From contig OY970061.1 of the NCBI GenBank assembly GCA_963705255.1, positions 2,336,001 through 2,400,000 on the forward strand: 64,000 nucleotides of DNA. The letters run 5' to 3'. A program made the position numbers and the translations under genes. Source of the DNA: an uncultured Methanoregulaceae archaeon. Lineage in GTDB: Archaea > Halobacteriota > Methanomicrobia > Methanomicrobiales > Methanospirillaceae. The notes under the pieces were generated by a model. The model was not told where the DNA came from. It saw only the letters and a list, made by a program, of their open reading frames with translations, and made no database searches. This document shows positions 1 through 64,000 of the stretch, piece after piece (positions within the stretch are counted from its first letter, which is position 1; every line of letters begins with the position of its first letter).

Positions 1-300
1 GCCCGGTTCTTCTGCTGTGAAATACGGCAGAAGGAAGCGCAATAGTCAGGATCTTCTTTCGCGAGACAGGGACGCTGGTGCACACCAGCAGAGCGATGAG
101 CTGGTCTCATACGCATAACCAGAGCCGGGTGAAGCATTCGTCCAGAACAATCGTGCAATCCGTCAGAATGACTGCACGGCATCTGCACTCGATGAAGCAC
201 CCGTGTCGCGTGTCGGCTTCTAGAGAAGCGGAGTTATCACACAATCTCGGATTCATCTCAATTCGTGTCGCAATGAGAATAACCTACACGCAGAAAGGAT
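1..300 (+). promoter_or_regulatory. Candidate structured 5' leader of the rpl3 operon
   Basis: Stems read by eye: 1-10/121-130, 11-18/24-31, 74-80/83-89, 93-100/106-114, 152-157/173-178; no convincing CDS. Confidence 0.45.
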
Positions 301-310
301 TGATTTACAC

Positions 311-1324
311 ATGCCAAAAATAAACAGACCACGCCGTGGTTCTCTTGCATTCAGCCCAAGGAAGCGTGCAAAGAGCCCAATCCCGAAATACCAGTCGTGG
401 GCCCCCAGCCAGGGAGCACCGATCCTGCAGGGGTTTGCCGGATACAAAGTAGGTATGACGCATGTTGTCATGGTGGACGATCACAAAAACAGTCCTACCG
501 AGGGGAAAGAGATCATGGTGTCCGTCACCGTTATCGAAGTCCCCACCATGAAAGTTGCCGCAATCCGTGCCTATTCACGGGATACCTATGGCAAACACGC
601 CTTGACGGAGATATGGGCAGATCAGCTTGACAGCGTGCTTGGGCGCAGGATTACCCTGCCCAAAGACTACGACAAGGAAGCAGCCCTCAAGAAATTTTCG
701 GATGCCTTAAAAGCAGGTACGGTAGCCGAGATCCATGCTCTTACGTATACACAACCGGCATCTCTCTCCGGTGTTCCCAAGAAAGTTCCCGACCTGATGG
801 AGATCAAGATCGGGGGTGCAGACCTCGGCAAACAGTTTGAATTTGCCCAGGGTCTTCTCGGGAAAGAAGTATCCCTCGAAAGTGTGGTCCAGACGGGTGC
901 CTATGCGGACATTACCGCAATAACAACCGGTAAGGGGACACAGGGCGTCGTAAAGCGCTGGGGAGTCGCCCTGCGAAAGCGCAAACACGCAGTCGGCGGC
1001 AAAGAGCGCCACATCGGCACTCTTGGCCCGTGGAACCCGCACCACATCCGCTGGGAAGTTCCCCAGATCGGACAGATGGGATTCCAGCAGCGAACCGAAT
1101 TCAACAAGCGGATCCTGAAAATCAGCGAGGATGCCAGTGAGGTAACCCCGGCCGGTGGATTCCTCCATTACGGTGTACTCAAGAACCCGTATGTTCTCAT
1201 AAAAGGGTCAATTCCCGGCCCGGTAAAACGGCTCATCCGTATCCGTCCGGCAATCCGCCAGGGTGAACATGTCGTCAGGATGCCGACAATCCAGTTCGTG
1301 AGCGTCCAGAGCAAGCAGGGATGA
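311..1324 (+). CDS. rpl3: 50S ribosomal protein L3
   Basis: [37 protein letters not shown] motifs; first gene of S10-like operon. Confidence 0.98.
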
Positions 1325-1330
1325 TCAGAG

Positions 1331-2077
1331 ATGAAAGCACAGGTTAAATCACTTGACGGCGGAGTCACAAAAGACATCGAACTCCCGGAGATCTTTTCCG
1401 AGGATTACCGCCCCGATCTGATCAAGAAGGCAGTGATGGCCCTCCAGAGCACACGGAGACAGCCTCACGGGACATACCCGTATGCAGGTATCTGTTCATC
1501 GGCAGTCGGCTGGGGAAGCGGTCGCGGTTCATCCCACGTTCCCCGTATCAAGAACGGGTCGCGTGCAGCAAAAGTCCCGCAGGCAAAAGGTGGCCGCGAG
1601 GCACACCCCCCGGTCGTTGCGAAGATATTGATCAAGGAGATCAACCAGAAGGAAAAACAGAAGGCCTTCCGGTCCGCTGTTGCCGCAAGTATCAGCCAGG
1701 ACCTTCTCAAACTCCGGGGACACACCTTCGAAGGTGCAGTACCGATCGTCTTTGAGGATACGTTCGAGTCACTCGGCCGCACGCAGGACGTCATCTCTGC
1801 ACTTACCACTGCAGGTGTCTACAACGACATCGAACGGGCAAAGGAGAGCAAGAAGGTCAAGGCAGGAAGAGGCAAGATGCGCGGGCGCAGGTTCAAGCAG
1901 CGCAAGAGCCTCCTGATCGTGACTGCAGAAAAACCGCTTGTTGCAGCACGCAACCTTTCCGGCGTGGATGTCGTTACCGTTGACCAGCTGAACGTTGAGC
2001 ACCTCGCACCCGGCATGCAGGCCGGACGGTTGACCGTCTGGACAGAAGGTGCACTCATACGCCTGGAGGGGAGGTAA
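1331..2077 (+). CDS. rpl4: 50S ribosomal protein L4
   Basis: WGSGRG, GGREAHPP, LNVEHLAPG motifs; synteny. Confidence 0.98.
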   Translation: MKAQVKSLDGGVTKDIELPEIFSEDYRPDLIKKAVMALQSTRRQPHGTYPYAGICSSAVGWGSGRGSSHVPRIKNGSRAAKVPQAKGGREAHPPVVAKILIKEINQKEKQKAFRSAVAASISQDLLKLRGHTFEGAVPIVFEDTFESLGRTQDVISALTTAGVYNDIERAKESKKVKAGRGKMRGRRFKQRKSLLIVTAEKPLVAARNLSGVDVVTVDQLNVEHLAPGMQAGRLTVWTEGALIRLEGR

Positions 2078-2326
2078 ATGACCCTCAAGTACCCGTTTGT
2101 GACAGAGAAAGCGATGGTCCTCCTGGAGAACCAGAGCAAACTCCAGTTCCTCGTCACCCGCGAAGCAAGCAAGGACGACATCAAGCGTGAGATCGAAAAA
2201 GCATTCGGGCAGAATGTCAGGAGCGTCCGCACCCTGATGAACACGCACGGCCAGAAGAAGGCAATCGTGAGCTTTGAGAACGACAAAGCCGCCGAGGAGA
2301 TCCTCAGCCGGCTCGGTATAATGTAG
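2078..2326 (+). CDS. rpl23: 50S ribosomal protein L23
   Basis: PFVTEKA...KKAIV; synteny. Confidence 0.97.
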   Translation: MTLKYPFVTEKAMVLLENQSKLQFLVTREASKDDIKREIEKAFGQNVRSVRTLMNTHGQKKAIVSFENDKAAEEILSRLGIM

Positions 2327-2335
2327 GTGGGGAAC

Positions 2336-3052
2336 ATGGGACATCGAATCACAACACAAAGCCGGGGCAAGGGAGGCCCGACATACCGGGCACCATCCCA
2401 CCGGTACAAGGCGGAACTTAAGCACATCGGCGACGACACGCTGAAGATCACCGGGACGGTCATCGATATCGAACACGATCCCGCCCGGAATGCGCCGATC
2501 GCGCTCGTAAAACTCGAAGACGGGGAAAAAGTCTACATGCTCGTCACCGAAGGGCTCGGAATCGGCGAAGAGATCGTCTGGGGATCCAGCGGGGAAGTCA
2601 AGAACGGCAACACGCTCACACTCCAGAATATTCCCACCGGTACATTCATCTGCAATATCGAAGCCCGGCCCAACGACGGCGGCAAGTTCGTGCGTTCATC
2701 GGGAGTCCAGGCCGTCGTTGTCGACAAGATTGAGGACCGCGTCGGCGTCAGGATGCCCAGCGGCAAGACGAAATGGTTCAACCACCGCTGCCGTGCAACT
2801 GTCGGAATCGTTGCCGGTGGCGGCCGTGTCGAGAAGCCGTTCGTGAAAGCAGGCAACAAGTACCACAAGATGCAGAACACCGCATCCAACTGGCCACGCG
2901 TCCGTGGTGTCGCGATGAACGTCATCGACCACCCGTTCGGTGGCGGCGGGCACCAGCATACCGGCCGCCCCAAGACCATTGCGCGGGGAACCTCCCCGGG
3001 CAGGACCGTCGGCCATGTGGCAGCACGCAGGACAGGTAAGAGCAGGAAGTGA
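2336..3052 (+). CDS. rpl2: 50S ribosomal protein L2
   Basis: IEHDPARNAP, WPRVRGVAMNVIDHPFGGG; start set at ATG 2336. Confidence 0.98.
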   Translation: MGHRITTQSRGKGGPTYRAPSHRYKAELKHIGDDTLKITGTVIDIEHDPARNAPIALVKLEDGEKVYMLVTEGLGIGEEIVWGSSGEVKNGNTLTLQNIPTGTFICNIEARPNDGGKFVRSSGVQAVVVDKIEDRVGVRMPSGKTKWFNHRCRATVGIVAGGGRVEKPFVKAGNKYHKMQNTASNWPRVRGVAMNVIDHPFGGGGHQHTGRPKTIARGTSPGRTVGHVAARRTGKSRK

Positions 3053-3057
3053 TGGGT

Positions 3058-3477
3058 ATGGCAGCACCTAAAAAGACACAGAAGAGAATGCCAAGACGGC
3101 GTGAGGAGTTCACCTATCGCGGCTACAAGATCGACGAGCTGAAAGCGATGGGGATGAGCGAACTCCTCCCCCTTATGCCAGCCCGTCCCCGCCGCAAGAT
3201 CGTCCGCGGGTTCTCCCGTGGTGAAGAGACATTACTCGCTAAGGTTCGCGAAGGCGACGAGAAGATCCGGACTCACCTCCGTGAAATGATCGTCATGCCG
3301 GAGATGGTAGGCAAAACCATTGAGATCTACAATGGCAAGGAATTCGTGAAAGTCGAGTTCCAGCCGGAGTCGGTCTTCCACTATCTCGGAGAGTTTGCAC
3401 TGACAAGGAAGAGGGTCTCTCATGGGAGTGCCGGTATCGGTGCGACCAGAGGCAGCAAGTACGTTCCGCTGAAGTGA
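3058..3477 (+). CDS. rps19: 30S ribosomal protein S19
   Basis: [24 protein letters not shown]. Confidence 0.97.
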
Positions 3478-3482
3478 TGGAC

Positions 3483-3947
3483 ATGGCACGCATTGATTAT
3501 TCAAATAAGATCAAGGGCGACAATGTGGCAAAAGCAAAGGCCAACGAAATTAACGTGTCGCCAAAGCATTCGATAGAGATCGCCGGGTTCATCAGGAACA
3601 AACGGGTGAATGAAGCAATTGCATACCTGAATGATGTCGTCAAGTTGAAAAAGGCGGTCCCTTTCAGGTATTTCAACCGGAATGTTGCGCACAAGCGCGG
3701 TCTTCCCGGTAACTGGGATGCAGGCCGGTACCCGGTCAAAGCGTCAAAGGAATATATCCGGATCCTTGAATCGGTCAAAAAGAATGCCGAGTACATCGGC
3801 CTTGATGCAGAAAACCTCGAGATCATCCATGCGTCGGCGAACCGCGGGCGGGCACAGAAAGCCTTCTTCCCCCGTGCGATGGGAAGGGCAACCCCCAAGG
3901 TCCGCGAAACCGTAAACATTGAGATCATTGTCCGAGAGGTGGCGTAA
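3483..3947 (+). CDS. rpl22: 50S ribosomal protein L22
   Basis: [17 protein letters not shown]. Confidence 0.97.
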
Positions 3948-4642
3948 TGGCGGTAGAGAGAAAATTCATCGATGAGGGTGTCAGGAAAGCCCGTGTCGAA
4001 AAGTACCTGTCCAAGGAACTGAAACGCGCCGGCTACGGGGGTATGGATATCGCCCGGACTCCTCTCGGTACCCAGGTCACCATCTTTGCCGAGAAACCGG
4101 GGATTGTGATTGGCAAGGGCGGCAAGCTGGTCCACCAGCTCACCCTGGACCTTGCCCAGAACTACGGTGTCGAATCGCCGCAGATCGAGGTCCAGCAGGT
4201 CACCAACCCCAGTTTCAATGCCCAGATCATGGCCGAGAGACTTGCAAACGCCCTTGAGCGCGGCTGGTACTTCCGCAAGGCCGGAACAAGCATCCTGCGC
4301 CGCGTCATGGACTCCGGTGCGCTCGGGTGTGAAGTCGTCATCGCCGGGAAACTGACCGGGGCCCGCGCCCGTACCCAGAAGTTTACCGAGGGGTACATCA
4401 AGCACTGTGGCGAACCGAGCAACACACTTGTCGAGAAAGGATATGCGGTGGCGATAAAGAAACTCGGCGTCATCGGCGTCCAGGTCAAGCTCGTTCCTGC
4501 CGGAGCAAAACTGCCCGACCACTTCTCGGTCATCGAACAGGAGAAGAAGAGACAGGCCCCGGCTGCCGTGGTCACCGCCGTTGGCGATACCGATACCGAA
4601 GAGCCCGCACTTCCTGATGAGAAATTAGGGGAGGAACAGTGA
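3947..4642 (+). CDS. rps3: 30S ribosomal protein S3
   Basis: KH domain PGIVIGKGG; GKLTGARAR. Confidence 0.98.
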   Translation: MAVERKFIDEGVRKARVEKYLSKELKRAGYGGMDIARTPLGTQVTIFAEKPGIVIGKGGKLVHQLTLDLAQNYGVESPQIEVQQVTNPSFNAQIMAERLANALERGWYFRKAGTSILRRVMDSGALGCEVVIAGKLTGARARTQKFTEGYIKHCGEPSNTLVEKGYAVAIKKLGVIGVQVKLVPAGAKLPDHFSVIEQEKKRQAPAAVVTAVGDTDTEEPALPDEKLGEEQ

Positions 4643-4845
4643 TGGCGATATTCAGGGCGCATGATGTCCAGCAGCTGTCAGATATCGAGCTGCAGGAACA
4701 GATGGGAAAACTCCGGATGGAACTTATCCAGCACTACGGCAAGGTGAGTGCCGGTGGCGCTACCGAAAACCCTGGACATATCCGCGAACTGAGGCGGACC
4801 ATCGCCCGTATGTTGACTGAGCAGAACCGCAGGAGAACTGCATGA
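4642..4845 (+). CDS. rpl29: 50S ribosomal protein L29
   Basis: NPGHIRELRRTIARMLT. Confidence 0.96.
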   Translation: MAIFRAHDVQQLSDIELQEQMGKLRMELIQHYGKVSAGGATENPGHIRELRRTIARMLTEQNRRRTA

Positions 4846-5126
4846 TCTCTTCCCAGAATGTCCTCCGCCACGAACTGATCGGCCTGGACGTTCTGGTCTC
4901 TGGAGCCGCAAACCCCCTGCATAAGGGAATATCCGGTCGCATCGTCGATGAGACAAAGAACATGCTCGCAATCCAGACAGGCCGCGGGATCCGGCGCATC
5001 CCCAAGATGCACAGTACATTCCGCGTACGTCTTCCGGGCAGTGAACTTGTTGAGATAGATGGATCCGTGATGGTTCTGGCTCCTGAAAGAAGGATCAGCC
5101 TGCACGAAAAGAAGAGGATACCATAA
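4842..5126 (+). CDS. rnp1: RNase P protein component 1 (Rpp29)
   Basis: HELIGLDV...[11 protein letters not shown]...PK; conserved position. Confidence 0.93.
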
Positions 5127-5452
5127 TGGCACTAAACATTGGATTGAACGTCCAGGCACCAAAAGAGGCGTGCAAGGACGTTAATTGTCCGTTTCACGGC
5201 ACTTTACCGGTGCGCGGCCAGGTGATCACCGGTAAAGTCGTGAGCGATCGAATGATGGGGACGGTCGTGGTTGCACGGAACTACATGCACTACGTCCGTA
5301 AATACAAGCGGTACGAGAAACGAAGCTCGAAACTCCATGCCCACAACCCGCCCTGCATCCAGGCCAAGGTCGGGGACATGGTGAAGATAGCCGAGTGCAG
5401 ACCGCTCTCGAAGAGCACGACCTTTGTCGTTGTGGAGGTGCAGAAGCCATGA
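5126..5452 (+). CDS. rps17: 30S ribosomal protein S17
   Basis: [20 protein letters not shown]. Confidence 0.97.
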
Positions 5453-5847
5453 AGGCAAAGCAGTCCAAGACGCCGAGATCCCTTGCGACGGGGACGAGAC
5501 TTGCATGCGCCGATAATACCGGTGCAAGGACCGTGCAGATCATCTCTGTCTTCGGCTACCATGGTGTCAGGCGCCGTCAGCCCAAGCTGGGGCTGGGGGA
5601 TCTCGCCACCGTGAGCGTCCAGAAAGGCACCCCCGACATGCGCCGCAAGCTGGTGCGTGCAGTGGTCATCCGCGCGAAGAAGGAGATGCGCAGGCCCAAC
5701 GGCATGCGGGTCTCCTTTGATGACAACGCTGTTGTCGTCGTGGATGAGAAGAACGAACCCAAGGGAACTGAGATCAAAGGACCCGTTGCGCGTGAAGTCG
5801 CGGAACGTTTCCCCAAGCTCGGTTCGATGGCAACGATCATCGTATGA
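5449..5847 (+). CDS. rpl14: 50S ribosomal protein L14
   Basis: [24 protein letters not shown]; ATG 5449 overlaps rps17 stop. Confidence 0.97.
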
Positions 5848-5857
5848 GGTGTGCAGC

Positions 5858-6223
5858 ATGGTAAGAATCAAAAGCGAACAGCCAAGAAAACAGAGAAAGG
5901 CCCGCTACAGTGCACCGTCACACGTGAGGACAAAATTCCTGAACGCACCCCTATCAGAGGACCTGAAGGAGAACTACAAAAAGAAGACGCTGCGTGTCAT
6001 CAAGGGAGACACCGTAAAAGTGACCCGTGGGGATTTTGCAGGAGACGAGGGCCTGGTCGACGCTGTCGACACCGTAAAGGCAAAGATCGTCGTCCACGGA
6101 GTCTCGTCCACCAAAGCCGACGGCACAGAAGTCCCGCGCCTGATTGACGCATCGAACGTGCAGCTCACCAAACTGAACCTCGCAGACAAACGCCGCGTGG
6201 CAAAACTCGGGGAGGCCGAATAA
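5858..6223 (+). CDS. rpl24: 50S ribosomal protein L24
   Basis: QPRKQRK, KGDTVKVTRGD (KOW); start at ATG 5858. Confidence 0.96.
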   Translation: MVRIKSEQPRKQRKARYSAPSHVRTKFLNAPLSEDLKENYKKKTLRVIKGDTVKVTRGDFAGDEGLVDAVDTVKAKIVVHGVSSTKADGTEVPRLIDASNVQLTKLNLADKRRVAKLGEAE

Positions 6224-6948
6224 TGTCAGAACACCTGAAGCGACTGAATGCCCCGGACTCGTGGCACATCGCAAAGAAGACCACGAAATTCATTACCAAG
6301 ACCGCGCCGGGCCCTCACAACGCAAATGCGATGCCGATCGCCGTCTGGCTCCGTGACCACATGGACTATGCACGGAACATGAAGGAGATCAAGCAGATCC
6401 TCGGCCAGAACGATGTGATCATCAATGGCCGGCCCTGCCGCAATCCCAAGATGGGGATCGGCATCTTCGATATCATCGCCCTGCCGAAAATCAACAGGTA
6501 TTACCGCATCCTGCGCGACAGGAACGGCCGCCACGTCTCCATCGAGATTGATGCAGAGGCTGCCAAGACCCGGCTGTGCAAGGTCACGAACAAGACCGTT
6601 GTCACCGGTGGCAAAGTCCAGCTGAACCTGCGGGACGGCGCCAACCTGCTCGCAGACAATACTTACAAGGCCGGCGATTCGGTCGTGCTCTCCCTGGAAC
6701 CCGGGAACCGGTTCACGATCCTCGATCACTTCCCGTTCGCTGTCGGCAACATGGCCATGGTCATCGGTGGCCGCCACTCCGGCAACGTCGCACGGATCGT
6801 TGAGATCGTCAAGATGCCCGGGAGCGTCCCCAACAAGATCGTTCTCGAGGACGAGAAGACGGGCACCCGGTTCGACACGATCGCTCCCTACATTTACATG
6901 GTAGGAAAGCAGACACCTGCGATTGCAAAATGGGGGCATGAAGAGTGA
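6223..6948 (+). CDS. rps4e: 30S ribosomal protein S4e
   Basis: [21 protein letters not shown]. Confidence 0.97.
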
Positions 6949-7451
6949 CCTCGATGCGCGATGTCTACATCGACAAGATCGTCGTCCACATGGGAGTAGG
7001 CGAGAGCGGTGAGAAGCTGGTGAAAGCGGAAAACATTATGAAGACAATCACGAAGCAGACACCGATCCGGAGCATTGCCAAGAAGACGCAGCCTGCCTTT
7101 TCCATCAGGAAAGGTGCCCCGATCGGCTGCAAGGTAACCCTCCGCGGCAAGCCTGCCCGTGACTTCTTCGAGACCTCCTTAAAGATCGTCGACAAGACGC
7201 TCTTTGAGAGCCAGCTTGACACGAGCGGGAATTTCTCGTTCGGTATCGAGGAGCACACGGACTTCCCCGGTATGTCCTATGATCCGCAGATCGGTATCTA
7301 TGGCATGGATGTGAACGTGGTGCTCGAACGCAGAGGTATACGGATCACCCGCAGGCGCATGGAGCAGAAGAAACTCCCGGCAAAGCAGCGCGTCAGCAAA
7401 CAGGATGCGATCGCGTTCCTCAAGGACACCTATCAGGTAGAGGTGCGCTAA
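6945..7451 (+). CDS. rpl5: 50S ribosomal protein L5
   Basis: [18 protein letters not shown]. Confidence 0.97.
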
Positions 7452-7606
7452 TGGCTGGAGAAAGGAAGAAGATCTACGGTCGCGGTGCGAACGAATGCAA
7501 GATGTGCGGCCGGAAGCAGGGCCTCGTGCGCAGGTACCATATCATGTTCTGCCGGCAGTGCTTCCGCGAGTGGGCCCAGAAGATGGGTTTCAAGAAGATG
7601 AGCTGA
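7451..7606 (+). CDS. rps14: 30S ribosomal protein S14 (zinc type), missed by ORF track
   Basis: Manual translation [51 protein letters not shown]. Confidence 0.96.
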
Positions 7607-7619
7607 GGAGTGAGCAAGA

Positions 7620-8012
7620 ATGACACGACTGAATACAATAGCAGACGGGATGTGCACCCTGAAAAATGCAGGGGATACCGGGAAGTCCGTATGTATCATC
7701 GAGCCCGCAAGCAAACTCCTTGGCGCAATGCTCCGCATTATGCAGGATGCCGGCTATATCGGCAGCTTCGAGTTCGTGGAGGATGGCAGGGGCGGACAGC
7801 TCAGGGTCAATCTCACGGGCAGGATCAACCGCTGCGGTGCAATAACGCCGCGGTTTTCCGTACAGCTGGACGAGATGGAATACTGGGAGAAGCAGTACCT
7901 GCCCGGCAAGAACTTCGGGCTCCTGATGCTTTCGACCTCGCGTGGTGTCATGTCCCACGAACAGGCGAGGAAAGAAGGTATCGGCGGCGAACTGCTCGGG
8001 TACGTCTACTAG
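7620..8012 (+). CDS. rps8: 30S ribosomal protein S8
   Basis: [22 protein letters not shown]. Confidence 0.97.
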
Positions 8013-8023
8013 GGGGTGCGAAG

Positions 8024-8548
8024 ATGTCAGCAGTACGAAAAGTGAAGATTCCCGAGGGTGTAAAAGCCCAGCTTGACGGAACGCAGCTCAAAGTGACAGG
8101 TCCCAAGGGGCAGCTCACCCGCAATATGCGGTTCCCCCAGGTCACCATGACCTGTGACGGCAGCGAAGTCACCATCTCGACCGATTCCGGGAGAAAGGAG
8201 ATCACGGCAATGGTCGGTACCCTTGAGGCACATACGAAGAACATGTGCCGTGGCGTCAGTGAAGGGTTCGAGTACCGAATGAAAGTGGTGTACAGCCACT
8301 TCCCCATCCAGCTCAAGCTGCAGGGAAACCGGCTTGAGATTGCCAATTTCCTTGGCGAGAAGAAGGCGAGGTACGCACGGATCGAGTCCGGCGTTGTGGC
8401 AAAAGTGGCGAATGACGAAGTTGTTCTCACCGGGATCGACCGCGAACTTGTCGGGAACTCGGCAGCAAACATCGAACATGCCACTCATATCCGCAACCGT
8501 GACCCGCGGGTGTTCCAGGACGGAATTTACATGGTCCAGAGAGGCTGA
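8024..8548 (+). CDS. rpl6: 50S ribosomal protein L6
   Basis: VYSHFPI, NFLGEK, DPRVFQDGIY; start at ATG 8024. Confidence 0.97.
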   Translation: MSAVRKVKIPEGVKAQLDGTQLKVTGPKGQLTRNMRFPQVTMTCDGSEVTISTDSGRKEITAMVGTLEAHTKNMCRGVSEGFEYRMKVVYSHFPIQLKLQGNRLEIANFLGEKKARYARIESGVVAKVANDEVVLTGIDRELVGNSAANIEHATHIRNRDPRVFQDGIYMVQRG

Positions 8549-8552
8549 AGGG

Positions 8553-9308
8553 ATGACAACAGAAGTAAAGCGACTGATCCGGGTGCGCACAGAGAAGGGC
8601 GCAAGCTTCAAGCGCGACGGGTTCGGTAAGAAACGACAGCTCTCCGACTCATGGAGAAAGCCCCGTGGACAGCACAACAAGCAGCGGGAGCAGAAGAAGG
8701 CAAAGGGCGCTCTCCCGAAGCCGGGATTCGGCAGCCCTCTTGCCGTGCGGAACATGCACCCGAGCGGCTTTTTCGAAGTGCTCGTCTCCTCCGTAAAGGA
8801 AATCGAGGGCCTGGACCCGAAGACCCAGGCGGTGCGGATTTCAGCGACCGTTGGCGACCGGAAACGGGTCGGACTTCAGGAAGCGGCAATCGGTGCAGGT
8901 CTCAAGGTCCTGAATGCCCGGAACGTAAAGCCCAGGGCAGAGAAAGAACCGGGAAAGGCAGCCGCAAAGGACGAAGTGAAGCAGAAAAAAGAAGAGAAGA
9001 AACCCGCAAAGTCCAGAAAAACTGCCGCCCCGGCAAAGAAGGAAGCCAAGAAGGAGAAACCGGCTCCTGTGACTGATGAGAAGAAGAAGGCACCGGCAGC
9101 CGCAAAGAAGTCTTCCCGGCCGAAGGCGGAACCTGCCGGGAAGCCTGCAGAAAAACCCGCAAAGAAAGAAAAGGCAGCGGCAAAGCCCGCAGCGAAGGCT
9201 GCAAAGCCAAAGGCCGAGAAACCTCAGGAAAAGACTGAAGCAAAACCCAAAGCAGTCTCAAAACCGAAGGCAAAAAAGAGCGGTTCAGGAGTGAAGAAGA
9301 ATGAGTGA
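8553..9308 (+). CDS. rpl32e: 50S ribosomal protein L32e with long Lys/Ala/Pro-rich C-terminal extension
   Basis: SWRKPRG, GFGSP, HPSGF core to KVLNA, then ~125 aa low-complexity tail. Confidence 0.93.
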   Translation: MTTEVKRLIRVRTEKGASFKRDGFGKKRQLSDSWRKPRGQHNKQREQKKAKGALPKPGFGSPLAVRNMHPSGFFEVLVSSVKEIEGLDPKTQAVRISATVGDRKRVGLQEAAIGAGLKVLNARNVKPRAEKEPGKAAAKDEVKQKKEEKKPAKSRKTAAPAKKEAKKEKPAPVTDEKKKAPAAAKKSSRPKAEPAGKPAEKPAKKEKAAAKPAAKAAKPKAEKPQEKTEAKPKAVSKPKAKKSGSGVKKNE

Positions 9309-9753
9309 CGTCGCCAGCCAGAAACGCATTGCCGCGTCCATCATGAAATGCGGGGTGAACCGCGTCTGGTTCGATCCGGCCCGTCTCTCCGATATCGAGA
9401 ACGCAATCTCGCGTGAGGACCTACGGGGACTCGTAACGGATGGCGCGATCAAGGCACGCCAGAAGAAGGGCGTCAGCCGCGGCAGGGCCCGCGCACGGAT
9501 CGCCCAACGGTCCTACGGGCACCGCAAGGGTGCAGGAAAACGGAAGGGTGCAGCAGGTGCCCGCAACCCGAGCAAGACCGCATGGGTCCAGAAGATCCGT
9601 GCGATCAGGAAAGTGCTCGTTGAACTGCGCACGGCCGGTACCATTGACCGGCACATGTACCGCCTCCTCTACCGTAAAGCGGCCGGGGGCCAGTTCAGGA
9701 GCGTCGCGCACATGAAGGCGCAGATGGAGATCCTCGCAGGGAGGATGAAGTAA
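9301..9753 (+). CDS. rpl19e: 50S ribosomal protein L19e
   Basis: QKRIAA...CGVNRVWFDP. Confidence 0.97.
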   Translation: MSDVASQKRIAASIMKCGVNRVWFDPARLSDIENAISREDLRGLVTDGAIKARQKKGVSRGRARARIAQRSYGHRKGAGKRKGAAGARNPSKTAWVQKIRAIRKVLVELRTAGTIDRHMYRLLYRKAAGGQFRSVAHMKAQMEILAGRMK

Positions 9754-10278
9754 ATGGCAACAGGACCACGGTACTTTGTCCCCTTCCGGAGACGGAGGGA
9801 AGGCAAGACCGATTATTACCAGCGGACCCGGCTCGTGGTCGCGGATGTGCCCCGGATGGTTGTCAGGAAGACAAACCGGCACATCATCGTCCAGCTCGTC
9901 GTTGCAGAGATGGAAGGCGACCGCACGCTCGTTGCAGCAAATTCCGCTGAACTCGAGAAATACGGGTACAAAGGATCGACTTCCAGCACACCGGCAGCCT
10001 ACCTCACGGGCATGCTCTTTGCCGTAAAGGCAAAGAAAGCCCGGCAGGACAGTGCAGTCCTGGACATCGGGCTCAACCGTGCAACACCGGGGGCCCGGGT
10101 ATTCGCTGCCCTCAAGGGTGCAGTCGATGCAGGGCTGGACATCCCCTATGGCGAGGAGATCCTCCCCTCGGATGAGCGCATCAAGGGGGCGCATATTGCG
10201 GCATACAACAAGGATGCAGGCGATATCGTCAGGGTTGTCGAGCAGGTGGCAGATGCCATAAAGAAGGAGATGGCGTAA
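9754..10278 (+). CDS. rpl18: 50S ribosomal protein L18
   Basis: [23 protein letters not shown]. Confidence 0.97.
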
Positions 10279-10896
10279 ATGGCGTACGAACGAGAAGAAT
10301 GGCATCCGGTCACCGGTCTTGGCAAACTTGTCGCTGAGGGAGATATCAAGAGCATCGATCAGGTCCTCGCAAGCGGCAGACCGATCAAGGAACCCCAGAT
10401 CGTTGACACGTTCCTTCCCGATCTTGAGGACGAAGTCCTTGATATCGCGATGATGCAGCGGATGACTGACTCGGGCCGCCGTGTCCAGTTCCGTGCAGTC
10501 GTCATAGTCGGCAACCGCAACGGCTACATCGGGTTCGGCCAGGGCAAGGACGTGCAGGTCGGCGATGCAATCAAGAAGGCGATCGTCAAGGCAAAGATGA
10601 ACCTCATCAAGGTCCAGCGCGGCTGCGGCAGCTGGGAATGCGGGTGCGATGTTTCCCATTCGATTCCCATGCAGGTCACCGGTACCGCCGGCAGTGTCAA
10701 GGTCACCCTCAAGCCCGCGCCCCAGGGAATCGGGCTTGTCACCGGTGACATCAGCAAGAAAGTGCTCGAGCTCGCCGGTATCAAGGATGTCTGGACATTT
10801 GCACGGGGACAGACCCGCACCACCATCAACTTTGCCAAGGCGACCTTCAACGCACTCAAGGAGACCAACATGATCAGGACAGGGAGGTCTCAGTAA
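10279..10896 (+). CDS. rps5: 30S ribosomal protein S5
   Basis: [26 protein letters not shown]. Confidence 0.97.
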
Positions 10897-11358
10897 ATGT
10901 ACGCAGTAGTTCAGGTCCGCGGGGTAGTGAAAACCCGGCGGGACATCAAGGACACGCTCAAGATGCTGCGCCTGCACCACATCAACCACTGTGTGCTCGT
11001 GCCGGACTCTCCCGAAAACCTCGGCATGATCCGGAAAGTAAAGGACTATGTCGCCTATGGCGAGGTCGATGCAGCGACCATCGAGACGCTGCTCCAGACC
11101 CGGGGCCGGGTTATCGGCGATGCACCGCTCACGGATGATTACATCAAGTCAAACTCAACGTACAGCGGTATTGCCGAATTCGCAAAAGCGCTAGCAGGCG
11201 GGGAGACGAAACTGCGCGATGTACCGGGGCTCAAGCCAGTACTCCGGCTTCACCCCCCGCGCAAGGGATACAAGACCACCAAACGCACCTTCCCACAAGG
11301 CGGAGCGCTTGGCTATTATGGTCAGGAGATCAATACTCTCCTCTACAAGATGAGGTGA
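10897..11358 (+). CDS. rpl30: 50S ribosomal protein L30
   Basis: TLKMLRL, RLHPPRKG. Confidence 0.97.
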   Translation: MYAVVQVRGVVKTRRDIKDTLKMLRLHHINHCVLVPDSPENLGMIRKVKDYVAYGEVDAATIETLLQTRGRVIGDAPLTDDYIKSNSTYSGIAEFAKALAGGETKLRDVPGLKPVLRLHPPRKGYKTTKRTFPQGGALGYYGQEINTLLYKMR

Positions 11359-11363
11359 TGAGG

Positions 11364-11792
11364 ATGCCAACCAACAAACGTTCAAAATACCGCGGATCGC
11401 GGACATGCGGTGGCGGCACCCACAAGAACCGCCGGGGTGCAGGCAACCGCGGAGGCAGGGGCCGTGCCGGTATCAACGCCCACCACTTTGTCAAGTGGTA
11501 CAAGGAGATGGGTGGACCGGTATTCGGTAAGGACGGGTTCTGCAACCCGACCGGAACCGAAGTAACAGCCATCGATGTCGGGGCACTGGATCAGATCGTT
11601 CCTTCGCTCCTTGCACAGGGTATTGCCAGGCAGGAGGGGGACGCAGTCGTGATCAATATCGCCGATATGGGCATTGAAAAAGTCCTTGGAAGCGGGAAGG
11701 TCACCCGAAAGATCAACATCTCTGCCGAAGCATTCTCCGATACCGCAAAGGCAAAGATCGAAAAGATGGGCGGAAAAGCACAGGTTGTTTAA
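11364..11792 (+). CDS. rpl15: 50S ribosomal protein L15
   Basis: RGSRTCGGG, RGGRGRAG, KVLGSG. Confidence 0.97.
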   Translation: MPTNKRSKYRGSRTCGGGTHKNRRGAGNRGGRGRAGINAHHFVKWYKEMGGPVFGKDGFCNPTGTEVTAIDVGALDQIVPSLLAQGIARQEGDAVVINIADMGIEKVLGSGKVTRKINISAEAFSDTAKAKIEKMGGKAQVV

Positions 11793-11822
11793 CGACCATA
11801 CAGACAATTTTTTGGTGAAACA

Positions 11823-13256
11823 ATGGGAAACCTGCTGGATCGAATGGAACCCCTGCTTGCTGCGATGCCCGCAGTCAAGAGCCCTGAGGGACACGTTCAT
11901 TTCAAGAATAAACTGATCTGGACGCTGGGAATATTGATTCTGTATTTTGTCCTGACGAATATCCCGATTTTCGGTCTTTCTCCCTCAAGTCAGGATTTAT
12001 TTTCGGCATGGCGTGCACTCCTCGCCGGTGCCAGTGGATCGATCGTTCACCTTGGTATCGGGCCGATCGTCACTGCGTCCATCGTTCTCCAGCTGCTGAA
12101 AGGTGCAGATATCCTTCACATTGACACGAGCGAGACACGCGGGCAGGTCATGTACATGGGACTGCAGAAGATCCTCATCATGGTGATGATCGTGATCGAG
12201 GCAGCGCCAAACCTTGTCGGCAGTTTCATGCAGCCCAATCCGACCATTGCCACCCAGTTCTTTGGCGGCAACCTGTTTGCCGTATCCCTCCTCATCTTCA
12301 TCCAGATCTGCATCGGGGGGGTCCTCATCTTCTTCATGGATGAAGTGGTGACCAAATGGGGCATCGGATCCGGTGTCGGTCTCTTCATCATTGCCGGAAT
12401 CTCCCAGGCGCTCGTCAGCGGGTTCATCAACTGGGCAAAGGTACAGGACCAGTATCCGACCGGGTTCTTCCCGCGACTCATCGCCATCGGGTTGGACGGG
12501 GGCAGTTATCTCACGTACTTCGGTACGAATATCCTCGCGTTCATCACGACGATCGCCATCTTCCTCATCATCGTATACGTGGAGTCCACGCGGATCGAGA
12601 TCCCCCTTGCTCATGCGCAGGTGCGGGGCGCCCGGGCCCGTTTCCCGGTCAAACTGATCTATGCGAGTGTCCTCCCCATGATCCTCGTGCGGGTACTGCA
12701 GGCAAATATCCAGATGGTCGGGATGTTCTTATCCAATGTCGGTATCACCATGTTCGGGACGTTCAGCGGCTCGACACCCCAGAATGGTATCATGTGGTAC
12801 CTTGCCCCGATCAATGGTCCGAGCCAGTGGATGTGGTGGACGACTGATCTCGGGCATGCGGTATGGCAGGTGCTATTACGGATGGGAATAGATATCACAT
12901 TCATGGTAGTCGGAGGTGCGATCTTTGCACTCTTCTGGATCAAGACTGCCGGGCTCGATTCAAAGGATGTGGCCCGCCAGATCCAGCTGTCCGGCATGTC
13001 CATCCCTGGCTACCGGCGGAACCCGCAGGTGCTTGAAAAGTACCTTGACCGGTATATTCCCCGTGTCACCGTTATCGGTGGTGTCTTTATCGGTGTGCTC
13101 AGTGTCATTGCAAACCTCTTTGGTGTCATCGGTGCGGTGAGCGGGACAGGGTTGCTCCTGACCGTAAGTATCACGTACCGTCTCTACGAGGAGATTGCAA
13201 GCCAGCAGATCATGGAAATGTACCCGTTCATGCGGACCTTCTTTGGCAAAGAGTAA
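11823..13256 (+). CDS. secY: Preprotein translocase SecY
   Basis: LGIGPIVTASI, GIGSGVGLFI, IPGYRR, GTGLLLTV. Confidence 0.98.
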   Translation: MGNLLDRMEPLLAAMPAVKSPEGHVHFKNKLIWTLGILILYFVLTNIPIFGLSPSSQDLFSAWRALLAGASGSIVHLGIGPIVTASIVLQLLKGADILHIDTSETRGQVMYMGLQKILIMVMIVIEAAPNLVGSFMQPNPTIATQFFGGNLFAVSLLIFIQICIGGVLIFFMDEVVTKWGIGSGVGLFIIAGISQALVSGFINWAKVQDQYPTGFFPRLIAIGLDGGSYLTYFGTNILAFITTIAIFLIIVYVESTRIEIPLAHAQVRGARARFPVKLIYASVLPMILVRVLQANIQMVGMFLSNVGITMFGTFSGSTPQNGIMWYLAPINGPSQWMWWTTDLGHAVWQVLLRMGIDITFMVVGGAIFALFWIKTAGLDSKDVARQIQLSGMSIPGYRRNPQVLEKYLDRYIPRVTVIGGVFIGVLSVIANLFGVIGAVSGTGLLLTVSITYRLYEEIASQQIMEMYPFMRTFFGKE

Positions 13257-13272
13257 CAGGAAAGGGACGAGG

Positions 13273-13845
13273 ATGGTTGGAAAAAAGGTCATCATAACCG
13301 GCGTACCGGGTGTCGGTAAGACAACGGTTGTCAACGAGGCATTAAAAAAACTCAAAACAATAGGCGTGGAGTACCAGTCGATCAATTTCGGCACCTTCAT
13401 GTTCGAGGTTGCAAAGAACGACAATCTCGTTCAGGACAGGGACCAGATGCGCACCCTGGACCGTGCAGACCAGAAGCGTCTCCAGCAGCGGGCAGCACAG
13501 GCTATCGCGCAGGTCCCGGGAAACGTGCTGATCGATACTCACGCGTCGGTCAAAACACCAAAAGGTTACCTTGCAGGGCTGCCCGAATGGGTGCTCCGCG
13601 AGATCATGCCGGATATCATCATCCTTGTTGAGACCGATGATGACCAGATCCTCATCCGCCGGCTCACGGACGAGACGAGAGCCCGGGACAAAGAGGGGTC
13701 CCGGTCCATCTCAGAGCACCAGCAGTTCAACCGCTCCATTGCCGCGGCATACGCGATGATGACCGGGTGTACGATAAAAATTATCACGAACGCTGATTTC
13801 CTGCTCGAACGGTCCTCAACCGAACTTGCAGAAGTCCTCAGGTGA
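13273..13845 (+). CDS. adkA: Archaeal adenylate kinase
   Basis: GVPGVGKTT P-loop, IDTH, GLPEWV. Confidence 0.95.
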   Translation: MVGKKVIITGVPGVGKTTVVNEALKKLKTIGVEYQSINFGTFMFEVAKNDNLVQDRDQMRTLDRADQKRLQQRAAQAIAQVPGNVLIDTHASVKTPKGYLAGLPEWVLREIMPDIIILVETDDDQILIRRLTDETRARDKEGSRSISEHQQFNRSIAAAYAMMTGCTIKIITNADFLLERSSTELAEVLR

Positions 13846-13849
13846 ATAA

Positions 13850-14461
13850 ATGAATTTCCACAAGATCTGGGATCAATACAGTATCTGGCTCACCTTCGGC
13901 TTCATGTTCCTCATGATGTGGGCATATACGGTCCCGTGGCTGCGTCAGGATGTCGGCCAGAACATGGACGCGGCGTTTGCCCCGTTTGTCACAGAATTCA
14001 ATATCCCCTTTTATGTCCTGATCATCGGCCTCTCAGGTCTCACGGGCCTGTACTCGTCTATCGTCCAGAAGTACACGATCGATTATGAGAAGATGACCGA
14101 GTCACAGGAACGGATGAAGGAGTTCCAGGCAGAGTACCGTGAAGCCCAGCTCTCCCAGGACGAAAAGAAGATCAAGAAACTGGAAGCGAAAAAAGACCGG
14201 GTCATGAAGGAACAGCTCGAGATGTCCCAGCAGCAGTTCAAGCCGATGGCGTATATCCTTGTCCTGACCGTCCCGATCTTTTTCTGGCTTCTCTACCGCC
14301 TGAGCCAGATAAAGAGCACGATAACCATGCCGTATCTCGGGACCCATAACCTCCCTGAAGCGGTCATCTGGGTGATCCCGGCGTGGATGATCTGGTACAT
14401 GGTCTGTTCTATCACCTTAAGCCAGGTCATCCGGAAGTCCTTAAACATCGGAGGACTCTAA
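13850..14461 (+). CDS. DUF106 / EMC3-TMCO1 family membrane insertase
   Basis: TM-coiled coil-QFKPM-TM, WMIWY; conserved position after adk. Confidence 0.88.
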   Translation: MNFHKIWDQYSIWLTFGFMFLMMWAYTVPWLRQDVGQNMDAAFAPFVTEFNIPFYVLIIGLSGLTGLYSSIVQKYTIDYEKMTESQERMKEFQAEYREAQLSQDEKKIKKLEAKKDRVMKEQLEMSQQQFKPMAYILVLTVPIFFWLLYRLSQIKSTITMPYLGTHNLPEAVIWVIPAWMIWYMVCSITLSQVIRKSLNIGGL

Positions 14462-15004
14462 ATGAGGATCACCGTGAGCGGGCTGCCCGGAAGCGGGACA
14501 ACCTCACTCTCACGGTACCTTGCGGAGCGCCACGGGTTTTCCATGATCTCTGCGGGAGAGGTCTTCCGCCAGCTCGCACAGGAACACAACATGGAGCTGG
14601 CCCGGTTCGGCAACCTTGCCCGGCAGGATCCCTCCTATGATAAGATGATCGATGCCCGCCAGAAAGAGATCGCACAGGAGCGGGACGACATCATTGTTGA
14701 AGGCAGGCTCTCCGGCTGGATGGTTGATGGTGCGGATCTCAAAGTCTGGCTCTATGCCCCCATCGGCTGCCGGATACAACGGATTGCCACCCGCGACAAC
14801 GTGGCTGATGAAAAAACAGCAGCGGCGCTCACACTGGAACGGGAACAGTGCGAGGCTGACCGCTATCGCTCGTACTATTCCATCGATATCTCGGATCTCT
14901 CCATCTATCACATCATCCTGAACTCGGAACACTGGGGTGTCGAAGGATTGGGTGCGATCATTGATACGGCGATCGCCCGGCTGAAACCTGATGAAACCCG
15001 ATAA
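14462..15004 (+). CDS. cmk: Cytidylate kinase
   Basis: SGLPGSGTTS, SAGEVFR, EGRLSGW. Confidence 0.93.
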   Translation: MRITVSGLPGSGTTSLSRYLAERHGFSMISAGEVFRQLAQEHNMELARFGNLARQDPSYDKMIDARQKEIAQERDDIIVEGRLSGWMVDGADLKVWLYAPIGCRIQRIATRDNVADEKTAAALTLEREQCEADRYRSYYSIDISDLSIYHIILNSEHWGVEGLGAIIDTAIARLKPDETR

Positions 15005-15112
15005 CCGTTTGTTCTGCGGTAGAGCCGCAGGCCCGATGACTTCTCTGCAGGCCGGTGATGGTATATCCGGAGAACTTTTTCGTGAGCACGCACATAATCA
15101 CTCCTGCGGAAG

Positions 15113-15544
15113 GTGACTGGATTGGACGATGAAATTGCCATCCGGCTGGTTGATACCTGGGACAAGGACGAGATTGTCCAGCTCTATCGCGCAGGCGGGT
15201 GGTGGAAGGACGAATATGATCTTGACTCGCTTCCCGGCCTGATCCGGGGCAGCTTCGCCTTCGCTGTCGCGATCGATCGGAAAACCGGGCATGCGATCGG
15301 GATGGGGAGGGTTATCTCTGACGGCGTCTTTGACGGGTACATCCAGGATCTTGTCGTTCTTCCCGCCTACCGGAAGAGGGGGATCGGTGCGGGGATTATT
15401 GCGGCGCTGGTCGCTCGATGTACCGGTTCGGGAATCTCCTGGATCGGGCTCATCGCGGAACCCGGCACCCAGTCATTTTACCAGCCCCTGGGGTTCTCTC
15501 CGATGAAAGGGTATATCCCCCTGCTGCTGAAGAGGGATCCATGA
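15113..15544 (+). CDS. GNAT family N-acetyltransferase
   Basis: IQDLVVLPAYRKRGIG motif A, FYQPLGF. Confidence 0.9.
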   Translation: MTGLDDEIAIRLVDTWDKDEIVQLYRAGGWWKDEYDLDSLPGLIRGSFAFAVAIDRKTGHAIGMGRVISDGVFDGYIQDLVVLPAYRKRGIGAGIIAALVARCTGSGISWIGLIAEPGTQSFYQPLGFSPMKGYIPLLLKRDP

Positions 15545-16437
15545 TGCTTACCCAGGATAATTTCAGGCCCGTGACCCTTGCAGACCGGGAATTTTTCGAG
15601 AAGCACTATGCCCATTACCCTCAGGTCCACAGTGATAACACCTTCACCAACATGGTCTGCTGGAACCATTATGCCTCATACAGTTTCGCCTATGTTGAGA
15701 AAAATGTCGTAATTGCAAGCACGATCGGCAGCGTCACGAGGTTCCGAGCCCCGATCGGCCCCCGGAACCCGGCACTTCTCCGGTCCCTGATCCGCTTGGC
15801 ATCGGACGTCAGTGACAACGAGCCTGTCGTCCTGATCGATCCCGAGACCGCCATCTGGATGCGGGAAGTCTGTCCCGGGATCAACCTGGTCCCCGACCGG
15901 AACCACTTCGAATACGTGTACCGCTCCCTCGACCTCGCGGAGCTTCCCGGAAAAAATTACCTGACTATCCGCCGCCAGGTCAACAAGTTCCGTCGTACCT
16001 GCGCGAACACGGTCGAGCCGATCTCACGGGAAAACTGGGAGGAAGTAAAACGGTTCCTCATCGAGTGGTGTGAATGGAAAGGCTGCGAAGGCGACCCGGT
16101 CCTTGCGCACGAGAAGGAAGCGGTTTTTTTTGCCATCGACCATTTCGACGAGCTCCCGCTCAGCGGGCTTATTATCCGGGTCTTCTCCAAGGTCGGCGCC
16201 ATCGCGCTCTTCGAACCCATGACCGAGGATACGGCGCTCGTGCATTTCGAGAAAGGCCTGCCCGACTGCGAAGGCATCTACAAGGCGATCAATACTGAGA
16301 CGGCCGCAATTCTTGCAAAGCGGTTTGCCTACATAAACCGCGAAAGCGACCTCGGCGTCGCCGGCCTGCGGGAGGCGAAGATGAGGTACCACCCGCACCA
16401 TATGGTGGAAGTCTTCTCGATGAAGCGGGATTCGTAA
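15541..16437 (+). CDS. DUF2156 (aminoacyl-tRNA-dependent transferase-like) protein
   Basis: EYVYRSLDLAELPGK, VHFEKG, YINRESDLGVAGLREAKMRYHP. Confidence 0.88.
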   Translation: MMLTQDNFRPVTLADREFFEKHYAHYPQVHSDNTFTNMVCWNHYASYSFAYVEKNVVIASTIGSVTRFRAPIGPRNPALLRSLIRLASDVSDNEPVVLIDPETAIWMREVCPGINLVPDRNHFEYVYRSLDLAELPGKNYLTIRRQVNKFRRTCANTVEPISRENWEEVKRFLIEWCEWKGCEGDPVLAHEKEAVFFAIDHFDELPLSGLIIRVFSKVGAIALFEPMTEDTALVHFEKGLPDCEGIYKAINTETAAILAKRFAYINRESDLGVAGLREAKMRYHPHHMVEVFSMKRDS

Positions 16438-16468
16438 CCGGACCTGTTTTCAAAAAAAAAATATCCGG

Positions 16469-17062
16469 TCAATGAACGGTTGCCATTGCCATCACGCCCG
16501 AAGCGATGATCTTGATGGCAATGGCCGCAACGAGCATGCCGAGAACCTTGCCCATGATATCGGTGACAACTTCGCCAAGTACGCGCTGGATCAGTTCAGA
16601 ATAGTACAGGATGAGCCAGGTAGCGAGGAGCGAGAGGGTGATTGCGATAAATGGGATGAGGAGCCCGTAATCCTTTGAAAGGAGCATCACGGTAGTGATC
16701 GTCCCCGGTCCGCAGAGGAGCGGTGTTCCGATGACCACGCCCGCTGCGGTTTTTGCCCGATCTTTGCAGTGGCCTATCTCGATCCCGAGCGCCTCCTGGA
16801 TCCCGAGGAGGAAGAGAAGGATGCCGCCGGCTATCTGGAAACTCGGCAGGGTCAGCCCGAGGATATCAAAGATCGTTTTGTTGAAGATGAGGAAAAGGTA
16901 CATCAGCCCCCCTGCGACAGAGACTGCAATGAACGCCTGTTTATGAATTTCTGCCGGGGTCTGCCCTTTCGTCATCGCAGCAAATATGGGTACGGAGAGG
17001 AGAGGGTCCAGGATGATGAACAGGGCGGCGAAGGAGTAGATAATACCGGGAATGAGGTCCAT
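16469..17062 (-). CDS. MarC family membrane protein
   Basis: LFIILDP, FQIAGGILLF, PLLCGPGTIT. Confidence 0.9.
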   Translation of the reverse strand: MDLIPGIIYSFAALFIILDPLLSVPIFAAMTKGQTPAEIHKQAFIAVSVAGGLMYLFLIFNKTIFDILGLTLPSFQIAGGILLFLLGIQEALGIEIGHCKDRAKTAAGVVIGTPLLCGPGTITTVMLLSKDYGLLIPFIAITLSLLATWLILYYSELIQRVLGEVVTDIMGKVLGMLVAAIAIKIIASGVMAMATVH

Positions 17063-17262
17063 TTTCGTCTGATCAGGAATATACGCTCTTATCTGGGATA
17101 AAATTAGGGTTCAGCCGTCCTGCGGACCCGTGCGGGCTGCACGGTACGGTCCGGCCGTTTTGCATTATTCATAATATATAAAAGCCGGCACTCTCTATGT
17201 TCAAGTAAAGCGGAACCTTTCCTGCAATGGCAGAAGAGAGAGGCCGCGATGGTGAAGTTTTC

Positions 17263-17839
17263 ATGGCAAAAGCAGCAACATCGTCGAAAAAAGGTGGTCT
17301 GAAGAAGGCCACGAAACCTGCGGCAGCGAACAAGCGATCTGCATCCGCGGTGAGGAAATCCGTACCTGAGAGGAAGGCCCCTGCGAAGAAAACGACCGCG
17401 ATAAAGAAGGGGGCGACGAAAGTCTCCCCAAAAAAGAAGGCTGGAAAAGCGGCATCAAAGGATATGACACGGTACAAGTGCAGACTCTGCGGGTACGTCT
17501 ATTCGCCCTTCCGTGGGGAACCGCACAACGGCATCCCTGCAGGTACTGCTTTTGAAGATCTCCCGGAGACATATGTCTGTCCGGTGTGCGGAATGGAGGG
17601 AAAGGGGAAGATTGGCAAGTGGGGCTTTGATGAATGGCGGTCCGACCCGCTATATCTGTTCCATGTGCGATTATATCTATGATGAAAAACGCGGCGAACC
17701 CCATCGTGGTATTAAACCCGGGACAAAATTTGAGGACCTTCCGGATGATTATGTCTGTCCTGTCTGTGCAACTGATCCTAAAATTGTATTACGATATGGG
17801 AATGTTGTCAAGCAGGGTTTTTCACCGTTGTATGATTGA
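17263..17839 (+). CDS. Tandem-rubredoxin protein with Lys/Ala-rich N-terminus; frameshift near 17641
   Basis: CRLCGYVY...CPVCG in one frame and CSMCDYIY...CPVCA in the next; removing one base at GAATGGCGG-T-CCGACC joins them. Confidence 0.82.
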
Positions 17840-17923
17840 GATAATCCCAAATCTTTTTCACGAAATGTATTTTTTGGTTCTGGAGAAATCATTGGCTTTC
17901 ATCACAAACGCTCTTGGGGGAGA

Positions 17924-17979
17924 CTGCTGTTCCCGAAGGGAAGAGCAGGCTGGAGAAGAACTCGTCAGAGTTCTTCGAC
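17924..17979 (+). repeat. Two hairpins of the dispersed GA/GNA-loop palindrome family
   Basis: CTGCTGTTCCC-GAA-GGGAAGAGCAG and GGAGAAGAACTC-GTCA-GAGTTCTTCGAC, the latter near reverse complement of 21883-21910. Confidence 0.75.
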
Positions 17980-18299
17980 TTGGGAGAGAGGGGGTCACAC
18001 TCATAACTATTTAAGAATATAAGCGAATCACACGATAAAACCGGGTTTCTACAGAGCCCATTTTTTTAATACTCGCACAATCATGCTCTGAATATGAACA
18101 ATCCCTGCACTTCCCCGTTGTATCCGTCTCCTTTTCCGGAGTGATATTCGGCAATTCCCGAGTGAACCCGGCTTCGTGTTCGAATGTGTCGGACTATGGA
18201 TGTATCGAAGTCAACACCGCCCCTGTCCAAACCCGAACCTTTTATTGGGTGGACTGGTTTACAGTAAAGGTACAGGATTGGCTGTCAGGAAGACTGACG

Positions 18300-18641
18300 A
18301 TGACACTCTGCACCACAGAAAACGAGGGGGAGATCATTTTTGTCCATATGCCCCCCCAGATCGACCACGTTATGGCGATGGGCCTGGACCTTGAGCTCAA
18401 AGGTTGGGTTCTCGAAGGGCCACGAGTGCTGCTCTGTGACTTTTCCGGGACCCGGTACATCTCGAGTTCCGGGCTCCGGGTCATCCTGGCGATCGCAAAG
18501 ATGATGAAGAGTTCCGGAGGGAGGTTCGGAATATATTCCCTTTCGCCGTTTGTTGCCCACATCTTCAGCATGTCCGGGTTCTCTCAGCTCATTTCCATCT
18601 ATGCATCCAGACCTGACGCGGTCCGGGCTGTATCCACCTGA
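18300..18641 (+). CDS. STAS domain protein (anti-sigma-factor antagonist-like)
   Basis: DFSGTRYISSSGLRVIL, IFSMSGF. Confidence 0.85.
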   Translation: MTLCTTENEGEIIFVHMPPQIDHVMAMGLDLELKGWVLEGPRVLLCDFSGTRYISSSGLRVILAIAKMMKSSGGRFGIYSLSPFVAHIFSMSGFSQLISIYASRPDAVRAVST

Positions 18642-18959
18642 CAGTCCCCCTGTGCGGTATGAAAGAGCGACTGGTCTTCCGGAGAGTACCCGGCCCTCCT
18701 GAATTTTGCGATACCTCACCGGACAAACCCTTCCGGGCAGGGAATAACGGGCTGCCGCCCGTTGTCCCGGTGAGCCGGCGAGGGTGCCTGGCTCATCGTC
18801 ACACTACTCTTCATTTCCTTTATGCCTGAACGGAGACTCCACAGCTGTCACGTATCCGCGTCAACTCCAACGATTGTATCGAACCATATCTCAGGGTTGC
18901 GCCGGTATCACCATAATTATAAACCTCCTGGCAGTTTAAATTTGAAACGAGGGATCTCT

Positions 18960-19655
18960 ATGGGCCTGTTCAATACCTTTCGGAGTATCGCGCCGGGTAT
19001 AGTTTTTCTCTCTCTTCTCGTGAGTGCCATTGTGCTCATCGTCTGGGTCTCGGCGGCGGACACGAGTAATACCTACGAAGGGTATCTTGGGGATACCATC
19101 GACCTCCACGGAGTGTCCTACAAAGGAGATCAGGTATACCTGTTCTTTACCGGCCCGGGCCTGCCTGATAACGGGGTCACTCTCGATGATCCTTCATTGC
19201 GTGCAGACCAGGGACATTTCACGATTGTCGGCCTCAACAGCAACCAGCAGTGGGCGATGACATGGGACACGTTCAGGATTGAAAATCAGATCAGTCCCGG
19301 TTCGTACACCGTCTATGTGGTGACCAGTCCTGTCGATAAATCCGGTCTCGCCGGCGCCAGCTACCAGACCCTGACCGTGGATCTGAAAAATCCCGAATCA
19401 CCGGGGTATTCTTCATCTGCAGGGACCGAGTATACGCTCAATCCGGAAAAGTTTACCAGGGATTCTGAGACACCAGTTCCCCCAACGACAACCATCGCCC
19501 CTGTCAGAACGCCGCCTACGGTCGTACCGGTAAATCTGTCAACCACTCTCTCAGCGAGCACAGCCCCCACCACGCAGAAATCCGCCCTATTCCCGTTCCA
19601 ATCTCTCCTTGGTGTGACCTGTGCCCTTGTGGCATTCCTGTACAGAAAAAGTTGA
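18960..19655 (+). CDS. Exported protein with Thr/Pro-rich linker and C-terminal membrane anchor
   Basis: Hydrophobic N-terminus, PTT-rich stretch, TTQKS-hydrophobic-RKS C-terminus. Confidence 0.75.
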   Translation: MGLFNTFRSIAPGIVFLSLLVSAIVLIVWVSAADTSNTYEGYLGDTIDLHGVSYKGDQVYLFFTGPGLPDNGVTLDDPSLRADQGHFTIVGLNSNQQWAMTWDTFRIENQISPGSYTVYVVTSPVDKSGLAGASYQTLTVDLKNPESPGYSSSAGTEYTLNPEKFTRDSETPVPPTTTIAPVRTPPTVVPVNLSTTLSASTAPTTQKSALFPFQSLLGVTCALVAFLYRKS

Positions 19656-19809
19656 GGCCCCAGGGCCAGCCCCTCCTTTTTGCCGGTTATTCAGAAGGAT
19701 CTTCGGGTTTCGCTGCATTTCCACTTCTCCCTGAGAAGGGGGAATCACCAAAAAGAAATTTCCCTCCATACAACAGGAAGGTATTATCATACCCCGTGTG
19801 AATGGTAAT

Positions 19810-20445
19810 ATGAGTGGTATGGACATCCCCGCAATGCTTGACAAGGCGCACATCCTCGCGAAGACCGGGCGTTATGACGATGCTATTTCCCAGTATGACA
19901 ATATCCTCAAGATTGACGGGAACAATACGGTGGCGCTTGAAAACAAAGGCAAGGTCTATTACTACCTCGGCAGGCACGAGGATGCCATTGCCTGTTATGA
20001 CAAGGCGATTGCCATCAATCCGGACCTCGTCACGGTCTGGTACGAAAAAGGCTACACCCTGCGAAAGATCCGCCGGCATGAAGAGGCGATAGACTGTTTC
20101 GATCATGCCCTCTCGATCGATCCGGAGTACAGCTTCGCTCTTTCCAACAAGGGATATTCCTTAAACGAGCTGGGGAGATACAAAGAGGCGATCACCTGCT
20201 TTGATCTCATACTCGAATCCAGTCCGAAAAACATCCGGGCAATGACGGCAAAAGGGATTGCCCTCCGGGAACTCGGGAAAAATGAAGAAGCCCTCAGATA
20301 TTTCGAAAAAGCGATTGAATCCAACCCGATCAATTCGTTCGTCTGGTACAATAAGGCGATAGCGCTCCGCAACCTCGGGAGGTTGAAGGAAGCGGACGAG
20401 GCGATAAGGATCGTGAACTTCCCGCAGCGAACGGGGAGAACATAG
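19810..20445 (+). CDS. Tetratricopeptide repeat protein
   Basis: Repeated NKG...LGR.EEAI.CFD.A...P units. Confidence 0.9.
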   Translation: MSGMDIPAMLDKAHILAKTGRYDDAISQYDNILKIDGNNTVALENKGKVYYYLGRHEDAIACYDKAIAINPDLVTVWYEKGYTLRKIRRHEEAIDCFDHALSIDPEYSFALSNKGYSLNELGRYKEAITCFDLILESSPKNIRAMTAKGIALRELGKNEEALRYFEKAIESNPINSFVWYNKAIALRNLGRLKEADEAIRIVNFPQRTGRT

Positions 20446-20590
20446 GGAAATCGCTCATCCCGGCACCCGGGAGGTTGCCAATTCATTTTTCAGATCAGTT
20501 CCCTGATGACAGTGATTATGGCAAAACCCTTCGCAGACAGATAAACGGAGGGAGCAAAAACCGGAATCAGGTCTCGGATGTAGTGACAGT

Positions 20591-20734
20591 CTAATAATAC
20601 ATCTTGCATCCAAGAAACCCGAGATACAGCCCGCCTGCTATAACAGTCAACGAGGTGAAGCCTGCAAGGAGGAATGCGAACCATACCATCCCTCCGCCGA
20701 TTATCTCTATCTCGTTCTTTGTCTGTTCATTCAT
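20591..20734 (-). CDS. Small hydrophobic peptide (47 aa), hypothetical
   Basis: MNEQTKNEIEIIGGGMVWFAFLLAGFTSLTVIAGGLYLGFLGCKMYY. Confidence 0.4.
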   Translation of the reverse strand: MNEQTKNEIEIIGGGMVWFAFLLAGFTSLTVIAGGLYLGFLGCKMYY

Positions 20735-20873
20735 CTGAATAGGACCACGGTTATGCCGTCGTAAAAATGGTATACGGCCAGGATCTGATGCATCTGCTGG
20801 TGGTTTGTGAATTTTTCCCCTCGAAAGAATTTTTACATCAACCGCAGACGCGCCAGAACCGATGCCGGGCAGG

Positions 20874-21692
20874 TTATGCTCCCGCCCTGCGTTCATGCGT
20901 CCAGTTCCCTGCACCTGTGAACCCTGGGTGCGATGAGGTCTGGTTGCCGGAGCCCGCATGGTGCGGCTGGAACGAGCTTCCCTTCTGCCACCGGGTGCTG
21001 TTGCCGCCGTGCCAGCTCGTCCCGTTCGCGTTGGGATGTGCCGTATGGTACGCGGCCATCCACTGCATCACTCCATTCACGTTGCCGGAGGCGAGATCAG
21101 CCTGTACCCCGCTCACATCAACCCCTTGCTGTGCAATCTTCGTGACTCCGCTCTGGAGCCGCATCGCCAGCTGCGTGCTGTTTGCCATTATGCCCGGATG
21201 ATCCTTGTGCAGGGCCATCAGCTCCTGCATCGCGCCGGTGATGTTACCGGCGGCAAGGTCGGCCGTGGCCTGGGATACATCCACTCCCTTCTGGCTGAGG
21301 TTTGTGAGAACGGTCTGGAGACGGGCTGCCTGTGCTGTGGCATTCACCGCGTATTGCCGTGGGCTGTTTATTGCAATATCCGGGTGATCGTTATGATAGG
21401 CCATGAGCCACTGGGCAGCCGCCGTTACATTGCCCGCCGCAAGGTCAGCCTGGGCCGTGCTAGTGTCCACGCCCTGCTGGGTGAGGTTGGCAAGGACCGT
21501 CTGGAGCCGTGCCGCCTGCCGGGTGCTGTTGAATGTATGATGATAGGCGGTATTGCCCGCTGGAGTCCCTGCAGGGTCTCCTGAGGGAGAGAAGGCAGTC
21601 GCCGCGCTGACCGGGCTCATAATAAGTCCGATCACCGACACTACAATTGCAATGATGGCGACTACCCGGTAACTGGGTGTAGGTAGTTTCAT
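20874..21692 (-). CDS. Secreted protein with three helical repeats
   Basis: Signal peptide ending PVSA; three copies of RLQ...QQGVD.S..QADLAAGN......MA.H..HP. Confidence 0.8.
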   Translation of the reverse strand: MKLPTPSYRVVAIIAIVVSVIGLIMSPVSAATAFSPSGDPAGTPAGNTAYHHTFNSTRQAARLQTVLANLTQQGVDTSTAQADLAAGNVTAAAQWLMAYHNDHPDIAINSPRQYAVNATAQAARLQTVLTNLSQKGVDVSQATADLAAGNITGAMQELMALHKDHPGIMANSTQLAMRLQSGVTKIAQQGVDVSGVQADLASGNVNGVMQWMAAYHTAHPNANGTSWHGGNSTRWQKGSSFQPHHAGSGNQTSSHPGFTGAGNWTHERRAGA

Positions 21693-21878
21693 TCGTGTAT
21701 CATCTCTCTGGAAGAATTCCTGATGCGGGCTGAGTGGTGTGTACCCGCATCTTGTAAAGTATATGTTACATTTTGTAATATAAACTTTATGTTGTGTTGA
21801 ATATCACACCCATACCGGATCCTGAAGAAGGGTTTGAAGGCAGGTATGCGGATTGTGGGTCGAAACTACCCGATAGTC

Positions 21879-22064
21879 GGAATTCGCAGAACTCTGACGA
21901 GTTCTTCTCGTCCTCGAATTTCACTTCGCTCAATTCTTCGCAACTCGAAGAAATTTGAGAATTTCTTCTCTAGCTCGAATCGCACTACGTGCGATTCTTC
22001 GGAATTCGAAGAAACCTGATGGTTTCTTCTCGAATGAATCTTCTCGCTACGCTCGAAAATTCAT
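21879..22064 (-). repeat. Periodic array of six bulged hairpins (~30.5 bp period)
   Basis: Hairpins begin at about 21883, 21913, 21944, 21974, 22005 and 22035, most sharing TCGAA...TTC arms. Confidence 0.85.
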
Positions 22065-22075
22065 TTAAAAAAATT

Positions 22076-23113
22076 TTAAATGAGTTTGAAGATTGGATGG
22101 TTATCTGCCTTGACATCGATACCGAGCGGGCGCACTGCCTCAAGGACAGCGATGTCTGTATAGGCCTGTGCAGTGATCATTGCTTCTACGTTCTCAATGG
22201 GACCGTACATAATGAGGTCTGCACCAAGCGTGCTTGCGATCATGTTGCAACCGATATCGGGTGCAGACCATGCAGCCTGCTTGATACCTTCTATGCCACC
22301 AAGGTAGTGGTGGGACATCTGCTGGAGGAGGGCGTCTTTGCCCGCATATCCTGCTGCCAGTAAGGAGGGGGTTTTGCTCGTCCCCTTCCAGCGGCGGAGC
22401 CATGTCCAGGCAACGGTCATGTTGTGGTACGCTCCACCGGTCGGGTAGCCGTGGATAGCCTTACAGGCAAGGATCTCACGGTATGCACTTCCTGAACCGA
22501 GACCGAGCGGGGTCGCTGCAGTGTCGAGGATCGGGCGTTTGATACCGCACTCTTCTGCAATCTGGAGCATTCCCTTGGCCTGCCCTGCCACGCCACCCTC
22601 TACGAGCACTTTCTCCCTGCCTGCGACCGACGGGTCTGCAGGGTTGAATGCGAGGACGATGGCTGCGTCCACATCACTGTTCTTTAGTGCCTCAATGCTC
22701 TCCGGTGTGATCGAACCGTTGATTGAGTTGTAGATCGCACGGTGTGCAAGCCCGACATCAGTCACATATTTGCATGCATGGGCAAGTGCCTTCGGTACCG
22801 ATGAGTCCATCAGGAACGCGGTCTTGTTGTCGATGCTGTCAAACCAGCTGATGTATTTCTCGAACGCCTCTGGATATTCTGCGAGGATCTGGATGAAATG
22901 CGGAATTCCTACGGTATCAGAGAGTACCTGACAGCGGTTCCACAGTGCTTCTGCCTTTGCCTTGTCAATCTGTCCTGTCTTGTCATCAAGCACGACCTCA
23001 TGCTTGTTGTAGAATATTGAGGCCGCTAATACGGTCGGGTACTCACCGGGCTGTCCACCGATCTTGGTGCCGTTGAAGTCCCAGACACTCTGTTCTTTCT
23101 CGAATTTGAACAT
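22076..23113 (-). CDS. mtrH: Tetrahydromethanopterin S-methyltransferase subunit H
   Basis: MFKFEKEQ, IGGQPGEYPTVL, YNSIN, YGPIEN. Confidence 0.97.
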   Translation of the reverse strand: MFKFEKEQSVWDFNGTKIGGQPGEYPTVLAASIFYNKHEVVLDDKTGQIDKAKAEALWNRCQVLSDTVGIPHFIQILAEYPEAFEKYISWFDSIDNKTAFLMDSSVPKALAHACKYVTDVGLAHRAIYNSINGSITPESIEALKNSDVDAAIVLAFNPADPSVAGREKVLVEGGVAGQAKGMLQIAEECGIKRPILDTAATPLGLGSGSAYREILACKAIHGYPTGGAYHNMTVAWTWLRRWKGTSKTPSLLAAGYAGKDALLQQMSHHYLGGIEGIKQAAWSAPDIGCNMIASTLGADLIMYGPIENVEAMITAQAYTDIAVLEAVRPLGIDVKADNHPIFKLI

Positions 23114-23130
23114 GTTATTTTACACCTCCA

Positions 23131-23865
23131 TTACACCATTGTCATCAATTTCTGGTACAAAAACAGCAGCATCACAAATACGATAACGCCTGCCATGAGG
23201 CCGTACAGTATGCCGATATCCCGACCAATCTTTCGTCCAACACGCTGTGCAACCTCTGCATCCACGAACTCGATCTTCTTCTCGATCTTGTCGAGTTTCT
23301 TCTCGAGTTCGAGGAACTGCGGGTTTGCAGCTGCAGAGGCAGCTTCAGCGCCACCTGCTTCCTTGACTTCAACGACGATGGGGTCAGCAGCGAACGCGCC
23401 CGGGTCACGGGCCTTGAGTTCGTTGATCTTCGCCTTGATGGCGCCCAGGTCTTCGCTTTCCATGATATTGACGACTTCCGTCTGTTCCTGGAAACGCTTG
23501 ATATGGACGTCCGTGAGGTTTTCGATGAAGGGAATAGCACCTTCAGCGCCGACGACCCTGCCTTCCTTGACACCGTTCTTGTGGAGTGCCCCGAAGGTCT
23601 GGCCAGAGAGGTGGCCCTTGACTTCCGTACCGCAGAACAGGACGAACCTGATGTTGGGGTTGGAGATAACGTTGGCGATGACTTTCTCGAGGCCGAGGTT
23701 TTCCGTCTTACAGGAACCGCAGAGAGCGGCGCCTGCATCGCAGAGGCCCTTTTCGTCGAGGTGAGATCCCATGGTGACAACAGCCACGGGGCTGTTGGCG
23801 TCACCGGAGATAAAGTCACCCTTGATGAGCGGCCATCCGCTTGCTGGTGATTTCTTGTCTGCCAT
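23131..23865 (-). CDS. mtrA: MtrA-MtrG fusion protein
   Basis: MtrA core ([15 protein letters not shown]) fused to MtrG-type [11 protein letters not shown]...[16 protein letters not shown]. Confidence 0.93.
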
Positions 23866-23875
23866 TTCTTTCACC

Positions 23876-24079
23876 TCATCCCACCAGTAATGCAGGCAGC
23901 ACGATCAGGATCAATGCAACGAGCAACCCTGCCATAAAGCCGATCAGACCGGATGCAGTGACTGCTGAGTCAATCTTGTTGGTCCTTGCCAGGATCTGCG
24001 ACTTGTAGCGGATATTCTCCACCATGTTTTCGATCGCCACCATCCTGACGGGTCCTGTTGATTTTGCTTCTTCTGCCAT
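23876..24079 (-). CDS. mtrF: Mtr subunit F
   Basis: [13 protein letters not shown] plus C-terminal TM. Confidence 0.92.
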
Positions 24080-24085
24080 CTCATC

Positions 24086-24808
24086 TCACCTCAACATCAG
24101 GAATCCGACCAGGGCAAACGAGATGATCAGACCGATCATCAGGCCTTCGATCTTACCTGCATAGACCCCGGCGGCAAACTTGTCCCGGTATCCGATATCC
24201 GTGACCATCTTTTCGATGACTTTGATGCGGGCAGTGATGAGTGCCATCTCGCCTGAGAGCGGACGGACTTCGCCGCCTGCTTCTTCAGCGCCACCTCCGG
24301 CTTCCTTGACCTCGACGACGACGGGATCGCCGGCGAACGCACCCGGGTCGCGGGCCTTGAGTTCGTTCATCTTCGCCTTGATGACGCCCAGGTCTTCGCT
24401 TTCCATGATATTGACGACTTCCGTCTGTTCCTGGAAACGCTTGATATGGGCTTCAGTGAGGTTTTCGATGAAGGGAATAGCACCTTCAGCGCCGACGACC
24501 CTGCCTTCCTTGACACCGTTCTTGTGGAGTGCCCCGAAGGTCTGGCCAGAGAGGTGGCCCTTGACTTCCGTACCGCAGAACAGAACGAACCGGATGTTGG
24601 GGTTGGAGATAACGTTGGCGATGACTTTCTCGAGGCCGAGGTTTTCCGTCTTACAGGAACCGCAGAGAGCGGCGCCTGCATCGCAGAGGCCCTTTTCGTC
24701 GAGGTGAGATCCCATGGTGACAACAGCCACGGGGCTGTTGGCGTCACCGGAGATAAAGTCACCCTTGATGAGCGGCCATCCGCTTGCTGGTGATTTCTTG
24801 TCTGCCAT
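24086..24808 (-). CDS. mtrA: Mtr subunit A
   Basis: Cobamide-binding core, [20 protein letters not shown]. Confidence 0.97.
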
Positions 24809-24810
24809 AG

Positions 24811-25104
24811 TTAGCCCACCTTGATCAGCTGGAATGCAATGATTCCTGCAATGAATAGTCCAACGGCAAGCCCGTACCAGAACGACGTGATGGTGCCACC
24901 GATCTTCAGCCCGTGATCCCTGTTGGGGAACGACGCGAGGAAATTGCCTTCTCCCGAGAGCATGTTGACGAGATCGTCACTGGTTGCTTCAATGACTGCG
25001 ACCTTCTCGATGACGGGTGAGAGCGATTCCCCGGCTGATGTCACGAGACCGACTATCGGGTCTGCGACAAGCCCGAATTCCGGGAGTACCTGAATGTATG
25101 CCAT
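24811..25104 (-). CDS. mtrB: Mtr subunit B
   Basis: [19 protein letters not shown]. Confidence 0.94.
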
Positions 25105-25105
25105 G

Positions 25106-25954
25106 TCAGTGTCCCTCCACTTCAGGAATCGGTTTTGCATCGAGCCATGCAGCGGCGTCGCGCTTCGATAATATCATGTACTCCTTATACGTGTACGCCC
25201 AGCCGATGAGTGCAATGATCAGCGAAATGATAGCTGAACCGGCACTGATCAGGGCAAAGGACATGATTGCGGCAACGGCCATGCTCAGGAAACCGCATTC
25301 CGCGGTGAGCATGAGCATGCGGTCCTGTTTCCAGCCGGGCCCGAGCGTTGCGTTGAACGGGTGCTGGATTGCGATCGCACCGAGCAGGAAGGCTACGGCG
25401 ATCAGGCAGCCGCCAAGGAATGACTGCTGGTTGGTGAGCAGGGTCTGTCCGAGAACAGATACTGTTCCGGTCGTCAGTCCGGCAAAGGTGAATCCACCGG
25501 TGATGAGCGCTGCAAATCCCATAAGGGTGAGTGCACCAACGACTGCCATCTCCGTGAGTGCCTGGACCATTGCCGGGATCCTCATGTTCAGGATGTTGTT
25601 TGCCGTATACCCGAGGATGAACCCGATGACGGCCGCAAGGACCAATGCTACGACTGGAGCGAGGTTACCGAACTTGGTTGCCAGCAGCATTGCCATCACA
25701 CCCGAACCGAATGCGATCATACCTGCGGACGGCACACCGGTACCGATACCATAGCTGCAGAGCACCTTGATGGTGTGGCTGCCCCAGATCAATGCTGCAA
25801 CCACGGCAAGTCCACCGAAGAACGAGAACATCTCGGTGTTGGTGAGTACATTGAGGTACGTAAGGTAGAGACACACGAGGGTGCTCACGAGGCCCGCGAT
25901 CAGGATCTTATTGTGCGGAACGCCCCCTTCAATTACTTCAACTTTTACTGTCAT
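25106..25954 (-). CDS. mtrC: Mtr subunit C
   Basis: SYGIGTGVPS, QHPFNATLGP. Confidence 0.96.
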   Translation of the reverse strand: MTVKVEVIEGGVPHNKILIAGLVSTLVCLYLTYLNVLTNTEMFSFFGGLAVVAALIWGSHTIKVLCSYGIGTGVPSAGMIAFGSGVMAMLLATKFGNLAPVVALVLAAVIGFILGYTANNILNMRIPAMVQALTEMAVVGALTLMGFAALITGGFTFAGLTTGTVSVLGQTLLTNQQSFLGGCLIAVAFLLGAIAIQHPFNATLGPGWKQDRMLMLTAECGFLSMAVAAIMSFALISAGSAIISLIIALIGWAYTYKEYMILSKRDAAAWLDAKPIPEVEGH

Positions 25955-25964
25955 CTTCAACACC

Positions 25965-26804
25965 TCACCATGCAACGATCAGGACCGCCACGAGACCGCA
26001 TAGCGCGGATGCTACGGCGGATGCAACGATCGCCCGTGGCCAGCGCTTGAATTTCGGGTCGTGGGGACCTTCGATGGTTCCCGTGATATTGTAAGCGGTG
26101 AGAACCGCGTTCACAAGGAATAAGCCCACGGCAAATATCCCTGCCATCGATACGGCGATAGGGGTCACCTGGGCTGCAGTCACGGTCATGACACCGGGGA
26201 GCGTTGCCTTGTAGAGATTGAGGAGCTCGAGGTAAATGAGTGTACCGCCGGCACCTCCGAGGATACCTCCTGTAACGCCGCCGACGAATGAGACGAAGGG
26301 AAGGCCGTGACCTTCGGTACCCTGGGACTTGTACTCTGCCTGGGTGTCACCGGTGATCGGGTCCCTGGCAACCTTACCGGATGCTGAAGGGATACCCATG
26401 CCGAAGACGTAGACAAAGTTCACCATCATACAGGTGATGGCCATCATGAGGTCGCCGCCGACTCCGCCGGATATGATCACAACGGCCATACCCTGGCCCG
26501 AGGCAGCTGCCCATGCGCCACCAAAGAGACCGGCGAGGCCGGCACCGGCTGCGAGCATCGCGACACCGGTCGCAATACCGGGGGCCTGTCCCATAGCTGC
26601 GGGAGCACCGCCGACCGGGACGAAGTGGGTGCCGAAACCGATCAGGACACCACCGATGACTACACCGACGAGTGCCATAAGGCCCATGCCCGGCGATACG
26701 TACCAGCAGATTGCGAGCAGGATGATGAGCAGGACAACGCCGACGCCCATTGCGGTCGGGTTCATTGCTGCACCTGCCTGGGGTTTTGCTGCTACTGCGG
26801 TCAT
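25965..26804 (-). CDS. mtrD: Mtr subunit D
   Basis: HFVPVGGAPAAM, GTEGHGLP, GTIEGPHDPKFK. Confidence 0.96.
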   Translation of the reverse strand: MTAVAAKPQAGAAMNPTAMGVGVVLLIILLAICWYVSPGMGLMALVGVVIGGVLIGFGTHFVPVGGAPAAMGQAPGIATGVAMLAAGAGLAGLFGGAWAAASGQGMAVVIISGGVGGDLMMAITCMMVNFVYVFGMGIPSASGKVARDPITGDTQAEYKSQGTEGHGLPFVSFVGGVTGGILGGAGGTLIYLELLNLYKATLPGVMTVTAAQVTPIAVSMAGIFAVGLFLVNAVLTAYNITGTIEGPHDPKFKRWPRAIVASAVASALCGLVAVLIVAW

Positions 26805-27700
26805 GCTGATGCCTCCTTGGCCTCAGTGTATGGTCCGTAGTTCCTGCGGGCCCAGACCTCGATGTACCGGTCTACGACCGTGAAGATGAGGATGATCAGG
26901 ATACCGGCGATGATTGCACCCCACCCGGCGCTGACCTGCTCGAAGAGGACAGTTCGCCAGAGTTCAAGGAAGACAATCAGACCGAAACAGACACCGGATG
27001 CGGAACCGCCGATCTTGGTGGTGAACCAGCCGTTGTCAATCGAGTTGCGCTCGCCTGCTTCGGCATAGCGGACGATGTTACCGGACGCCGAGATCGGGAC
27101 ACCTGCACCGAACTTCTGGTTCTGGTACTGGCGTTCCTTCCCGTAGTACGGGTTGCCTGTCGCAGATCCCGCTGCACCGAGAGCGATACCCCAGACCAGA
27201 CCGAGCAGCGGCAGCGGGAACGGGTGTCCCAGTGCGCTGTTCATCAAGTGACAGAGTGTAACGGTAGCGAAAATTGCGATAAAGGCATGTGCCATGGTAA
27301 CCGTCGTCATGGACTTGAGGATGTCCACGTAGATCGGCTGCCCGAACTTGGCGAGACTTGCCGTCCTGCCCAGGTATGCTGTGGTAGCATAGACGCCCTG
27401 TACCAATACTGCGAGTACAGAGCCCAGGACGATAGCAAGGACCGCGTTCATCTGCATCGCCATGAATGCCCATGCCAGGCCTGCGCCCAGGCAGCACCAG
27501 AGACCGTATGCCGGGGGTTCACCAGCAACCGCCTTGTTAAAGATGCGGTGCAGGAATCCCATCTGCGGCGCGAGCTGAACCTGTGAGTTCGGGTCACCCT
27601 GGGACCCGATGTTGGATTCAGTATCTTCCGCAGCACCGGCTACAGTGGCAAGAGCTCCAGCCAATGCAGTAATTCCAATGCCAAATACAATATGTTCCAT
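26801..27700 (-). CDS. mtrE: Mtr subunit E
   Basis: EDTESNIGSQGDPNSQVQLAPQM. Confidence 0.97.
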   Translation of the reverse strand: MEHIVFGIGITALAGALATVAGAAEDTESNIGSQGDPNSQVQLAPQMGFLHRIFNKAVAGEPPAYGLWCCLGAGLAWAFMAMQMNAVLAIVLGSVLAVLVQGVYATTAYLGRTASLAKFGQPIYVDILKSMTTVTMAHAFIAIFATVTLCHLMNSALGHPFPLPLLGLVWGIALGAAGSATGNPYYGKERQYQNQKFGAGVPISASGNIVRYAEAGERNSIDNGWFTTKIGGSASGVCFGLIVFLELWRTVLFEQVSAGWGAIIAGILIILIFTVVDRYIEVWARRNYGPYTEAKEASA

Positions 27701-27803
27701 TTAGCCTCCTCCCTACGTGCGAATGCACGAGAGTATTCAAAATGCAATGCCACGCACAACGAGTAGATACTCTTTGTGGTTAGTGTAAAATTGGCGACCG
27801 CCC

Positions 27804-27818
27804 GATTAAAAGGTTTCG
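27804..27818 (-). promoter_or_regulatory. Probable BRE/TATA of mtr operon
   Basis: Minus strand CGAAACCTTTTAATC ~105 bp upstream of mtrE. Confidence 0.5.
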
Positions 27819-28043
27819 AATTTATTTCGGCGATAGAAGAGTATATTAAGCCCGAATTAAAAATTAGGCGCCGTTTTGGGATTTTTTAATCATGTGGATT
27901 TGTGTTAAGGAAAATTAAGTTGTGTTGGAGTCAATAGGGGTTGCGTTATCGACGGAAGGTGTCAGGTGATTGAAAATCCTGAAAAAACAGGCCGGGAAGA
28001 GGGGGTGTAGGACCTCTCCTCCCGGGCAAAACCTTGGGGGCTA

Positions 28044-28279
28044 GTCGAAGAACTCCGTTCACTCGAAGGCCCTCTGCCTTCTCATGTCTCGGGCCCGACA
28101 TCCCTCAACAGGTCGAAGAACTGCGTTCTTCTCCTGCTTCGGGTCTGATGACCCTCAGCATTCTCCAGCCTCACCCTTTCAGGGTTCGGCTCAGGCCAGC
28201 GCCGTCACCCCGTCCGCCCAGGTTTCGATCCGTGTGCGGATCGCGTCGTCCTCGTAAGACGAGATGGTCACCTGCTGGC
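28044..28279 (-). repeat. Cluster of TC/TC-bulged hairpins of the same palindrome family
   Basis: CAGGTCGAAGAAC-TGC-GTTCTTCTCCTG, GCTTCGGGTC-TGAT-GACCCTCAGC, GCCTCACCCT-TTC-AGGGTTCGGC, CGATCCG-TGTG-CGGATCG. Confidence 0.75.
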
Positions 28280-28301
28280 GGGATCTCTCAATTTGAATTC
28301 T

Positions 28302-28510
28302 CCTCAATATCAGATTGAACGATAGATTCCGATGAGGTTAGAAAGAAGATCCTCTCAATTCCTTATTCGGAATGGAAAAAACATGGATTCTCCAAAGGTG
28401 GCTCAAATTATATGAAGAAGAATGTGGAGAGTGATAAGTCGTTTACTCTAAATAAGCATGTCAGGGTGCGGTTGGATCAGTGGAATGAGGGTGTAAAAAC
28501 TCAAACATAA
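28302..28510 (+). pseudogene. cas1: C-terminal fragment of a Cas1-solo (casposase)
   Basis: Manual translation PQYQIE(R)/IDSDEVRKKILSIPYSEWKKHGFSKGGSNYMKKNVESDKSFTLNKHVRVRLDQW resembles the C-terminal HTH extension of methanogen casposases; no start, no catalytic domain. Confidence 0.75.
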
Positions 28511-28615
28511 TGGCTAATATCGGGTTCGCAAATTGAGAGAGGAGTGTCGGCGGGCTAACGAGAAAAATAATATCGAAGAAAAAGTCTTTCATCGATTAAA
28601 ACCTTTTTTATCGTA

Positions 28616-29641
28616 ATGGTAATTAGAAAGAACATCAAGAAATTTCGGGAGTCTATCAATAAATTTGATATAAAAAGGCTGAAATTAGGGAGAAGGAAAG
28701 ATGGAAAAAATGGGGCTGCCCTTTCCGCGTCTCCTAATAGCAATAGAGAAACGACAGACGATGGTATTTTTTTATTTTTTCGAGAAAATGCTGATATTTT
28801 AGCCGCTATTGGTCTAATCGGGACAATGATATCGCTGATGCCTTCATTTCTTGAAAAACTTAATGACGATGTTTGGTTAGGAACATTTTCTAGTTTTCAA
28901 ATAACTTCTTTATTCTTATCAATAGTTGCGGGTATTATCTTCATTTTTTTACTTTTTTTAACCATTTGGGACAAATATTATCAAGCAAATGTCGAATTAC
29001 CGTTCGCGATTCTTCTTTTATTTTTTAGTATTTTTTTGATAGCCTTTTTACTTTTAATTTATTCAGCGATCCTGAAATATTTGTATGTTCAAGTTCTCCT
29101 TTTGGTAATCTACAGTTTCTTGGCGTATTTTTTAATATGTAATCTTAAAAACGAGACGAAAAAATCTAAAATTTTTTCAGTATTAGTGATTATTTTTTTA
29201 GTCATTTTGATTCTAATTAGCAGTATTGCTGGTTCGATTACAGTGTTTTCTATTGGAGTTGCGATCCCAGATTCAAACAATACAAAAATTCAAGCGGACG
29301 TGAATTATTATTCCCCGTTAATTCCTCAAACATATGGAATAGGGTTTTCACCGACTACGAACAAAAAAATATCTTTTAATAATTATAACATAACTTGGAC
29401 GACTGATTTTGGATATTTTTTCATTTTCGACGCAAATTATGACAGAATTAAATATTTAGGAAATTCTACAATAAATCATGGTCAAGTAGTTTATTGGACT
29501 TATGATAAAGAAAAAATTGGGCAAAATAAACCCGTAGTTAACGTATCAATGATAATAAAAAATCAATCCAATGAAACTTTGACAACATCATTCTTACAAA
29601 TAAATTGGTCTAATATTGATATGGCGCATGTAATTACATGA
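28616..29641 (+). CDS. AT-rich multi-pass membrane protein, hypothetical (cargo)
   Basis: 341-aa ORF, ~5 hydrophobic segments plus an Asn-rich soluble domain; visibly much more AT-rich than flanks. Confidence 0.75.
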   Translation: MVIRKNIKKFRESINKFDIKRLKLGRRKDGKNGAALSASPNSNRETTDDGIFLFFRENADILAAIGLIGTMISLMPSFLEKLNDDVWLGTFSSFQITSLFLSIVAGIIFIFLLFLTIWDKYYQANVELPFAILLLFFSIFLIAFLLLIYSAILKYLYVQVLLLVIYSFLAYFLICNLKNETKKSKIFSVLVIIFLVILILISSIAGSITVFSIGVAIPDSNNTKIQADVNYYSPLIPQTYGIGFSPTTNKKISFNNYNITWTTDFGYFFIFDANYDRIKYLGNSTINHGQVVYWTYDKEKIGQNKPVVNVSMIIKNQSNETLTTSFLQINWSNIDMAHVIT

Positions 29642-29748
29642 TACCATTTTCTTTTTTACTTTGATACTTTTGCAGAACAGTGATATCAATCGCGATGTAG
29701 AATGTGACGTGTGGCATTTTGCAGATACCTATAACCCCCCTTAGTTAA

Positions 29749-29772
29749 TGCGAGGGTTATGATTCGAACCTC
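29749..29772 (-). other. Degenerate tRNA (Leu-like) 3' fragment / attachment-site relic
   Basis: Minus strand GAGGTTCGAATCATAACCCTCGCA has the T-loop motif and acceptor 3' strand; no 5' half. Confidence 0.55.
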
Positions 29773-29779
29773 CAGATTT

Positions 29780-30420
29780 TCCATCCCCCTCCAGACCCCC
29801 TCCTCAGAGGGGTCCCCTACCCCCTACTCCTCCGGGCATGGGAGGGGTACCCCCCGCTCTGCTGAGGGAGGGGTAGCTACCCCCCTGTCTGACAGCCCCA
29901 GCACCTGCCCTTCCCCTGGAATATCCGACGGTATATTCTGTTTTTGCCGGCCCAGATAAAAGGGGGGGATACCCACCCCACCTTGCCTGAGGGGGGTACC
30001 CCCTTGTCCTGTGCAGGGAGGGGTACCCCTCCCCCCTGCCCCCCTTTGCTCAGACCACTCCCTCCACCCCACCCGTCCCTCAGTGAGAGGGGTAGGTACC
30101 TCTCTCGTGTTGCATGCCCGTGATCTTAAATTCGCGTGGAGTTCCCGTCGGTGAATCCGGTTTCCGGGCGGGTCCTGATCAAGGGGGTACCCACCTCTCA
30201 TATGCTAAGAGGGGTACCTACCCCCCCTTCCCCTGCCTCATTAGAAGGGGCACCCCCATCCCCGCAATCCAGCAGCAGGGGGGGGTCACCCCCCACGTGA
30301 AAACCAAACGGAGGGGGGGGTCGGATTGCGTCTGGAAAAAAGTTGGAGGGGGGGTTACCCCCCTGTTGAAAAATAAACGGGAGGGGGGTCGACCGTTGAC
30401 TCCCCCATTGCTTTTGGGCC
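29780..30420. repeat. Field of G-run/C-run mini-palindromes with a ~45-bp direct repeat
   Basis: About ten GGGG(T/G)AC(C/T)CC-type units; 30277-30323 and 30348-30391 are similar. Confidence 0.75.
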
Positions 30421-30501
30421 GGGCGGGGCCAGCCAGTGTATCACAGAGGCATTATGGTAATCTGTATGACAAGGTAATATACGAAAAGACCGGGCGTTTG
30501 C

Positions 30502-30716
30502 ATGCTTGTCAAATTCGAGTTCTATTCAGATGGTACATTCTGGTGCGGCCGGGTACCGGGGTCGATATCTTTACGCAGGGAAAGACTCTTGACGAGCTTG
30601 CGGCGAACATCCGGGAAGCGGTAGAACTCCGTTTTGCAGACGCACTGGAAAAGGGGGAGACCATCCGTATCCTCTCAATATCCGGGGCTGAGGTCGATAA
30701 TGATGTCCAGGCTTGA
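30502..30716 (+). CDS. HicB-like antitoxin, frameshift near 30552
   Basis: MLVKFEFYSDGTFWCGR continues in a shifted frame as GTGVDIFTQGKTLDELAANIREAVEL. Confidence 0.7.
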
Positions 30717-30870
30717 TGAAATCGTAGTGGAGGAATATCCCCCCGATGCAGATCTTACTGACGAACTTCTGTCCGATGAAGAGATCGAGGATATGAAGGC
30801 AAGCACGGACGATATCAGAGCCGGGCGGGTAAAGACGCTCAAGACCGTCCGGGATGAGCTCCATATCTGA
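30703..30870 (+). CDS. Small acidic antitoxin-like protein or fragment
   Basis: LSDEEIEDMKASTDDIRAGRVKTLKTVRDEL resembles C-termini of archaeal type II antitoxins. Confidence 0.5.
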   Translation: MSRLDEIVVEEYPPDADLTDELLSDEEIEDMKASTDDIRAGRVKTLKTVRDELHI

Positions 30871-30896
30871 TTACACAAAAAGATCTGCACGGATTA

Positions 30897-33227
30897 TTGA
30901 TCCGGTTTTCCAGGCCCCACACCCTTGCACACAATCGATACCTTAATGCCGATGCATGTATCCGATATTCAGTACCGCAACCATTCTCCTTGACAGAGGT
31001 GCCCGAAATCGCTCAGCAGGAAAACCGACCGGAGAAAAACCACACCCCCTTCATTGACTTCCCGGGAAAGGGGGACGATACCCGGCTCGGGGCCGTTATA
31101 GCATTCCTCATCGCGGTCATCTTCATCTTCGATATCGTGACCCCGCTCAGCCTCGTGGTCTGGACGCTCTACCTCCTGCCGCTCTTCCTGACCGTGTACG
31201 CCCGGCAGCGGTTCGCCCCTGTGTACGTCGCATTCGCGGTGATCCTGCTCTCCATCATCGGTATTTTTCTTTCGTACCCGGATGTCCCGATCACGAATGC
31301 GCTGGTCAACCGCGTCTTCTTCTCCATGGTGCTCGTTGTCCTCGCCTACTTCATCTGGAATTACCGGGAAAATGTATCGGCCCTCGGCGAAAGCAGGGAA
31401 AGGCTCCGGCAGGCCAACGCCCTGCTCACCAGCCACATGGGCAACTCCCCGCTTGCCATCGTCGAATTCGATGCGCAGTTCCGGATCACCCGCTGGACGG
31501 GCGAAGCCACCCGGATTTTTGGCTGGACAGCGGATGAGGTGATGGGGAAGGCTATCGGTGAGTTCCCCTGGGTCTACGAGGAGGATGTCTCCCGGGTGAC
31601 CGCGATCTCTGCCGCCATGCTTGAAGGGAAGAGCCCCAGCAACATGCACGCCAACCGCAACTACCGGAAGGACGGAACGGTAATCGAGTGCGAATGGTAC
31701 AACTCGGCCCTCCGGGACAAGGAGGGAAACCTCGTCTCGATCTTCTCCCAGGTACTGGAAGTGACGGCGCGAAGGCGTGCGGAAGCAGAAATCAGGAAGA
31801 AAAATACCGAACTGAACGCCGCCAACGAGGAGCTGACGGCTGCACAGGAAGAACTCAGGCAGAACGTCGACGAACTTGGGAAAAAAGAGCAGGAACTGAC
31901 CGAACAGAACGAGGAGATGAAGGCGCTTAACGAGGAGCTCACCTCGACTCACGAAAAACTGGTCCAGAACTTCGATGAACTCGCCCGGGCGGAGACTGCC
32001 CTCAGGGAGTCAAACGAGCGTCTTGAACAGCGCGTCGCGGAGCGGACGTTGCAGCTGGAAAAAGCCGTGAATGTTGCGGGAGCCGAACGCAAGCGGCTGT
32101 ACGACGTGCTCGATACCCTGCCGGCCTATGTCTGCCTGCTTGACGAAAATTACCATATGCCCTTTGCCAACCGGTACTTCCGGGAGACGTTCGGGGAATC
32201 GCACGGCCGGTGCTGTTACGATTTCCTCTTCAACAAGACCGCGCCTTGCGAAACGTGTGAGACGTACACCGTCATGAAGACACGGGCGCCCCATCATTGG
32301 TACTGGACCGGCCCGAACGGCAGGGATTACGACATCTACGACTTCCCCTTCGCTGACACGGACGGCTCGTTCCTGATCCTCGAGATGGGTATCGACATCA
32401 CGGAGAGGAACAAGGCAGAAAAAGCCCTCCGGGAAGCGCACGATGTCCTCGAGGCCCGGGTGCAGGAACGGACAAAAGAACTCCGGCAGAAGAACGAAGA
32501 CCTCAATGCGCTCAACGAAGAACACACCGCAACGCAGGAAGAGCTCCGGCAGAATCTCGAAGAACTCACCCTCAGGGAGGAGGATCTCAGTAAAGCGCTC
32601 GCTGAAAAAGAGGTCCTCCTCTCCGAGATCCACCACCGGGTCAAGAACAACCTGACTGCATTCATCTCCCTGCTCAGCCTCGAAGGTGCCTACCAGGACA
32701 CACCCGACGGGCGTGCGCTCCGCCTCGACCTGCAGAACCGGGCGCGGAGCATGGCGCTCGTCCACGAGACCCTGTACAGGACACATATGTATAATGAAGT
32801 CGATATGGGGGTTTACCTCACAAACCTCATTGACCAGATTGAAAATTCGTTCAAGACACAACGATCGGTAAAAACAGTCGTCGACGCTCACGGGATCATG
32901 CTCGATATCCCGCGGGCAACTCCTGCCGGGCTCATCGTCAACGAGCTGATGACCAACGCCCTCAAGCACGCCTTCCCCGAATCCGCCACGTGCGGGACAC
33001 CGGGGTCGGAACCGTGCACTTTCCGTGTCGAATTCGCCCAAAGCGACGGGTTCTATACGCTCTCGGTCAGCGACAACGGGATTGGTCTCCCGGCCTCGAT
33101 TGATATCAAAACAACGAAGTCCCTCGGGCTCAAGCTCGTGCACTTCCTCGCAAAGCACCAGCTCCGGGCCACCATTGACATCGACACGTCAGGCGGCACA
33201 AAATATACGTTCCGGTTCGAGGCGTAA
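30897..33227 (+). CDS. Membrane PAS-PAS sensor histidine kinase (HisKA_2 type)
   Basis: N-terminal TMs, two PAS/PAC domains, EIHHRVKNNL, NELMTNALKHAF, DNGIG, SLGL; start uncertain. Confidence 0.92.
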   Translation: MIRFSRPHTLAHNRYLNADACIRYSVPQPFSLTEVPEIAQQENRPEKNHTPFIDFPGKGDDTRLGAVIAFLIAVIFIFDIVTPLSLVVWTLYLLPLFLTVYARQRFAPVYVAFAVILLSIIGIFLSYPDVPITNALVNRVFFSMVLVVLAYFIWNYRENVSALGESRERLRQANALLTSHMGNSPLAIVEFDAQFRITRWTGEATRIFGWTADEVMGKAIGEFPWVYEEDVSRVTAISAAMLEGKSPSNMHANRNYRKDGTVIECEWYNSALRDKEGNLVSIFSQVLEVTARRRAEAEIRKKNTELNAANEELTAAQEELRQNVDELGKKEQELTEQNEEMKALNEELTSTHEKLVQNFDELARAETALRESNERLEQRVAERTLQLEKAVNVAGAERKRLYDVLDTLPAYVCLLDENYHMPFANRYFRETFGESHGRCCYDFLFNKTAPCETCETYTVMKTRAPHHWYWTGPNGRDYDIYDFPFADTDGSFLILEMGIDITERNKAEKALREAHDVLEARVQERTKELRQKNEDLNALNEEHTATQEELRQNLEELTLREEDLSKALAEKEVLLSEIHHRVKNNLTAFISLLSLEGAYQDTPDGRALRLDLQNRARSMALVHETLYRTHMYNEVDMGVYLTNLIDQIENSFKTQRSVKTVVDAHGIMLDIPRATPAGLIVNELMTNALKHAFPESATCGTPGSEPCTFRVEFAQSDGFYTLSVSDNGIGLPASIDIKTTKSLGLKLVHFLAKHQLRATIDIDTSGGTKYTFRFEA

Positions 33228-33368
33228 AGACTTTTTCCGGAGCCGGAAACGGCCGGATCCGGCCTCTTCTCTCGGAAAACTCCCCACAACCGCTATCATG
33301 CATCATGGTTGAAGAACAGGGTGCCACCATCCCAACCCCTAAATATGATCCAGCTCACATCACTGCCC

Positions 33369-33755
33369 ATGGCAAACATTGCATACTTCGATATCCCGGC
33401 CGACAACGTCGACCGCGCGAAGCACTTCTACCACGCCCTCCTCGGGTGGAAGATCGAACCGACCGCGGTTCCCATGGACTCTCCGAAGATGGCAGCGATG
33501 CAGTACCAGGATGTCACGACCGGCAAACCCCTAGAAGGGACCATGCATATGGGCGGACTGTACAAGCGGCAGATGAACGAGCCGATCAAAAACTACGTGA
33601 TGGTCGACGACATCGACAAGGTGCTCGCCAAGGTGGAGAAACTGGGAGGGAAGATTGCCATGCCGAAGGAGGAGATCAAGGGGGTCGGGCTGGTGGCGAT
33701 GATCCAGGACTCCGAAGGAAATATCATCGGCCTCTGGAAGCCGGCGATGCGGTAG
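33369..33755 (+). CDS. VOC/glyoxalase family protein
   Basis: FDIPADNVDRAKHFY..LLGW, DSEGNIIGLW. Confidence 0.9.
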   Translation: MANIAYFDIPADNVDRAKHFYHALLGWKIEPTAVPMDSPKMAAMQYQDVTTGKPLEGTMHMGGLYKRQMNEPIKNYVMVDDIDKVLAKVEKLGGKIAMPKEEIKGVGLVAMIQDSEGNIIGLWKPAMR

Positions 33756-33827
33756 GCCCGGACCTGCCTTAAAATCCAGGCACTCCTAGGAGGAGCAGAC
33801 CGGCAAAAACCGTAAACCCTGTTCTGA

Positions 33828-34976
33828 CTACCGCTCCACAACCGACCGCATCAGCGCCATGATGCCCGGCTTCGCCTTCTTCCGGGGCGCACCGAACCCC
33901 ACCCCCGGCTCCTCGAACATCTCTTTGTTCAGCCGCTCGTTGAGCTCGTCGAAGATCCGCTTGTAGGCCGTGCAGTGGGGGTCAACCCCGTCGAGCGATC
34001 CGCCGGAGGGGGCGATCGCGTTGTAAGGGCAGCCTCCCCGGCAGTATTTGATGTGCGAACAGTCCCTGCAGGCCAGATCCACGTACTCAGAGAACGCCGT
34101 CATGCGCAGCCCGGGTCCGGACTGCATGAGGTCCTCCATCTTCGGGCGGTCCCGCACGTTGCCCATCACCCACTCCGGCATCCCGACAAAGCGGTAGCAG
34201 GGGTAGATGCTCCCGTCGGGGCCGATGGCGAACGTGTTGCCCATGCAGTTGACGAACGTGCAGACACTCCCCCGCCGGGTGAAGACGCAGCGGCAGAGGT
34301 CGTTGATGTTCATGACTTCCATAGTGCCGATATTTTCCAGCGACTTGTCGAGGAGGTAGACGAGAAGTTCGCCGTATTCCGCCGGTTCGAGCGCCCACTC
34401 CTTCGGGTTCTCCGAGCGGAGCGATGGGAGGGCAGGGTGCAGTTTCAGGACGAACCCTTTCTCCCTGAAAAAACTGAAGATCTCTTCCCGGTGTTTCACT
34501 GATTTGTTGGTGAACGTGCAGATGAACCGGACAAAAAGACCGTGGGATCTCGCGATCCCGTAACCCTTCATGCACTTTTCATAGTACCCCGCCCCCCGCT
34601 GGGAATCCGTGATCTCCTCCGGGCCGTCGATGCTGGAGCCGATGGGTATCCGGTACTCTGCGAGGACCTCTGCGATCTCCGGGGTCATCCGCCAGAGGTT
34701 CGTCTGCATCGCAAACTCGGGGGTGAGTTCCTTCAGCTCCCCCGCGAGCAGGGGCAGGGCCTGCCGGTAAAAATCAGCTCCTGCAAGGAGCGGCTCCCCG
34801 CCGTGGAAGGTGAAGGTGACCCGGTCGGAACGGAAATTTTTGAGCCAGACCACGACTTCCTTTACCGTGTCGATGCTCATGATTGGAGATCCTTCCTCCG
34901 AGCTCCAGCAGTACCTGCACTTGGACGGGCACCCGAGCGTCGGGATGAGCATGATGTGGAAAGGGCTCTTCATCAC
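33828..34976 (-). CDS. Radical SAM/SPASM enzyme (methanogen peptide-modifying type, TIGR04083-like)
   Basis: IPTLGCPSKCRYC, FHGGEPLL, SPASM cysteines C...GSIYPC...CRDC...YCRGGC...C. Confidence 0.85.
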   Translation of the reverse strand: MMKSPFHIMLIPTLGCPSKCRYCWSSEEGSPIMSIDTVKEVVVWLKNFRSDRVTFTFHGGEPLLAGADFYRQALPLLAGELKELTPEFAMQTNLWRMTPEIAEVLAEYRIPIGSSIDGPEEITDSQRGAGYYEKCMKGYGIARSHGLFVRFICTFTNKSVKHREEIFSFFREKGFVLKLHPALPSLRSENPKEWALEPAEYGELLVYLLDKSLENIGTMEVMNINDLCRCVFTRRGSVCTFVNCMGNTFAIGPDGSIYPCYRFVGMPEWVMGNVRDRPKMEDLMQSGPGLRMTAFSEYVDLACRDCSHIKYCRGGCPYNAIAPSGGSLDGVDPHCTAYKRIFDELNERLNKEMFEEPGVGFGAPRKKAKPGIMALMRSVVER

Positions 34977-35131
34977 CCAGTTTTTCCCTCCGTCAGGGTA
35001 TAAGGGTTATCATCTTTCCCGTTCAGACGAAAGCGGATCCGATGGGGGACGTTACCCGCCGGTTTTTTAGCCTACGCAACAACAGTACCTTGATACATCC
35101 AGTCACCGATTGGTCTGAAAACCGTCCGGAG

Positions 35132-35910
35132 ATGATCACCCACGGTTGAAAAAAAGACGATATCCATCTCATCGGATCCCGTTTTCCTGGAGGAATTATC
35201 TGAATACCTCGAGGCGCTCTCAAATCCCCTGCGGCTGAAGATCCTCACGTTCATCGGGCGCGAACCCCGTGAGATCACGGCGATTGCAGAACATACCGGC
35301 ATGAGCTACCAGAACACCAAAAAACACCTCGACCGTCTGGTCAGTACGGGCCTTGTGCAGAGGGCAGCCGGGTTCGGGAGGGAGACGGACCGCGGCATTG
35401 CCCCGGTCTGGAAATACTCCCTTGCAGAAGGGGGCCTTGAGAACATCACCCGCACGCTGGGCGTCTTTTCCAGTATTGTGACGCCCCTCGGGTACAGCGA
35501 CATACGGGAGCGGATCAGGGCCGTGCGGTCAGCGCTCGCTGGGAACGGTGAAGAGGCAGGACCGATCCTGTACGTGATCGGCGGTGCTGCGGACGGGAAA
35601 GCATTTGTCCTGAAAAAGGAGCGGACCCCGGTGGGGCGCGAGGACCCTGAGCACCCACCCGCTGGAGACGCCGGGGTCGTCGTCCTGCCGGACGAGTACC
35701 CGGGCGGTGACAAGAGTGACAAAACCCCATGCGGTCCTGATCCGGACTCCTGAGTCCTGGCAGATCGAGGACAACGCAAGCACTGGCGGGACGTTCGTCA
35801 ACTCGCGGCGCCTGGACCCCTTGAAAAGGACGAAGCTTGCAAACGGCGACGTGATCGACCTGTCGGTCGGTGCGAACGCCGCACGGTTCCTGTTCATTTC
35901 GGATGAGTGA
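35132..35910 (+). CDS. ArsR-like winged-HTH fused to FHA domain; apparent frameshifts near 35140 and 35700
   Basis: ALSNPLRLKIL...MSYQNTKKHLDRLVSTGLV; FHA VGRED...TRVTKPHA...STGGTFVN...GDVI. Confidence 0.8.
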
Positions 35911-37237
35911 TGGGCTGATGGGAGACGACAACCGGAAAAAACCTGCACGGCACATACCAGGCCCCTCCGTGCGGGAGACCTTCGTGCTCCTGTCCCTTTC
36001 GGTGCTGGTGCTCATGGTTGTACCGGCCGCGGCACTCATCCCTGTGGGCATGGTAAACGACCCGGCCGTTTCCTCCGGCAGCGCCTCCATCAGGGACCCG
36101 GGTGCAGGGGCGTCCCGGATAGTAGCAGCATCCAATACCCCCTTCAATGTGCATCCGGTCCCGACACCACCTCCCGCCCGGCTGAACCGGACCTCCCTTC
36201 TCCAGCTGGCTGCACGAGCTGTGGCTGAACGGCCGAGAGTGGCGTTCATTCTCATCGTCGCTCTCGCCCTCATCGGGCTTGGGGCAGTCCTGTACCTCCT
36301 CTTCCGCAGCAGGAGACGACCGTTTTGGGGAAGGGGGAAAAGCGCAAAAGGACCGCCGGGTCATGCCACCGTCATCGAGGCGCCGCCCGCTTCAAAGCCG
36401 GCGGGAGGAACCACCGCCGGGTATCCGGAGCCTGCCGTACCGTTTCCCCCGTCGCTGGAGAAACGGTTCCTCAGCCCTGTCTTTATCGGGGAGGGGGGGC
36501 TTGCCCGGATCTTCCGTGCGGAGAACGCAAAGACGCATCAGACCGTTGCCGTCAAGATACCCGTACGGTTCGACGAGGTCACCGGCACCCACTTCACCCG
36601 GGACATCGTATTCTGGCAGGGCCTCGAACACCCGAACATCATCAGGATCTTCTCCTCCAACATCCTCCCCGTCCCCTACATAGAGATGGAATATGCACCC
36701 TCATCCCTTGCAGCCCTCCCCCTTCCGCTGCCGGAGGAGAGAGCGGTTGGGATGGTACTGGGGATTGCCCACGGGCTTGCCTACGCCCACTCCAGGGGGA
36801 TCGTCCACCGGGACATCAAGCCGGAGAACATCCTGATCGCTGCCGACGGAACCCCGAAGATCACCGACTGGGGCCTTGGCAGGGCCATCGGCGACACCCG
36901 CCAGTCCAGTATGATCGGCTACTCACCGGCATATGCCGCCCCGGAACAGATCGCACCCCGGCGGTATGGCAGGCCCGGTCCGGCGACGGACATCTACCAG
37001 CTCGGGATGCTCCTCTACGAGATGCTGACCGGCTCCGTTGCGTTCGACAGCAAGGGGATGCATGACCTGAACCTGGCAATCCTGAACGACTTGCCTGTCC
37101 TGCCTTCATGGCATGGCAGTCATGAAAAGGAGCTCAGGGAGATCATCATGAGGTGCCTTGCGAAACGACCGGAAGAGCGGTATGGGTCGGTTGCGGACCT
37201 TATCCGGGCCCTCGAGTCGATCCGGTTCCCTGCGTAA
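35903..37237 (+). CDS. Membrane-anchored Hanks-type Ser/Thr protein kinase
   Basis: GEGGLA, VAVK, HRDIKPEN, DWG, YAAPE, DIYQLG, R.EER; two N-terminal hydrophobic segments. Confidence 0.93.
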   Translation: MSDGLMGDDNRKKPARHIPGPSVRETFVLLSLSVLVLMVVPAAALIPVGMVNDPAVSSGSASIRDPGAGASRIVAASNTPFNVHPVPTPPPARLNRTSLLQLAARAVAERPRVAFILIVALALIGLGAVLYLLFRSRRRPFWGRGKSAKGPPGHATVIEAPPASKPAGGTTAGYPEPAVPFPPSLEKRFLSPVFIGEGGLARIFRAENAKTHQTVAVKIPVRFDEVTGTHFTRDIVFWQGLEHPNIIRIFSSNILPVPYIEMEYAPSSLAALPLPLPEERAVGMVLGIAHGLAYAHSRGIVHRDIKPENILIAADGTPKITDWGLGRAIGDTRQSSMIGYSPAYAAPEQIAPRRYGRPGPATDIYQLGMLLYEMLTGSVAFDSKGMHDLNLAILNDLPVLPSWHGSHEKELREIIMRCLAKRPEERYGSVADLIRALESIRFPA

Positions 37238-37310
37238 ATGCGTACCAAAAAAGCCGGGCCGGCAGGGTATCGGGCAAAAAAAATTATCAGGGTGATTATC
37301 GTCGCCGTTG

Positions 37311-38906
37311 TCAGTCGCGCTTCTCGTCTTCGGTAACCTGTGCAAGGATCTCCGCGGTCGGACCGATCCCGATGATCTTCCCGCCCCGCATCATTGCCAG
37401 CCGGTCGCAGATATCCCTGACGAAATCCATGTCGTGAGAGACCACGATGAAGGTCTCATCCATCTCGTCGCGGGCATGCAGGATGGAGTGTTTCACGTCC
37501 TGCTTGGTGATCGGATCCATGGTGCCGGTCGGCTCATCGAGGATAACGAGGCGCGGCTCCCGTATGAGCACTTGCGCAAGGGCAACGCGGTGGCGTTCCC
37601 CATCGGATAGTTCGCCCGGGAACCGGTTCAGGATCTCCCTGGATTTCTCTTCGGTGAACCCGGACATCCGGAGCGTGACAATCGCTTTCCGTATCGCGAG
37701 TTCCTTGGGGAACTCCAGGCCGATCGAGTCGGTCAGGTTGTCGAGCACGGTCCTGTGGGGGAAGAGGTCATATTCCTGGTGGAGGAGCCCGATATACTCC
37801 TTCGCCCTTCCCCGCTCTTCAATCCCTGGTTTTGTCATGTCCACCCAGGTATCGCCGATCAGGATGTTCATCTCCCCCCCCGTGGGTTCGATGATACCGG
37901 AGATGATCTGCGAGAGTGTCGTCTTGCCGGCCCCGCTTTTCCCGATGATGCCGAAGATCTCCTTCCTTGCGACATCGAACGTCACGCTGTTCACGGCCTT
38001 GATTACGCCACGATCAACCGAGATGTAGCGCTTGGATATGTCCCGGGCGGCGAGGATCTTCTCCCCGAGTTCGGGTGGCGCCGATTCCTCGATGTCATGA
38101 TAGTCCCGCGTAAACGAGCGGATGACCTGCTTTGGCGAGCCGATTGAGGCGATTTCGCCATCCGCCAGCAGGATTGCGCGGTGCGCCATGTCCTCGATCA
38201 CCTGCGAGAAATGCGAGGTCACGACCATGCCCATCGTGGTGCGCTTCGCTGCTTCGGTCAGCATCCCGTGTACCAGCCGGGCGGTTTCCGGATCGAGCGT
38301 GCCCGTGGGCTCATCGGCAAAGAGCATGGCCGGGTTCTTGGCCAGCTGCCGGGCAAGCACCACCCGTTGTTTTTCCCCACCGGAAAGGTCGCGGGCGATG
38401 TGCATCATCCGGTGGGAGAGTCTCACCTGGTCGATGAGGTCGGCAGCCCGGTTGATCGCGTGTTCAGGCGGGTAACGGATGTCATCGAGTGCATGGAGAA
38501 CGTTCTCGATCACCCGGTCGTCACCGTACAGGGCGAACGTGCGCTGGAACATGATTGCGGTCCGGTTCATGACCCGGGACTTCATGCCGTCGCTCTTTTC
38601 GTCCCAGAGATTGACATCGGCAGCCACGAGTTCGCCCCCGCACTCGGGACAGGTGGTGCCGGCACGGCTCTGGACATCCATGAAGGTACAGCGGTTGCAG
38701 GCAGCCATGTGGTAGACGATCGAGCCGCTGGTCGGCGGCCGCTCAACACCCCTGAGGAGGTGCATGAGCACGCTTTTGCCGGCCCCGCTCCTCCCTATCA
38801 CCCCGACGATCTCCCCTTCCGGGATCTCGAACGACACCCTGTTCAGGACACGGGTGTCGTCGAAGTCCATGCAGAGGTCGTTTACGCTGATGAATGGTTT
38901 TGGCAT
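37311..38906 (-). CDS. atwA: Methyl-coenzyme M reductase system component A2 (double ABC ATPase)
   Basis: Two P-loops, CNRC/CPEC zinc insert, QRTFALYGDD, HRMMHIARDLSGGEKQR. Confidence 0.93.
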   Translation of the reverse strand: MPKPFISVNDLCMDFDDTRVLNRVSFEIPEGEIVGVIGRSGAGKSVLMHLLRGVERPPTSGSIVYHMAACNRCTFMDVQSRAGTTCPECGGELVAADVNLWDEKSDGMKSRVMNRTAIMFQRTFALYGDDRVIENVLHALDDIRYPPEHAINRAADLIDQVRLSHRMMHIARDLSGGEKQRVVLARQLAKNPAMLFADEPTGTLDPETARLVHGMLTEAAKRTTMGMVVTSHFSQVIEDMAHRAILLADGEIASIGSPKQVIRSFTRDYHDIEESAPPELGEKILAARDISKRYISVDRGVIKAVNSVTFDVARKEIFGIIGKSGAGKTTLSQIISGIIEPTGGEMNILIGDTWVDMTKPGIEERGRAKEYIGLLHQEYDLFPHRTVLDNLTDSIGLEFPKELAIRKAIVTLRMSGFTEEKSREILNRFPGELSDGERHRVALAQVLIREPRLVILDEPTGTMDPITKQDVKHSILHARDEMDETFIVVSHDMDFVRDICDRLAMMRGGKIIGIGPTAEILAQVTEDEKRD

Positions 38907-38936
38907 GATCTTCTCTCCCCGGAGTCCGGCTATTTA

Positions 38937-39074
38937 TCAGGTCTCTCTCTCCTCTGGCAGATCCGGATCCGTATCCTGTCGCGGGCACCTGTCAGCGTCC
39001 TGCCTGCAGGGTCCTCGTCCCCGTCCGATGATCCGTCCCCGTTTCAGCGGTCCTGTTCCATCAAAGTCCGGCAT
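38937..39074 (-). CDS. DUF5320-like small protein (45 aa), missed by ORF track
   Basis: MPDFDGTGPLKRGRIIGRGRGPCRQDADRCPRQDTDPDLPEERET; GGAG upstream of start. Confidence 0.75.
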   Translation of the reverse strand: MPDFDGTGPLKRGRIIGRGRGPCRQDADRCPRQDTDPDLPEERET

Positions 39075-39106
39075 CAGCTTGTGCTCCGTATCGTAGTTAC
39101 GTAATA

Positions 39107-39126
39107 TTTACACATATGCGCATAAA
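39107..39126 (-). promoter_or_regulatory. Candidate operator copy 1
   Basis: Minus strand TTTATGCGCATATGTGTAAA. Confidence 0.65.
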
Positions 39127-39243
39127 GATTTACGCATAGCGGATCACGAAAAAGAATTGAGCGGGAGGGCCGCCGCCTCCGTCACCGCATCGGTGCCGGC
39201 ACTCCGGGCCCGCCCTTCGGCAGAATGATATGGTCGCAGCTTG

Positions 39244-39960
39244 TTATTTCGAACCGGCTGCACCGACCACGATGGGAAGTGCTGAAATAATCTCGGGGAG
39301 CATCTCGGCCGGCAGACCCATGACCATCTCGTCATCGGCAATCCCGGAGAATCTCCTCGACCCGTCACAGCCGAGCGAGAAGTTCGGTCGTCCGGTCAGG
39401 TAGGTCTGGGCTGTTGCGTCCGAGCAGACCGACTGGATGCCGGAGAACTCGGCATAAATTCTCCCGCCGAGCCGGAAGAGCGAACTCTGCGCAAGTTTGA
39501 GCATTATCCGGGGGTTCGCGACGATCAGGATGACCTGGGGGGTGAACGGGGTCTTCTCCAGCGGGGCATAGAGCGTTGCATACGTATCGCCCGGGTTGAG
39601 GTGGGAGACCTTGTCGATCGTCCGCTTGCAGGCCGCAGCACTGTCAAACTTTCCCAGTTTGAAATAGAACTCCCCGCTCTTCAACGTCGGGGTTATCTCG
39701 CGGAGCCCCAGCGACCAGGCACCGCCGTTACACTCGTGCTTTCCCGACGTCGCGTAGAAAATCTTCCCTTCGGTTCTTGCCAGGTTCACCATCGAACAGT
39801 GCCGGATGGTCTTGTCGAGTTCTTCCATCCCGGCCGGGATCTCTTCTTTTGTTGTTGCGAATTTGAGTGCAACAGGGGATCCTTTGAGCCCGAGTACTCT
39901 TTTGAGCGTCACTGCTGCTTCAGGATAATCTATGGCTATTTTCATTGGTTCGTTGCTCAT
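39244..39960 (-). CDS. DUF169 family protein
   Basis: LGLKGSPVA, RHCSMV, C..G...LG, QSVCSD, SLGCDGSR. Confidence 0.88.
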   Translation of the reverse strand: MSNEPMKIAIDYPEAAVTLKRVLGLKGSPVALKFATTKEEIPAGMEELDKTIRHCSMVNLARTEGKIFYATSGKHECNGGAWSLGLREITPTLKSGEFYFKLGKFDSAAACKRTIDKVSHLNPGDTYATLYAPLEKTPFTPQVILIVANPRIMLKLAQSSLFRLGGRIYAEFSGIQSVCSDATAQTYLTGRPNFSLGCDGSRRFSGIADDEMVMGLPAEMLPEIISALPIVVGAAGSK

Positions 39961-39997
39961 ATCGTTACCTCAAGCCTCCCGTTATGGAATGCCACAA

Positions 39998-40013
39998 TTA
40001 CCCATATGGGTAA
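39998..40013. promoter_or_regulatory. Candidate operator copy 2
   Basis: Perfect palindrome TTACCCATATGGGTAA next to TATA-like TTTAAGTA (minus strand). Confidence 0.65.
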
Positions 40014-40072
40014 AAATACTTAAACGTACGTAAGCGCGCAAAAAATGATTTTACGGGAGTCGCAGAGACCCC

Positions 40073-40465
40073 TTACCGCGGGCATTTCGGGCATCGTCCT
40101 TCAGACGCTTTCCGGCAGCCTGCCATCTCGATACTCTTCCCGTTGACGAGTGCATCGGCAATCTTGCGACGGGTTTCGTGCAGGTCGCGCCACGCCGTCT
40201 TGCGCGAGACCCCGAGTTTTTCTGCGGCCTCTTCCTGTTCAAGTCCTTCGAGGTCGATGAGCCGTATCAGTTCGATCTCTTCAGGCTGAAGCGAGATACC
40301 CGTTCCTTCCTGCTCCGGGCAACAGCAGGGGGTGTAACAGCATGATTCTGACGTACTGTTGATGGTGCGCCTGAGCCGCGGCCTTCCCCGCCGGGGACAC
40401 GGTGTCTCCACGTTACTGTCGCTGGTCAATTGCTCTCCCTTACGGATCAATATGGCATCCTTCAT
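40073..40465 (-). CDS. DUF134 HTH protein, Cys-rich
   Basis: GRPRLRR, EIELIRLIDLEGLEQEEAAEKLGVSRKT, RRKIADALVNGK. Confidence 0.9.
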   Translation of the reverse strand: MKDAILIRKGEQLTSDSNVETPCPRRGRPRLRRTINSTSESCCYTPCCCPEQEGTGISLQPEEIELIRLIDLEGLEQEEAAEKLGVSRKTAWRDLHETRRKIADALVNGKSIEMAGCRKASEGRCPKCPR

Positions 40466-40468
40466 GAT

Positions 40469-40801
40469 TTAACGTTCGTATGGATTCTCATAAAAATGCA
40501 TTCCGGACTTCGCGGCAGGGAGTTTTTTCGGGATCCGGAGCGTCTTTTCCACCCGGTATCTCCCGACAAAGCGGTACGGATCGGAAGGATCCCGTACCCT
40601 CTCGATTTTTGTCACCCTGTACGGGCAGAGGTACGTCGGGTTCTGGTAAATCCGCTGGAAATACCCGGCTATGACCGGGGAACACCTTTTTTTCAGGTGA
40701 AAATAGGAGCGGAATTCCTGGACGGTGACCCAACGCTCCGACCGGGGGTCTGCCTCCATATAGTCTTTGAGCAGTTCGTAGATCTCCGGATGACTGGTCA
40801 T
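40469..40801 (-). CDS. Hypothetical basic protein (possible winged helix)
   Basis: 110-aa ORF ending 3 bp before DUF134 start. Confidence 0.65.
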   Translation of the reverse strand: MTSHPEIYELLKDYMEADPRSERWVTVQEFRSYFHLKKRCSPVIAGYFQRIYQNPTYLCPYRVTKIERVRDPSDPYRFVGRYRVEKTLRIPKKLPAAKSGMHFYENPYER

Positions 40802-40855
40802 AGCCGCGACAGAGGGTCAGGAATTGTCATGGCAGGGACCGGATCTGACACCGGA

Positions 40856-41086
40856 TCACTGACACCTCGGCCCGTGGCCGCAGCGGTGCTGGTTGCCCTT
40901 CGGGAGAAAGCCTGACTCGCAGCAGCAGGTATCGCCGAATTTTTTGGGAGACGTGCATTCTTCACGGTGGCTGGGGGTGCCCGGGCGGTGCCGGTGCTGT
41001 TCTCCGCACGCGCAGGTGTGCAGGGTAGTAGATTCGTCGTCGGTTTTTTGGATATCACTGGGTGGTTGCTGTGTATCTTCTGGCAT
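40856..41086 (-). CDS. Cys/His-rich small protein (metallothionein-like)
   Basis: 76 aa with 8 Cys and 6 His in the C-terminal 55 aa; GGTGA ribosome-binding site. Confidence 0.65.
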   Translation of the reverse strand: MPEDTQQPPSDIQKTDDESTTLHTCACGEQHRHRPGTPSHREECTSPKKFGDTCCCESGFLPKGNQHRCGHGPRCQ

Positions 41087-41119
41087 GTGTTCACCAACCG
41101 TACGGTTGCCGTACGATAA

Positions 41120-41138
41120 TTACTCATATGCGCATAAA
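41120..41138 (-). promoter_or_regulatory. Candidate operator copy 3
   Basis: Minus strand TTTATGCGCATATGAGTAA just downstream of TTTTAAAC. Confidence 0.65.
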
Positions 41139-41219
41139 TGTTTAAAACCTTGTTATCCGGGCACTCCCTTCCGAAGCGGAATGAACCGGTATCCCAATCC
41201 GGTGCAAACGGAGAACGTT

Positions 41220-41531
41220 TCAACCCCAGATCGGGTCATTCCCGAACCGGTTCATCCAGAACTCCCGGGAGTCATAGTCAGTGCCTTTCCTGATATCTTC
41301 TGCAAGAAACGAGATCTCATAATTCATGCTGTACTCCACCAGGATGTCATACGCTTCCCTGATACGGATAAACGTCTCGTGGGAGAGATCAGGATCGTGA
41401 CCGGAAACATCCGGGTGCCACTCTTTGGCCAGTTCCCGGAAACGGGCGTGTATCCCATTCAGGCTTCCCCTGCCGGGGATACCAAGGACTTCGGCAGCTT
41501 CCGGAACGGTCATGGTCGGCCGGGTTGTCAT
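41220..41531 (-). CDS. Small J-domain (DnaJ-like) protein
   Basis: EVLGI...FRELAKEWHPD...IREAYDIL. Confidence 0.85.
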   Translation of the reverse strand: MTTRPTMTVPEAAEVLGIPGRGSLNGIHARFRELAKEWHPDVSGHDPDLSHETFIRIREAYDILVEYSMNYEISFLAEDIRKGTDYDSREFWMNRFGNDPIWG

Positions 41532-41623
41532 CAGGAAACTGTTAGTGAACACCCTCCATAATAATTTCCGGTATCCCGGGCGAAAACGAAAGAACTAATC
41601 TCTGACCTGCCCGATGGTTCTTG

Positions 41624-42475
41624 ATGAACAAGCGGCTTACCCTCACCGTCCTTGTCGATAATACCACCCTCACGGATAACGATTTCTGTGGTGAGGCCGG
41701 GCTCTCGTTCCTCTTGGAAACTGACGGAAAGAAGATCCTCTTTGATACCGGCTTGTCAGGGTTGTTCCTCACCAATGCAGCGAAGATGTGCATCGGCTTA
41801 TGGGACCTGGACTTCATCGTCCTCTCGCACGGACACATTGATCATACCGGAGGGCTTGCCGCGCTCGCCCGGCACCTTGTCGATGCAACGCCAGAGGAGA
41901 GGCAGCCCCGGGTGCCGGAACTCATCGCCCATCCCTGCTGCTTCTGGCCCAAAGAAAAAGATACCCGGAAAAACGGCTCGGCTGTGAGCGAGGAGGAGGC
42001 CCGGCGGCAGTTCCCGGTTAACCTGTCCGTAAAACCGGTCTGGATTACGGATGATCTGGTCTTTCTCGGGGAAATCCCCCGGAAGTTCGCGTTTGAGCGG
42101 ATGGACCCGGGGAAGCGGACGGTTATACTGCCCGATGGCAGGATGGAACCCGACCAGCTCCTAGATGATTCCGCGCTTGCCTATCGTTCCGATAACGGAC
42201 TGGTCATCATAACGGGATGCTCCCATGCGGGAATCTGCAATATCACAGAATATGCCCGGGAGGTCTGCGGGGAGAGCCGTGTTGCGGATATTATCGGCGG
42301 CCTTCATCTCCTCTCCCCGGAACCGGAACGGATGAAAAAGACGGGAGAATACCTTCAGGAGCTTCACCTTAAAACCCTGCACGCCAGCCACTGCACGTCG
42401 CTTATGGCAAAACTTTCGCTTGCAAAATATTGCCCTGTGCAGGAAACGGGTGTGGGTGTGAAAATTGCATGGTAG
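41624..42475 (+). CDS. MBL-fold metallo-hydrolase (COG1237-like)
   Basis: LFDTG, SHGHIDHTGG, TGCSHAG, GGLHL, HCT. Confidence 0.9.
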   Translation: MNKRLTLTVLVDNTTLTDNDFCGEAGLSFLLETDGKKILFDTGLSGLFLTNAAKMCIGLWDLDFIVLSHGHIDHTGGLAALARHLVDATPEERQPRVPELIAHPCCFWPKEKDTRKNGSAVSEEEARRQFPVNLSVKPVWITDDLVFLGEIPRKFAFERMDPGKRTVILPDGRMEPDQLLDDSALAYRSDNGLVIITGCSHAGICNITEYAREVCGESRVADIIGGLHLLSPEPERMKKTGEYLQELHLKTLHASHCTSLMAKLSLAKYCPVQETGVGVKIAW

Positions 42476-42568
42476 GGTTCCGGCAGGGTTATCCCGCCCG
42501 TTATTAAAGAAATTTTCATTCAGGGTACGGCAAGAAATTATCATGAAAGGTCCCTGTCATCGCGTCCA

Positions 42569-43720
42569 TTATCGTTGTGGCGACAAAATCATCGTGGATC
42601 TGCTGCTGGTCGTGCAAACCCGGAATTTTTCTTTCGGCACGAGAATTTCGAACCGGACACCTTTCCCATACACACCCGACTCTTTGATGGAGAGGCCGGT
42701 GATGGCAAGGATCTCCCGCGAGAGGAACAGACCGAGACCGGTATTTTTCCCGAATCCCTTCTCGAAAATCCTTTCTTTGTCCGACTCATGGACCCCGATG
42801 CCATCATCTTCGTACACGATTGCGAGGGTATCCTGACCATACTGCAATGAGGAAAATGAGATATGCCGGACCCGTTCCCCATGCCGGCGTGAGTTGTCGA
42901 TCAGGTTCTCAAAGACTTTTTCGAGGAGCGGATCGGCAAAGATCTCAAGTCCCTCAACATTTATCGAAACCTCGATCTCCCCGCGGGGAATGAGAGATTG
43001 CAGCGCCTTCAGATGCACGCCGATATCCTGCCAACGGGGGGAGTGGACCCCGATATCCTCGTAATTTTTCGTGAATTCGATCTGCCTCTGGATGGCCTGC
43101 GCTGCGAGATCTTCCCGTTCAATATAATTCTGTATGTTCGGTTCCGTACACTCCTCCTTGGAAAGTTCAATGAACGCCATGAGCCCCATCAGCTGGTTCC
43201 TGATATCGTGGCGGGTGATACTGGAGAGAAGGTTAAGCTTTTTGTTGGCAGTCTTAAACGCGCTCTGCGACGATTCGAGCTGGGAATTGATCTCGGTCAG
43301 TTCCCGGTTCCGTTCAATGAGCTGGTCGCGGTAGCAGTTCATCCGTTCTGCAATATAACCGACCACGGACGCTACGATTACGAACATGCAGGCGCGGATG
43401 ATTGCATCGGATGAGATTATCCCCATCGTGAGATATGTATCCGCAATGTGGAGGGCTCCAAAGAAGAGCGCTATCAGGATGGCCTTCCTGCCGTACCACA
43501 GCCCGGCAAGAACGATGATGAGGTAATAGAAATGCGTGTATACGACCGCGATGTGCATCTGGTAATGGACGATAAATTCAAGGAGGAGTCCCAAGATGAT
43601 CAGGAATGCAAACGCATAGGGTTTGGGCTCATTCAGGGACTTCCACCACGGTCCTCCTATGTCACACTTTTGCAAAACCGAACCTCGTTCATCCTGTCTC
43701 TCTGGATAATTATGGGACAT
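42569..43720 (-). CDS. Membrane sensor histidine kinase
   Basis: LLSSITRHDIRNQL, ENLIDNSRRHG, DDGIG, GLGLFL. Confidence 0.92.
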   Translation of the reverse strand: MSHNYPERQDERGSVLQKCDIGGPWWKSLNEPKPYAFAFLIILGLLLEFIVHYQMHIAVVYTHFYYLIIVLAGLWYGRKAILIALFFGALHIADTYLTMGIISSDAIIRACMFVIVASVVGYIAERMNCYRDQLIERNRELTEINSQLESSQSAFKTANKKLNLLSSITRHDIRNQLMGLMAFIELSKEECTEPNIQNYIEREDLAAQAIQRQIEFTKNYEDIGVHSPRWQDIGVHLKALQSLIPRGEIEVSINVEGLEIFADPLLEKVFENLIDNSRRHGERVRHISFSSLQYGQDTLAIVYEDDGIGVHESDKERIFEKGFGKNTGLGLFLSREILAITGLSIKESGVYGKGVRFEILVPKEKFRVCTTSSRSTMILSPQR

Positions 43721-43813
43721 ATGGGTTAATAATAATCACCTTGAACAATCCCACGGCTCTTTCACGTCCGTTTCGAAATTCCTGTGAATATTACGGAAAA
43801 TTCCAAGGGAACG

Positions 43814-45079
43814 TCATGGAGCAGCCTTCCTGCGGAAAAAAAACCACGTTCCGCCGATCAGGAGCCCGATACAACCGATAACCCATGAATCCGGGCTGAG
43901 AAATGCGATAAGCCCGATACAGCTCACCGCCCCCATGGCCGGGACCCATGAGGGATACCGCTGGTGCTCCTGCGGCAGCCTGAGTGCGGCGAGGTTGGCG
44001 ATCAGGTAGTAGAGCAGCATGGCAAACGTGCCGACCGCGACGACCAGCGCAAGGTCGGCGAGAAGGAGGGCCGCGATCATGCAGGCACCGGTGATCGCGA
44101 TGGCGTAATGCGGTGTGCTGAACCGGGGATGGATCCTGCCAAAGAGCAGGGGAAGATCCTGGCTGCGGGCCATGGAGAAGACGATGCGGGATATCCCCAT
44201 GATGGTGGTCAGCAGCACGCTTGCCGTTGCGATCATCGCCCCGGCTGAGATGAGGAGGACGGCCCCTGAACTTCCGGTCACCGCGATTGCATCGGCAAGG
44301 GGCGAACCGGAGTGAGCGAGGGCGGGGGCACCGGCAAGGCCGACAGCGACCATGCTCACGAGCAGATAGATGACGGTCGAGATCCCGAGCGCGAGGTAGA
44401 TGGAGCGCGGGATGGTCTTCTCCGGGTTCTGTACTTCCTCGGCCATGATGGTGACCCGGGCAAAGCCGGTATAGGCAAAAAAGATGAGGGCCGCGCCGCC
44501 AAGGACCCCCATCGATCCTTCGGGGGCAAGGGGGGTGAAGTTCCCCGGCCTGAAAAATCCCAGCCCGAAGGCCACGAAGAACAGGAGGATCAGAACTTTA
44601 AGCGTGACAAGGACGTTGTTGAACAGTACCGATTCCCTGAGCCCGACGTAATTGATGAGAATGAAAAAAAAGCAGATGACAAGGGCGATGATTTTTACCG
44701 GCACGGCAGGGAAGATGGTGACAAAATAATGGGCGAAGCCCAGCGAGACCGCCGCCCCAACGAAGATGTTGGAGAAGATCCAGATCCAGCCGGCAATAAA
44801 TCCGGCGAAGGGGGAGATGAGCTTTTGCGCGTATGCATACGTCCCGCCCTCTTCCGGGAGGCAGGCGCCGAGTTCGGCCACGCTCATGGCCGAGAAGACG
44901 GCAATGACCCCGGCGATGAGTACGGACAGGACCATTGCAGGGCCTGCAATACCGGCGACAATACCGGTGACGATGAAGATACCGGAGCCGATGATCGCAC
45001 CGATGCCAAGTGCTGTGGCGCCAAAGAGGCCGATCTCGCGTCTCAGAACAGGGGGCTTGACCCCGGTATCGGGCATCAA
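43814..45079 (-). CDS. APC family amino acid permease
   Basis: GAIIGSGIF, GGTYAY, FFAYTGF, AEEVQNPEKTIPR. Confidence 0.92.
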   Translation of the reverse strand: MMPDTGVKPPVLRREIGLFGATALGIGAIIGSGIFIVTGIVAGIAGPAMVLSVLIAGVIAVFSAMSVAELGACLPEEGGTYAYAQKLISPFAGFIAGWIWIFSNIFVGAAVSLGFAHYFVTIFPAVPVKIIALVICFFFILINYVGLRESVLFNNVLVTLKVLILLFFVAFGLGFFRPGNFTPLAPEGSMGVLGGAALIFFAYTGFARVTIMAEEVQNPEKTIPRSIYLALGISTVIYLLVSMVAVGLAGAPALAHSGSPLADAIAVTGSSGAVLLISAGAMIATASVLLTTIMGISRIVFSMARSQDLPLLFGRIHPRFSTPHYAIAITGACMIAALLLADLALVVAVGTFAMLLYYLIANLAALRLPQEHQRYPSWVPAMGAVSCIGLIAFLSPDSWVIGCIGLLIGGTWFFFRRKAAP

Positions 45080-45246
45080 TTACCCTTTTTCCTGATGGTT
45101 ATTAATGATGCAGGTAGGTGAACGGCACCGGGACGCCCGGGGCAGGAAGCGGGCGCTCTGGAACTTCTGCCGGTTATTGATCTGGATCTTCCCATATACA
45201 TATAACAAAAATTGAATTATATTCTCCATACAGTGGTTGTCTGAGA

Positions 45247-47712
45247 GTGTCTGTGAAGAAAAGAGGGGAAACAGTCGTGCCCGGGACGAAAAAGAAAAAA
45301 GCAGAATTGAAAATTTCAGGAATGAGCTGCGCGACCTGTGCTGTCAACATCGAGGATTCCCTGTCGAAGATCAAGGATGTCTCAAAGGCTCAGGTGAATT
45401 TTGGCACTGATACCGCCCATGTCGAATTCGATCCGGAAAAAGTCACGCTTGCCGAGCTGGAAAATGCGGTCAGGGACGCGGGGTATGAGATTGTCAACCG
45501 TGAGGTTGTGATCAAAGTGGGGGGGATGGTCTGCGCCACCTGTGTCCAGACCATCGAAGCAGCTCTCCGTGCACTTCCCGGGGTCGTAAGCGTCTCGGTC
45601 AATCTCGGCAACGAGAAGGCCTATGTCACCTACAACCCCTCCGTCTCCGGAATAGATGAGATCAGGAAAGCCATCGAGGACTCGGGGTACCAGTACCTTG
45701 GGCTTTCCGGAGAGGTAAGCGACGAGATTGAGAGGAAAGCACGGGAAAAGGACCTGCACGACAAGCTCGTGAGGTTCTCCATCGGGTTTGCCGTGAGCAT
45801 CCCGCTCATGATCGCCATGTGGATACCTCTTCCCGTATCCATGCAGGCACTTGCGTATGTGATGCTGGTCATATCCACCCCCGTCTTTGTGTTTGTCTCG
45901 TACCCGATCTTCAGGGCGGCTCATATGGCATTGCGCAACCGCTCCCTCAATATGGATGTTATGTATGCGATGGGGATCGGTGTCGCATTCGTATCGAGTG
46001 TCATGGGCACATTCGGGATCGTGCTCACGACCGAGTTCATGTTCTATGATACGGCTATCATGCTCGCTGCGTTCCTGATGCTCGGGAGATATCTCGAAGC
46101 CCGGGCAAAAGGCAGGACTTCGGACGCGATCAAGAAACTTGCCGGACTCCAGCCAAAAACTGCGATAGTGCTTCGCAACGGCAACCGGGAGGAACTATCG
46201 GTCGAGGATGTCGTCGTCAATGACATTGTCGTCATCAGGCCGGGCGACAAGGTGCCGGTGGACGGGATCGTGGTGGAAGGAGAGAGCTATGTCGATGAAG
46301 CGATGATAACCGGAGAGCCGGTCCCCCCTCTCAAAACAACCGGGAGCAAGGTCGTCGGTGGTACAATCAACCAGAACAGTGTCCTCTCGGTGAAGGCAGT
46401 AAAAGTTGGCAGAGAGACCATGCTTGCCCAGATTATCCAGCTCGTGGAAGATGCCCAGGGTTCAAAGCCCGCGGTCCAGCGGGTCGCTGATACCGCTGTC
46501 ACCTTCTTTATCCCCGCAGTACTCGGGATTGCGGCTGTCGCATTTGTTGTCTGGTACTTTTTCCTCGGTGCTACGCTCCTCTTTTCCCTGACCGGTCTTA
46601 TCTCCGTCCTCGTGGTTGCCTGTCCCTGTGCGCTCGGACTTGCAACCCCGACCGCGGTCACTGTCGGGGTCGGGCGCGGTGCGGAACTGGGGATCCTGAT
46701 CAAGAACGGTGAAGCGCTGGAGGTCTCCGAAAAAGTGACGACGGTTGTATTTGACAAGACCGGGACGCTCACCAGAGGCAGACCGGAAGTAACTGATATC
46801 CTCGCAACCGGGATTTCCGAAGCGACTCTGCTGTCTTTTGCCGCGGGAGTGGAGAAGAACTCCCGGCATCCTCTGGCCCAGGCAGTCGTACGGATGGCCG
46901 GGACCAGGAATATACCGATTGAAGGGGCGGAACGGTTCGATACGTTCGGCGGTAAAGGTGTCTCCGCTCTCATCCTCAGGGAAGAGGTACTTGTTGGTAA
47001 CCGCACCTTCCTGCAGGAGAAGGGAATAGCAATCCCTGAAGGGATCGAGACCGCGATCTCCCGCTTTGAACAGGATGGAAAAACCGTAATTCTGGTCGCC
47101 GTCTCGGGACAGATGGCGGGAGCACTCGCTGTTGCGGATACCCTGAAGGAGACAACACAGGCCGCGGTCACCCGATTGAAAACGATGGGACTGAAGGTTG
47201 TCATGATTACCGGCGACAACAGGCGCACTGCCGATGCAATCGCCCGCCAGATCGGGATCGAAAACGTGGTCGCCGGGGTCCTTCCGCAGGATAAGGCAGC
47301 ACATGTTAAAGCACTTCAGGAAAAAGGGGAGGTCGTTGCCTTCGTGGGTGACGGGATCAATGATGCCCCGGCCCTCGCACAGGCCGACGTGGGCATAGCG
47401 ATCGGGGGGGGAACTGATGTGGCAATCGAGAGCGCGGATATTGTGCTCATCAAGGACAACCTTCTCGATTCGGTTGCAGCTATCCAGCTCTCAAAGAAGG
47501 TCATGGGAAGGATCCGGGGCAACATCTTCTGGGCATTTGCCTATAACTCGGCCCTGATCCCGGTTGCAGCAGGAGTACTCTACCCGTCCTTTGGTATCAC
47601 CTTCCGTCCGGAACTCGCCGCTCTTGCCATGGCGCTCAGCTCGGTGACCGTGGTCAGTCTCTCGCTCCTGCTCAAAACGTATATACCCGAAGCAAAAAAG
47701 GGTAATGAGTGA
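45247..47712 (+). CDS. copA: Cu(I)-translocating P1B ATPase
   Basis: Two GMxCATC domains, TGE, CPC, DKTGT, GDGIND, YN and MALSS motifs. Confidence 0.95.
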   Translation: MSVKKRGETVVPGTKKKKAELKISGMSCATCAVNIEDSLSKIKDVSKAQVNFGTDTAHVEFDPEKVTLAELENAVRDAGYEIVNREVVIKVGGMVCATCVQTIEAALRALPGVVSVSVNLGNEKAYVTYNPSVSGIDEIRKAIEDSGYQYLGLSGEVSDEIERKAREKDLHDKLVRFSIGFAVSIPLMIAMWIPLPVSMQALAYVMLVISTPVFVFVSYPIFRAAHMALRNRSLNMDVMYAMGIGVAFVSSVMGTFGIVLTTEFMFYDTAIMLAAFLMLGRYLEARAKGRTSDAIKKLAGLQPKTAIVLRNGNREELSVEDVVVNDIVVIRPGDKVPVDGIVVEGESYVDEAMITGEPVPPLKTTGSKVVGGTINQNSVLSVKAVKVGRETMLAQIIQLVEDAQGSKPAVQRVADTAVTFFIPAVLGIAAVAFVVWYFFLGATLLFSLTGLISVLVVACPCALGLATPTAVTVGVGRGAELGILIKNGEALEVSEKVTTVVFDKTGTLTRGRPEVTDILATGISEATLLSFAAGVEKNSRHPLAQAVVRMAGTRNIPIEGAERFDTFGGKGVSALILREEVLVGNRTFLQEKGIAIPEGIETAISRFEQDGKTVILVAVSGQMAGALAVADTLKETTQAAVTRLKTMGLKVVMITGDNRRTADAIARQIGIENVVAGVLPQDKAAHVKALQEKGEVVAFVGDGINDAPALAQADVGIAIGGGTDVAIESADIVLIKDNLLDSVAAIQLSKKVMGRIRGNIFWAFAYNSALIPVAAGVLYPSFGITFRPELAALAMALSSVTVVSLSLLLKTYIPEAKKGNE

Positions 47713-47720
47713 GGTATCGT

Positions 47721-47861
47721 ATGGCAATCGACCCGATCTGCAAGATGACCGTGGATGAGAAGACCGCGAAGTTCATGAGCGAGTACAAGGGGAAGAGATA
47801 CTACTTCTGTGCCCCGGGCTGCAAGAAAAAGTTCGACTCGGACCCGGCCAAGTACGCCTGA
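47721..47861 (+). CDS. YHS/TRASH domain protein (46 aa), missed by ORF track
   Basis: MAIDPICKMTV...YKGKRYYFCAPGCKKKFDSDPAKY. Confidence 0.92.
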   Translation: MAIDPICKMTVDEKTAKFMSEYKGKRYYFCAPGCKKKFDSDPAKYA

Positions 47862-48145
47862 GCGATCCGGTGGCTCCGGAAGGGCACTTTCCCGAGCGGA
47901 GGTTCTTTTCGGGATCCCCCTTTTCACTCCCTTTTTCCCAGCGTGTTCGTACCTGGGTGTTTCACCATCCGGGCCGGGTCTTGAATGAAGGTCTCATCCC
48001 GGGCCGGTAAAGGCCCGCAGAGCGGCTTTCCGGGTTCCGGTAACCGGAAAAGGAGTCAGATTCAAAGGAATTTTCACGTACTGTCATGGCATCAGCGGGA
48101 GGACACTTGACAGGAAAACGGAGCAAAAAAAAGGTTGGATTGATC

Positions 48146-49834
48146 TTACCTTGCTGGGATGATCAGTGAGCGCTCGCCGGCGGGCATGAACTCGCGGATT
48201 GCACCCTTTGCGAACTCGCGGCGGACTTCTGAGAAGTCGAACTTGAGCGACGGGTCTGCGAATGTGATCTTCATCAGCGGGGACAGGGTCCATGCATCTC
48301 CGCGTGCAATGTGGGCGGATCCGGCAATAGCGGCGTACTCTCCCTGGTGACCGACGTTCATTGCATAGTTCGGGTAGTTCGGTCCACGGAGCTCGCCGAC
48401 CAATCCCTCGTCGGGACGGATCGACATACAGTTTGCGGAACCGCACTGGTCCTGCAGGTCGTAGCCGAAGAAGCCGAGACGTGACCAGCCTTCCTTGTGC
48501 ATGAGCATGGAGAGGTACCAGCCGTTCAGGCCTGCGTTGGAATTTGCGGTTGCAAGTCCAACGGAGATACCTGATGCTGCTGCAAGGACGGAGGCACGCT
48601 GGGAACCACCGAAGTGGCTCTCGAGAGCGGTCGGGAACTGCTCGTACTGCTCCATACCGTAGAGGTTGACCTCGGTTGCGATGTCGCTGACGACTTCCTG
48701 GGTCGCCTTTGCCTTGCCGATGCCACCGTGCTTCTTCTTGACGTAGTCCACACCATACTCGGTGTAGTCATCAAGAATGTTGTCGGTGTATGCAGCGGTT
48801 GCATACTGGGTGAACCCGACACCACCGGACATGTAGGATCCGAGCCAGATCTGGTCGAAGAGCATCGTGCCTGCTGCAACGATCTCAAGAGATGACCTGA
48901 CGGGGTCGTTGGGGTACTTGCGGTCTGACTGGACCATGTCGCAGAAGTGTCCGAACTTGATGCCACCTGGCTCGTTCGGGCCACGTGCACGGCGGGCGGG
49001 CAGGATGTCTGCCATCTGGATGACACCGGCGTGTTTCGCGGCGAATGCAAGGTCGGCGACTGCTGCCTCACCGGCGCACATCTTGTACGCGCCGATGAAG
49101 GACATACCGATCTGCATCGCGGACCACCGGGAGGTGGTTCCACCATCGCAGGTCCTGCTGACGGTCGTGGGGATGTGTATAGCCTGCCACATCGACTTGC
49201 CGACGGCTGCCTTCAGCTGTGCTGCCATCTTGGCCGGGAAGAGCTTGTCGACGTTGAGCACGAACTGGGGCTCGAGGTCGTCTGCCATCTCGTCGTCGCC
49301 CGTGAAGACTTTCACGTAGCAATCGTCGACGAGTCCCGGGTGGGTCTCGACCATGTGTTCCTGGACAACGGCTGCACCGGGCATTGCGTGGTTCAGCACG
49401 TGGAGGTACTCGTTGATGGTCTCAGGGGTGACTTCCTTGCCGAGACGCTTCTGGAGCGTGCCGTGGGCGAGGTCGAGGCCGACGATGATCGTGCGGCGGA
49501 TGTCGTCCCACATCTGCTGCATAGCGGCGTTGTTGACAAAGTGCAGGTCATCGCCTTCGACAAAGACACCGGTGGTGCTGACTTCGTAGGATGTCAGCTG
49601 GCGCTGGCCGAGCGGAATACCGCCGCAGTGGCAGCGCTTGGGGTCGTACATGGAGATGCCGCGGTCCATCTCGGCCTTCTTTCCGGCCTTCATGAACTCG
49701 ACTTTTCTCGGGGACTGCTCAAGGCCCTTGCGCAGATAGACGGTGGACATTGCCTGGGGGTCTTCTGCAAACTTTGTCTTCATTGCCTTCAGGAAGAGCT
49801 TCTGGGTCCTTTCGATTTTAGCTGCTTTTGCCAT
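48146..49834 (-). CDS. mcrA: Methyl-coenzyme M reductase alpha subunit
   Basis: [43 protein letters not shown]. Confidence 0.99.
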
Positions 49835-49836
49835 GT

Positions 49837-50605
49837 TCAGGCCTCCTTGGGCATGAAGCCGTATTTCACTCTCAGTTCATGGATGCGCGTGATGTACTCA
49901 ACGTACTCGGGGTCATCGCGGAATCCGGTACCGACGACAGAGTGGAACATTGTGGTGTTTGCCTTGAGCCACTTTGCGTCCATCGGCTTGCCGACCTTGA
50001 CTTCTGCGTCGAGGGGTACACCGACCTGGTCCTTGACATACTTGACAACGCCTGACTTCTTGTCCATAACAAAGCGCTGGAGCATGTCGAACATCATCCC
50101 GTTCTCATCGAGACGGAGGGAGTGCCCGTGCACCGTGCAGCCACGGATACCGGTGAGTGCTGCGTCAAAGAGGCTCGGTGTTGATGAGTTCCTTTGCGTA
50201 TTTCTCGAGGTCGCGTTCGCGGCACTCGACAATCTGACGCCCTGACAGGGTACCCGGGTCAATACCGCGGAAGCGGTAGGACTCGAGCCATGACCTCTGG
50301 TAGGGCTGGCAGGGTGCATTGTACATCGAGTCGGTAAACTGGATGTAGCGGACGCGGTCGCCGGCCTTTGCGCCGTCGGTCGGAGTCACGAGCTTGCGGA
50401 TTGGGCAGTTGGGTTCCTGCTGCTCTGCGAGCGGCGGGTGTGCACTCTTGTAGGCTGAGCCTGGTGCACGGTGTCCCATGACGAGGACGACGTCCTTATC
50501 AGTGACATCACGAAGTTTTTCCAGCTTGTGCGTCGGGTCCATCTGCTTGCGCCTGTTCTCGGCGATTTGGGTCTGGCCGGGACAATACTGGGGTTTGTAT
50601 GCCAT
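49837..50605 (-). CDS. mcrG: MCR gamma subunit; single-base insertion near 50174
   Basis: GHRAPG...GTLSGRQ in one frame and VHGHSLRLD in the next; GAG-C-CTC extra base. Confidence 0.96.
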
Positions 50606-50612
50606 TGTTTTA

Positions 50613-51248
50613 TCACTCCAATAGTTCCTTCTTTTTCACGATTCTCATAACTGACGAAATGACTTCTGCCATTTTCTCGCGTGTGGGGGTCTGACCCCGG
50701 GTCACGCCGCTCACGATGGCCATCACCGTACCTTTTGTACGGATTTTGTCCGCCGGCGGCATTACCACCGTTGTCTTCACGCCCTCCTTTGCGAAATCCT
50801 CGTAATCGACAGGTGACTGGGAAACGACAATCGCCTTCACATCACAGTGCTGGAGAATAAACCTGACCTTCTGCACGACATGGGAACGGACATTCCCATG
50901 GTGAAGGATGGCGACTTTGTGTTTCTCGATCTGCGCGATCTCTTTCTCGTTAATCCCCATGGAAGCGCCAAGGACGCCCCCGGCAATTTTCGGTGCGTCC
51001 GGCGGCACGCCGCTGCCAGCATACAACACCAGTGTACTGATACTGTATTCGACGCCCTGTTGCCTGAGACCTGAGGTGATATCGCACACCGGCTTGGTCA
51101 CATGGCGGCGTCCGGGAGACATCCCGACCACGATGACGTCCGGGTACCGGCATTCGGAGATGGTGCCCCGCTGGGCAATCCCTCCTCCTTTTCCCATGCC
51201 CAACGCCTCGCGGCAGTCAACAACCTGGGTTACTCGTCCAATCGGCAT
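50613..51248 (-). CDS. mcrC: MCR operon protein C
   Basis: VDCRE..GMGKGGGIAQRGT, RRHVTKPVCDIT. Confidence 0.97.
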   Translation of the reverse strand: MPIGRVTQVVDCREALGMGKGGGIAQRGTISECRYPDVIVVGMSPGRRHVTKPVCDITSGLRQQGVEYSISTLVLYAGSGVPPDAPKIAGGVLGASMGINEKEIAQIEKHKVAILHHGNVRSHVVQKVRFILQHCDVKAIVVSQSPVDYEDFAKEGVKTTVVMPPADKIRTKGTVMAIVSGVTRGQTPTREKMAEVISSVMRIVKKKELLE

Positions 51249-51250
51249 GA

Positions 51251-51721
51251 TTATTTTGTTCCCTGGAGGATTACGGGCCTGGACTTGCTGCTTGGATCAG
51301 CAAGTCCGAGCATTTCTTTGTCCGCGTTCGGGCCGTACTTGCAGTAATCGGCAAGCGACGGCTCGGTCTTCATGTACCTGCCTTCCTGGATGCGGAAGGT
51401 GAAATCCGTAAAAACCGGTTCGATAGCGGCTTGCAGTGCGGGGATGACGTCGCGGTTTTCGATCTCGAGCACGACAGTGCCCACGTGAACCTGGAGATCC
51501 AGTTCCTGGTCCCCGACATGGATCTTCTTCCTCATGATATGAGGATTGGCGAGTCCTTTGGCGGGTCCGTACGTTACGGTAGCGGGAAGGCGTGGTCCGT
51601 TGAGGACCATACGCCTTACTCCGGGAACGCTGACGATCTGGTTCAGCAGGCGTTCTGTGGTCTCGGGATTCAGCAACCGCTCTGTGACAATCCTGCACTG
51701 GGGGAACGTGGCTTCGGTCAT
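51251..51721 (-). CDS. mcrD: MCR operon protein D
   Basis: RLLNPETTE, GPRLP..V.YGPAKG. Confidence 0.96.
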   Translation of the reverse strand: MTEATFPQCRIVTERLLNPETTERLLNQIVSVPGVRRMVLNGPRLPATVTYGPAKGLANPHIMRKKIHVGDQELDLQVHVGTVVLEIENRDVIPALQAAIEPVFTDFTFRIQEGRYMKTEPSLADYCKYGPNADKEMLGLADPSSKSRPVILQGTK

Positions 51722-51736
51722 TCGTATCCGTGGGGT

Positions 51737-53050
51737 TTATACACCCTTTGCAACTGCCTGGATCGGCTTCTTGAATGCATCGAGCTGCCCGAAGGTGTCC
51801 TGGTAGATCTTCGAGGTCTGTTCGGGGCCGAACATCTGGGTACCTGCATCAAGACAGCATGCTGCTACGATACAGGGCATACCGACACCGGCTGCGTGCC
51901 TGGTAACGACGTGGTTACCGTTGAACCCGCCGGGGCCGCCACCACCGTAGATCGAGTGGCTGAAGAACGAGAACCCGACTGCTACACCCATGGTACGACC
52001 GAAGTCGGAGCCTGGGAGGCCGGTCTCGTGCTCGAGCAGGTCGTTGAAGTAGAGCAGGGTTGCAGAGACTGCCTGTGCAAACCGTCCTGCACCACAGTTG
52101 ACCATGGTTGCTGCGAGAGTTCCTGCCGATGCGTAGGCGTTCCACATCATCGGGTCCTTGGTGTCGTAGAAGATATAGCCGCTCTTGCCCTTCTTGCCTG
52201 CCTTGATGACCTTGTCTTCAATGGCCTGCTCAACAAGGCTCTGCACGACAGTACCGATGGTACCGGTCTTGCCGTTCTTCTTGACGAGGTCGTAGACAAG
52301 GTTGTTCGCGTTCAGGCCCTGGTATGCGTAGAGCAGGAGCTGGGCGCGCTCAAACGGGCCGATTGCCATGCCCATCTCGAACTCGCCGGCCTGTTCAAAG
52401 GTTGAACAGAGCGCTGCACCCTGCATTGCATTCCGGTGGGTCATCATTGCCGCATGGTTTGCGGGAATGTTCCTCAGTGCGTAGCCGAGACCTTCATTGT
52501 TCTGCGGGATGGACATGATAGTGACGATGTTGCCGCCATCCATGCTCATGGTCTGCGGGTAGGTACCCCAGACTGCACTCTTGACATAGGAACCGTCGAA
52601 CATGCCGACCTTGTACTGGTCAACCAGTGCATAGGTGGTGGCTGCTGCAACGGCGGTTGATGCCGCATCGTAGGTTGCCGCTGCCTCCATACGGGAAGTC
52701 GGGACCTCGACAAGGATCATCTTGCCACCGCCGATCTTAGTGATCTTGGTGTTGTCACCGTCAGTGACCTGGACCATGTCCTTGATCTTGGCTGAAAGTG
52801 CGTCACAGTCCTTGACACAGCTGCAGTTCATGCTGCGGCCGAGGATCTGGTTCGACTTGCCGCCAAATTTTCCGGTCTTTAATGCTTCCTCGATACCGGC
52901 GAGGTTGACTGCCACGGTCCTCTTGGTGAGGTCGATGACATTGAGTGCACCCTTGTTGACCAGCGGACTGATCTTGTCAAGAGTTACATTGCTCTTTAAG
53001 AGCTTACCCTCATCGTCGTAGAGGTCGATCGTATCTTTATATTTTGCCAT
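51737..53050 (-). CDS. mcrB: MCR beta subunit
   Basis: GYALRNI, SFFSHSIYGGGGPG, DAGTQMF. Confidence 0.98.
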   Translation of the reverse strand: MAKYKDTIDLYDDEGKLLKSNVTLDKISPLVNKGALNVIDLTKRTVAVNLAGIEEALKTGKFGGKSNQILGRSMNCSCVKDCDALSAKIKDMVQVTDGDNTKITKIGGGKMILVEVPTSRMEAAATYDAASTAVAAATTYALVDQYKVGMFDGSYVKSAVWGTYPQTMSMDGGNIVTIMSIPQNNEGLGYALRNIPANHAAMMTHRNAMQGAALCSTFEQAGEFEMGMAIGPFERAQLLLYAYQGLNANNLVYDLVKKNGKTGTIGTVVQSLVEQAIEDKVIKAGKKGKSGYIFYDTKDPMMWNAYASAGTLAATMVNCGAGRFAQAVSATLLYFNDLLEHETGLPGSDFGRTMGVAVGFSFFSHSIYGGGGPGGFNGNHVVTRHAAGVGMPCIVAACCLDAGTQMFGPEQTSKIYQDTFGQLDAFKKPIQAVAKGV

Positions 53051-53192
53051 TTGAATTCCTCCAAATTTCCATTTAACCGCGATACAATACTGTCAGTGAG
53101 CGAAAGTATTCCCTATAAGGGATACTGGTAATGAGTGAAAGTCGCTATTGCACGTCCCCTAAGATGGGACATTGAATACTTCCCAATTTTGC

Positions 53193-53206
53193 CATATAAG
53201 CATTCC
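53193..53206 (-). promoter_or_regulatory. Probable TATA of mcr operon
   Basis: Minus strand GGAATGCTTATATG ~145 bp upstream of mcrB. Confidence 0.45.
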
Positions 53207-53463
53207 TATTTTTTACCGAAACCTTTTTTTATAATACATAAAAAATAATTATTAAACATGAAGCAATGTTCAAATATTGCATAAATGTTCCAGTTCGTTG
53301 TTTTACGCAGTATTACAATTTCAAAAAATAGTAGCATTAACTGTTATATTATATGTGAAAAAATCTGATTATTGTATGCGCTCTCTATAAAAAAGGTGGG
53401 GTCGGGGACATGGTTCCTGGTGTGCCGGTGCGGCATCCCGTTCCCCCGGTCATTTGCAGTGCG

Positions 53464-53922
53464 TTATTTCTTGAATTCTGTGATGGGGCTTGGTCCAAGC
53501 TCGTTGATGGTCTTGACCACATCCGTGATGACAGCGCCCCACTTTGCGCCTTCGGACGCGGAGACGAATGTCATCCTGAAGCGGCGGTCGTCGAGCCCTA
53601 TGCTCTTCATCAGCCGCTTCACCATGAACATGCGTTTTGCTGACTTGAAGTTGCCCTCAAGGTAGTGGCAGTCACCAAAGTGGCATCCTGATACGAGGAC
53701 ACCATCGGCACCGTCAGCGAATGCCTTGAGCACAAAGAGTGCGTCAATACGTCCCGTGCACATGACACGGATGATCCGGACATCGGGTGGGTACTGGATA
53801 CGGCCGCCGCCGGCAAGGTCAGCACCGGCATACGAACACCAGTTGCAGAGGATACCGATAATCTTTGGCTGCCAGATACCGGGCCCGCGTTTGGGGATCT
53901 CAAAATTTCCTGGTGCTGACAT
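53464..53922 (-). CDS. mvhD: Hydrogenase/Hdr [2Fe-2S] subunit MvhD
   Basis: CNWCSYAGAD, VMCTGR, GCHFGDCHY. Confidence 0.96.
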   Translation of the reverse strand: MSAPGNFEIPKRGPGIWQPKIIGILCNWCSYAGADLAGGGRIQYPPDVRIIRVMCTGRIDALFVLKAFADGADGVLVSGCHFGDCHYLEGNFKSAKRMFMVKRLMKSIGLDDRRFRMTFVSASEGAKWGAVITDVVKTINELGPSPITEFKK

Positions 53923-56073
53923 TTACTGCTCACCTCCGAGCAGGAATGCATCGATCTGCGCCACGATCTGCGGGGTTGCAAAGTGGTTCATCCAGATTGC
54001 ACCGCCGGGGCAGAAGCCCCCGCAGGTCCCGCAGCCTTTGCACTTGGCTTCGGTGACCTCCATGACCGTGCGCCCGTCCTTTTCGACGAGGGCAAGAGCG
54101 CTGTACGGACAGAGGTTCACGCACATGCCGCAGCCTGCACACTTTTCCTCAATGCAAGTGGCAAAGTACGGCTCAAGCTCGACTTCACCCTTGTGGATGG
54201 GGATGCTTGCTGCAGATGCTGCGCCCTCTGCGGATGCTACAGTGTCGGGGATATCCTTCGGTCCCTGGCAGACACCGGCAAGGAAGACTCCGGCAGTGGT
54301 TGTACCGCACGGGTTCAGCTTCGGATGGGCTTCCAGGAGCCAGCCGTCCATCGAGCAGGAGACACCGAAGAGCTTGCGGGTCCTGTTGGTGTCTTCCTTG
54401 GGCTGCACTGCTGCAGCGAGGACCACGAGATCGACTTCCATATCGACCGGGCGGTCGAGCAGGGTGTCATCTGCCATCACGTGAAGGTTCTTGGTGCTCT
54501 TGTCTTCAAGGATGTTTGCCACACGTCCGCGGATGAACTTCGCGCCCTCGTCCTGGATGCGGTAGTAGAACTCTTCGTACATCTTGCCGAATGAACGGAT
54601 ATCCATGTAGAAGATGTAGGGTGTGCACCCGGGTATCTTCTCGATGATCTGGTGGGCGTGTTTCAGCGAGTACATGCAGCAGAACCGTGAACAGTACGGT
54701 TTCCCGGTACCAGTGTTGTCACGGGAACCTGCGCAGAGCACGAACCCGACTCTCTTGGGCGTCTGGCCATCGCTCGGGCGGACAAGGTGGCCGCCGGTCG
54801 GACCGGATGCACAGATGAGGCGTTCGAATTCGAGGCTCGTGATGACGTTCTCGAATCTCTTGTATCCCCACTCCTCCTTCTTCTCGATCGGGAAGATATC
54901 AAAGCCGGTTGCAAGGATAGCGGTTCCGACTTTGACCTTGACGAACTCGTCTTTTGACTCGAGATCGATTGCCCTCTTCTCAGGTCCGCAGGCAGTGACG
55001 CACAGCCCGCACTTAATACATGAATTGAAGTCGATCGTAAAGATCAGCGGAACGACCTGCGGGTGGTTGATATAAATCGCTTTGCGGGGCTTCATGCCCA
55101 CTTCAAAGTTGTTCGGCTTTACCACCGGGCAGACCACGTCACAGTCACCACAGCCGTTACAGCCTCCACCGACAATGCCCCGTGCTTCGGCTTCTGTGGG
55201 GGTGAGGACACCACGGGCCTTCTTGCGGATGGTGACATCAAAGTTTCCGATGTAACCTTCGACAGAATCCACTTCTGACCAGGTCATCAGTTCGATGTTT
55301 TGGGCCCTGCCGACATCCACCATCTTTGGTGTTAAGATACACTGGGAACAGTCAAGGGTCGGGAACGTCTTGTCCAGCTGGGACATACGTCCGCCGATAC
55401 TGGTATCGGACTCAATGAGGTAGGTCTTGATGCCTGCACTTGCCAGATCGAGTGCTGCCTGCATACCGGCAACCCCGGCTCCGACAACCATCGCCGCTTT
55501 TTCAACCGGCACGGACTTCGGGAACAGGTCCTGCAGGAGCGATGCCTTTGCGACTGCAATCCTGATTGCATCCTTTGCCTTTTCCGTGGATCCTTCCTGG
55601 TCGTGCATGTGCACCCATGAGTTCTGTTCACGGATGTTTGCCATCTCGAACCGGAACGGGTTCAGTCCGCCTTCCTTGGTCGCAGTCCTGAACGTTGGCT
55701 CGTGGAGACGGGGAGAACATGCGGCGACAACGACACCGGTGAGTTTTTGTTCCTTGATTGCCTTGTTGATCACACCCTGCCCGGGCATCGAGCACATATA
55801 CTTGTAGTTGTCAACATAGGCTACATTCGGGATGGTTTTTGCATATTCCTGTACGGTAGGGATATCCATCGACCCGGCAATGTTGGTACCGCAGTGGCAG
55901 ATGAAGACACCGATACGTGCCTCCTGCTTGGTGGTGCTGCCTGCTGCAGCCGGTGCCGCTGCCTGGGGCTTTGCTGCCTGTTTCTTGACTTCCTGTTTTA
56001 CCGGGGCTTCCTTCTTTGCGTCCTGCTTCTTTGTCTCGGTCTTCTTGGTAGTTGTTTTCTTCTTTTCTGCCAT
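53923..56073 (-). CDS. hdrA: Heterodisulfide reductase subunit A
   Basis: GVFICHCG, CSPRLHE, GAGVAG, DKTFPTLDC, YCSRFCC; start MAEKKK. Confidence 0.97.
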   Translation of the reverse strand: MAEKKKTTTKKTETKKQDAKKEAPVKQEVKKQAAKPQAAAPAAAGSTTKQEARIGVFICHCGTNIAGSMDIPTVQEYAKTIPNVAYVDNYKYMCSMPGQGVINKAIKEQKLTGVVVAACSPRLHEPTFRTATKEGGLNPFRFEMANIREQNSWVHMHDQEGSTEKAKDAIRIAVAKASLLQDLFPKSVPVEKAAMVVGAGVAGMQAALDLASAGIKTYLIESDTSIGGRMSQLDKTFPTLDCSQCILTPKMVDVGRAQNIELMTWSEVDSVEGYIGNFDVTIRKKARGVLTPTEAEARGIVGGGCNGCGDCDVVCPVVKPNNFEVGMKPRKAIYINHPQVVPLIFTIDFNSCIKCGLCVTACGPEKRAIDLESKDEFVKVKVGTAILATGFDIFPIEKKEEWGYKRFENVITSLEFERLICASGPTGGHLVRPSDGQTPKRVGFVLCAGSRDNTGTGKPYCSRFCCMYSLKHAHQIIEKIPGCTPYIFYMDIRSFGKMYEEFYYRIQDEGAKFIRGRVANILEDKSTKNLHVMADDTLLDRPVDMEVDLVVLAAAVQPKEDTNRTRKLFGVSCSMDGWLLEAHPKLNPCGTTTAGVFLAGVCQGPKDIPDTVASAEGAASAASIPIHKGEVELEPYFATCIEEKCAGCGMCVNLCPYSALALVEKDGRTVMEVTEAKCKGCGTCGGFCPGGAIWMNHFATPQIVAQIDAFLLGGEQ

Positions 56074-56083
56074 TCTTACCACC

Positions 56084-57007
56084 TCACAGGACCTTCTGCA
56101 GGAACGGTTCGCAGCTGATACCATGGAGGTCCAGCCCGAGGTCCTGCGGGCTCATTCCCTGTGCCAGTCCGAGGAGTTCGGCGAAGTGAAGTACGGGCAG
56201 TCCATAGGAAACGCCGAACTTCTCCTGGATCTCGATCTGGCCGCGGTCGAACTGAAGCTGACAGAACGGGCAGATGTCCGTGAGTGCGTCCACCTTCTCT
56301 TCTTTCAGGTTGATCAGCTTCTCGTTGGTGATGTCCAGTGAGTGGACGATATCGTACCCGCGGACACCGCCACCGGCACCACAGCACTGCATCTTGTTGC
56401 GGTATTCCACCGGGGTTGCGCCCAGTGCGGCAACAAGCTCTTCCATCCAAGTCGGGTGCTCGGTGTTCAGCATGACTTCTTTCTCAAACTCACGGTCCTT
56501 GTGGGGCTTGACCAGGTGGCAGCCGTAGTGGACTGCGATGCGGGCACCTGTCAGGGGGTTTGTGACGCTGTCCCGGACCTTGTCGACGCCGATAAACTTG
56601 TCGTTGTAGAGGAGTTCTGCCGTGTGGTACACGTTGATAGTACCTTTGTACTCCATGTCTACTTCCTTGAGGACTTCATTGACGGCATCGCGGAGATCCT
56701 TGTTGTGCTTGAGCTTGTGGTTGACTTCCCAGATCGACTTGTAACAGCCGTTGCAGACAAGGGCGATATCCATCTTCATCTGCTCGGCGAGCACGAGGTT
56801 CCGGGCTGCCATTGCATAGAAGACACTGAGGTCGATCGAGCCAAATGCACCCGGGGCCGGGCAGCAGCTTGCGCCCTTCAGGGGGACGAGCTCAACGCCA
56901 AGCTTTTTCATCGCTTTTATGGAGGCGGATTCGACACCGGGGTAGCGGTTCGGGGCAATACATCCGAGATAGAATGCAAACTTATGGTTTGCGCTTGTTT
57001 CTGACAT
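56084..57007 (-). CDS. hdrB: Heterodisulfide reductase subunit B
   Basis: CCG motifs SCCPAPG, HYGCH, CCGAGGG, CPFCQLQFD. Confidence 0.97.
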   Translation of the reverse strand: MSETSANHKFAFYLGCIAPNRYPGVESASIKAMKKLGVELVPLKGASCCPAPGAFGSIDLSVFYAMAARNLVLAEQMKMDIALVCNGCYKSIWEVNHKLKHNKDLRDAVNEVLKEVDMEYKGTINVYHTAELLYNDKFIGVDKVRDSVTNPLTGARIAVHYGCHLVKPHKDREFEKEVMLNTEHPTWMEELVAALGATPVEYRNKMQCCGAGGGVRGYDIVHSLDITNEKLINLKEEKVDALTDICPFCQLQFDRGQIEIQEKFGVSYGLPVLHFAELLGLAQGMSPQDLGLDLHGISCEPFLQKVL

Positions 57008-57013
57008 GGTATC

Positions 57014-57595
57014 TTACCCCTCCCTCTCCTTGACGATCCGGTCTGCATTCGCCTTGAGCTTGTAGTGGTCAAGGATCTTCCTGATGCCGGGGATATATTC
57101 CGGATACATGTGGGTGGTTGGCGGGTCGCGGGTGAGGCCGAGCCGCTCGCGGGCTGCACGGTTGACATCGTTGTTCGGGACACCGTGACCTGATGAGTAG
57201 ATCGCCTGCACGGTCTTGAGGAAGTTGACGGGGACGATGTCCCTCTTGAATGCGAGATTCCTCATCGCCATGATGACATCGGTAGGCAGGATGTCACGCG
57301 GGCAGCGGTCCGAGCAGCTGTAGCAGGTTGTACAGAGCCAGAGATCGGGATCTGTCAGGGACTCGTTCTCGAGCCCGAGAACAGCTCTCCTCATGAACTT
57401 GCGGATGCGGTACGTGCTGCGGGGGGCCGACGGGCATGAACCTGTGCATGTTCCGCACTGGTAGCACATGTGGGCGATGGTACGCGAGATCCCCTTCACT
57501 TTCGTGGTGAATTCGGGGTTTGAATCCTCGCGGTAGTATCTCTGATCGTGGAGTTTTTTCTCCAACGCTTCGGGGTAACCTTTTGTTCTTGCCAT
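57014..57595 (-). CDS. hdrC: Heterodisulfide reductase subunit C
   Basis: CYQCGTCTGSCP, CTTCYSCSDRCP. Confidence 0.97.
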   Translation of the reverse strand: MARTKGYPEALEKKLHDQRYYREDSNPEFTTKVKGISRTIAHMCYQCGTCTGSCPSAPRSTYRIRKFMRRAVLGLENESLTDPDLWLCTTCYSCSDRCPRDILPTDVIMAMRNLAFKRDIVPVNFLKTVQAIYSSGHGVPNNDVNRAARERLGLTRDPPTTHMYPEYIPGIRKILDHYKLKANADRIVKEREG

Positions 57596-57602
57596 AGTCC
57601 GC

Positions 57603-58775
57603 TCACGCCTTCTCCATAACTTTGAGGTTGACCTGCCCGGTAATCTCCTCTTTCACTTTCGAGGTTCTCCTGGTGCAGAGTTTCTCCTTGATCCGCTTGA
57701 ACAGGTCCGTCTCCGTTCCCTTCATGCGGATACCAGTCCTCTGCAGGACGATGATGTCCTCACCGGGACATGCATTGACGCAGGCGCCGCAAAGGATACA
57801 GTAATCCTTGTTGACGGCAATGGTTGCCTCAATCTCGTGCTTCATCTCTGCTGCAGGTTTTGCTGACGGCAGATAGATTGCATTTGCCGGGCAGATCTCG
57901 ACACAGGTCGAGCAGCCGCCGGGGCATTTGTCGGCATGGAATTCGATATCGCCTTCAAAAAGCTTCTCAACCGTGATCGCTTCAGTCGGGCAGTTCCGGG
58001 AACACCATGTGCAGGTGCAGCAGTTGTCCTGGATAATGTCGACTTTGCCGTCGACCTTGTCGGAAACGACTTCACGCTCGACGGTGATGCACTCTTCAGG
58101 GCATGCCTCTACGCATACCTTGCAGGCATCACACTTGGTCTCGTCCCAGATCACGTCACCCTCCACTTTTCCGGTCTCCGCGGTGAACCCCTTGTGTTTC
58201 ACCACGAGTGCCGGGCAGAGTGCACCACACAGGCCGCAGAGAGAACATTTCTCCTTGTCTACGGTAAACGTTATCTTCGTCTTGATAGCGGTCTGCCGGT
58301 CCTTGGCGCCTGCCACGGGTCCCTTGTAGGTCCCTTCAAATGCCGGGACGTTGCGGTCGATGGCGTCGCGCGGGCATACCTCTTCACAGATCGTACACCT
58401 GACGCATTTCCCGTCATCGATCTCCGCTTTCATATCATACTTCGGGAACCCTTCCTTCTCGATAATCGGGAGTCTCTCTTGTCCGTCTACCTTCAATGTC
58501 AGTGCATTGAACGGGCACATGATGACGCAGACGCCACAGTAGGAACACTTGGTCTCGTCCACGTCCACTGGAGCAGCGTAGTTGATAGCGCCACGCCTTG
58601 TCGCCCCGACAAGCCCGAGGACAATTGCATCCTCAGGACAAGCCTCGACACATATGCCGCATCCCGTGCAGGTCTCTGCATTGAGTATCAGGTTATTGAC
58701 GTTCTGAAGGAGTTTCTGCTCCATCACAACGTTAACACCATCCTTCTTCTTGGAAAATTTTGGATACAATGCCAT
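57603..58775 (-). CDS. fwdF: Polyferredoxin, formylmethanofuran dehydrogenase subunit F
   Basis: Eight CxxCxxCxxxCP-type motifs; position upstream of hdrC. Confidence 0.9.
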   Translation of the reverse strand: MALYPKFSKKKDGVNVVMEQKLLQNVNNLILNAETCTGCGICVEACPEDAIVLGLVGATRRGAINYAAPVDVDETKCSYCGVCVIMCPFNALTLKVDGQERLPIIEKEGFPKYDMKAEIDDGKCVRCTICEEVCPRDAIDRNVPAFEGTYKGPVAGAKDRQTAIKTKITFTVDKEKCSLCGLCGALCPALVVKHKGFTAETGKVEGDVIWDETKCDACKVCVEACPEECITVEREVVSDKVDGKVDIIQDNCCTCTWCSRNCPTEAITVEKLFEGDIEFHADKCPGGCSTCVEICPANAIYLPSAKPAAEMKHEIEATIAVNKDYCILCGACVNACPGEDIIVLQRTGIRMKGTETDLFKRIKEKLCTRRTSKVKEEITGQVNLKVMEKA

Positions 58776-58798
58776 GAATTAACCCTCACGCTGTTTTC

Positions 58799-59065
58799 TT
58801 ATTGCACGCTTGCCGCTGTTCTTGATTCCCGGGGGCCTGCAAATCTGATAAGGCCGTACGGGTTTGCCTGAATACCTACGCCGCATCCGGCAGAGAGTTT
58901 ACCTATTAAATCAAGAATCACGGATCTTCCATCCCTGACTACGTAGATCTTTTCTTCTGATGCAGTATCTACTGTATGAAGCGTTACCGCATCAACAGGA
59001 CATGCAATCACACAATTATTACAGCCGGTACACCTTTTCATGTGTATGTGCACTGCAAATGCCAT
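58799..59065 (-). CDS. fwdG: FwdG-like ferredoxin with degenerate second cluster motif
   Basis: CTGCNNCVIACP intact; second motif reads SAGCGVGIQANP. Confidence 0.7.
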   Translation of the reverse strand: MAFAVHIHMKRCTGCNNCVIACPVDAVTLHTVDTASEEKIYVVRDGRSVILDLIGKLSAGCGVGIQANPYGLIRFAGPRESRTAASVQ

Positions 59066-59375
59066 TCGATTTTCACGCACCAGCTATGATCGATTCTAAA
59101 AATCGACTAACAAAAAGTGGTAGAAGAATGTAGATAAATGTTCTGAAATTGCGTGTGAGAAAACGGATGTTTTATACGGGTTTTCATTATTTTAGTTTAT
59201 ATACTCTTCAGGGATGTTAATGTATAAATCCAGATGGTTAACAAGTTATCTTATACTTTTCCCCGTCTTTTTTTATTTTTTCTCGTGCGCTCCCGAATTA
59301 CAGGTTCTCGTCAAAATCAAATTAGAAAATTTATTCAGTCACCATCATGGTACCTTTTAGTACCGGAGGTTATTT

Positions 59376-60260
59376 ATGGAAATCAACGGCGTTACGATCG
59401 ATAATACCTACGCAGAGGCATTCCCGACATGGGTCTGCCGGATTATCATCACTGCGGTCACCAAGGAATGGGCAAAGAAAGCAGCAACGGAAGCAACCGG
59501 TTTTGCAACATCCGCGATCGGTTGTCCCTGCGAGGCAGGCATAGAGGGATATGTCCCGGCAAGCGGGACTCCGGATGGAAGACCCGGTGTAGCCATCCTG
59601 ATCTGTGCCAGCAAGAAGAAGCTCAAGGAGCAGGTTGTCGAGCGCCTCGCAGAATGCGTCCTTACGGCACCGACAACTGCTGTTTTCAATGGCATCACCA
59701 CAGCGGAAGAAAAGATCCCGGTCAAGCTCCACTTCTTTGGTGATGGCTACGAGTACCAGAAGGAAGTTGGCGGCCGCAAGTGCTGGGTCATCCCGATCAT
59801 GAACGGCGAATATGTTGGTGAAGAGGAGTTCGGTATCGTTAAGGGGGTAGCTGGCGGCAACTTCTTTGTGATGGGAGAAAACCAGATGGCGGCCCTTATG
59901 GGTGCCGAGGCAGTTGTTGAGGCTATCGATCTGGTCCCGGGAACAATCACCAGTTTCCCCGGCGGCATTGTCGCGAGCGGCTCGAAAGTCGGCAGCCTGA
60001 AGTACAAGTTCATGCCAGCCTCAACCAATGAGAAGTACTGCCCGACACTCCGCGAGAAAGTGCCGGACTCCAAGATCCCTGCAGGCGTCAAGGCCGTCTA
60101 CGAGATCGTGATCGATGGTATTGACGAAAAGTCGGTCGCGGAAGCGATGGCGGCAGGTGTGAAAGCTGCGGTTATGGTTCCCGGTGTGAAGTTTATCTCT
60201 GCCGGTAACTTTGGTGGCACGCTTGGGCCGTACAAGATCGAGCTTCACAAGGTTCTGTAA
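59376..60260 (+). CDS. ftr: Formylmethanofuran:tetrahydromethanopterin formyltransferase
   Basis: [40 protein letters not shown]. Confidence 0.97.
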
Positions 60261-60468
60261 AAATTTCCCTTTTTATTTCCGTGGGTACATCGATTCATAT
60301 ATATAATGTCATTACCGATTATTTTGTTAACGAAAATTTCGGCGACAATATGATCTCAATCAGATCGGATGATGCAAAGAAGCGGTTCGGGCTGCTCTTC
60401 TCACAGATTCCTGGTGAAAATCGACTGGAGGAGTGGCAGGGCGGAAATAATCGAGGCGGCGGGACTCT

Positions 60469-61366
60469 ATGGTGAACATCTCGGAACCTTACATCATCCA
60501 GTACCCGAAGATCGTCGCAGTGGCCGATGAGACCGGAGAGCGGGTGGAGCTCATCGAGTTTTTCGAATGTATTGGCGGGGCTATGTGGACCCAGCACCAT
60601 TACGCGAAGAGCCAGATTGTGGATGACGTCCGGTGCGTGGGTTCAACAACCCGGTACCTGATCACCCCGGGATCAGTCGATCTCGCACTGGAAGGCTCCC
60701 GGTTCCCCGCGGGCATTTCCGGGGTTGTCGTGGATGATACCGAGATTGCGATCACCTATATTGGCATGGGGGGAGGGGGCGTTGGCGCCGCAGCCTGCAG
60801 GTCGGATGCTGTCGGTGTCCTGCGGAGCAGGAGTGATCCGGCCGGTGGGGGGAAAGTGGCCGGTGCCACCCTCTGGATCCCCCGCAGGCAGCGGGTGCTG
60901 ATCGGGGTCGATGATACCGACACCCCGGAAGAGGGTGCGACATGGACCCTCGTCCATAACATTGCAAAAGCCGTGGAAGACGAACAGTCTGTCTATCTCT
61001 CCCATACGATCGTCCAGCTCTTCCCGGTACCTGTACCGCACCAAGAACTGCGTGAGCCTGGTTGCGGAATTTGCATCAACGGATCCTGATGGTCTTATAG
61101 ACCGGTTTCATAGCCTTCTTAAGCGGTACACCCTTTCGCAAAAAACCGGGATGGCGGCTTATACCGGATTTTCCCTGTCCGAAGAACTGCTTGCATTCGG
61201 GAGGAAAGTCAAGCGTGGGGAAGTAGAGCCCGGACTCCTGGAAAATCTCGGGGACGATAACCTCCGAATCATCATGAAGGGGCGGGGGATCATAGGGGCA
61301 GTCGCGGCCATTCCCTTCTCCACCAACTATAAAGAGGCACTCGAATTATGCAATGGAAGGATGTAA
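60469..61366 (+). CDS. Methanogenesis marker protein 11 (DUF1743-like); frameshift near 61032
   Basis: ELIEFFECIGGAMW, GGGGVGA, IGVDDTDTPEEGATW, QLFPVP|YRTKNCVS, GRGIIGAVAA. Confidence 0.82.
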
Positions 61367-62316
61367 AAGCCCGGCTCCTTGCCGCAGGATCAGCCCGGCT
61401 CACCGGAGAACCTGCGGACACGTTTATTGCACGCTCCGCTGCAGGACCGGGCGCCGGCGGAAAGGGATCGGTTTTCTTTGCGATGGGCGGCCACCGGGTA
61501 AAATTCGTCCTCAACCCCACAAGCGGCATTGAGATCGCCCACCGGGGCAATGGCGTGGCTGACCTGTATTTCGAGGGACAGATTTTCCCCGGCCGCCTCC
61601 TCGAGCCCGGGTTCCACTGCCCTGACCAGGCCTTCATCACGGTGACGGGCAGCTGCATATTCAGGTGCCGGTACTGTAATGTGCCGGGAATCGGGGGCAG
61701 GCGCAAGACGATCGAAGAGATAATGGACATGGTTGAATCGGTGAGGCACCGCATCCATGCGATCTCCATAACAAGTGGAGTCCTTTCAAGCATCGGGGAA
61801 GAGGAAGCCTATGTTCTCGAAGTCGTAAAACACCTCACGTTCTTCGGGCTCCCCATCGGTGTTTCCATCTATCCGACCGAAAAGACGCCCGATCACCTGC
61901 ACGAACTCGGAGTTGCGGAAGTGAAGTTCAACCTTGAGGCGGCAACACCGGATCTCTTTGAACGGATGTGCCCCGGGCTAGACTACGACCGGCTCTGGCG
62001 CGTGCTGGATCGCTCCGTTGAACTCTTTGGCAGGGGACGGGTTTTTTCCAATGTTATCATCGGACTTGGCGAGACTGATGAAGATTTGGAGGCCTGCATC
62101 CGTACACTGACCGGCCACGGCGTGATCCCGGTGCTGCGCCCGCTCAACCCGGTCGCGGAATTCAGCGGAACACCCCGCCCGTCCGCCGAGCGACTGAAGA
62201 AAGCCTTTACGATACACAGCAGGGCTCTCTCTGATGCCGGCCTCGATACACGCCAAGCGCTCACGATGTGCACGAACTGTGCAGGCTGTGACTTGGTTCC
62301 CGGGAGGGATGAATGA
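61348..62316 (+). CDS. Radical SAM protein
   Basis: CIFRCRYC; C-terminal MCTNCAGCDL. Confidence 0.88.
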   Translation: MQWKDVKARLLAAGSARLTGEPADTFIARSAAGPGAGGKGSVFFAMGGHRVKFVLNPTSGIEIAHRGNGVADLYFEGQIFPGRLLEPGFHCPDQAFITVTGSCIFRCRYCNVPGIGGRRKTIEEIMDMVESVRHRIHAISITSGVLSSIGEEEAYVLEVVKHLTFFGLPIGVSIYPTEKTPDHLHELGVAEVKFNLEAATPDLFERMCPGLDYDRLWRVLDRSVELFGRGRVFSNVIIGLGETDEDLEACIRTLTGHGVIPVLRPLNPVAEFSGTPRPSAERLKKAFTIHSRALSDAGLDTRQALTMCTNCAGCDLVPGRDE

Positions 62317-63584
62317 AAGGAGTTACCGGTCTGGCCGATGCCCTTCTCCGATATACCGACCGCCGGTATACTGTCCCGGGGTTCCCGATCACCAACCTTG
62401 GTGATCTGACAAAGGCTGAGATGGTGATCAACGAGAAGACGGCACTTGAGTATGCCCTCGGGGACTCCCTTTCCAGACGACGTGCCGCGGTGATCATCAA
62501 GAATGTCGGGGTGAATGCCTGTGCAGACCCACTCCTCCAAGCGACGGCACAGGGCCTCATCGGCGGGGTCGTTCTCGTGGCAGGCGATGACCCTGACTCC
62601 ATCGGGTCCCAGACCGCCCAAGACTCGCGATACTACGGTGAACTGGCGGAACTCCCGGTGATCGAGCCGGATGAAAACACCTGTTATGCGGCCGTGGAGT
62701 CCTCGCTTGAGGCTTCGGAAAAATTCTCCCGCGTAGCAATCCTCCGCCTGACCCCTCAGATACTTGACGCTGAGATCGCTTCGCATATCGTCCCCCGTCG
62801 GGACCGGAAGGGCAGGCTTTCAGAGCGCACCTGGACCATGAACGGGCGGATCACGGCGGCAGAACAGCTCTACCGGGAGATGTTTGCCTGGTCGGACAAG
62901 TCACCCCTGAACACCTGGAACGGGGAACCGGCAAGTGCCGGTGCCGCACCGGGCAACACCCGGATCGTGACGGTTCATCCCCTGCCGGGACGGGCAGGAG
63001 AGATCCGGGACATTCGCGAGTTCGGCCGTACCTTTGTCCGCGACCACCGCGGTCTCCGGCCCCCCGTTCCAAAGGAACGCCCGGAGGTCATGGAGGACCG
63101 GGGGTATTACCGCACATTCTGTGCAGACTGCCCGTTCAGGCTGGTGCTGGACATCCTCAGGGAGCGGGGGTTGAAGCTTATCTGTGATGCCGGGTGTTCA
63201 GTCTTCGGCATGACGCCGCCGTACGAACTGGGGGTGGCAAGTTACGGAATGGGTGCGAGCATCGCCGTTGCAGCCCAGAGCACCGGGGTTGCCCTTATCG
63301 GGGATTATGCGCTGCTCCATTCTGGCCTGAATGCCTTGATCGATGTCTACGAAAAACGCCGGGCTCTCCTGTGCGTAGTGATGAAGAACAACTGCACGGC
63401 AATGACCGGCGGACAGCCGGCATATGACCCCGTCCCCTACCTTTCGTGGGCGGACCCGGTCATCTGCCGCGCCGAAGACGAACGGGTGCTGGAAGAGGAA
63501 CTCGTGGCCGGGGACGGGCCGCGGACAGTTGTCGTTGAAGGGGAATGTCCGGAGGGAAGCCACCATGAAACCGTGGAATGTTGA
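62313..63584 (+). CDS. Thiamine-diphosphate-dependent enzyme, IorA-like
   Basis: NEKTALEYALG, KNVGVN, GDDP, GDYALLHSG...NNCTAMTGGQ. Confidence 0.85.
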   Translation: MKGVTGLADALLRYTDRRYTVPGFPITNLGDLTKAEMVINEKTALEYALGDSLSRRRAAVIIKNVGVNACADPLLQATAQGLIGGVVLVAGDDPDSIGSQTAQDSRYYGELAELPVIEPDENTCYAAVESSLEASEKFSRVAILRLTPQILDAEIASHIVPRRDRKGRLSERTWTMNGRITAAEQLYREMFAWSDKSPLNTWNGEPASAGAAPGNTRIVTVHPLPGRAGEIRDIREFGRTFVRDHRGLRPPVPKERPEVMEDRGYYRTFCADCPFRLVLDILRERGLKLICDAGCSVFGMTPPYELGVASYGMGASIAVAAQSTGVALIGDYALLHSGLNALIDVYEKRRALLCVVMKNNCTAMTGGQPAYDPVPYLSWADPVICRAEDERVLEEELVAGDGPRTVVVEGECPEGSHHETVEC

Positions 63585-64000
63585 GATCTGTGATGTGACG
63601 CTGAGGGATGGGGAACAGACGCCGGGAGTCTCGTTCTCGTGCAGGGAGAAAGTGGATATTGCCAGCACGCTGGATGCGATAGGGATTGAAGTCATCGAAG
63701 CGGGTTTTCCTGCCGTATCCGCGAACGAAAAGGAGTGCGTGACAACGATCGCCGATCTCGGGCTTGACGCCCGCATCTGTGGTTTTGCCCGGGCCCGGGA
63801 AGGTGACATACAGGCAGCGATCGACTGCGGGGTGGACATGGTGAGCATTTTCATTCCGACATCCGAACTTCACGTCCGGCTCAAGTTCAGGAAGCCCCGG
63901 GAGCAGGTCCTCCAGGATGCCCTGAAGATGATCGATTACGCGAGGGAACAGGGTGTTCAGGTCCGGTTTGCAGCCGAGGACGCATCCCGGACCGATCTGC
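63565..64000 (+). CDS. Homocitrate synthase family (AksA-like), truncated by window end
   Basis: MKPWNVEICDVTLRDGEQTPGV...IEAGFP...FAAEDASRTD. Confidence 0.88.
   Translation, partial: MKPWNVEICDVTLRDGEQTPGVSFSCREKVDIASTLDAIGIEVIEAGFPAVSANEKECVTTIADLGLDARICGFARAREGDIQAAIDCGVDMVSIFIPTSELHVRLKFRKPREQVLQDALKMIDYAREQGVQVRFAAEDASRTDL

Follow-up and report, generated by a model that had tools for sequence, protein, structure and literature searches.

REP sequences and the BIME mosaics that they form in enterobacteria and Pseudomonas are short palindromic units that occupy extragenic sites in tens to more than 100 copies, and they are found more commonly at the 3' ends of genes. The units are assembled into mosaics that alternate two unit types, their stems covary, and their copy number is uneven between related genomes. 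In REP-RAYT systems the unit bears a GTAG (or CGTC) tag at its end and the genome encodes a RAYT gene that is usually flanked by REPs and whose product, a Y1 HUH transposase (PF01797), moves them. REPINs are inverted doublets of such units, and in BIMEs the two unit types are joined by set linkers. CGTC-tagged REPs are palindromes with 8-9-bp stems and 4-5-nt loops that 'apparently lack a dedicated transposase' (Di Nocera et al. 2013, PMC3733652); the available text of that study places the tag at one end of the unit, describes mostly head-to-head dimers, and names bacterial phyla only (PMC3733652). Two further classes are MITEs, which are non-coding, multi-copy and intergenic, vary in presence between relatives, and are associated with TIRs, target duplication and a parent IS, and the ends of IS200/IS605 elements, which carry subterminal hairpins beside tnpA/tnpB. 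A search of full-text literature, drawn from the main text of articles outside subscription journals, turned up no account of repeats like these, whether in Methanoregula or in any other methanogen.

The array considered here lies behind mtrH in a 64,000-nucleotide stretch of DNA (the window), and the family to which it belongs is the archaeal counterpart of REP/BIME. It shares with those repeats the short palindromic units (26-33 nt here), the extragenic location in tens to more than 100 copies with 3' gene ends the commoner, the grouping of units into mosaics with covarying stems, and the uneven copy number between related genomes, but the host is an archaeon. Dispersal, intergenic placement, covariation, a signature confined to one strand, patchy copy number, turnover of units and absence of HUH enzymes are all observed for this family.

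The family lacks three defining features of REP-RAYT systems: a GTAG tag, a RAYT gene and doublets in inverted orientation. There is no end tag, and neither GTAG nor CTAC occurs at either end of a consensus of 22 units, whose flanks are instead GA...GA; the copy-rich genomes are without a Y1 transposase; and in contrast to REPINs the units run head-to-tail, with a single orientation at 32 of 41 multi-hairpin loci. Conservation falls on the loop, which is C-RTCA-G or C-GNA-G, and on the flanking GA/GA. Alternation of the BIME kind is seen in part: two unit types, here designated A and B, form a double period of 61 bp, but all units point one way and other loci use other modules. The CGTC REPs resemble this family as palindromic stem-loops for which the available text of the study names no dedicated transposase, but they differ in their terminal tag and dimers, since CGTC occurs here only across the stem-loop junction of GTCA-loop variants and the arrays are head-to-tail (PMC3733652). 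We consider it probable that the array is a cluster of a lineage-specific, non-coding, dispersed hairpin family that is REP/BIME-like, selfish or near-neutral, and recognised as a folded single strand.

The hairpin array behind mtrH

The feature (21879-22064) lies in the gap of 383 bp that separates mtrH from the following ORF (20874-21692), which is encoded on the same strand. The mtrH gene (22076-23113, minus strand; Pfam MtrH, E 8.7e-99) is the last of the mtr operon, and two bases past its stop codon there is a T7 run (22067-22073, minus strand). Archaeal transcription terminates at oligo-T, and we take this run to be the likely terminator of the mtr operon, with the array beyond it and beginning 10 nt past the run. 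When both strands are read, the gap contains six hairpins of two alternating types with centres 30-31 bp apart, as an earlier note on this DNA had described; on the mtrH sense strand the order is stop codon, two bases, T7, and then B3, A3, B2, A2, B1 and A1.

All six units are given here on the minus strand. B3 (22033-22065), the unit nearest to mtrH, has an 11-nt outer stem with arms at 22033-22043 and 22055-22065 around the core GA-GC-GTA-GC-GA. A3 (22006-22031) is of the main family type and reads GA-GAAGAAACC-ATCA-GGTTTCTTC-GA; the covariance model R1 introduced below scores it at 43.8 bits (E 8.3e-8). B2 (21975-22000) has a perfect 9-bp stem and a GTA triloop, and A2 (21945-21970; R1 36.4 bits) has the inner triplet ATT/AAT with a minus-strand loop CTCA. 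B1 (21914-21939), a module that is also present at further loci of the same genome, consists of a GAATT/AATTC stem around GA-GC-GAA-GT-GA, and A1 (21884-21909; R1 42.5 bits) has the inner triplet CTC/GAG, the loop GTCA and one A.G mismatch in its outer stem. The GA flanks of the minus strand and its three GTA or GAA triloops set within GA-GC...GC-GA, both claimed earlier, are thus seen in the sequence. Beyond A1 follows the distal flank (21842-21883, minus strand), which has been retained both by the nearest strain and by a genome at 88% mtrH identity, although the units between the flanks differ.

Independent programs recover the same organization. Tandem Repeats Finder reports positions 21877-22033 with a period of 61, 2.6 copies and a score of 174, and an inverted-repeat search of the array returns three stems of 9 bp without mismatch (A3, B2 and A2) and, at 91%, the 11-nt stem of B3. 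The 193-nt array stretch folds far better than 200 dinucleotide shuffles (z -5.2 to -5.9, with none of the 200 as good) on both strands and with both DNA and RNA parameters. A comparison of the two strands, which the earlier note had suggested, gives fold energies for minus and plus of -41.4 vs -38.9 kcal/mol (DNA) and -69.3 vs -61.4 kcal/mol (RNA), so that the minus strand is somewhat the more stable in both.

Such strong predicted folds on both strands might be thought to mark an independent small-RNA gene or a processed multi-hairpin RNA. We judge this very improbable, because every Rfam family stays far below its threshold (the top match in a scan of the array scored 20.3 bits, where the gathering score is 80) and because the number and order of units vary between close strains. 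A C/D-box or hammerhead core, suggested by the loop CUGAUGA, was also dropped, as this sequence forms the loop of a perfectly paired hairpin and had no Rfam match. In three metatranscriptome runs, coverage was restricted to the coding part of mtrH, came from relatives at 85-90% likeness and stopped short of the array, and in a DNA run contigs break inside the array.

Two neighbouring features of the window were noted. An AT-rich near-palindrome at 21744-21790, where the promoter of the ORF that follows the array is presumed to lie, has arms at 21755-21770 and 21774-21789 that are 88% complementary; it recurs at genome position 1140574-1140620 (91%) and, with 83-92% identity, in six further genomes that include one from a different genus, and at least five other contigs of DNA run X1 match this piece only. 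It may be a conserved promoter/operator motif or another small repeat. On the other side, the 247-aa ORF next to mtrH contains both MtrA and MtrG domains and has a paralogue of at least 70% identity just upstream, the two tandem MtrA-like genes being at 23131-23874 and 24086-24808.

A dispersed hairpin family with a one-strand signature

The source genome is a single contig of 2.6 Mb, in which BLAST places the array sequence at 50 sites. Hairpins that combine a TGAY loop with a stem of at least 7 number 222 in this genome. TGAT loops (91) and ATCA loops (63) stand out against 6-32 each for ten control loops of the same kind. More than 100 hairpins share the pattern TC-GAAGAA-NNN-TGAY-NNN-TTCTTC-TC, which reads GA-GAAGAA-NNN-RTCA-NNN-TTCTTC-GA on the other strand. 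The main (A-type) hairpin was represented by R1, a covariance model built from 22 units that were picked for having stems, so that their 97% pairing is circular. A model and genome scan of this kind had been proposed in the earlier note as a check on whether further copies exist, and R1 yields 136 matches at E <= 1 on this genome; as copies within one genome are related, such counts and the p-values based on them overstate independence. One further main-type copy lies in the window itself at 17949-17982 (minus strand with a TGAC loop; genome 2353949-2353982; R1 44.9 bits), within a different mosaic element. The REP/BIME-type reading of the earlier note thus holds to the extent that the array is one locus of a dispersed, intergenic and mosaic hairpin family.

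To measure covariation without stem selection, sites were anchored on the outer arms and TGA only (GAAGAA-N3-TGAN-N3-TTCTTC). The inner triplets were fully complementary at 49 of the 57 anchored sites and paired at two of three positions at the other 8, with eight different inner triplets represented and a chance expectation of about one complementary site. The inner stems vary yet stay paired, as had been claimed from the array alone.

The hairpins are modules of larger mosaics that occur in many orders and combinations. Among the elements combined with them are a GAGGTYC...GAACCTC hairpin at a distance of 28 nt, the B type seen in the array and many triloop hairpins, and the commonest module spacings genome-wide are 28 and 30-31 nt; a regular-expression scan for the B-type core proved too loose for copy counts. 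Of 132 family-like hairpins, at least 124 are not wholly contained in a confident gene, although such genes make up 67% of the genome; the gene calls are crude and rest on codon-usage scores of ORFs. Spurious ORFs of 80-150 aa arise from the absence of stop codons on one strand of the repeat. The array is also not a CRISPR array, as the earlier note had stated, for both unit types recur at other loci and the repeat of the genome's own CRISPR array (504943-506874, about 30 repeats) is unrelated to the hairpin family; mimicry of that CRISPR repeat was rejected on the same ground.

Several unusual sites were noted. A tandem repeat of 59 nt in 9 copies (genome 360009-360481) has units that start like the left arm of the A type (TCGAAGAACGC). 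At 307175, 181953, 729723, 1600982 and 399294 the upstream ORF terminates at the TGA of the hairpin loop and the left arm is translated. Family units may have inserted into the final codons of genes or taken their place. The same mosaic element is present in inverted orientation at 2568165 and 2572498, where it brackets 4.3 kb encoding an aldo-keto reductase, a TetR regulator and an ABC ATPase; this pair could be a composite structure or an inversion.

A strand-specific fold signature, which the earlier note had described for the array, extends to the family as a whole. We collected 125 hairpins with paired RAAGAN-N3 arms and any loop, of which 120 could be oriented by GA...GA versus TC...TC flanks. 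On the GA-flank strand the loop had the form R..A in 80 of these; in 1 it did so on the opposite strand and in 39 on neither, and about 21 of the 39 are C-RNA-G, in which an extra C-G pair closes an R-N-A triloop. Common loops on the GA strand are ATCA, GTCA, GAA, GCAA and GCCA, and G.T wobbles within stems number 17 on this strand vs 7 on the other. One strand carries the unit pattern GA - stem - C-R(N)1-2A-G loop - stem' - GA, with the loop and the stem base conserved and the inner stem varying while pairing is kept. Sheared G.A pairs closing GNA/GNNA loops, and tandem G.A pairs, stabilise hairpins, and the d(GCGAAGC) type is an exceptionally stable DNA mini-hairpin. With DNA nearest-neighbour parameters the GA-flank strand is the more stable in 119 of 120 units (mean 0.53 kcal/mol) and with RNA parameters it is favoured in 63 vs 39, in a comparison in which the copies are related and the flanks that set orientation themselves enter the energy.

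These properties bear on the reading of the repeats as duplex sites for a dimeric regulator or for chromatin proteins placed in 30-bp steps, in which the palindromes would not form hairpins. The period of 30-31 bp is indeed near three helical turns, and TTCTTC/GAAGAA recurs at each unit. Complementarity of a variable inner stem is nonetheless demanded by intrastrand pairing and not by a duplex site, and the loop and flank signature is one-stranded; in addition, the commonest spacing elsewhere is 28 nt and not 30-31, and more than 100 sites lie beside unrelated genes. We therefore assign duplex binding only a slight chance.

The relationship of the units to genes and replication was also examined. 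In tandem gene contexts the TGAY strand coincides with the gene strand in 42 cases and is opposite to it in 41, which shows no preference. Arrays within 80 nt of a confident gene end are at 3' ends in 23 cases and at 5' ends in 11, with orientation balanced at both (12 vs 11 at 3' ends and 6 vs 5 at 5' ends). GC skew is flat, and the direction in which units point along the chromosome follows no replichore pattern (permutation p 0.81). This absence of bias, relative to neighbouring genes as well as along the chromosome, makes it unlikely that the units act generally as RNA elements, in cis and in one orientation, within host transcripts. A T-run adjoins 5 of 105 arrays against a background of 5.5%, which excludes T-run targeting as a general rule. 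A hairpin that terminates or stabilises transcripts at gene ends should keep a fixed orientation and position relative to its gene, and neither this nor the simple terminator considered in the earlier note is found: orientation at 3' ends is balanced, T-runs are at background, and the T-run behind mtrH precedes the array.

Distribution and turnover in Methanoregula-type genomes

The hairpin family is confined to Methanoregula-type genomes. Over 30 relatives at E <= 1e-3, R1 finds 108 matches in the source genome, 22 in one congener, 1-2 in four congeners and none in twelve, and it has no matches in 12 genomes of 8 other genera. At E <= 1e-5 over the genus, 29 of 108 genomes have between 1 and 59 matches each (59, 51, 44, 27, 26, 20, 18, 16, 14, 13, 11, 10, 10 and lower), and the 79 genomes with no match at this threshold include several that are 96-99% complete. 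An exact 26-nt motif occurs in at least 108 stretches of a species-level genome collection, and among the matches listed 79 of 80 are labelled Methanoregula, Methanoregulaceae or Methanomicrobiales. The exact motif was absent from the viral contigs searched (0 matches), and a viral origin was rejected on this basis. Genomes with 85-87% identical mtrH have no copies and others at 83-85% have 26-44, so that copy-rich genomes are not simply the nearest kin, as far as can be judged from mtrH identity, which reflects a single gene and no phylogeny.

Presence or absence at the 3' end of mtrH in relatives, another comparison suggested in the earlier note, gave a varied picture. R1 matches occur at 26 of 99 mtrH loci from relatives and metagenomes, all of them downstream of mtrH, and 45 of the 46 matches have the same orientation as in the source genome; a stricter detector finds 22 hairpins in this orientation vs 0 in the other. 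The order in relatives is often the mtrH stop, a T8-T11 run, then either a B-type unit or a small GC hairpin whose loop has three bases, and finally an A-type unit. All five copy-rich genomes examined have arrays behind mtrH, as do 7 of 8 further loci. In most relatives the neighbour, as identified from Pfam and a reading of the sequence, is a convergent TPR-repeat gene with its own T-run, which places the array between two terminators. When array presence is mapped as a trait on the mtrH tree it requires 11 changes, 9 of them forced by well-supported branches, a count that is too high to the extent that the stricter detector misses degenerate units.

The mtrH site is an old residence at which units of 30 nt and double units of 61-62 nt have been gained, lost and swapped between close strains while the flanks stayed fixed. 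A 62-nt block next to the T-run comprising B3 and A3 is absent from strains with 99% and 98% MtrH identity, and no target-site duplication was seen at this 62-nt indel. The last hairpin has been swapped whole, with the inner triplet CTC and the loop GTCA here versus ACC and ATCA in the 99% strain. At a locus with 91% MtrH identity (L082), a B3-like unit followed by an A unit occupies the same proximal place, and the genome with 88% identical mtrH keeps the T-run, distal flank and downstream ORF around a different series of six or seven units. That this site is a long-lived residence would be explained by its position beyond the mtr T-run and, in most relatives, between convergent genes, where extra DNA should do little harm.

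The persistence of arrays at one site also invites a different explanation, namely that they are a functional RNA element of the mtr operon whose hairpins, carried as the well-folding strand in read-through transcripts, would protect against 3'-to-5' decay or contribute to stopping or insulating transcription where two genes converge. Several observations agree with it: the array is directly behind mtrH in many lineages, its orientation there is constant, the signature strand is the mtrH sense strand, and arrays across the genome are twice as frequent at 3' as at 5' gene ends. Moreover, the copy behind mtrH is the sole R1 match of the genome in G006 and G014 and the best of four in G082; in G001, G016 and G038 it is not the best. 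A constant orientation together with the best or only copy in 3 of 6 testable low-copy genomes is as compatible with selection for a local function as with descent. Against this explanation, the array lies past a T7-T11 run that, by the termination rule given above, should end most mtr transcripts, and orientation genome-wide is neutral both in tandem contexts and at 3' ends. Most Methanoregula mtrH loci are without a recognisable array, at least 9-11 changes fall on the mtrH tree, and unit content differs even between strains at 98-99%. On balance an RNA function for the mtr operon appears unlikely to us, though it is the best placed of the alternatives to the REP/BIME-like family.

A separate observation concerns assembly. 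In relatives, contigs end at mtrH or no more than about 600 nt downstream of it in 8 places (7 same-genus genomes and 1 of another genus; the contig-end loci are L026, L028, L029, L030, L032, L038 and L039), as expected if the repeats disrupt short-read assembly.

Mobilising enzymes and the spread of the units

The earlier note had proposed a test for association of the hairpins with HUH/RAYT, IS200-like or GIY-YIG genes, and such an association was not supported. The Y1_Tnp domain (PF01797; RAYT/HUH) has no match in this genome and none in the 13 genus genomes with at least 10 hairpin copies; it is present in 5 of 108 genus genomes, each of which has 0-2 copies. The absence of PF01797 here and in all copy-rich genomes refutes a RAYT-type mechanism for this hairpin family. 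GIY-YIG matches are not near arrays, and the better one, at 6855-7079, may be UvrC-like, a guess from its position. A DUF559 nuclease was not found in this genome.

Other candidates were no more closely linked to the arrays. The TnpB Zn-ribbon domain has three matches in the genome, two of which are short TnpB-like ORFs (250-259 aa) that lie 2.7 kb and about 20 kb from an array, neither of them bracketed by arrays; the third, a sub-threshold match at 1819816, lies in a TFIIB gene. The ORF at 20874-21692 was also dismissed as a transposase, having only a sub-threshold TNP-like match (E 8e-4) and none at 1e-4. Two DDE fragments are present, and an all-protein comparison of the genome found no protein family with more than 3 copies. 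No REPtron-like gene lies between arrays in the 5 array-flanked regions inspected, whose genes are ordinary (aldo-keto reductase, TetR, ABC ATPase, FrhB-like, KilA-N, PIN and HicB). Three more regions inspected alongside these contained the TnpB-domain matches and no genes flanked by arrays.

These results also separate the family from the other described elements. It shares with MITEs its non-coding, multi-copy and intergenic character and its presence or absence between relatives, but it has no IS-matching terminal inverted repeats and no duplication at the one indel examined, and the genome has almost no multi-copy transposase genes. IS200/IS605 ends lie beside tnpA/tnpB, whereas here there is no TnpA and the TnpB-like ORFs are not bracketed by arrays, and the array does not fit an IS end of this kind, an identity that the earlier note had considered.

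Under the REP/BIME-like reading that we favour, the units would spread as a folded single strand, most likely ssDNA, and a structure-specific enzyme acting in trans, other than a Y1/HUH transposase, would recognise the folded units. New units would land preferentially beside existing ones and so give rise to head-to-tail arrays, and unequal recombination or gene conversion between the 61-62-bp double units could account for the remainder. No clean pair of empty and filled sites was found beyond the mtrH locus, and transposition itself is something that we infer. We advance as a tentative possibility that the family represents a new archaeal mobile hairpin, in which folded ssDNA is copied by a non-HUH/RAYT enzyme that recognises the C-R(N)NA-G loop together with the tandem G.A base, and is inserted beside existing units; the mtrH site could then be its oldest residence and perhaps the source copy in the genus.

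For work on these organisms, the repeats break metagenome assemblies just behind mtrH, and the arrays at this one fixed site behind the mtr operon offer a natural series for tracking the gain, loss and exchange of units across the genus. The clean one-strand signature (80 vs 1) makes the folded strand open to experiment. REP repeats and their RAYT partners are a bacterial story in the searchable literature, and the same life style is seen here in an archaeon; since the hairpin family has multiplied while an HUH transposase is found in no copy-rich genome, it points to another way of multiplying hairpin DNA.

What the first reader, a model, noticed from the sequence alone, without database searches (positions are those of the whole stretch)
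28302..28510. Hidden casposase (Cas1-solo) C-terminal relic
Seen: an unannotated 62-codon frame IDSDEVRKKILSIPYSEWKKHGFSKGGSNYMKKNVESDKSFTLNKHVRVRLDQW, preceded by PQYQIE in a shifted frame. From memory this matches the C-terminal HTH extension of euryarchaeal family-2 casposases (pattern IER.DS..IR.KIL.I.Y..WKK.GFSKG.L.YMK.N..S.KPFTLN). There is no CRISPR array or other cas gene in the window. Inference: the fossil of a self-synthesising transposon that lost polB and most of cas1.
Basis: partly seen in the sequence, partly recalled or inferred. Interest (0 to 1): 0.7.

Follow-up and report, generated by a model that had tools for sequence, protein, structure and literature searches.

The report
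Casposon right-arm relic beside mtr operon
A dead 1.5-kb stump of a casposon (the self-copying transposon family thought to have given rise to CRISPR) lies next to a methanogen's mtr operon, keeping only the tail of its integrase gene, one passenger gene and one intact end.

Summary
Window 28284-28510 encodes the last 75 of about 406 residues of a family-2-type casposase (Cas1-solo). It is broken by one frameshift and has no start codon. It matches the solved M. mazei casposase 6opm at E 3.9e-16 and metagenomic Cas1 proteins at up to 84% identity.

The relic is larger than reported. It is a 1,455-nt low-GC right arm of a casposon (28284-29738):
- the cas1 tail;
- an intact 341-aa membrane passenger gene;
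- an intact terminal inverted repeat (29664-29738);
- a 14-nt CGCA-type target site;
- a 22-27-nt tRNA-Leu-3'-like pseudo-target.

polB, the other repeat and four fifths of cas1 are gone. The left edge (28283|28284) is a breakpoint inside a host gene, and a contig from a public run still carries that gene unbroken at this exact base.

Such one-ended stubs are common in this genus. I found 100 repeat hits in 56 of 108 genomes, but only 2 full-length casposases in 101 genomes. Fragments are C-terminal because cas1 and polB are both transcribed outward toward the ends.

Casposon remnants are already known, so this is a new member of a known kind. Interest is moderate.

The parts
28191..28283 (-). 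3' remnant (last 30 codons plus stop) of a host gene ('gene X'). The family has 6 full-length paralogs of about 170-227 aa in this genome and no Pfam family.
   Evidence: tblastn of paralogs: residues 190-219 / 145-176 map to window 28283/28292-28194. The intact gene sits in the same place next to mtrE in relative G009 (L151 464-1051(-)). Pfam finds nothing.
28284..28322 (+). Casposase codons about 332-344 (SLNLNSPQYQIER), in the frame shifted relative to the rest.
   Evidence: DNA identity is 83% to L029 and 72% to L013 starting at 28283.
28323..28324 (+). Frameshift site: one base is missing compared with intact casposase genes.
   Evidence: DNA alignment A2: window CGATA-GATTCC versus L029 CGACACGATTCC and L013 CGTCAAGATTCC.
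28325..28510 (+). Casposase codons about 346-406 (C-terminal HTH region) plus the stop. There is no start codon before 28412.
28616..29641 (+). Intact 341-aa passenger (cargo) gene. The protein has 4-5 membrane helices and a C-terminal beta-sandwich domain; its function is unknown.
   Evidence: It is the only open frame of the six (chance of no stop at this composition is 5e-13). Seven homologs at 52-67% identity, no Pfam. Distant homologs occupy the same slot between a cas1 tail and the repeat in L131 and L195, with a weak one in L121. AF2 model pLDDT 62.6.
29664..29738 (+). Right terminal inverted repeat of the casposon. Its outer end is ...CTATAACCCC at 29738.
   Evidence: A model made from window + L012 finds the same motif in 20 further loci at E<=1e-4. 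TIR HMM hit 29664-29738; alignment A4; R1 hit 29666-29737. The same repeat bounds both ends of the full element in L013/L112.
29739..29752 (-). 14-nt target-site sequence of the CGCA+10 type (CGCATTAACTAAGG on the minus strand). Only one copy is present.
   Evidence: Alignments. No second copy with <=2 mismatches in the window. The full element in L112 has CGCATTCTCTTCTT on both sides. The type is described for M. mazei in PMC4779613 and PMC6977970 (passages).
29749..29775 (-). tRNA-Leu 3'-end-like pseudo-target (GGAGGTTCGAATCATAACCCTCGCA). The T-loop and acceptor end are kept but the 3' half of the T-stem is degenerate, so this is not a tRNA gene.
   Evidence: Alignment with eight real tRNA-Leu genes next to casposon ends. 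ARAGORN finds no tRNA in the window. 37 of 59 repeat ends have a T-loop-like motif in this position, against 0 of 57 control flanks.

Best explanation
Window 28284-29738 is the immobile right arm of a family-2-type casposon. It once integrated, cas1 side first, next to a roughly 30-nt tRNA-Leu-3'-like sequence.

What remains, in order: the last 75 codons of the casposase gene (dead: one frameshift, no start codon), one intact passenger gene, the complete right terminal repeat, and the 14-nt CGCA-type target.

Everything on the far side of the target is gone: the other repeat, polB, the genes between, and four fifths of cas1. About five sixths of the neighbouring host gene X is gone too. The most likely cause is a single illegitimate deletion whose breakpoint is 28283|28284.

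With one end and no casposase or polymerase, the stump cannot move or copy itself. The cas1 piece has no function. The passenger gene probably still works as a host membrane protein.

Shown: homology, the anatomy, the breakpoint, and the recurrence of the same architecture elsewhere. Inferred: the original full-length insertion, the single deletion, and activity of the passenger gene.
For: (1) Homology to casposases.

(2) Foreign composition: GC is 28-44% over 28200-29800 against about 54-64% on either side.

(3) The terminal repeat plus CGCA+10 plus a tRNA-like T-loop matches the ends of a complete 8,971-nt element in L112/L013. That element is bounded by tRNA-Leu(CAA), identical 14-nt duplications and both repeats. 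It also matches the M. mazei target defined in vitro as the duplication plus 30 bp of tRNA-Leu (PMC6977970, passages).

(4) The distance from the cas1 end to the repeat is 1,169 nt here and 1,518 nt in the complete element. It is 751-2,156 nt in the 18 of 40 cas1 fragments that have a downstream repeat in the same orientation; that count includes the window.

(5) The breakpoint is exact. Host gene X homology ends at 28283 and cas1 homology begins at 28284. One contig of run X1 matches 27800-28283 with 1 difference, then runs on for 255 letters. By my reading, the first 30 continue gene X in frame as PNGEIYFVNF (table 7). Relative G009 has gene X whole at this place.

(6) A contig of X1 bridges the repeat's outer end (29697-30102).

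(7) The genome holds only two such repeats, neither paired.

(8) Normal casposon excision in M. mazei leaves a clean empty site (PMC10359463, passages), so a stump needs an aberrant event.
Against: There is no second repeat and no second target copy, so transposition into this site cannot be proven from the locus itself.

The target is a degenerate tRNA-like piece, not a tRNA gene. How it came to be there is unexplained.

The window was among the sequences used to build the repeat models. Its own score is therefore circular; the support comes from the other loci matching a window+L012 model.

Only one complete element with this repeat family was found in the 108 genomes scanned with R1.

The run with the unbroken gene X contig may be the sample from which the genome was assembled. 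That contig is a single record, and no contig met the tool's 31-letter rule for bridging 28283 (X3 record 12 has 20 letters beyond it).

The single-deletion history is inferred. A truncated insertion would leave the same picture.

Three of four metagenome loci with homologs of the passenger gene show no cas1 or repeat in the flanks fetched.
Confidence: 0.88

Rival explanations
1. Dead on arrival. The stump was never a complete insertion. One casposon end was joined to the tRNA-like pseudo-target (single-ended integration). The broken-off other side was then patched into the chromosome by host repair, truncating the element within cas1 and deleting part of gene X.
For: The M. mazei casposase gives single-ended as well as double-ended products in vitro (PMC6977970, passages). 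All stubs examined are anchored on the repeat next to the tRNA-like side. The target here is a minimal pseudo-site. The stub allele and an allele with intact gene X differ by 1 of 484 flanking letters, so the event is recent.
Against: Ordinary deletion explains the same anatomy, and an essential tRNA on one side explains why that side survives. Stub lengths run from solo repeats to more than 5 kb, as erosion predicts. The relic already has a frameshift and changes at two columns that are invariant among 9 casposases (L372, A379 in P0008 numbering). That fits some time spent decaying. Nothing was observed directly.
Confidence: 0.08
2. The fragment is a pseudogene of an ordinary CRISPR-associated cas1 left from a lost CRISPR-Cas locus.
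For: Sources label the homologs 'CRISPR-associated protein Cas1'. The genome has two other Cas1-like genes.
Against: Those two genes are only 21-28% identical to the casposase query, and their matches stop at residue 275-290. The relic lies wholly beyond the Pfam Cas1 domain, which covers residues 27-305. That is the C-terminal HTH part that the eLife paper says Cas1-Cas2 lacks (PMC6977970). Close full-length homologs sit beside polB, between inverted repeats, at tRNA-Leu. No array is present.
Confidence: 0.01
3. The piece is a living small gene: a domesticated stand-alone HTH protein, for example the 32-aa ORF from ATG 28412.
For: The frame is open for 63 codons. Some fragments in other genomes lie inside ORFs of 110-250 aa.
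Against: There is no start codon for the conserved part, and there is a frameshift. Many sister fragments carry in-frame stops. Fragment start points are scattered from residue 171 to 372, so they do not share the common start expected of a gene.
Confidence: 0.02
4. The junctions are assembly artefacts of a metagenome-assembled genome.
For: The genome is a single 2.6-Mb contig of 89.5% estimated completeness. GC jumps sharply at both edges.
Against: The same architecture (host DNA, cas1 tail, 1-2 kb low-GC cargo, repeat, tRNA-like site, host DNA) recurs in 17 other loci from other genomes and in metagenome contig L195. Short-read contigs cover 28127-28303 and 29697-30102 without conflict.
Confidence: 0.01

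Closest known systems
Family 2 casposons of methanogens (M. mazei casposons; casposase structure 6OPM)
   Same: The casposase C-terminal HTH sequence matches (E 3.9e-16 to 6opm_A). The target is the 3' end of tRNA-Leu, with a 14-bp duplication beginning CGCA whose first 4 bp are the last 4 of the tRNA (PMC4779613 and PMC6977970, passages). Terminal inverted repeats are present, and full-length relatives carry polB.
   Different: Here only one arm survives: there is no polB, no catalytic Cas1 domain, no second repeat and no second duplication. The target is a degenerate tRNA-like stub, not a tRNA gene. I did not compare the repeat sequence with the M. mazei repeats.
Solo-TIRs of M. mazei (Krupovic et al. 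2016, PMC4779613; passages seen)
   Same: Both are remnants of casposons that keep one terminal repeat beside the CGCA target and outnumber full-length elements.
   Different: This remnant also keeps about 1.4 kb of interior, including a passenger gene and a cas1 tail. The paper's passages describe solo-TIRs 'without any casposon genes'. Its supplementary files, which I could not open, may list intermediate forms.
Degraded casposons of Methanococcoides burtonii and the second, TIR-less element of Methanolobus psychrophilus (PMC4779613, PMC4046053; passages seen)
   Same: Both are inactive casposon copies with broken core genes.
   Different: Those elements are described as lacking recognisable repeats and duplications while keeping fragmented core genes. 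This one is the reverse: one perfect end and almost no core.
Casposase of the record titled Methanoregula formicica (P0015) and its element (L111)
   Same: The relic is 67-71% identical to it. The element shares the gene order polB(-) ... cas1(+) and lies next to tRNA-Leu.

Membership tests
Casposon (intact, autonomous, family 2) | Complete cas1-solo (casposase) gene with the catalytic Cas1 domain plus a C-terminal HTH | tested here: not met
   Only residues about 332-406 remain, with one frameshift and no start codon. Pfam's Cas1 model covers residues 27-305 and does not hit the fragment.
Casposon (intact, autonomous, family 2) | Family B DNA polymerase gene inside the element | tested here: not met
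   tblastn with L013 polB finds nothing in the window. The genome has a 35-aa scrap at C1:2162549-2162653, a 22-aa scrap at C1:1016842-1016907 and one weak 23%-identity match at C1:848544-848906.
Casposon (intact, autonomous, family 2) | Two terminal inverted repeats flanked by a target-site duplication | tested here: not met
   One repeat (29664-29738) and one target copy are present. No partner was found in the genome or the window.
Casposon remnant (relic derived from a family-2-type casposon) | Sequence homology of the surviving coding piece to casposases that sit next to polB | tested here: met
Casposon remnant (relic derived from a family-2-type casposon) | A terminal repeat of the same family that bounds a complete element, in the right orientation and at the right distance from cas1 | tested here: met
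   1,169 nt here against 1,518 nt in L112.
Casposon remnant (relic derived from a family-2-type casposon) | The repeat abuts a CGCA+10 target preceded by tRNA-Leu 3' sequence | tested here: met
   The tRNA-like part is degenerate (T-stem 3' half CATAA).
Casposon family 2 rather than families 1, 3 or 4 | Placement in the Cas1 phylogeny and core gene content | tested here: inconclusive
   No tree was built. Support is indirect: the HTH tail is present (family 1 lacks it, PMC8464041 abstract), the best solved match is the M. mazei casposase, and the full-length relative L013 has polB plus a weak HNH hit. The fragment is too short for a reliable tree.
CRISPR-associated Cas1 | Neighbouring cas2 or a CRISPR array; no C-terminal HTH | tested here: not met
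   No array is present. The fragment is the HTH tail itself. cas2 was not searched.

The most novel reading that the evidence does not exclude
The repeat-anchored stumps, this one included, are not slowly eroded full copies. They are products of single-ended integration at minimal tRNA-like pseudo-targets, finished off by host repair, which would make them a prokaryotic analogue of 5'-truncated LINE copies. Their intact passenger genes are then kept by selection. On this reading casposons serve their hosts mainly as one-way gene delivery vehicles. They would also leave behind 'leader-like tRNA piece + repeat' modules of the kind proposed as raw material for CRISPR arrays.
Probability: 0.1. Interest if true: 0.65.

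Novelty: new member of a known kind. Interest (0 to 1): 0.4.

Why it matters
Casposons matter because Cas1, the enzyme that writes CRISPR memory, is thought to descend from their integrase. Their repeats next to a leader-like sequence are thought to be the seed of CRISPR arrays.

This locus adds no new kind of element. It is a cleanly dissected natural example of what is left when a casposon dies: one end, the target, and a passenger gene.

Three by-products may interest specialists:
- The natural pseudo-target is about as long as the minimal target defined in vitro for M. mazei (duplication plus 30 bp).
- In one methanogen genus, stumps and solo repeats outnumber live elements by roughly fifty to one.
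- The puzzling excess of C-terminal casposase pseudogenes has a simple geometric cause, because cas1 and polB both point outward.

The fragment escapes domain-based annotation because it lies outside the Pfam Cas1 model.

Tried and rejected
1. The perfect 12-nt inverted repeat 28284-28295 / 28529-28540 that brackets the fragment was tested as a mini-element's ends and rejected. The left arm is cas1 coding sequence (KSLDL codons, conserved in L029 and L013). The right arm is not conserved after the stop in L013. By my own estimate, about 0.3 such exact pairs are expected by chance in 3.3 kb.

2. Pfam and NCBIfam on the fragment gave nothing. The reason is that the Pfam Cas1 model ends at residue 305.

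3. Rfam found no family in the window at gathering scores, and only sub-threshold noise in 27700-30900.

4. The first searches for a repeat right after cas1 in nine casposase loci (eight of them full-length), and between the two GC borders of L013, found nothing convincing. The ends were found only after window and L012 turned out to share about 100 nt at their right GC border.

5. I considered a special mechanism for the C-terminal bias of the fragments (LINE-like truncation, or a promoter inside the cas1 tail). I set it aside when polB C-terminal fragments turned up in 11 of 41 further repeat loci, all pointing at the repeat. Outward transcription of both core genes is enough to explain the bias.

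6. The passenger protein has no Pfam or NCBIfam family and no relative in the first 78 loci. Foldseek on a mediocre model (pLDDT 62.6) gave only generic beta-sandwich matches with TM <= 0.48. No function is assigned.

7. Expression: no RNA holder is listed for 28200-29800.

8. In the laid contigs, 28529-28933 and several other bins have no cover. Nothing is concluded from that.

9. The bacterial promoter and terminator scan is not informative for an archaeon.

Supplementary files of the casposon papers could not be opened; they may list repeats, remnants or Methanoregula elements that bear on the novelty claim.

11. Not in print, as far as my two full-text searches go: a description of C-terminal-only casposase relics, or of casposon stumps in Methanoregula. 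In one search no listed paper held both 'casposon' and 'Methanoregula'.

Full report
**The observation.** An open frame 28319-28507 gives TIDSDEVRKKILSIPYSEWKKHGFSKGGSNYMKKNVESDKSFTLNKHVRVRLDQWNEGVKTQT followed by a stop. SPQYQIER lies in the adjacent frame just upstream. There is no ATG, GTG or TTG before 28412.

**Is it more than chance?** A sequence search of PDB chains returns the M. mazei casposase 6opm_A, residues 362-421 of 431, at E 3.9e-16; the next hit has E 0.16. A search of 5.8 billion proteins, restricted to longer proteins, returns 32 hits. All that carry a name or a Pfam family are Cas1 or PF01867, except two labelled hypothetical protein. Identity reaches 84% and E reaches 8e-23. 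The hits include full-length proteins of 389-413 aa, one of them from a record named Methanoregula formicica.

Read through with X at the break, 28284-28507 aligns with residues 332-402 of a 406-aa casposase at 73% identity. Compared with intact genes, one base is missing at 28323/28324.

Pfam and NCBIfam see nothing. The reason is that Pfam's Cas1 model covers only residues 27-305 of these proteins. The relic is the C-terminal HTH part, which the structural paper found essential for integration but disordered in the crystal (PMC6977970, passages).

**Surroundings.**
- To the left is the mtrEDCB operon on the minus strand.
- Next come 250 nt conserved in relatives, then two copies of a 60-nt genome-wide repeat.
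- At 28191-28283 (minus strand) lie the last 30 codons of a host gene. This gene has six full paralogs in the genome and sits whole at this very place in relative G009.
- From 28284, GC drops from about 58% to 28-44% and stays low until about 29750.
- The island holds the cas1 tail and a 341-codon ORF. That ORF is the only open frame of the six, and the chance of no stop at this composition is 5e-13.

**The right end.**
- The window and a second relic in another species of the genus (L012) share about 100 nt exactly where GC rises again.
- A profile built from these two finds the same motif in 20 further loci at E <= 1e-4.
- Aligned, the motif has three parts: a conserved repeat of 60-75 nt (GGGTTATAG...GATATCAC, alignment A4), a variable 14 nt beginning CGCA, and tRNA T-loop/acceptor sequence.
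- ARAGORN finds tRNA-Leu genes at the casposon borders in L013, L111, L014, L027, L113, L137, L141 and L145.

**A complete reference element.** In L112/L013 the repeat occurs at both ends in inverted orientation, 8,971 nt apart, with the identical 14-mer CGCATTCTCTTCTT on both sides. The element contains polB(-) and cas1(+). This agrees with what is published for M. mazei: a tRNA-Leu target, a 14-bp duplication whose first 4 bp (CGCA) are the last 4 of the tRNA, and a minimal in vitro target of the duplication plus 30 bp of tRNA (PMC4779613 and PMC6977970, passages).

**The end in the window.** The repeat is 29664-29738 and the CGCA+10 target is 29739-29752. The tRNA-like piece is 29749-29775; it keeps the T-loop and acceptor end but has a degenerate T-stem. 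There is no tRNA gene anywhere in the 64 kb. The five real tRNA-Leu genes of the genome carry no such repeat.

**The left edge is a breakpoint, not an end.** Host-gene homology stops at 28283 and cas1 homology starts at 28284. One 829-nt contig from public run X1 matches 27800-28283 with a single difference. It then continues for 255 letters unlike the window. By my reading, the first 30, taken on the minus strand and in frame, give PNGEIYFVNF, which is what the paralogs have at that position (table 7, compared). So an allele with the host gene unbroken exists, and the break is exact. Caveats:
- That run may be the source of the assembly.
- The evidence is one contig.
- The contig that crosses 28283 in the window's form (X3 record 12, 28127-28303) has only 20 letters beyond the break, fewer than the 31 the tool asks for.
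- Another contig does bridge the repeat's outer end (29697-30102).

No second copy of the 14-mer exists in the window, and the genome has no partner repeat.

**How it most likely arose.** A casposon inserted with its cas1 side toward the tRNA-like target. Both orientations occur among full elements:
- L013, L027 and L111 have the polB side next to the tRNA.
- L014 has the cas1 side next to it.

Later an illegitimate deletion ran from cas1 codon about 331 through polB and the far repeat into host gene X. Normal excision cannot give this result, because in M. mazei it restores a clean empty site (PMC10359463, passages). A truncated one-ended insertion would leave the same anatomy, and I cannot exclude it.

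**The wider pattern: cas1 fragments.** In 101 genomes of the genus (G000 included), a casposase query finds 2 full-length genes (G086, G100). After fetching the loci I counted 40 fragments at >=38% identity, including the window. One weaker match, L136, fell below this filter. Of the 40:
- 34 reach residue 383 or beyond;
- 6 are internal pieces;
- none includes the first 170 residues.

Upstream of the fragments GC is mostly host-like (about 45-65%). Downstream it is mostly 22-45% for 1-3 kb. In 18 of the 40, the repeat lies 751-2,156 nt downstream in the right-end orientation.

**The wider pattern: repeats.** A sequence-only covariance model of the repeat (R1) finds 100 hits in 56 of 108 genomes. 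I fetched 40 further hits and added the genome's own second copy, giving 41 loci. They form a continuum:
- about 13 are solo repeats, with host GC immediately inside;
- others are stubs of about 0.75-3.3 kb;
- a few are longer than 5 kb.

In 11 of the 41 there is a C-terminal polB fragment, and it always points at the repeat. One is a stub in this same genome at C1:2162549-2166067.

**Why the fragments are C-terminal.** In the complete element the polB 3' end lies 1.4 kb from the left repeat and the cas1 3' end lies 1.5 kb from the right repeat. Both genes read outward. Any stump anchored on a repeat therefore keeps a C-terminal piece. No special mechanism is needed.

**Which side survives.** 37 of 59 repeat ends are preceded by a T-loop-like motif, against 0 of 57 control flanks. 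The surviving end is therefore usually the one next to the tRNA or tRNA-like side. Where the tRNA is real, its essentiality would explain why deletions spare that side.

**Limits of these counts.**
- The genomes are kin, and some loci are orthologous (for example L012 and L132), so these are not independent events.
- R1 misses other repeat families. It finds nothing in G100, which has a full element.

**The passenger gene.**
- It has seven homologs of 254-343 aa at 52-67% identity, none with a Pfam family.
- Distant relatives sit in the same slot, between a cas1 tail and the repeat: the L131 cargo (27-29% identity), a weak match in L121, and metagenome contig L195. L195 repeats the whole architecture.
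- The other three metagenome loci show no cas1 or repeat in the fetched flanks.
- The slot holds unrelated genes in other stubs.
- The model shows membrane helices and a beta-sandwich domain, with no informative structural match.

**Comparison and verdict.** This is a casposon remnant of the family-2 type. It fails every test for an intact casposon: there is no catalytic Cas1, no polB, and only one repeat and one target copy. It passes the tests for derivation from one. Remnants are already known:
- solo-TIRs in M. mazei;
- fragmented elements in M. burtonii;
- a decaying second copy in M. psychrophilus.

The locus is therefore a new member of a known kind, not a new kind.

The genus-wide stump census, the natural pseudo-target and the geometric explanation of C-terminal relics are modest additions.

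Noticed in passing
window 28043-28172: Two tandem copies of a roughly 60-nt repeat (GTCGAAGAACT...). It has about 30 copies scattered over the genome and many in relatives. Its nature is unknown.
   Followed up: partly
window 29800-30400: A GC-rich stretch full of GGGGGGTACCCCCC-type palindromes at roughly 30-35-nt spacing. Similar stretches occur at four or more other places in the genome (C1:1795607, 1236028, 1233334, 71520). It abuts the pseudo-tRNA target.
   Followed up: no
own genome C1:2162549-2166067 (L152 12550-16068), outside the window: A second casposon stump, this time a left arm. It has a repeat at 2166003-2166067 next to a T-loop/CGCA site, about 3.4 kb of 27-42% GC, and the last roughly 35 codons of polB (80% identity) pointing at the repeat.
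   Followed up: partly
own genome C1:1016842-1016907, outside the window: A 22-aa polB C-terminal scrap (77% identity, E 0.003), 1.07 kb from the 3' end of tRNA-Leu(CAG) and pointing toward it. It may be a third relic with a different repeat family.
   Followed up: no
L170 (G073:C5:192800-196810) 603-3409: A 2.8-kb element bounded by both repeats in inverted orientation. It sits next to a tRNA-Leu-like end and has only a polB C-terminal fragment inside. It looks like an internally deleted, possibly still mobilisable mini-casposon.
   Followed up: partly
L112 6790-6931 (= L013 about 12730-12870): Directly after the right repeat and duplication of the complete element comes another repeat in left-end orientation, followed by about 0.8 kb of low-GC DNA. 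This is a tandem older relic at the regenerated target.
   Followed up: partly
L116 2951-3199; L140 2785-3255; L146 2892-3514; L142 3034-3399: Rearranged relics. In L116 a left-oriented repeat abuts cas1 residues 332-398. In the other three loci a polB C-terminal fragment lies directly beside a cas1 fragment.
   Followed up: no
window 28191-28283 and genome paralogs (C1:1630242, 2014927, 201323, 2469243, 2059538, 1380490): A family of 170-227-aa proteins with six paralogs and no Pfam family. One member normally sits next to the mtr promoter.
   Followed up: partly
window 27950-33829 compared with L151 (G009): The interval between mtrE and the next conserved block is a variable zone. G009 carries its own unrelated 4.5-kb low-GC island there, without the casposon repeat.
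   Followed up: partly
window 21877-22033: A 61-nt tandem repeat of 2.6 copies with 73% matches.
   Followed up: no
L146, L114, L120, L152 outer flanks of the repeat: Four stumps share a target flank (...AATCATGCTCGTWAYC-GGTTCGAATCC...) that ARAGORN does not call a tRNA. It may be a different tRNA-like or partial gene used as a target.
   Followed up: no

Follow-up and report, generated by a model that had tools for sequence, protein, structure and literature searches.

Three minus-strand sites lying within 2 kb of one another appear to be copies of one shared, conserved operator that marks a small regulon, as the earlier note had proposed; their position weight matrix (PWM) scores of 28.3–40.2 bits support this conclusion. 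They occur in the window, the whole 64,000-nucleotide stretch of an uncultured Methanoregulaceae archaeon that was analysed here. We think it likely that the sites are the operators of a dimeric helix–turn–helix (HTH) protein of the DUF134 family, which would control its own operon (Cys/His-rich peptide, ORF110 and DUF134), a DUF169 gene, and a DUF5320-like ORF followed by an accessory MCR component A2, in an ORP-like regulon with a cysteine-based sensor. The sites, their conservation and clustering with DUF134, the HTH fold and the atwA paralogy were computed, and from there we infer binding, the sign of regulation and the ligand. The features are as follows.

37311–38906, minus strand: atwA paralog (‘atwA2’), MCR component A2-type double ABC ATPase (TIGR03269 845.8 bits, cut-off 517.1)
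38937–39074, minus strand: DUF5320-like ORF, 45 aa, restricted to the N-terminal motif; opens the atwA paralog unit
39104–39126, minus strand: operator 1, TTTATGCGCATATGTGTAAATAT, before the DUF5320-like ORF and the atwA paralog (PWM 37.7 bits)
39129–39137, minus strand: TATA-like A/T-rich box GCGTAAATC, 5′ of operator 1; presumed TATA function
39244–39960, minus strand: DUF169 protein, 238 aa (PF02596 234.1 bits, cut-off 27, profile positions 2–208 of 209)
39994–40016, minus strand: operator 2, TTTTTACCCATATGGGTAATTGT, before DUF169 (PWM 28.3 bits)
40019–40026, minus strand: TATA-like box TTTAAGTA, 5′ of operator 2
40073–40465, minus strand: DUF134 HTH protein, 130 aa, proposed regulator (PF02001 74.2 bits, cut-off 27, residues 24–116)
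40469–40801, minus strand: ORF110, winged-helix-like, no named family, regulon member
40856–41086, minus strand: Cys/His-rich peptide, 76 aa, first gene of the regulator operon
41116–41138, minus strand: operator 3, TTTATGCGCATATGAGTAATTAT, before the Cys/His peptide–ORF110–DUF134 operon; putative autoregulatory site (PWM 40.2 bits)
41139–41147, minus strand: TATA-like box TTTTAAACA, 5′ of operator 3, read from the sequence and presumed to act as such

Operator sites at the three promoters

The earlier note had read the operator as minus-strand TTTATGCGCATATGTGTAA (39108–39126), TTTTACCCATATGGGTAA (39998–40015) and TTTATGCGCATATGAGTAA (41120–41138), and all three sequences are present at these coordinates. 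Its spacing of 30–40 bp to the start codons was also borne out: the ATG follows the operator end by 33 nt at the DUF5320-like ORF (39074), 37 nt at DUF169 (39960) and 33 nt at the Cys/His peptide (41086), with the C of CATATG 44–50 nt before the start codons and an A/T-rich, TATA-like box immediately 5′ of each site, again as described. The consensus core is T[G/A]CnCATATGnG[T/C]A and the extended form TTTATGC[GT]CATATGnGTAAT[TA]AT; operator 2 contains a perfect 16-bp palindrome, TTACCCATATGGGTAA.

For the scan of the 2.60-Mb genome we used a PWM derived from 46 sites collected from relatives, three of these being from the window itself. Operator 3 was the top match of the whole genome, and the next match after the three operators, at 16.8 bits (C1:312346), was close to the control maximum, the best scores in the reversed-genome controls being 16.7 and 12.9 bits. 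No further operators were found in this genome by the scan. The regulon is thus local here, with three promoters inside 2 kb and no site elsewhere. Four of the six occurrences of CATATGNGTAA in the 2.60-Mb genome fall within the three operators. A pattern derived from the sites matched the window three times, whereas 100 shuffles gave 0.06 matches on average; this comparison is circular because the pattern was taken from the sites themselves. An exact-pattern match at C1:922332 was set aside: it lies without A/T-rich flanks and outside the top 30 PWM matches.

The PWM found no site at the CopA gene, the DnaJ-domain gene, the MBL gene, the histidine kinase or the permease around the locus. The suggested ‘metal handling’ link to CopA thus finds no support in the motif. 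The ‘weaker variant’ at the kinase start (43710–43730) was rejected as an operator: its scores of 4.7 and 3.7 bits do not reach the control maxima, and the variant reads CACATG in the ortholog of one relative (G010) and is missing from another (G004).

Conservation of the motif and its candidate binder

The earlier note had named a search upstream of orthologs as the test of its own claim; this was run, and the motif is conserved. Within the genus, the site orthologous to operator 1 is kept in eight loci (L031–L038), operator 3 is kept before the orthologous peptide operon, and sites precede DUF169 orthologs in G003, G004, G012, G015 and G022, and also in the DUF134-less G020. An order-wide scan with GCNCATATGNGTAA gave 81 matches in 41 Methanomicrobiales genomes, against five for the reversed control. 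A DUF134 match is found no more than 5 kb away from 51 of the 81, and no more than 10 kb away from 55, an association that is partly gene clustering and that is drawn from related genomes, which are non-independent samples. Of the remaining 26 matches, many come from short contigs, and at least two (L099 and L102) look like chance. Two of the 81 come from the nine genomes in which DUF134 had no match; a re-test for PF02001 in DUF134-less genomes was negative (0 of 5). Five DUF134-positive genomes have motif variants only and no exact match. Beyond the order, among 30 DUF134 loci that belong to other families in the same phylum, 8 have RCNCATATGNGY within ±1.5 kb (shuffle mean 0.36, maximum 3), and the other 22 have no CATATG-core palindrome.

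DUF134 is the sole DNA-binding protein common to all operator loci, and is by far the best candidate for an autoregulating binder of the operators. Besides PF02001, it matches Sigma70_r4_2 at 31.1 bits and NCBIfam PRK04217 at 64.2 bits, below the latter’s cut-off of 115. In the AF2 model, the HTH (residues 61–108, with helices 61–72, 77–84 and 88–108) has pLDDT >90, and Foldseek places it closest to region 4 of ECF sigma factors (rmsd ∼0.8 Å over ∼50 residues, with a weak E of 0.05); a profile search against solved structures gave nothing beyond spurious matches to designed TIM barrels and weak ones to sigma region 4. The region of the recognition helix, SRKTxWRDLH, has invariant residues among 26 sequences of the order. 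The homodimer model scored 0.71, against 0.00 for the best of three controls, with at least 88% contact agreement between runs and partner pLDDT of at least 64; among solved structures, 20 of 30 homo-pairs and 1 of 23 single chains attain the score mark applied, counts that hold here only roughly because our model was made with our own alignment. Modelling therefore supports a DUF134 homodimer, with a predicted interface of residues 41–49, 59–74 and 96–112. The small DNA-binding proteins of DUF134/UPF0251 form a large family in anaerobes, for which searches of the literature by the whole-word names DUF134, UPF0251 and COG1342 returned no functional study. A defined operator, a three-promoter regulon and four candidate ligand cysteines would now open this family to direct test.

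Could another factor bind the palindrome, with DUF134 merely a co-regulated target? ORF110 or an unlinked regulator might do so, but we regard this as improbable. Apart from DUF134, ORF110 is the sole protein in the vicinity that resembles a DNA binder. It has no Pfam or NCBIfam match, and its protein-atlas relatives are unnamed archaeal clusters only; its AF2 model (pLDDT 80.8, topology H-E-H-H-E-E) is winged-helix-like, in this genus it is found together with DUF134 and the motif, and its paralogs sit in target operons. However, the Foldseek matches, to winged helices of the MarR, CtsR and TFE types, are weak (E ≥0.035, TM 0.3–0.5). Moreover, ORF110 is present in 21 of the 41 genomes, yet the 12 genomes of families f3–f6 yielded no copy, and 6 of these 12 nevertheless show the exact pattern close to DUF134, DUF5320 or NifX-like genes. 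ORF110 was accordingly rejected as the order-wide binder and is retained as a minor rival. In other families of the phylum, CATATG-core palindromes adjoin DUF134 genes, and DUF134 is the common element there. The same-genus genome G020, 99% complete and on a single contig, keeps an operator-like site intact 40 nt before DUF169 in the absence of DUF134, which points either to recent loss of the gene or to another user of the site; G020 also lacks ORF110.

The G020 copy would also fit a specialised core-promoter element, an unusual TATA, BRE or initiator sequence that the basal machinery, or else an alternative TBP/TFB, would recognise, as would the overlap of the motif with the expected start and its orientation relative to the gene, which shows in a consistent difference between the arms (TTTATGC on the left, GTAATTAT on the right). 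We find this very hard to credit. The core is a true palindrome, typical of dimeric regulators, and is perfect in operator 2 and in two loci of relatives, L043 and L058 (T-R-C-n-CATATG-n-G-Y-A). The housekeeping atwA copies are driven by another promoter, which is conserved and lacks the motif. Furthermore, in three of four DUF134-less genomes of the genus (G002, G021 and G005), the motif 5′ of DUF169 has decayed while the TATA-like box (TTTAAGTA or TTTAAATA) is kept, and the DUF169 promoter thus works without the palindrome. Binding by DUF134 remains the reading that we prefer.

Promoter geometry, control and sensing

The position of the operator bears on how DUF134 would act. Across the 46 collected sites, PWM columns −14 to −12 read T/A-A-A and the TATA-like box ends ∼10 nt 5′ of CATATG. 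Because of the distances to this box and to the start codon, we predict that transcription starts inside the right arm, so that the operator, directly 3′ of the TATA-like box, should cover the start. This placement suggests autorepression, and bound DUF134, most likely a repressor, would block recruitment of RNA polymerase. Archaeal repressors such as MDR1, LrpA and Phr, of the DtxR, Lrp and wHTH families, have their operators between the TATA box and the transcription start. DUF134 would resemble them in the location of its operator and in the control of its own gene, whereas the protein families are unrelated to it.

Archaeal activators, on the other hand, usually bind upstream of BRE/TATA. 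Activation or dual regulation by DUF134, in which loading or oxidation of the cysteine site would switch on expression of the accessory A2, DUF169 and the DUF134 operon, is unlikely in our judgement, even if it deserves more weight than the other alternatives. The TATA-like boxes GCGTAAATC and TTTTAAACA are weak and could need help for TBP/TFB, and OrpR, the regulator of the analogous orp genes of Desulfovibrio, is an activator that is active anaerobically (PMC8359166). Nevertheless, the operator lies 3′ of the box, over the expected start, in all 46 collected sites, and the regulated promoters still have a recognisable box; the housekeeping promoters of the same genomes have strong TATA boxes.

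DUF134 would presumably respond to a signal. The cysteine clusters of DUF134 pointed out by the earlier note are present, and C43, C48, C117 and C125 are each at least 90% conserved in the 26 sequences of the order. These four may hold the sensor, the first two lying at the modelled dimer interface; the N- and C-terminal cysteine regions are modelled at low confidence (pLDDT 46–69). Other DUF134 lineages have obvious C-terminal zinc-ribbon motifs, so the four cysteines may form a structural zinc site instead. Of the metal-sensing autoregulator proposed from the sequence, the autoregulator part stands as the best candidate; metal sensing is one candidate among several, since the Fe-S/metallocluster regulon of relatives and the four cysteines point at least as much to Fe-S or redox sensing. 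The sensor would most likely be an Fe-S cluster, a redox-sensitive site or a metal site that couples promoter occupancy to cluster or redox status, with a feedback logic like that of IscR, SufR or OrpR. IscR and SufR are Fe-S-sensing autorepressors with Rrf2 or DeoR-type folds. The proposed likeness lies in a small dimeric HTH protein encoded in its own operon, a palindromic core-promoter operator, cysteine ligands and feedback on cluster handling; DUF134 differs in its sigma-region-4-type HTH, in the hypothetical status of its cluster and in acting on archaeal basal machinery.

The component A2 paralog and the regulon in relatives

The window gene had been taken for the MCR activator atwA. 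Its family assignment holds, with a TIGR03269 score of 845.8 bits and with two Walker A motifs, two Walker B motifs, two ABC signatures and an N-terminal CNRC...CPEC (CxxC..CxxC) all kept, but it is not the cell’s single MCR component A2. A housekeeping copy lies elsewhere in the genome (G000:C1:2093336–2094916; 878.2 bits, above the window copy), ∼77% identical to the window copy. The latter falls in a clade of DUF134-linked copies (support 100/100), separate from the housekeeping copies, and is confined to genomes where DUF134 adjoins; it is thus a second, DUF134-linked paralog. Among the literature matches listed, nothing relevant on atwA paralogs in Methanoregula was found. A preprint describes the CxxC..CxxC zinc-binding motif as distinguishing A2, and A2 of M. 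acetivorans as constitutively expressed and encoded in an activation operon (bioRxiv 10.64898/2026.03.18.712670), and the A2-containing MCR activation complex is reported to hold three [8Fe-9S-C] clusters (PMC12176620). The window copy, a predicted A2-type protein, shares the A2 hallmarks of these accounts and differs from constitutive A2 in standing behind an operator as a separate-clade paralog.

The remaining genes are less familiar. The DUF5320-like ORF scores 27.2 bits against PF17253 (cut-off 27), over profile positions 1–25 of 99, and reaches 24 bits, short of the cut-off, when the genome is searched; orthologs of 46–55 aa precede atwA in eight same-genus loci. DUF169 has no solved relative found by sequence, and in the portions of the literature on DUF169, DUF5320 and COG2043 that were available, mentions of DUF169 are incidental. 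The Cys/His peptide has no Pfam match; 14 of its 23 homologs are named by their source, being placed in Methanoregula, Methanoregulaceae or Methanomicrobiales, and every one of these is called hypothetical. Its conserved motifs are HTCACGE..H, SHR.ECTS, CCC and CGHGPRC. The DUF134 start is 3 nt from the ORF110 stop, and operator 3 precedes the peptide–ORF110–DUF134 unit, likewise in same-genus loci.

In relatives, strand-specific ORF listing with Pfam checks showed the operator targets to be genes for NifX-like proteins, MinD-like [4Fe-4S] ATPases, Mrp/NBP35, DUF5320, ORF110-like and radical-SAM proteins; the Pfam matches were PF02579 (four), CbiA/MinD with Fer4 (two) and PF10609 Mrp/NUBPL (two). 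This set resembles the ‘orange protein’ (ORP) metallocluster genes. As PF02579 has no match in the genome studied here, the metallocluster theme rests on the relatives, and the window regulon would be a reduced derivative of such a set rather than an ORP cluster; this genus may have recruited the A2 paralog into an ORP-like, metallocluster-handling regulon. The orp system of Desulfovibrio vulgaris Hildenborough has in common with the relatives’ regulon the NifX-like proteins, the MinD-like Fe-S ATPases and the Mrp/NBP35 carrier, and its regulator OrpR has a redox-sensitive [4Fe-4S] cluster and, by ChIP-seq, only two orp operons as targets (PMC8359166, PMC6345978). The DUF134 regulon is likewise small and local, and its regulator would use cysteines for sensing. 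OrpR is, however, a sigma-54 enhancer-binding activator with a PAS sensor, whereas DUF134 is a 130-aa archaeal HTH protein placed like a repressor. The MCR A2 paralog, DUF169 and the Cys/His peptide of the window are absent from the abstracts of both papers (PMC8359166, PMC6345978).

A whole clade of genomes thus retains a second component-A2 ATPase under an operator shared with carrier genes of the Fe-S/nitrogenase-cofactor type, and this co-regulation is a concrete, if indirect, lead to the route of [8Fe-9S-C] delivery and to conditional control of MCR activation. Taken to its limit, the DUF134 regulon might be an inducible supply or repair line for MCR activation. A DUF134 dimer carrying a cluster would sense cluster shortage or oxidation; in response, the A2 paralog, DUF169, the Cys/His peptide and, in relatives, the NifX-like, Mrp/NBP35, MinD-like and radical-SAM/SPASM proteins would supply or resupply the McrC/Mmp7 complex with its NifB-derived [8Fe-9S-C] clusters, or bring MCR back to activity. 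We offer this as a long shot; if it were true, the ORP-like proteins of anaerobes would be nitrogenase-type cluster carriers for non-nitrogenase enzymes.

Operator sites far from DUF134 genes precede the same target families. Full-length DUF5320 proteins (66–97 aa, with a C-terminal GRGG..GCG.GFG) are encoded behind the operator in relatives, one of them (L036, 82 aa) scoring 26.8 bits, just under the cut-off of 27. At the NifX-like genes of relatives, the C of CATATG is only 7–21 nt before the start.

Distribution of the operator

Three minus-strand operators had been claimed, before a DUF5320-like ORF followed by atwA, before DUF169, and before an operon of a Cys/His peptide, ORF110 and DUF134, and all three were found where the earlier note had placed them. 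The genes behind them are also those it had named, with the identity of DUF5320 marginal only.

Genes behind the three operators in the window, with profile scores
37311–38906 (−), atwA, encoding MCR component A2: TIGR03269, 845.8–846.6 bits against a cut-off of 517.1
40073–40465 (−), DUF134, a 130-aa helix-turn-helix (HTH) protein: 74.2 bits
40856–41086 (−), 76-aa Cys/His peptide: no family match in a Pfam/NCBIfam search
ORF110, 110-aa neighbour of DUF134 in the same operon: no family match in the same search
DUF169: 234 bits
45-aa DUF5320-like ORF before atwA: 27.2 bits against a cut-off of 27, matching 25 of the 99 profile positions, at the N-terminal end

The window's genome is a single contig of 2.60 Mb with 54.6% G+C, in which CATATGNGTAA occurs six times, four of these belonging to the three sites. 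A position weight matrix (PWM) was derived from 46 distinct sites from relatives, three of them the window's own. It scored the three sites at 40.2, 37.7 and 28.3 bits, against 16.8 bits for the runner-up in the genome and maxima of 16.7 and 12.9 bits in reversed-genome controls, a gap that indicates an element restricted to three promoters within 2 kb.

Conservation of the motif upstream of orthologs had been named as the test on which the regulon should stand or fall, and the motif passed it. In the same genus it lies at equivalent places before the DUF5320-like ORF and atwA, before DUF169, and before the peptide-ORF110-DUF134 operon, with the consensus TTTATGC[GT]CATATGnGTAAT[TA]AT and the palindromic core T-R-C-n-CATATG-n-G-Y-A. 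A DUF134 protein search gave a match in 32 of 41 genomes (the window's own and 40 relatives of the same order), and an unbiased scan of these 41 with the pattern GCNCATATGNGTAA returned 81 matches, compared with five for the reversed pattern. A DUF134 match lies no more than 5 kb away from 51 of the 81 and no more than 10 kb away from 55, while the nine genomes with no DUF134 match account for two; when the DUF134 Pfam model was re-run on five of these nine, it found none. We conclude that the operator is almost certainly real and conserved.

A weaker variant had been proposed to overlap the kinase start at 43710–43730, but its PWM scores of 4.7 and 3.7 bits and poor ortholog conservation (it reads CACATG in one ortholog and is missing from another) rule it out as an operator. 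At this histidine-kinase start (43700–43790, minus strand) there is an A/T-rich element, GATTATTATTAAC[CT]CA[TC]ATGTCC[CA]ATAATTAT, which is kept in one ortholog (genome G010) and does not fit the operator. The gene at 45247–47712 (plus strand), 4 kb from the regulon, was identified from its translation as a P-type ATPase of the CopA type; two heavy-metal-binding motifs lie at its N terminus. The PWM detects no operator site at this gene, so a link to copper is unsupported.

The candidate operator-binding protein and its mode of action

Among proteins with a DNA-binding fold, DUF134 alone is found alongside the motif in every family of the order. The DUF134 HTH (residues 61–108) is predicted with pLDDT above 90 and superposes on region 4 of ECF sigma factors to about 0.8 Å over about 50 residues, albeit with a weak Foldseek E-value (0.05), and the recognition-helix region SRKTxWRDLH contains residues that are invariant across 26 DUF134 sequences. 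A homodimer model scored 0.71, the best of three controls 0.00; of the proteins solved as one-chain pairs 20 of 30 attained this mark, and of those solved as single chains one of 23, counts that hold only roughly here, since the DUF134 runs (at least 88% contact agreement, partner pLDDT at least 64) used their own alignment. The modelled pairing supports DUF134 being a dimer, which would fit a palindrome. Outside the order but within the phylum, the palindrome RCNCATATGNGY was found within 1.5 kb of eight of 30 DUF134 loci and was absent at the other 22; shuffled versions gave a mean of 0.36 and a maximum of three.

The operator might instead be bound by ORF110, whose model is winged-helix-like (pLDDT 80.8), with weak matches to MarR-, CtsR- and TFE-type winged helices (E at least 0.035), and which co-occurs with DUF134 within the genus. 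ORF110 was nevertheless missing from all 12 genomes searched in families f3–f6 of the order, six of which carry the exact pattern. We therefore consider it very probable that DUF134 is the operator binder.

The 46 sites behind the PWM have a T/A-A-A block that stops about 10 nt 5′ of CATATG, and the distance from the C of CATATG to the start codon is 44–50 nt in the window and 7–21 nt at the NifX-like genes of relatives. Archaeal transcription begins roughly 22–27 nt beyond the TATA-box centre, which would place the start within the operator's right arm. A DUF134 dimer bound there would be expected to occlude RNA polymerase, and an operator over the start site is the classical position for an archaeal repressor. 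We think it probable, on this positional evidence, that DUF134 is a repressor.

The earlier note had regarded DUF134 as metal-responsive. C43, C48, C117 and C125 are each at least 90% conserved in the 26 sequences, and residues 41–49 of both subunits lie within the modelled interface; the model has low confidence in these Cys regions. In other DUF134 lineages the tail is a plain zinc ribbon. Whether the cysteines sense cluster, redox or metal status seems to us evenly balanced. If DUF134 does bind the operator, an Fe–S cluster would be the leading, still tentative, candidate for its ligand. A structural zinc, with the signal arriving through a partner such as the NifX-like protein, the Cys/His peptide or ORF110, is less likely; direct binding of a metal ion (Zn, Ni or Fe) is a slightly more doubtful prospect, and a thiol redox switch the least likely of the four. 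The explanation as a whole, in which DUF134 acts at these operators, represses its own operon and senses through cysteines, is the one we favour as likely.

A second DUF134 paralog group, of about 50% identity, has one in-frame TGA within the match in five genomes (G016:C114:720-1088, G010:C10:168494-168859, G023:C430:3844-4215, G014:C6:8073-8435 and G008:C13:8339-8692); candidate explanations are recoding, broken genes, or a match that runs on across a stop lying upstream. The ORF110 family, which has no Pfam family, is expanded to six or seven matches in some genomes (G010, G016, G023), the extra copies often standing in tandem and closing DUF5320-NifX-Mrp operons. In a search of the 41 genomes, ORF110 matches came from families f1 and f2 only.

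The atwA paralog and genomes without the regulator

The proposal that the regulon includes atwA holds in part: an A2-type gene does lie behind the operator, but the housekeeping A2 gene lies outside the regulon. The window's genome has two full A2 genes, the housekeeping copy at C1:2093336-2094916 (878.2 bits) and the window copy (846.6 bits), in which the two Walker A/B sets, the two ABC signatures and the zinc motif CxxC...CxxC are all preserved. At least two A2 copies (E up to 1e-150) occur in 17 of the 41 genomes, all 17 with DUF134, and all nine DUF134-less genomes have one. A single copy is likewise present in the remaining 15 DUF134-positive genomes; these are mostly from other families in which DUF134 does not adjoin atwA, or are fragmented assemblies.

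A tree built from 33 A2 proteins separates two clades in the genus: one holds its ten DUF134-linked copies (100/100), the other its housekeeping and single copies (13 rows, 100/97). The tree leaves out a probably frameshifted linked copy (G035), partial copies from G008 and G040, and the copies of G006, G012, G016, G022 and G023. All 11 linked copies were grouped in only 24% of bootstrap trees, because the linked copy from G030, a member of another family, has a long branch of unresolved placement. Within the housekeeping clade, genomes with one copy are scattered among those with two, implying that the module was lost, or gained, more than once. In G035, the linked atwA (L040, 5153–6725) falls in two reading frames (query residues 5–211 and 211–529) and, from its sequence, is probably frameshifted; the housekeeping atwA of this genome is intact.

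Both DUF134 and ORF110 are missing from five genomes of the same genus. Their only atwA lies at another locus, where its promoter, GCGATCGTGAC...GCATATAAAAGGTAATATG, is a different one and strongly conserved; this gene has neither a DUF5320-like ORF nor the motif. Four of the five retain DUF169, and in three of these (G002, G021, G005) the palindrome before it has decayed while the TATA-like box, TTTAAGTA or TTTAAATA, is kept. Such a pattern would be expected once a repressor has been lost, and it argues against a basal promoter element. Genome G020 (99% complete, one contig) keeps an intact site before DUF169 despite lacking the regulator, which fits repression by DUF134 only if the regulator was lost recently; it is the main observation that needs such an assumption. 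In G005 (60% complete) the one site precedes an Mrp-type gene.

The promoter block of the genus housekeeping atwA is strikingly conserved: GCGATCGTGAC, about 20 nt, GCATATAAAAGGTAATATG, then CACATTAG, as seen in the 130 nt upstream of G000:C1:2093336-2094916 in the window's genome and in loci L106–L112 and L051–L055. It is a second conserved cis-element, distinct from the operator, before an essential methanogenesis gene. A preprint describes A2 of M. acetivorans as essential and constitutively expressed (bioRxiv 10.64898/2026.03.18.712670); the words 'paralog' and 'Methanoregula' are absent from it.

Regulon content in relatives

In relatives, the same operator precedes NifX-like (PF02579) genes, operons of a NifX-like gene with two MinD/CbiA-type ATPases carrying 4Fe-4S ferredoxin inserts, Mrp/NBP35 (PF10609), full-length DUF5320 genes, ORF110 paralogs, and a Cys/His peptide followed by a radical-SAM/SPASM gene. 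A search of the window's own genome found no PF02579 gene, and DUF5320 is represented there by the short DUF5320-like ORF only; the window's regulon is a reduced version of the relatives' set. By gene content, the target types resemble the 'orange protein' (ORP) set of Desulfovibrio, in which, according to two papers, an Mrp-type protein hands Fe–S clusters to the ORP proteins it partners, and OrpR, the regulator, uses a [4Fe-4S] cluster to sense redox (PMC6345978, PMC8359166).

An autoregulated, palindrome-binding repressor is a known type, and the literature searched yielded no characterization of the DUF134 family and no paper on its pairing with an operator. The window adds three points: in one methanogen genus and a sister family the regulon has taken in DUF169, a Cys/His peptide and a dedicated A2 paralog; there are natural 'knock-out' genomes without the regulator; and, as a correction, housekeeping A2 is placed outside the regulon. 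According to one paper (PMC12176620), in which the word NifX is absent, the MCR activation complex contains A2 and three [8Fe-9S-C] clusters, probably made by NifB. Co-regulation of an A2 paralog and a NifX-like carrier would thus be a worthwhile, if indirect, lead.

Occasionally the operator precedes a cdhA-like gene or an ABC transporter (L098, G030:C3, at 3109; L097, G027, at 3125), possibly extending the regulon to other metalloenzyme genes. The 781-aa target protein was taken as CdhA (CO dehydrogenase/acetyl-CoA synthase alpha) by its N-terminal sequence alone, and the other target was read likewise as a periplasmic binding protein/ABC transporter operon with a putative TsaA-like gene. 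Two further exact-pattern matches (L099, L102) look like chance because they lack the A/T-rich flanks.

In G004 (L092), a homolog of the window's Cys/His peptide (2534–2749) stands directly before a radical-SAM/SPASM gene (1234–2397), behind the same operator; this gene is homologous to one in the window (33828–34976, minus strand). In G020 the radical-SAM gene follows DUF169, and in G009 the atwA paralog. Peptide and radical-SAM protein may form a peptide-maturase pair, or the latter may be a cluster-handling enzyme of the regulon.
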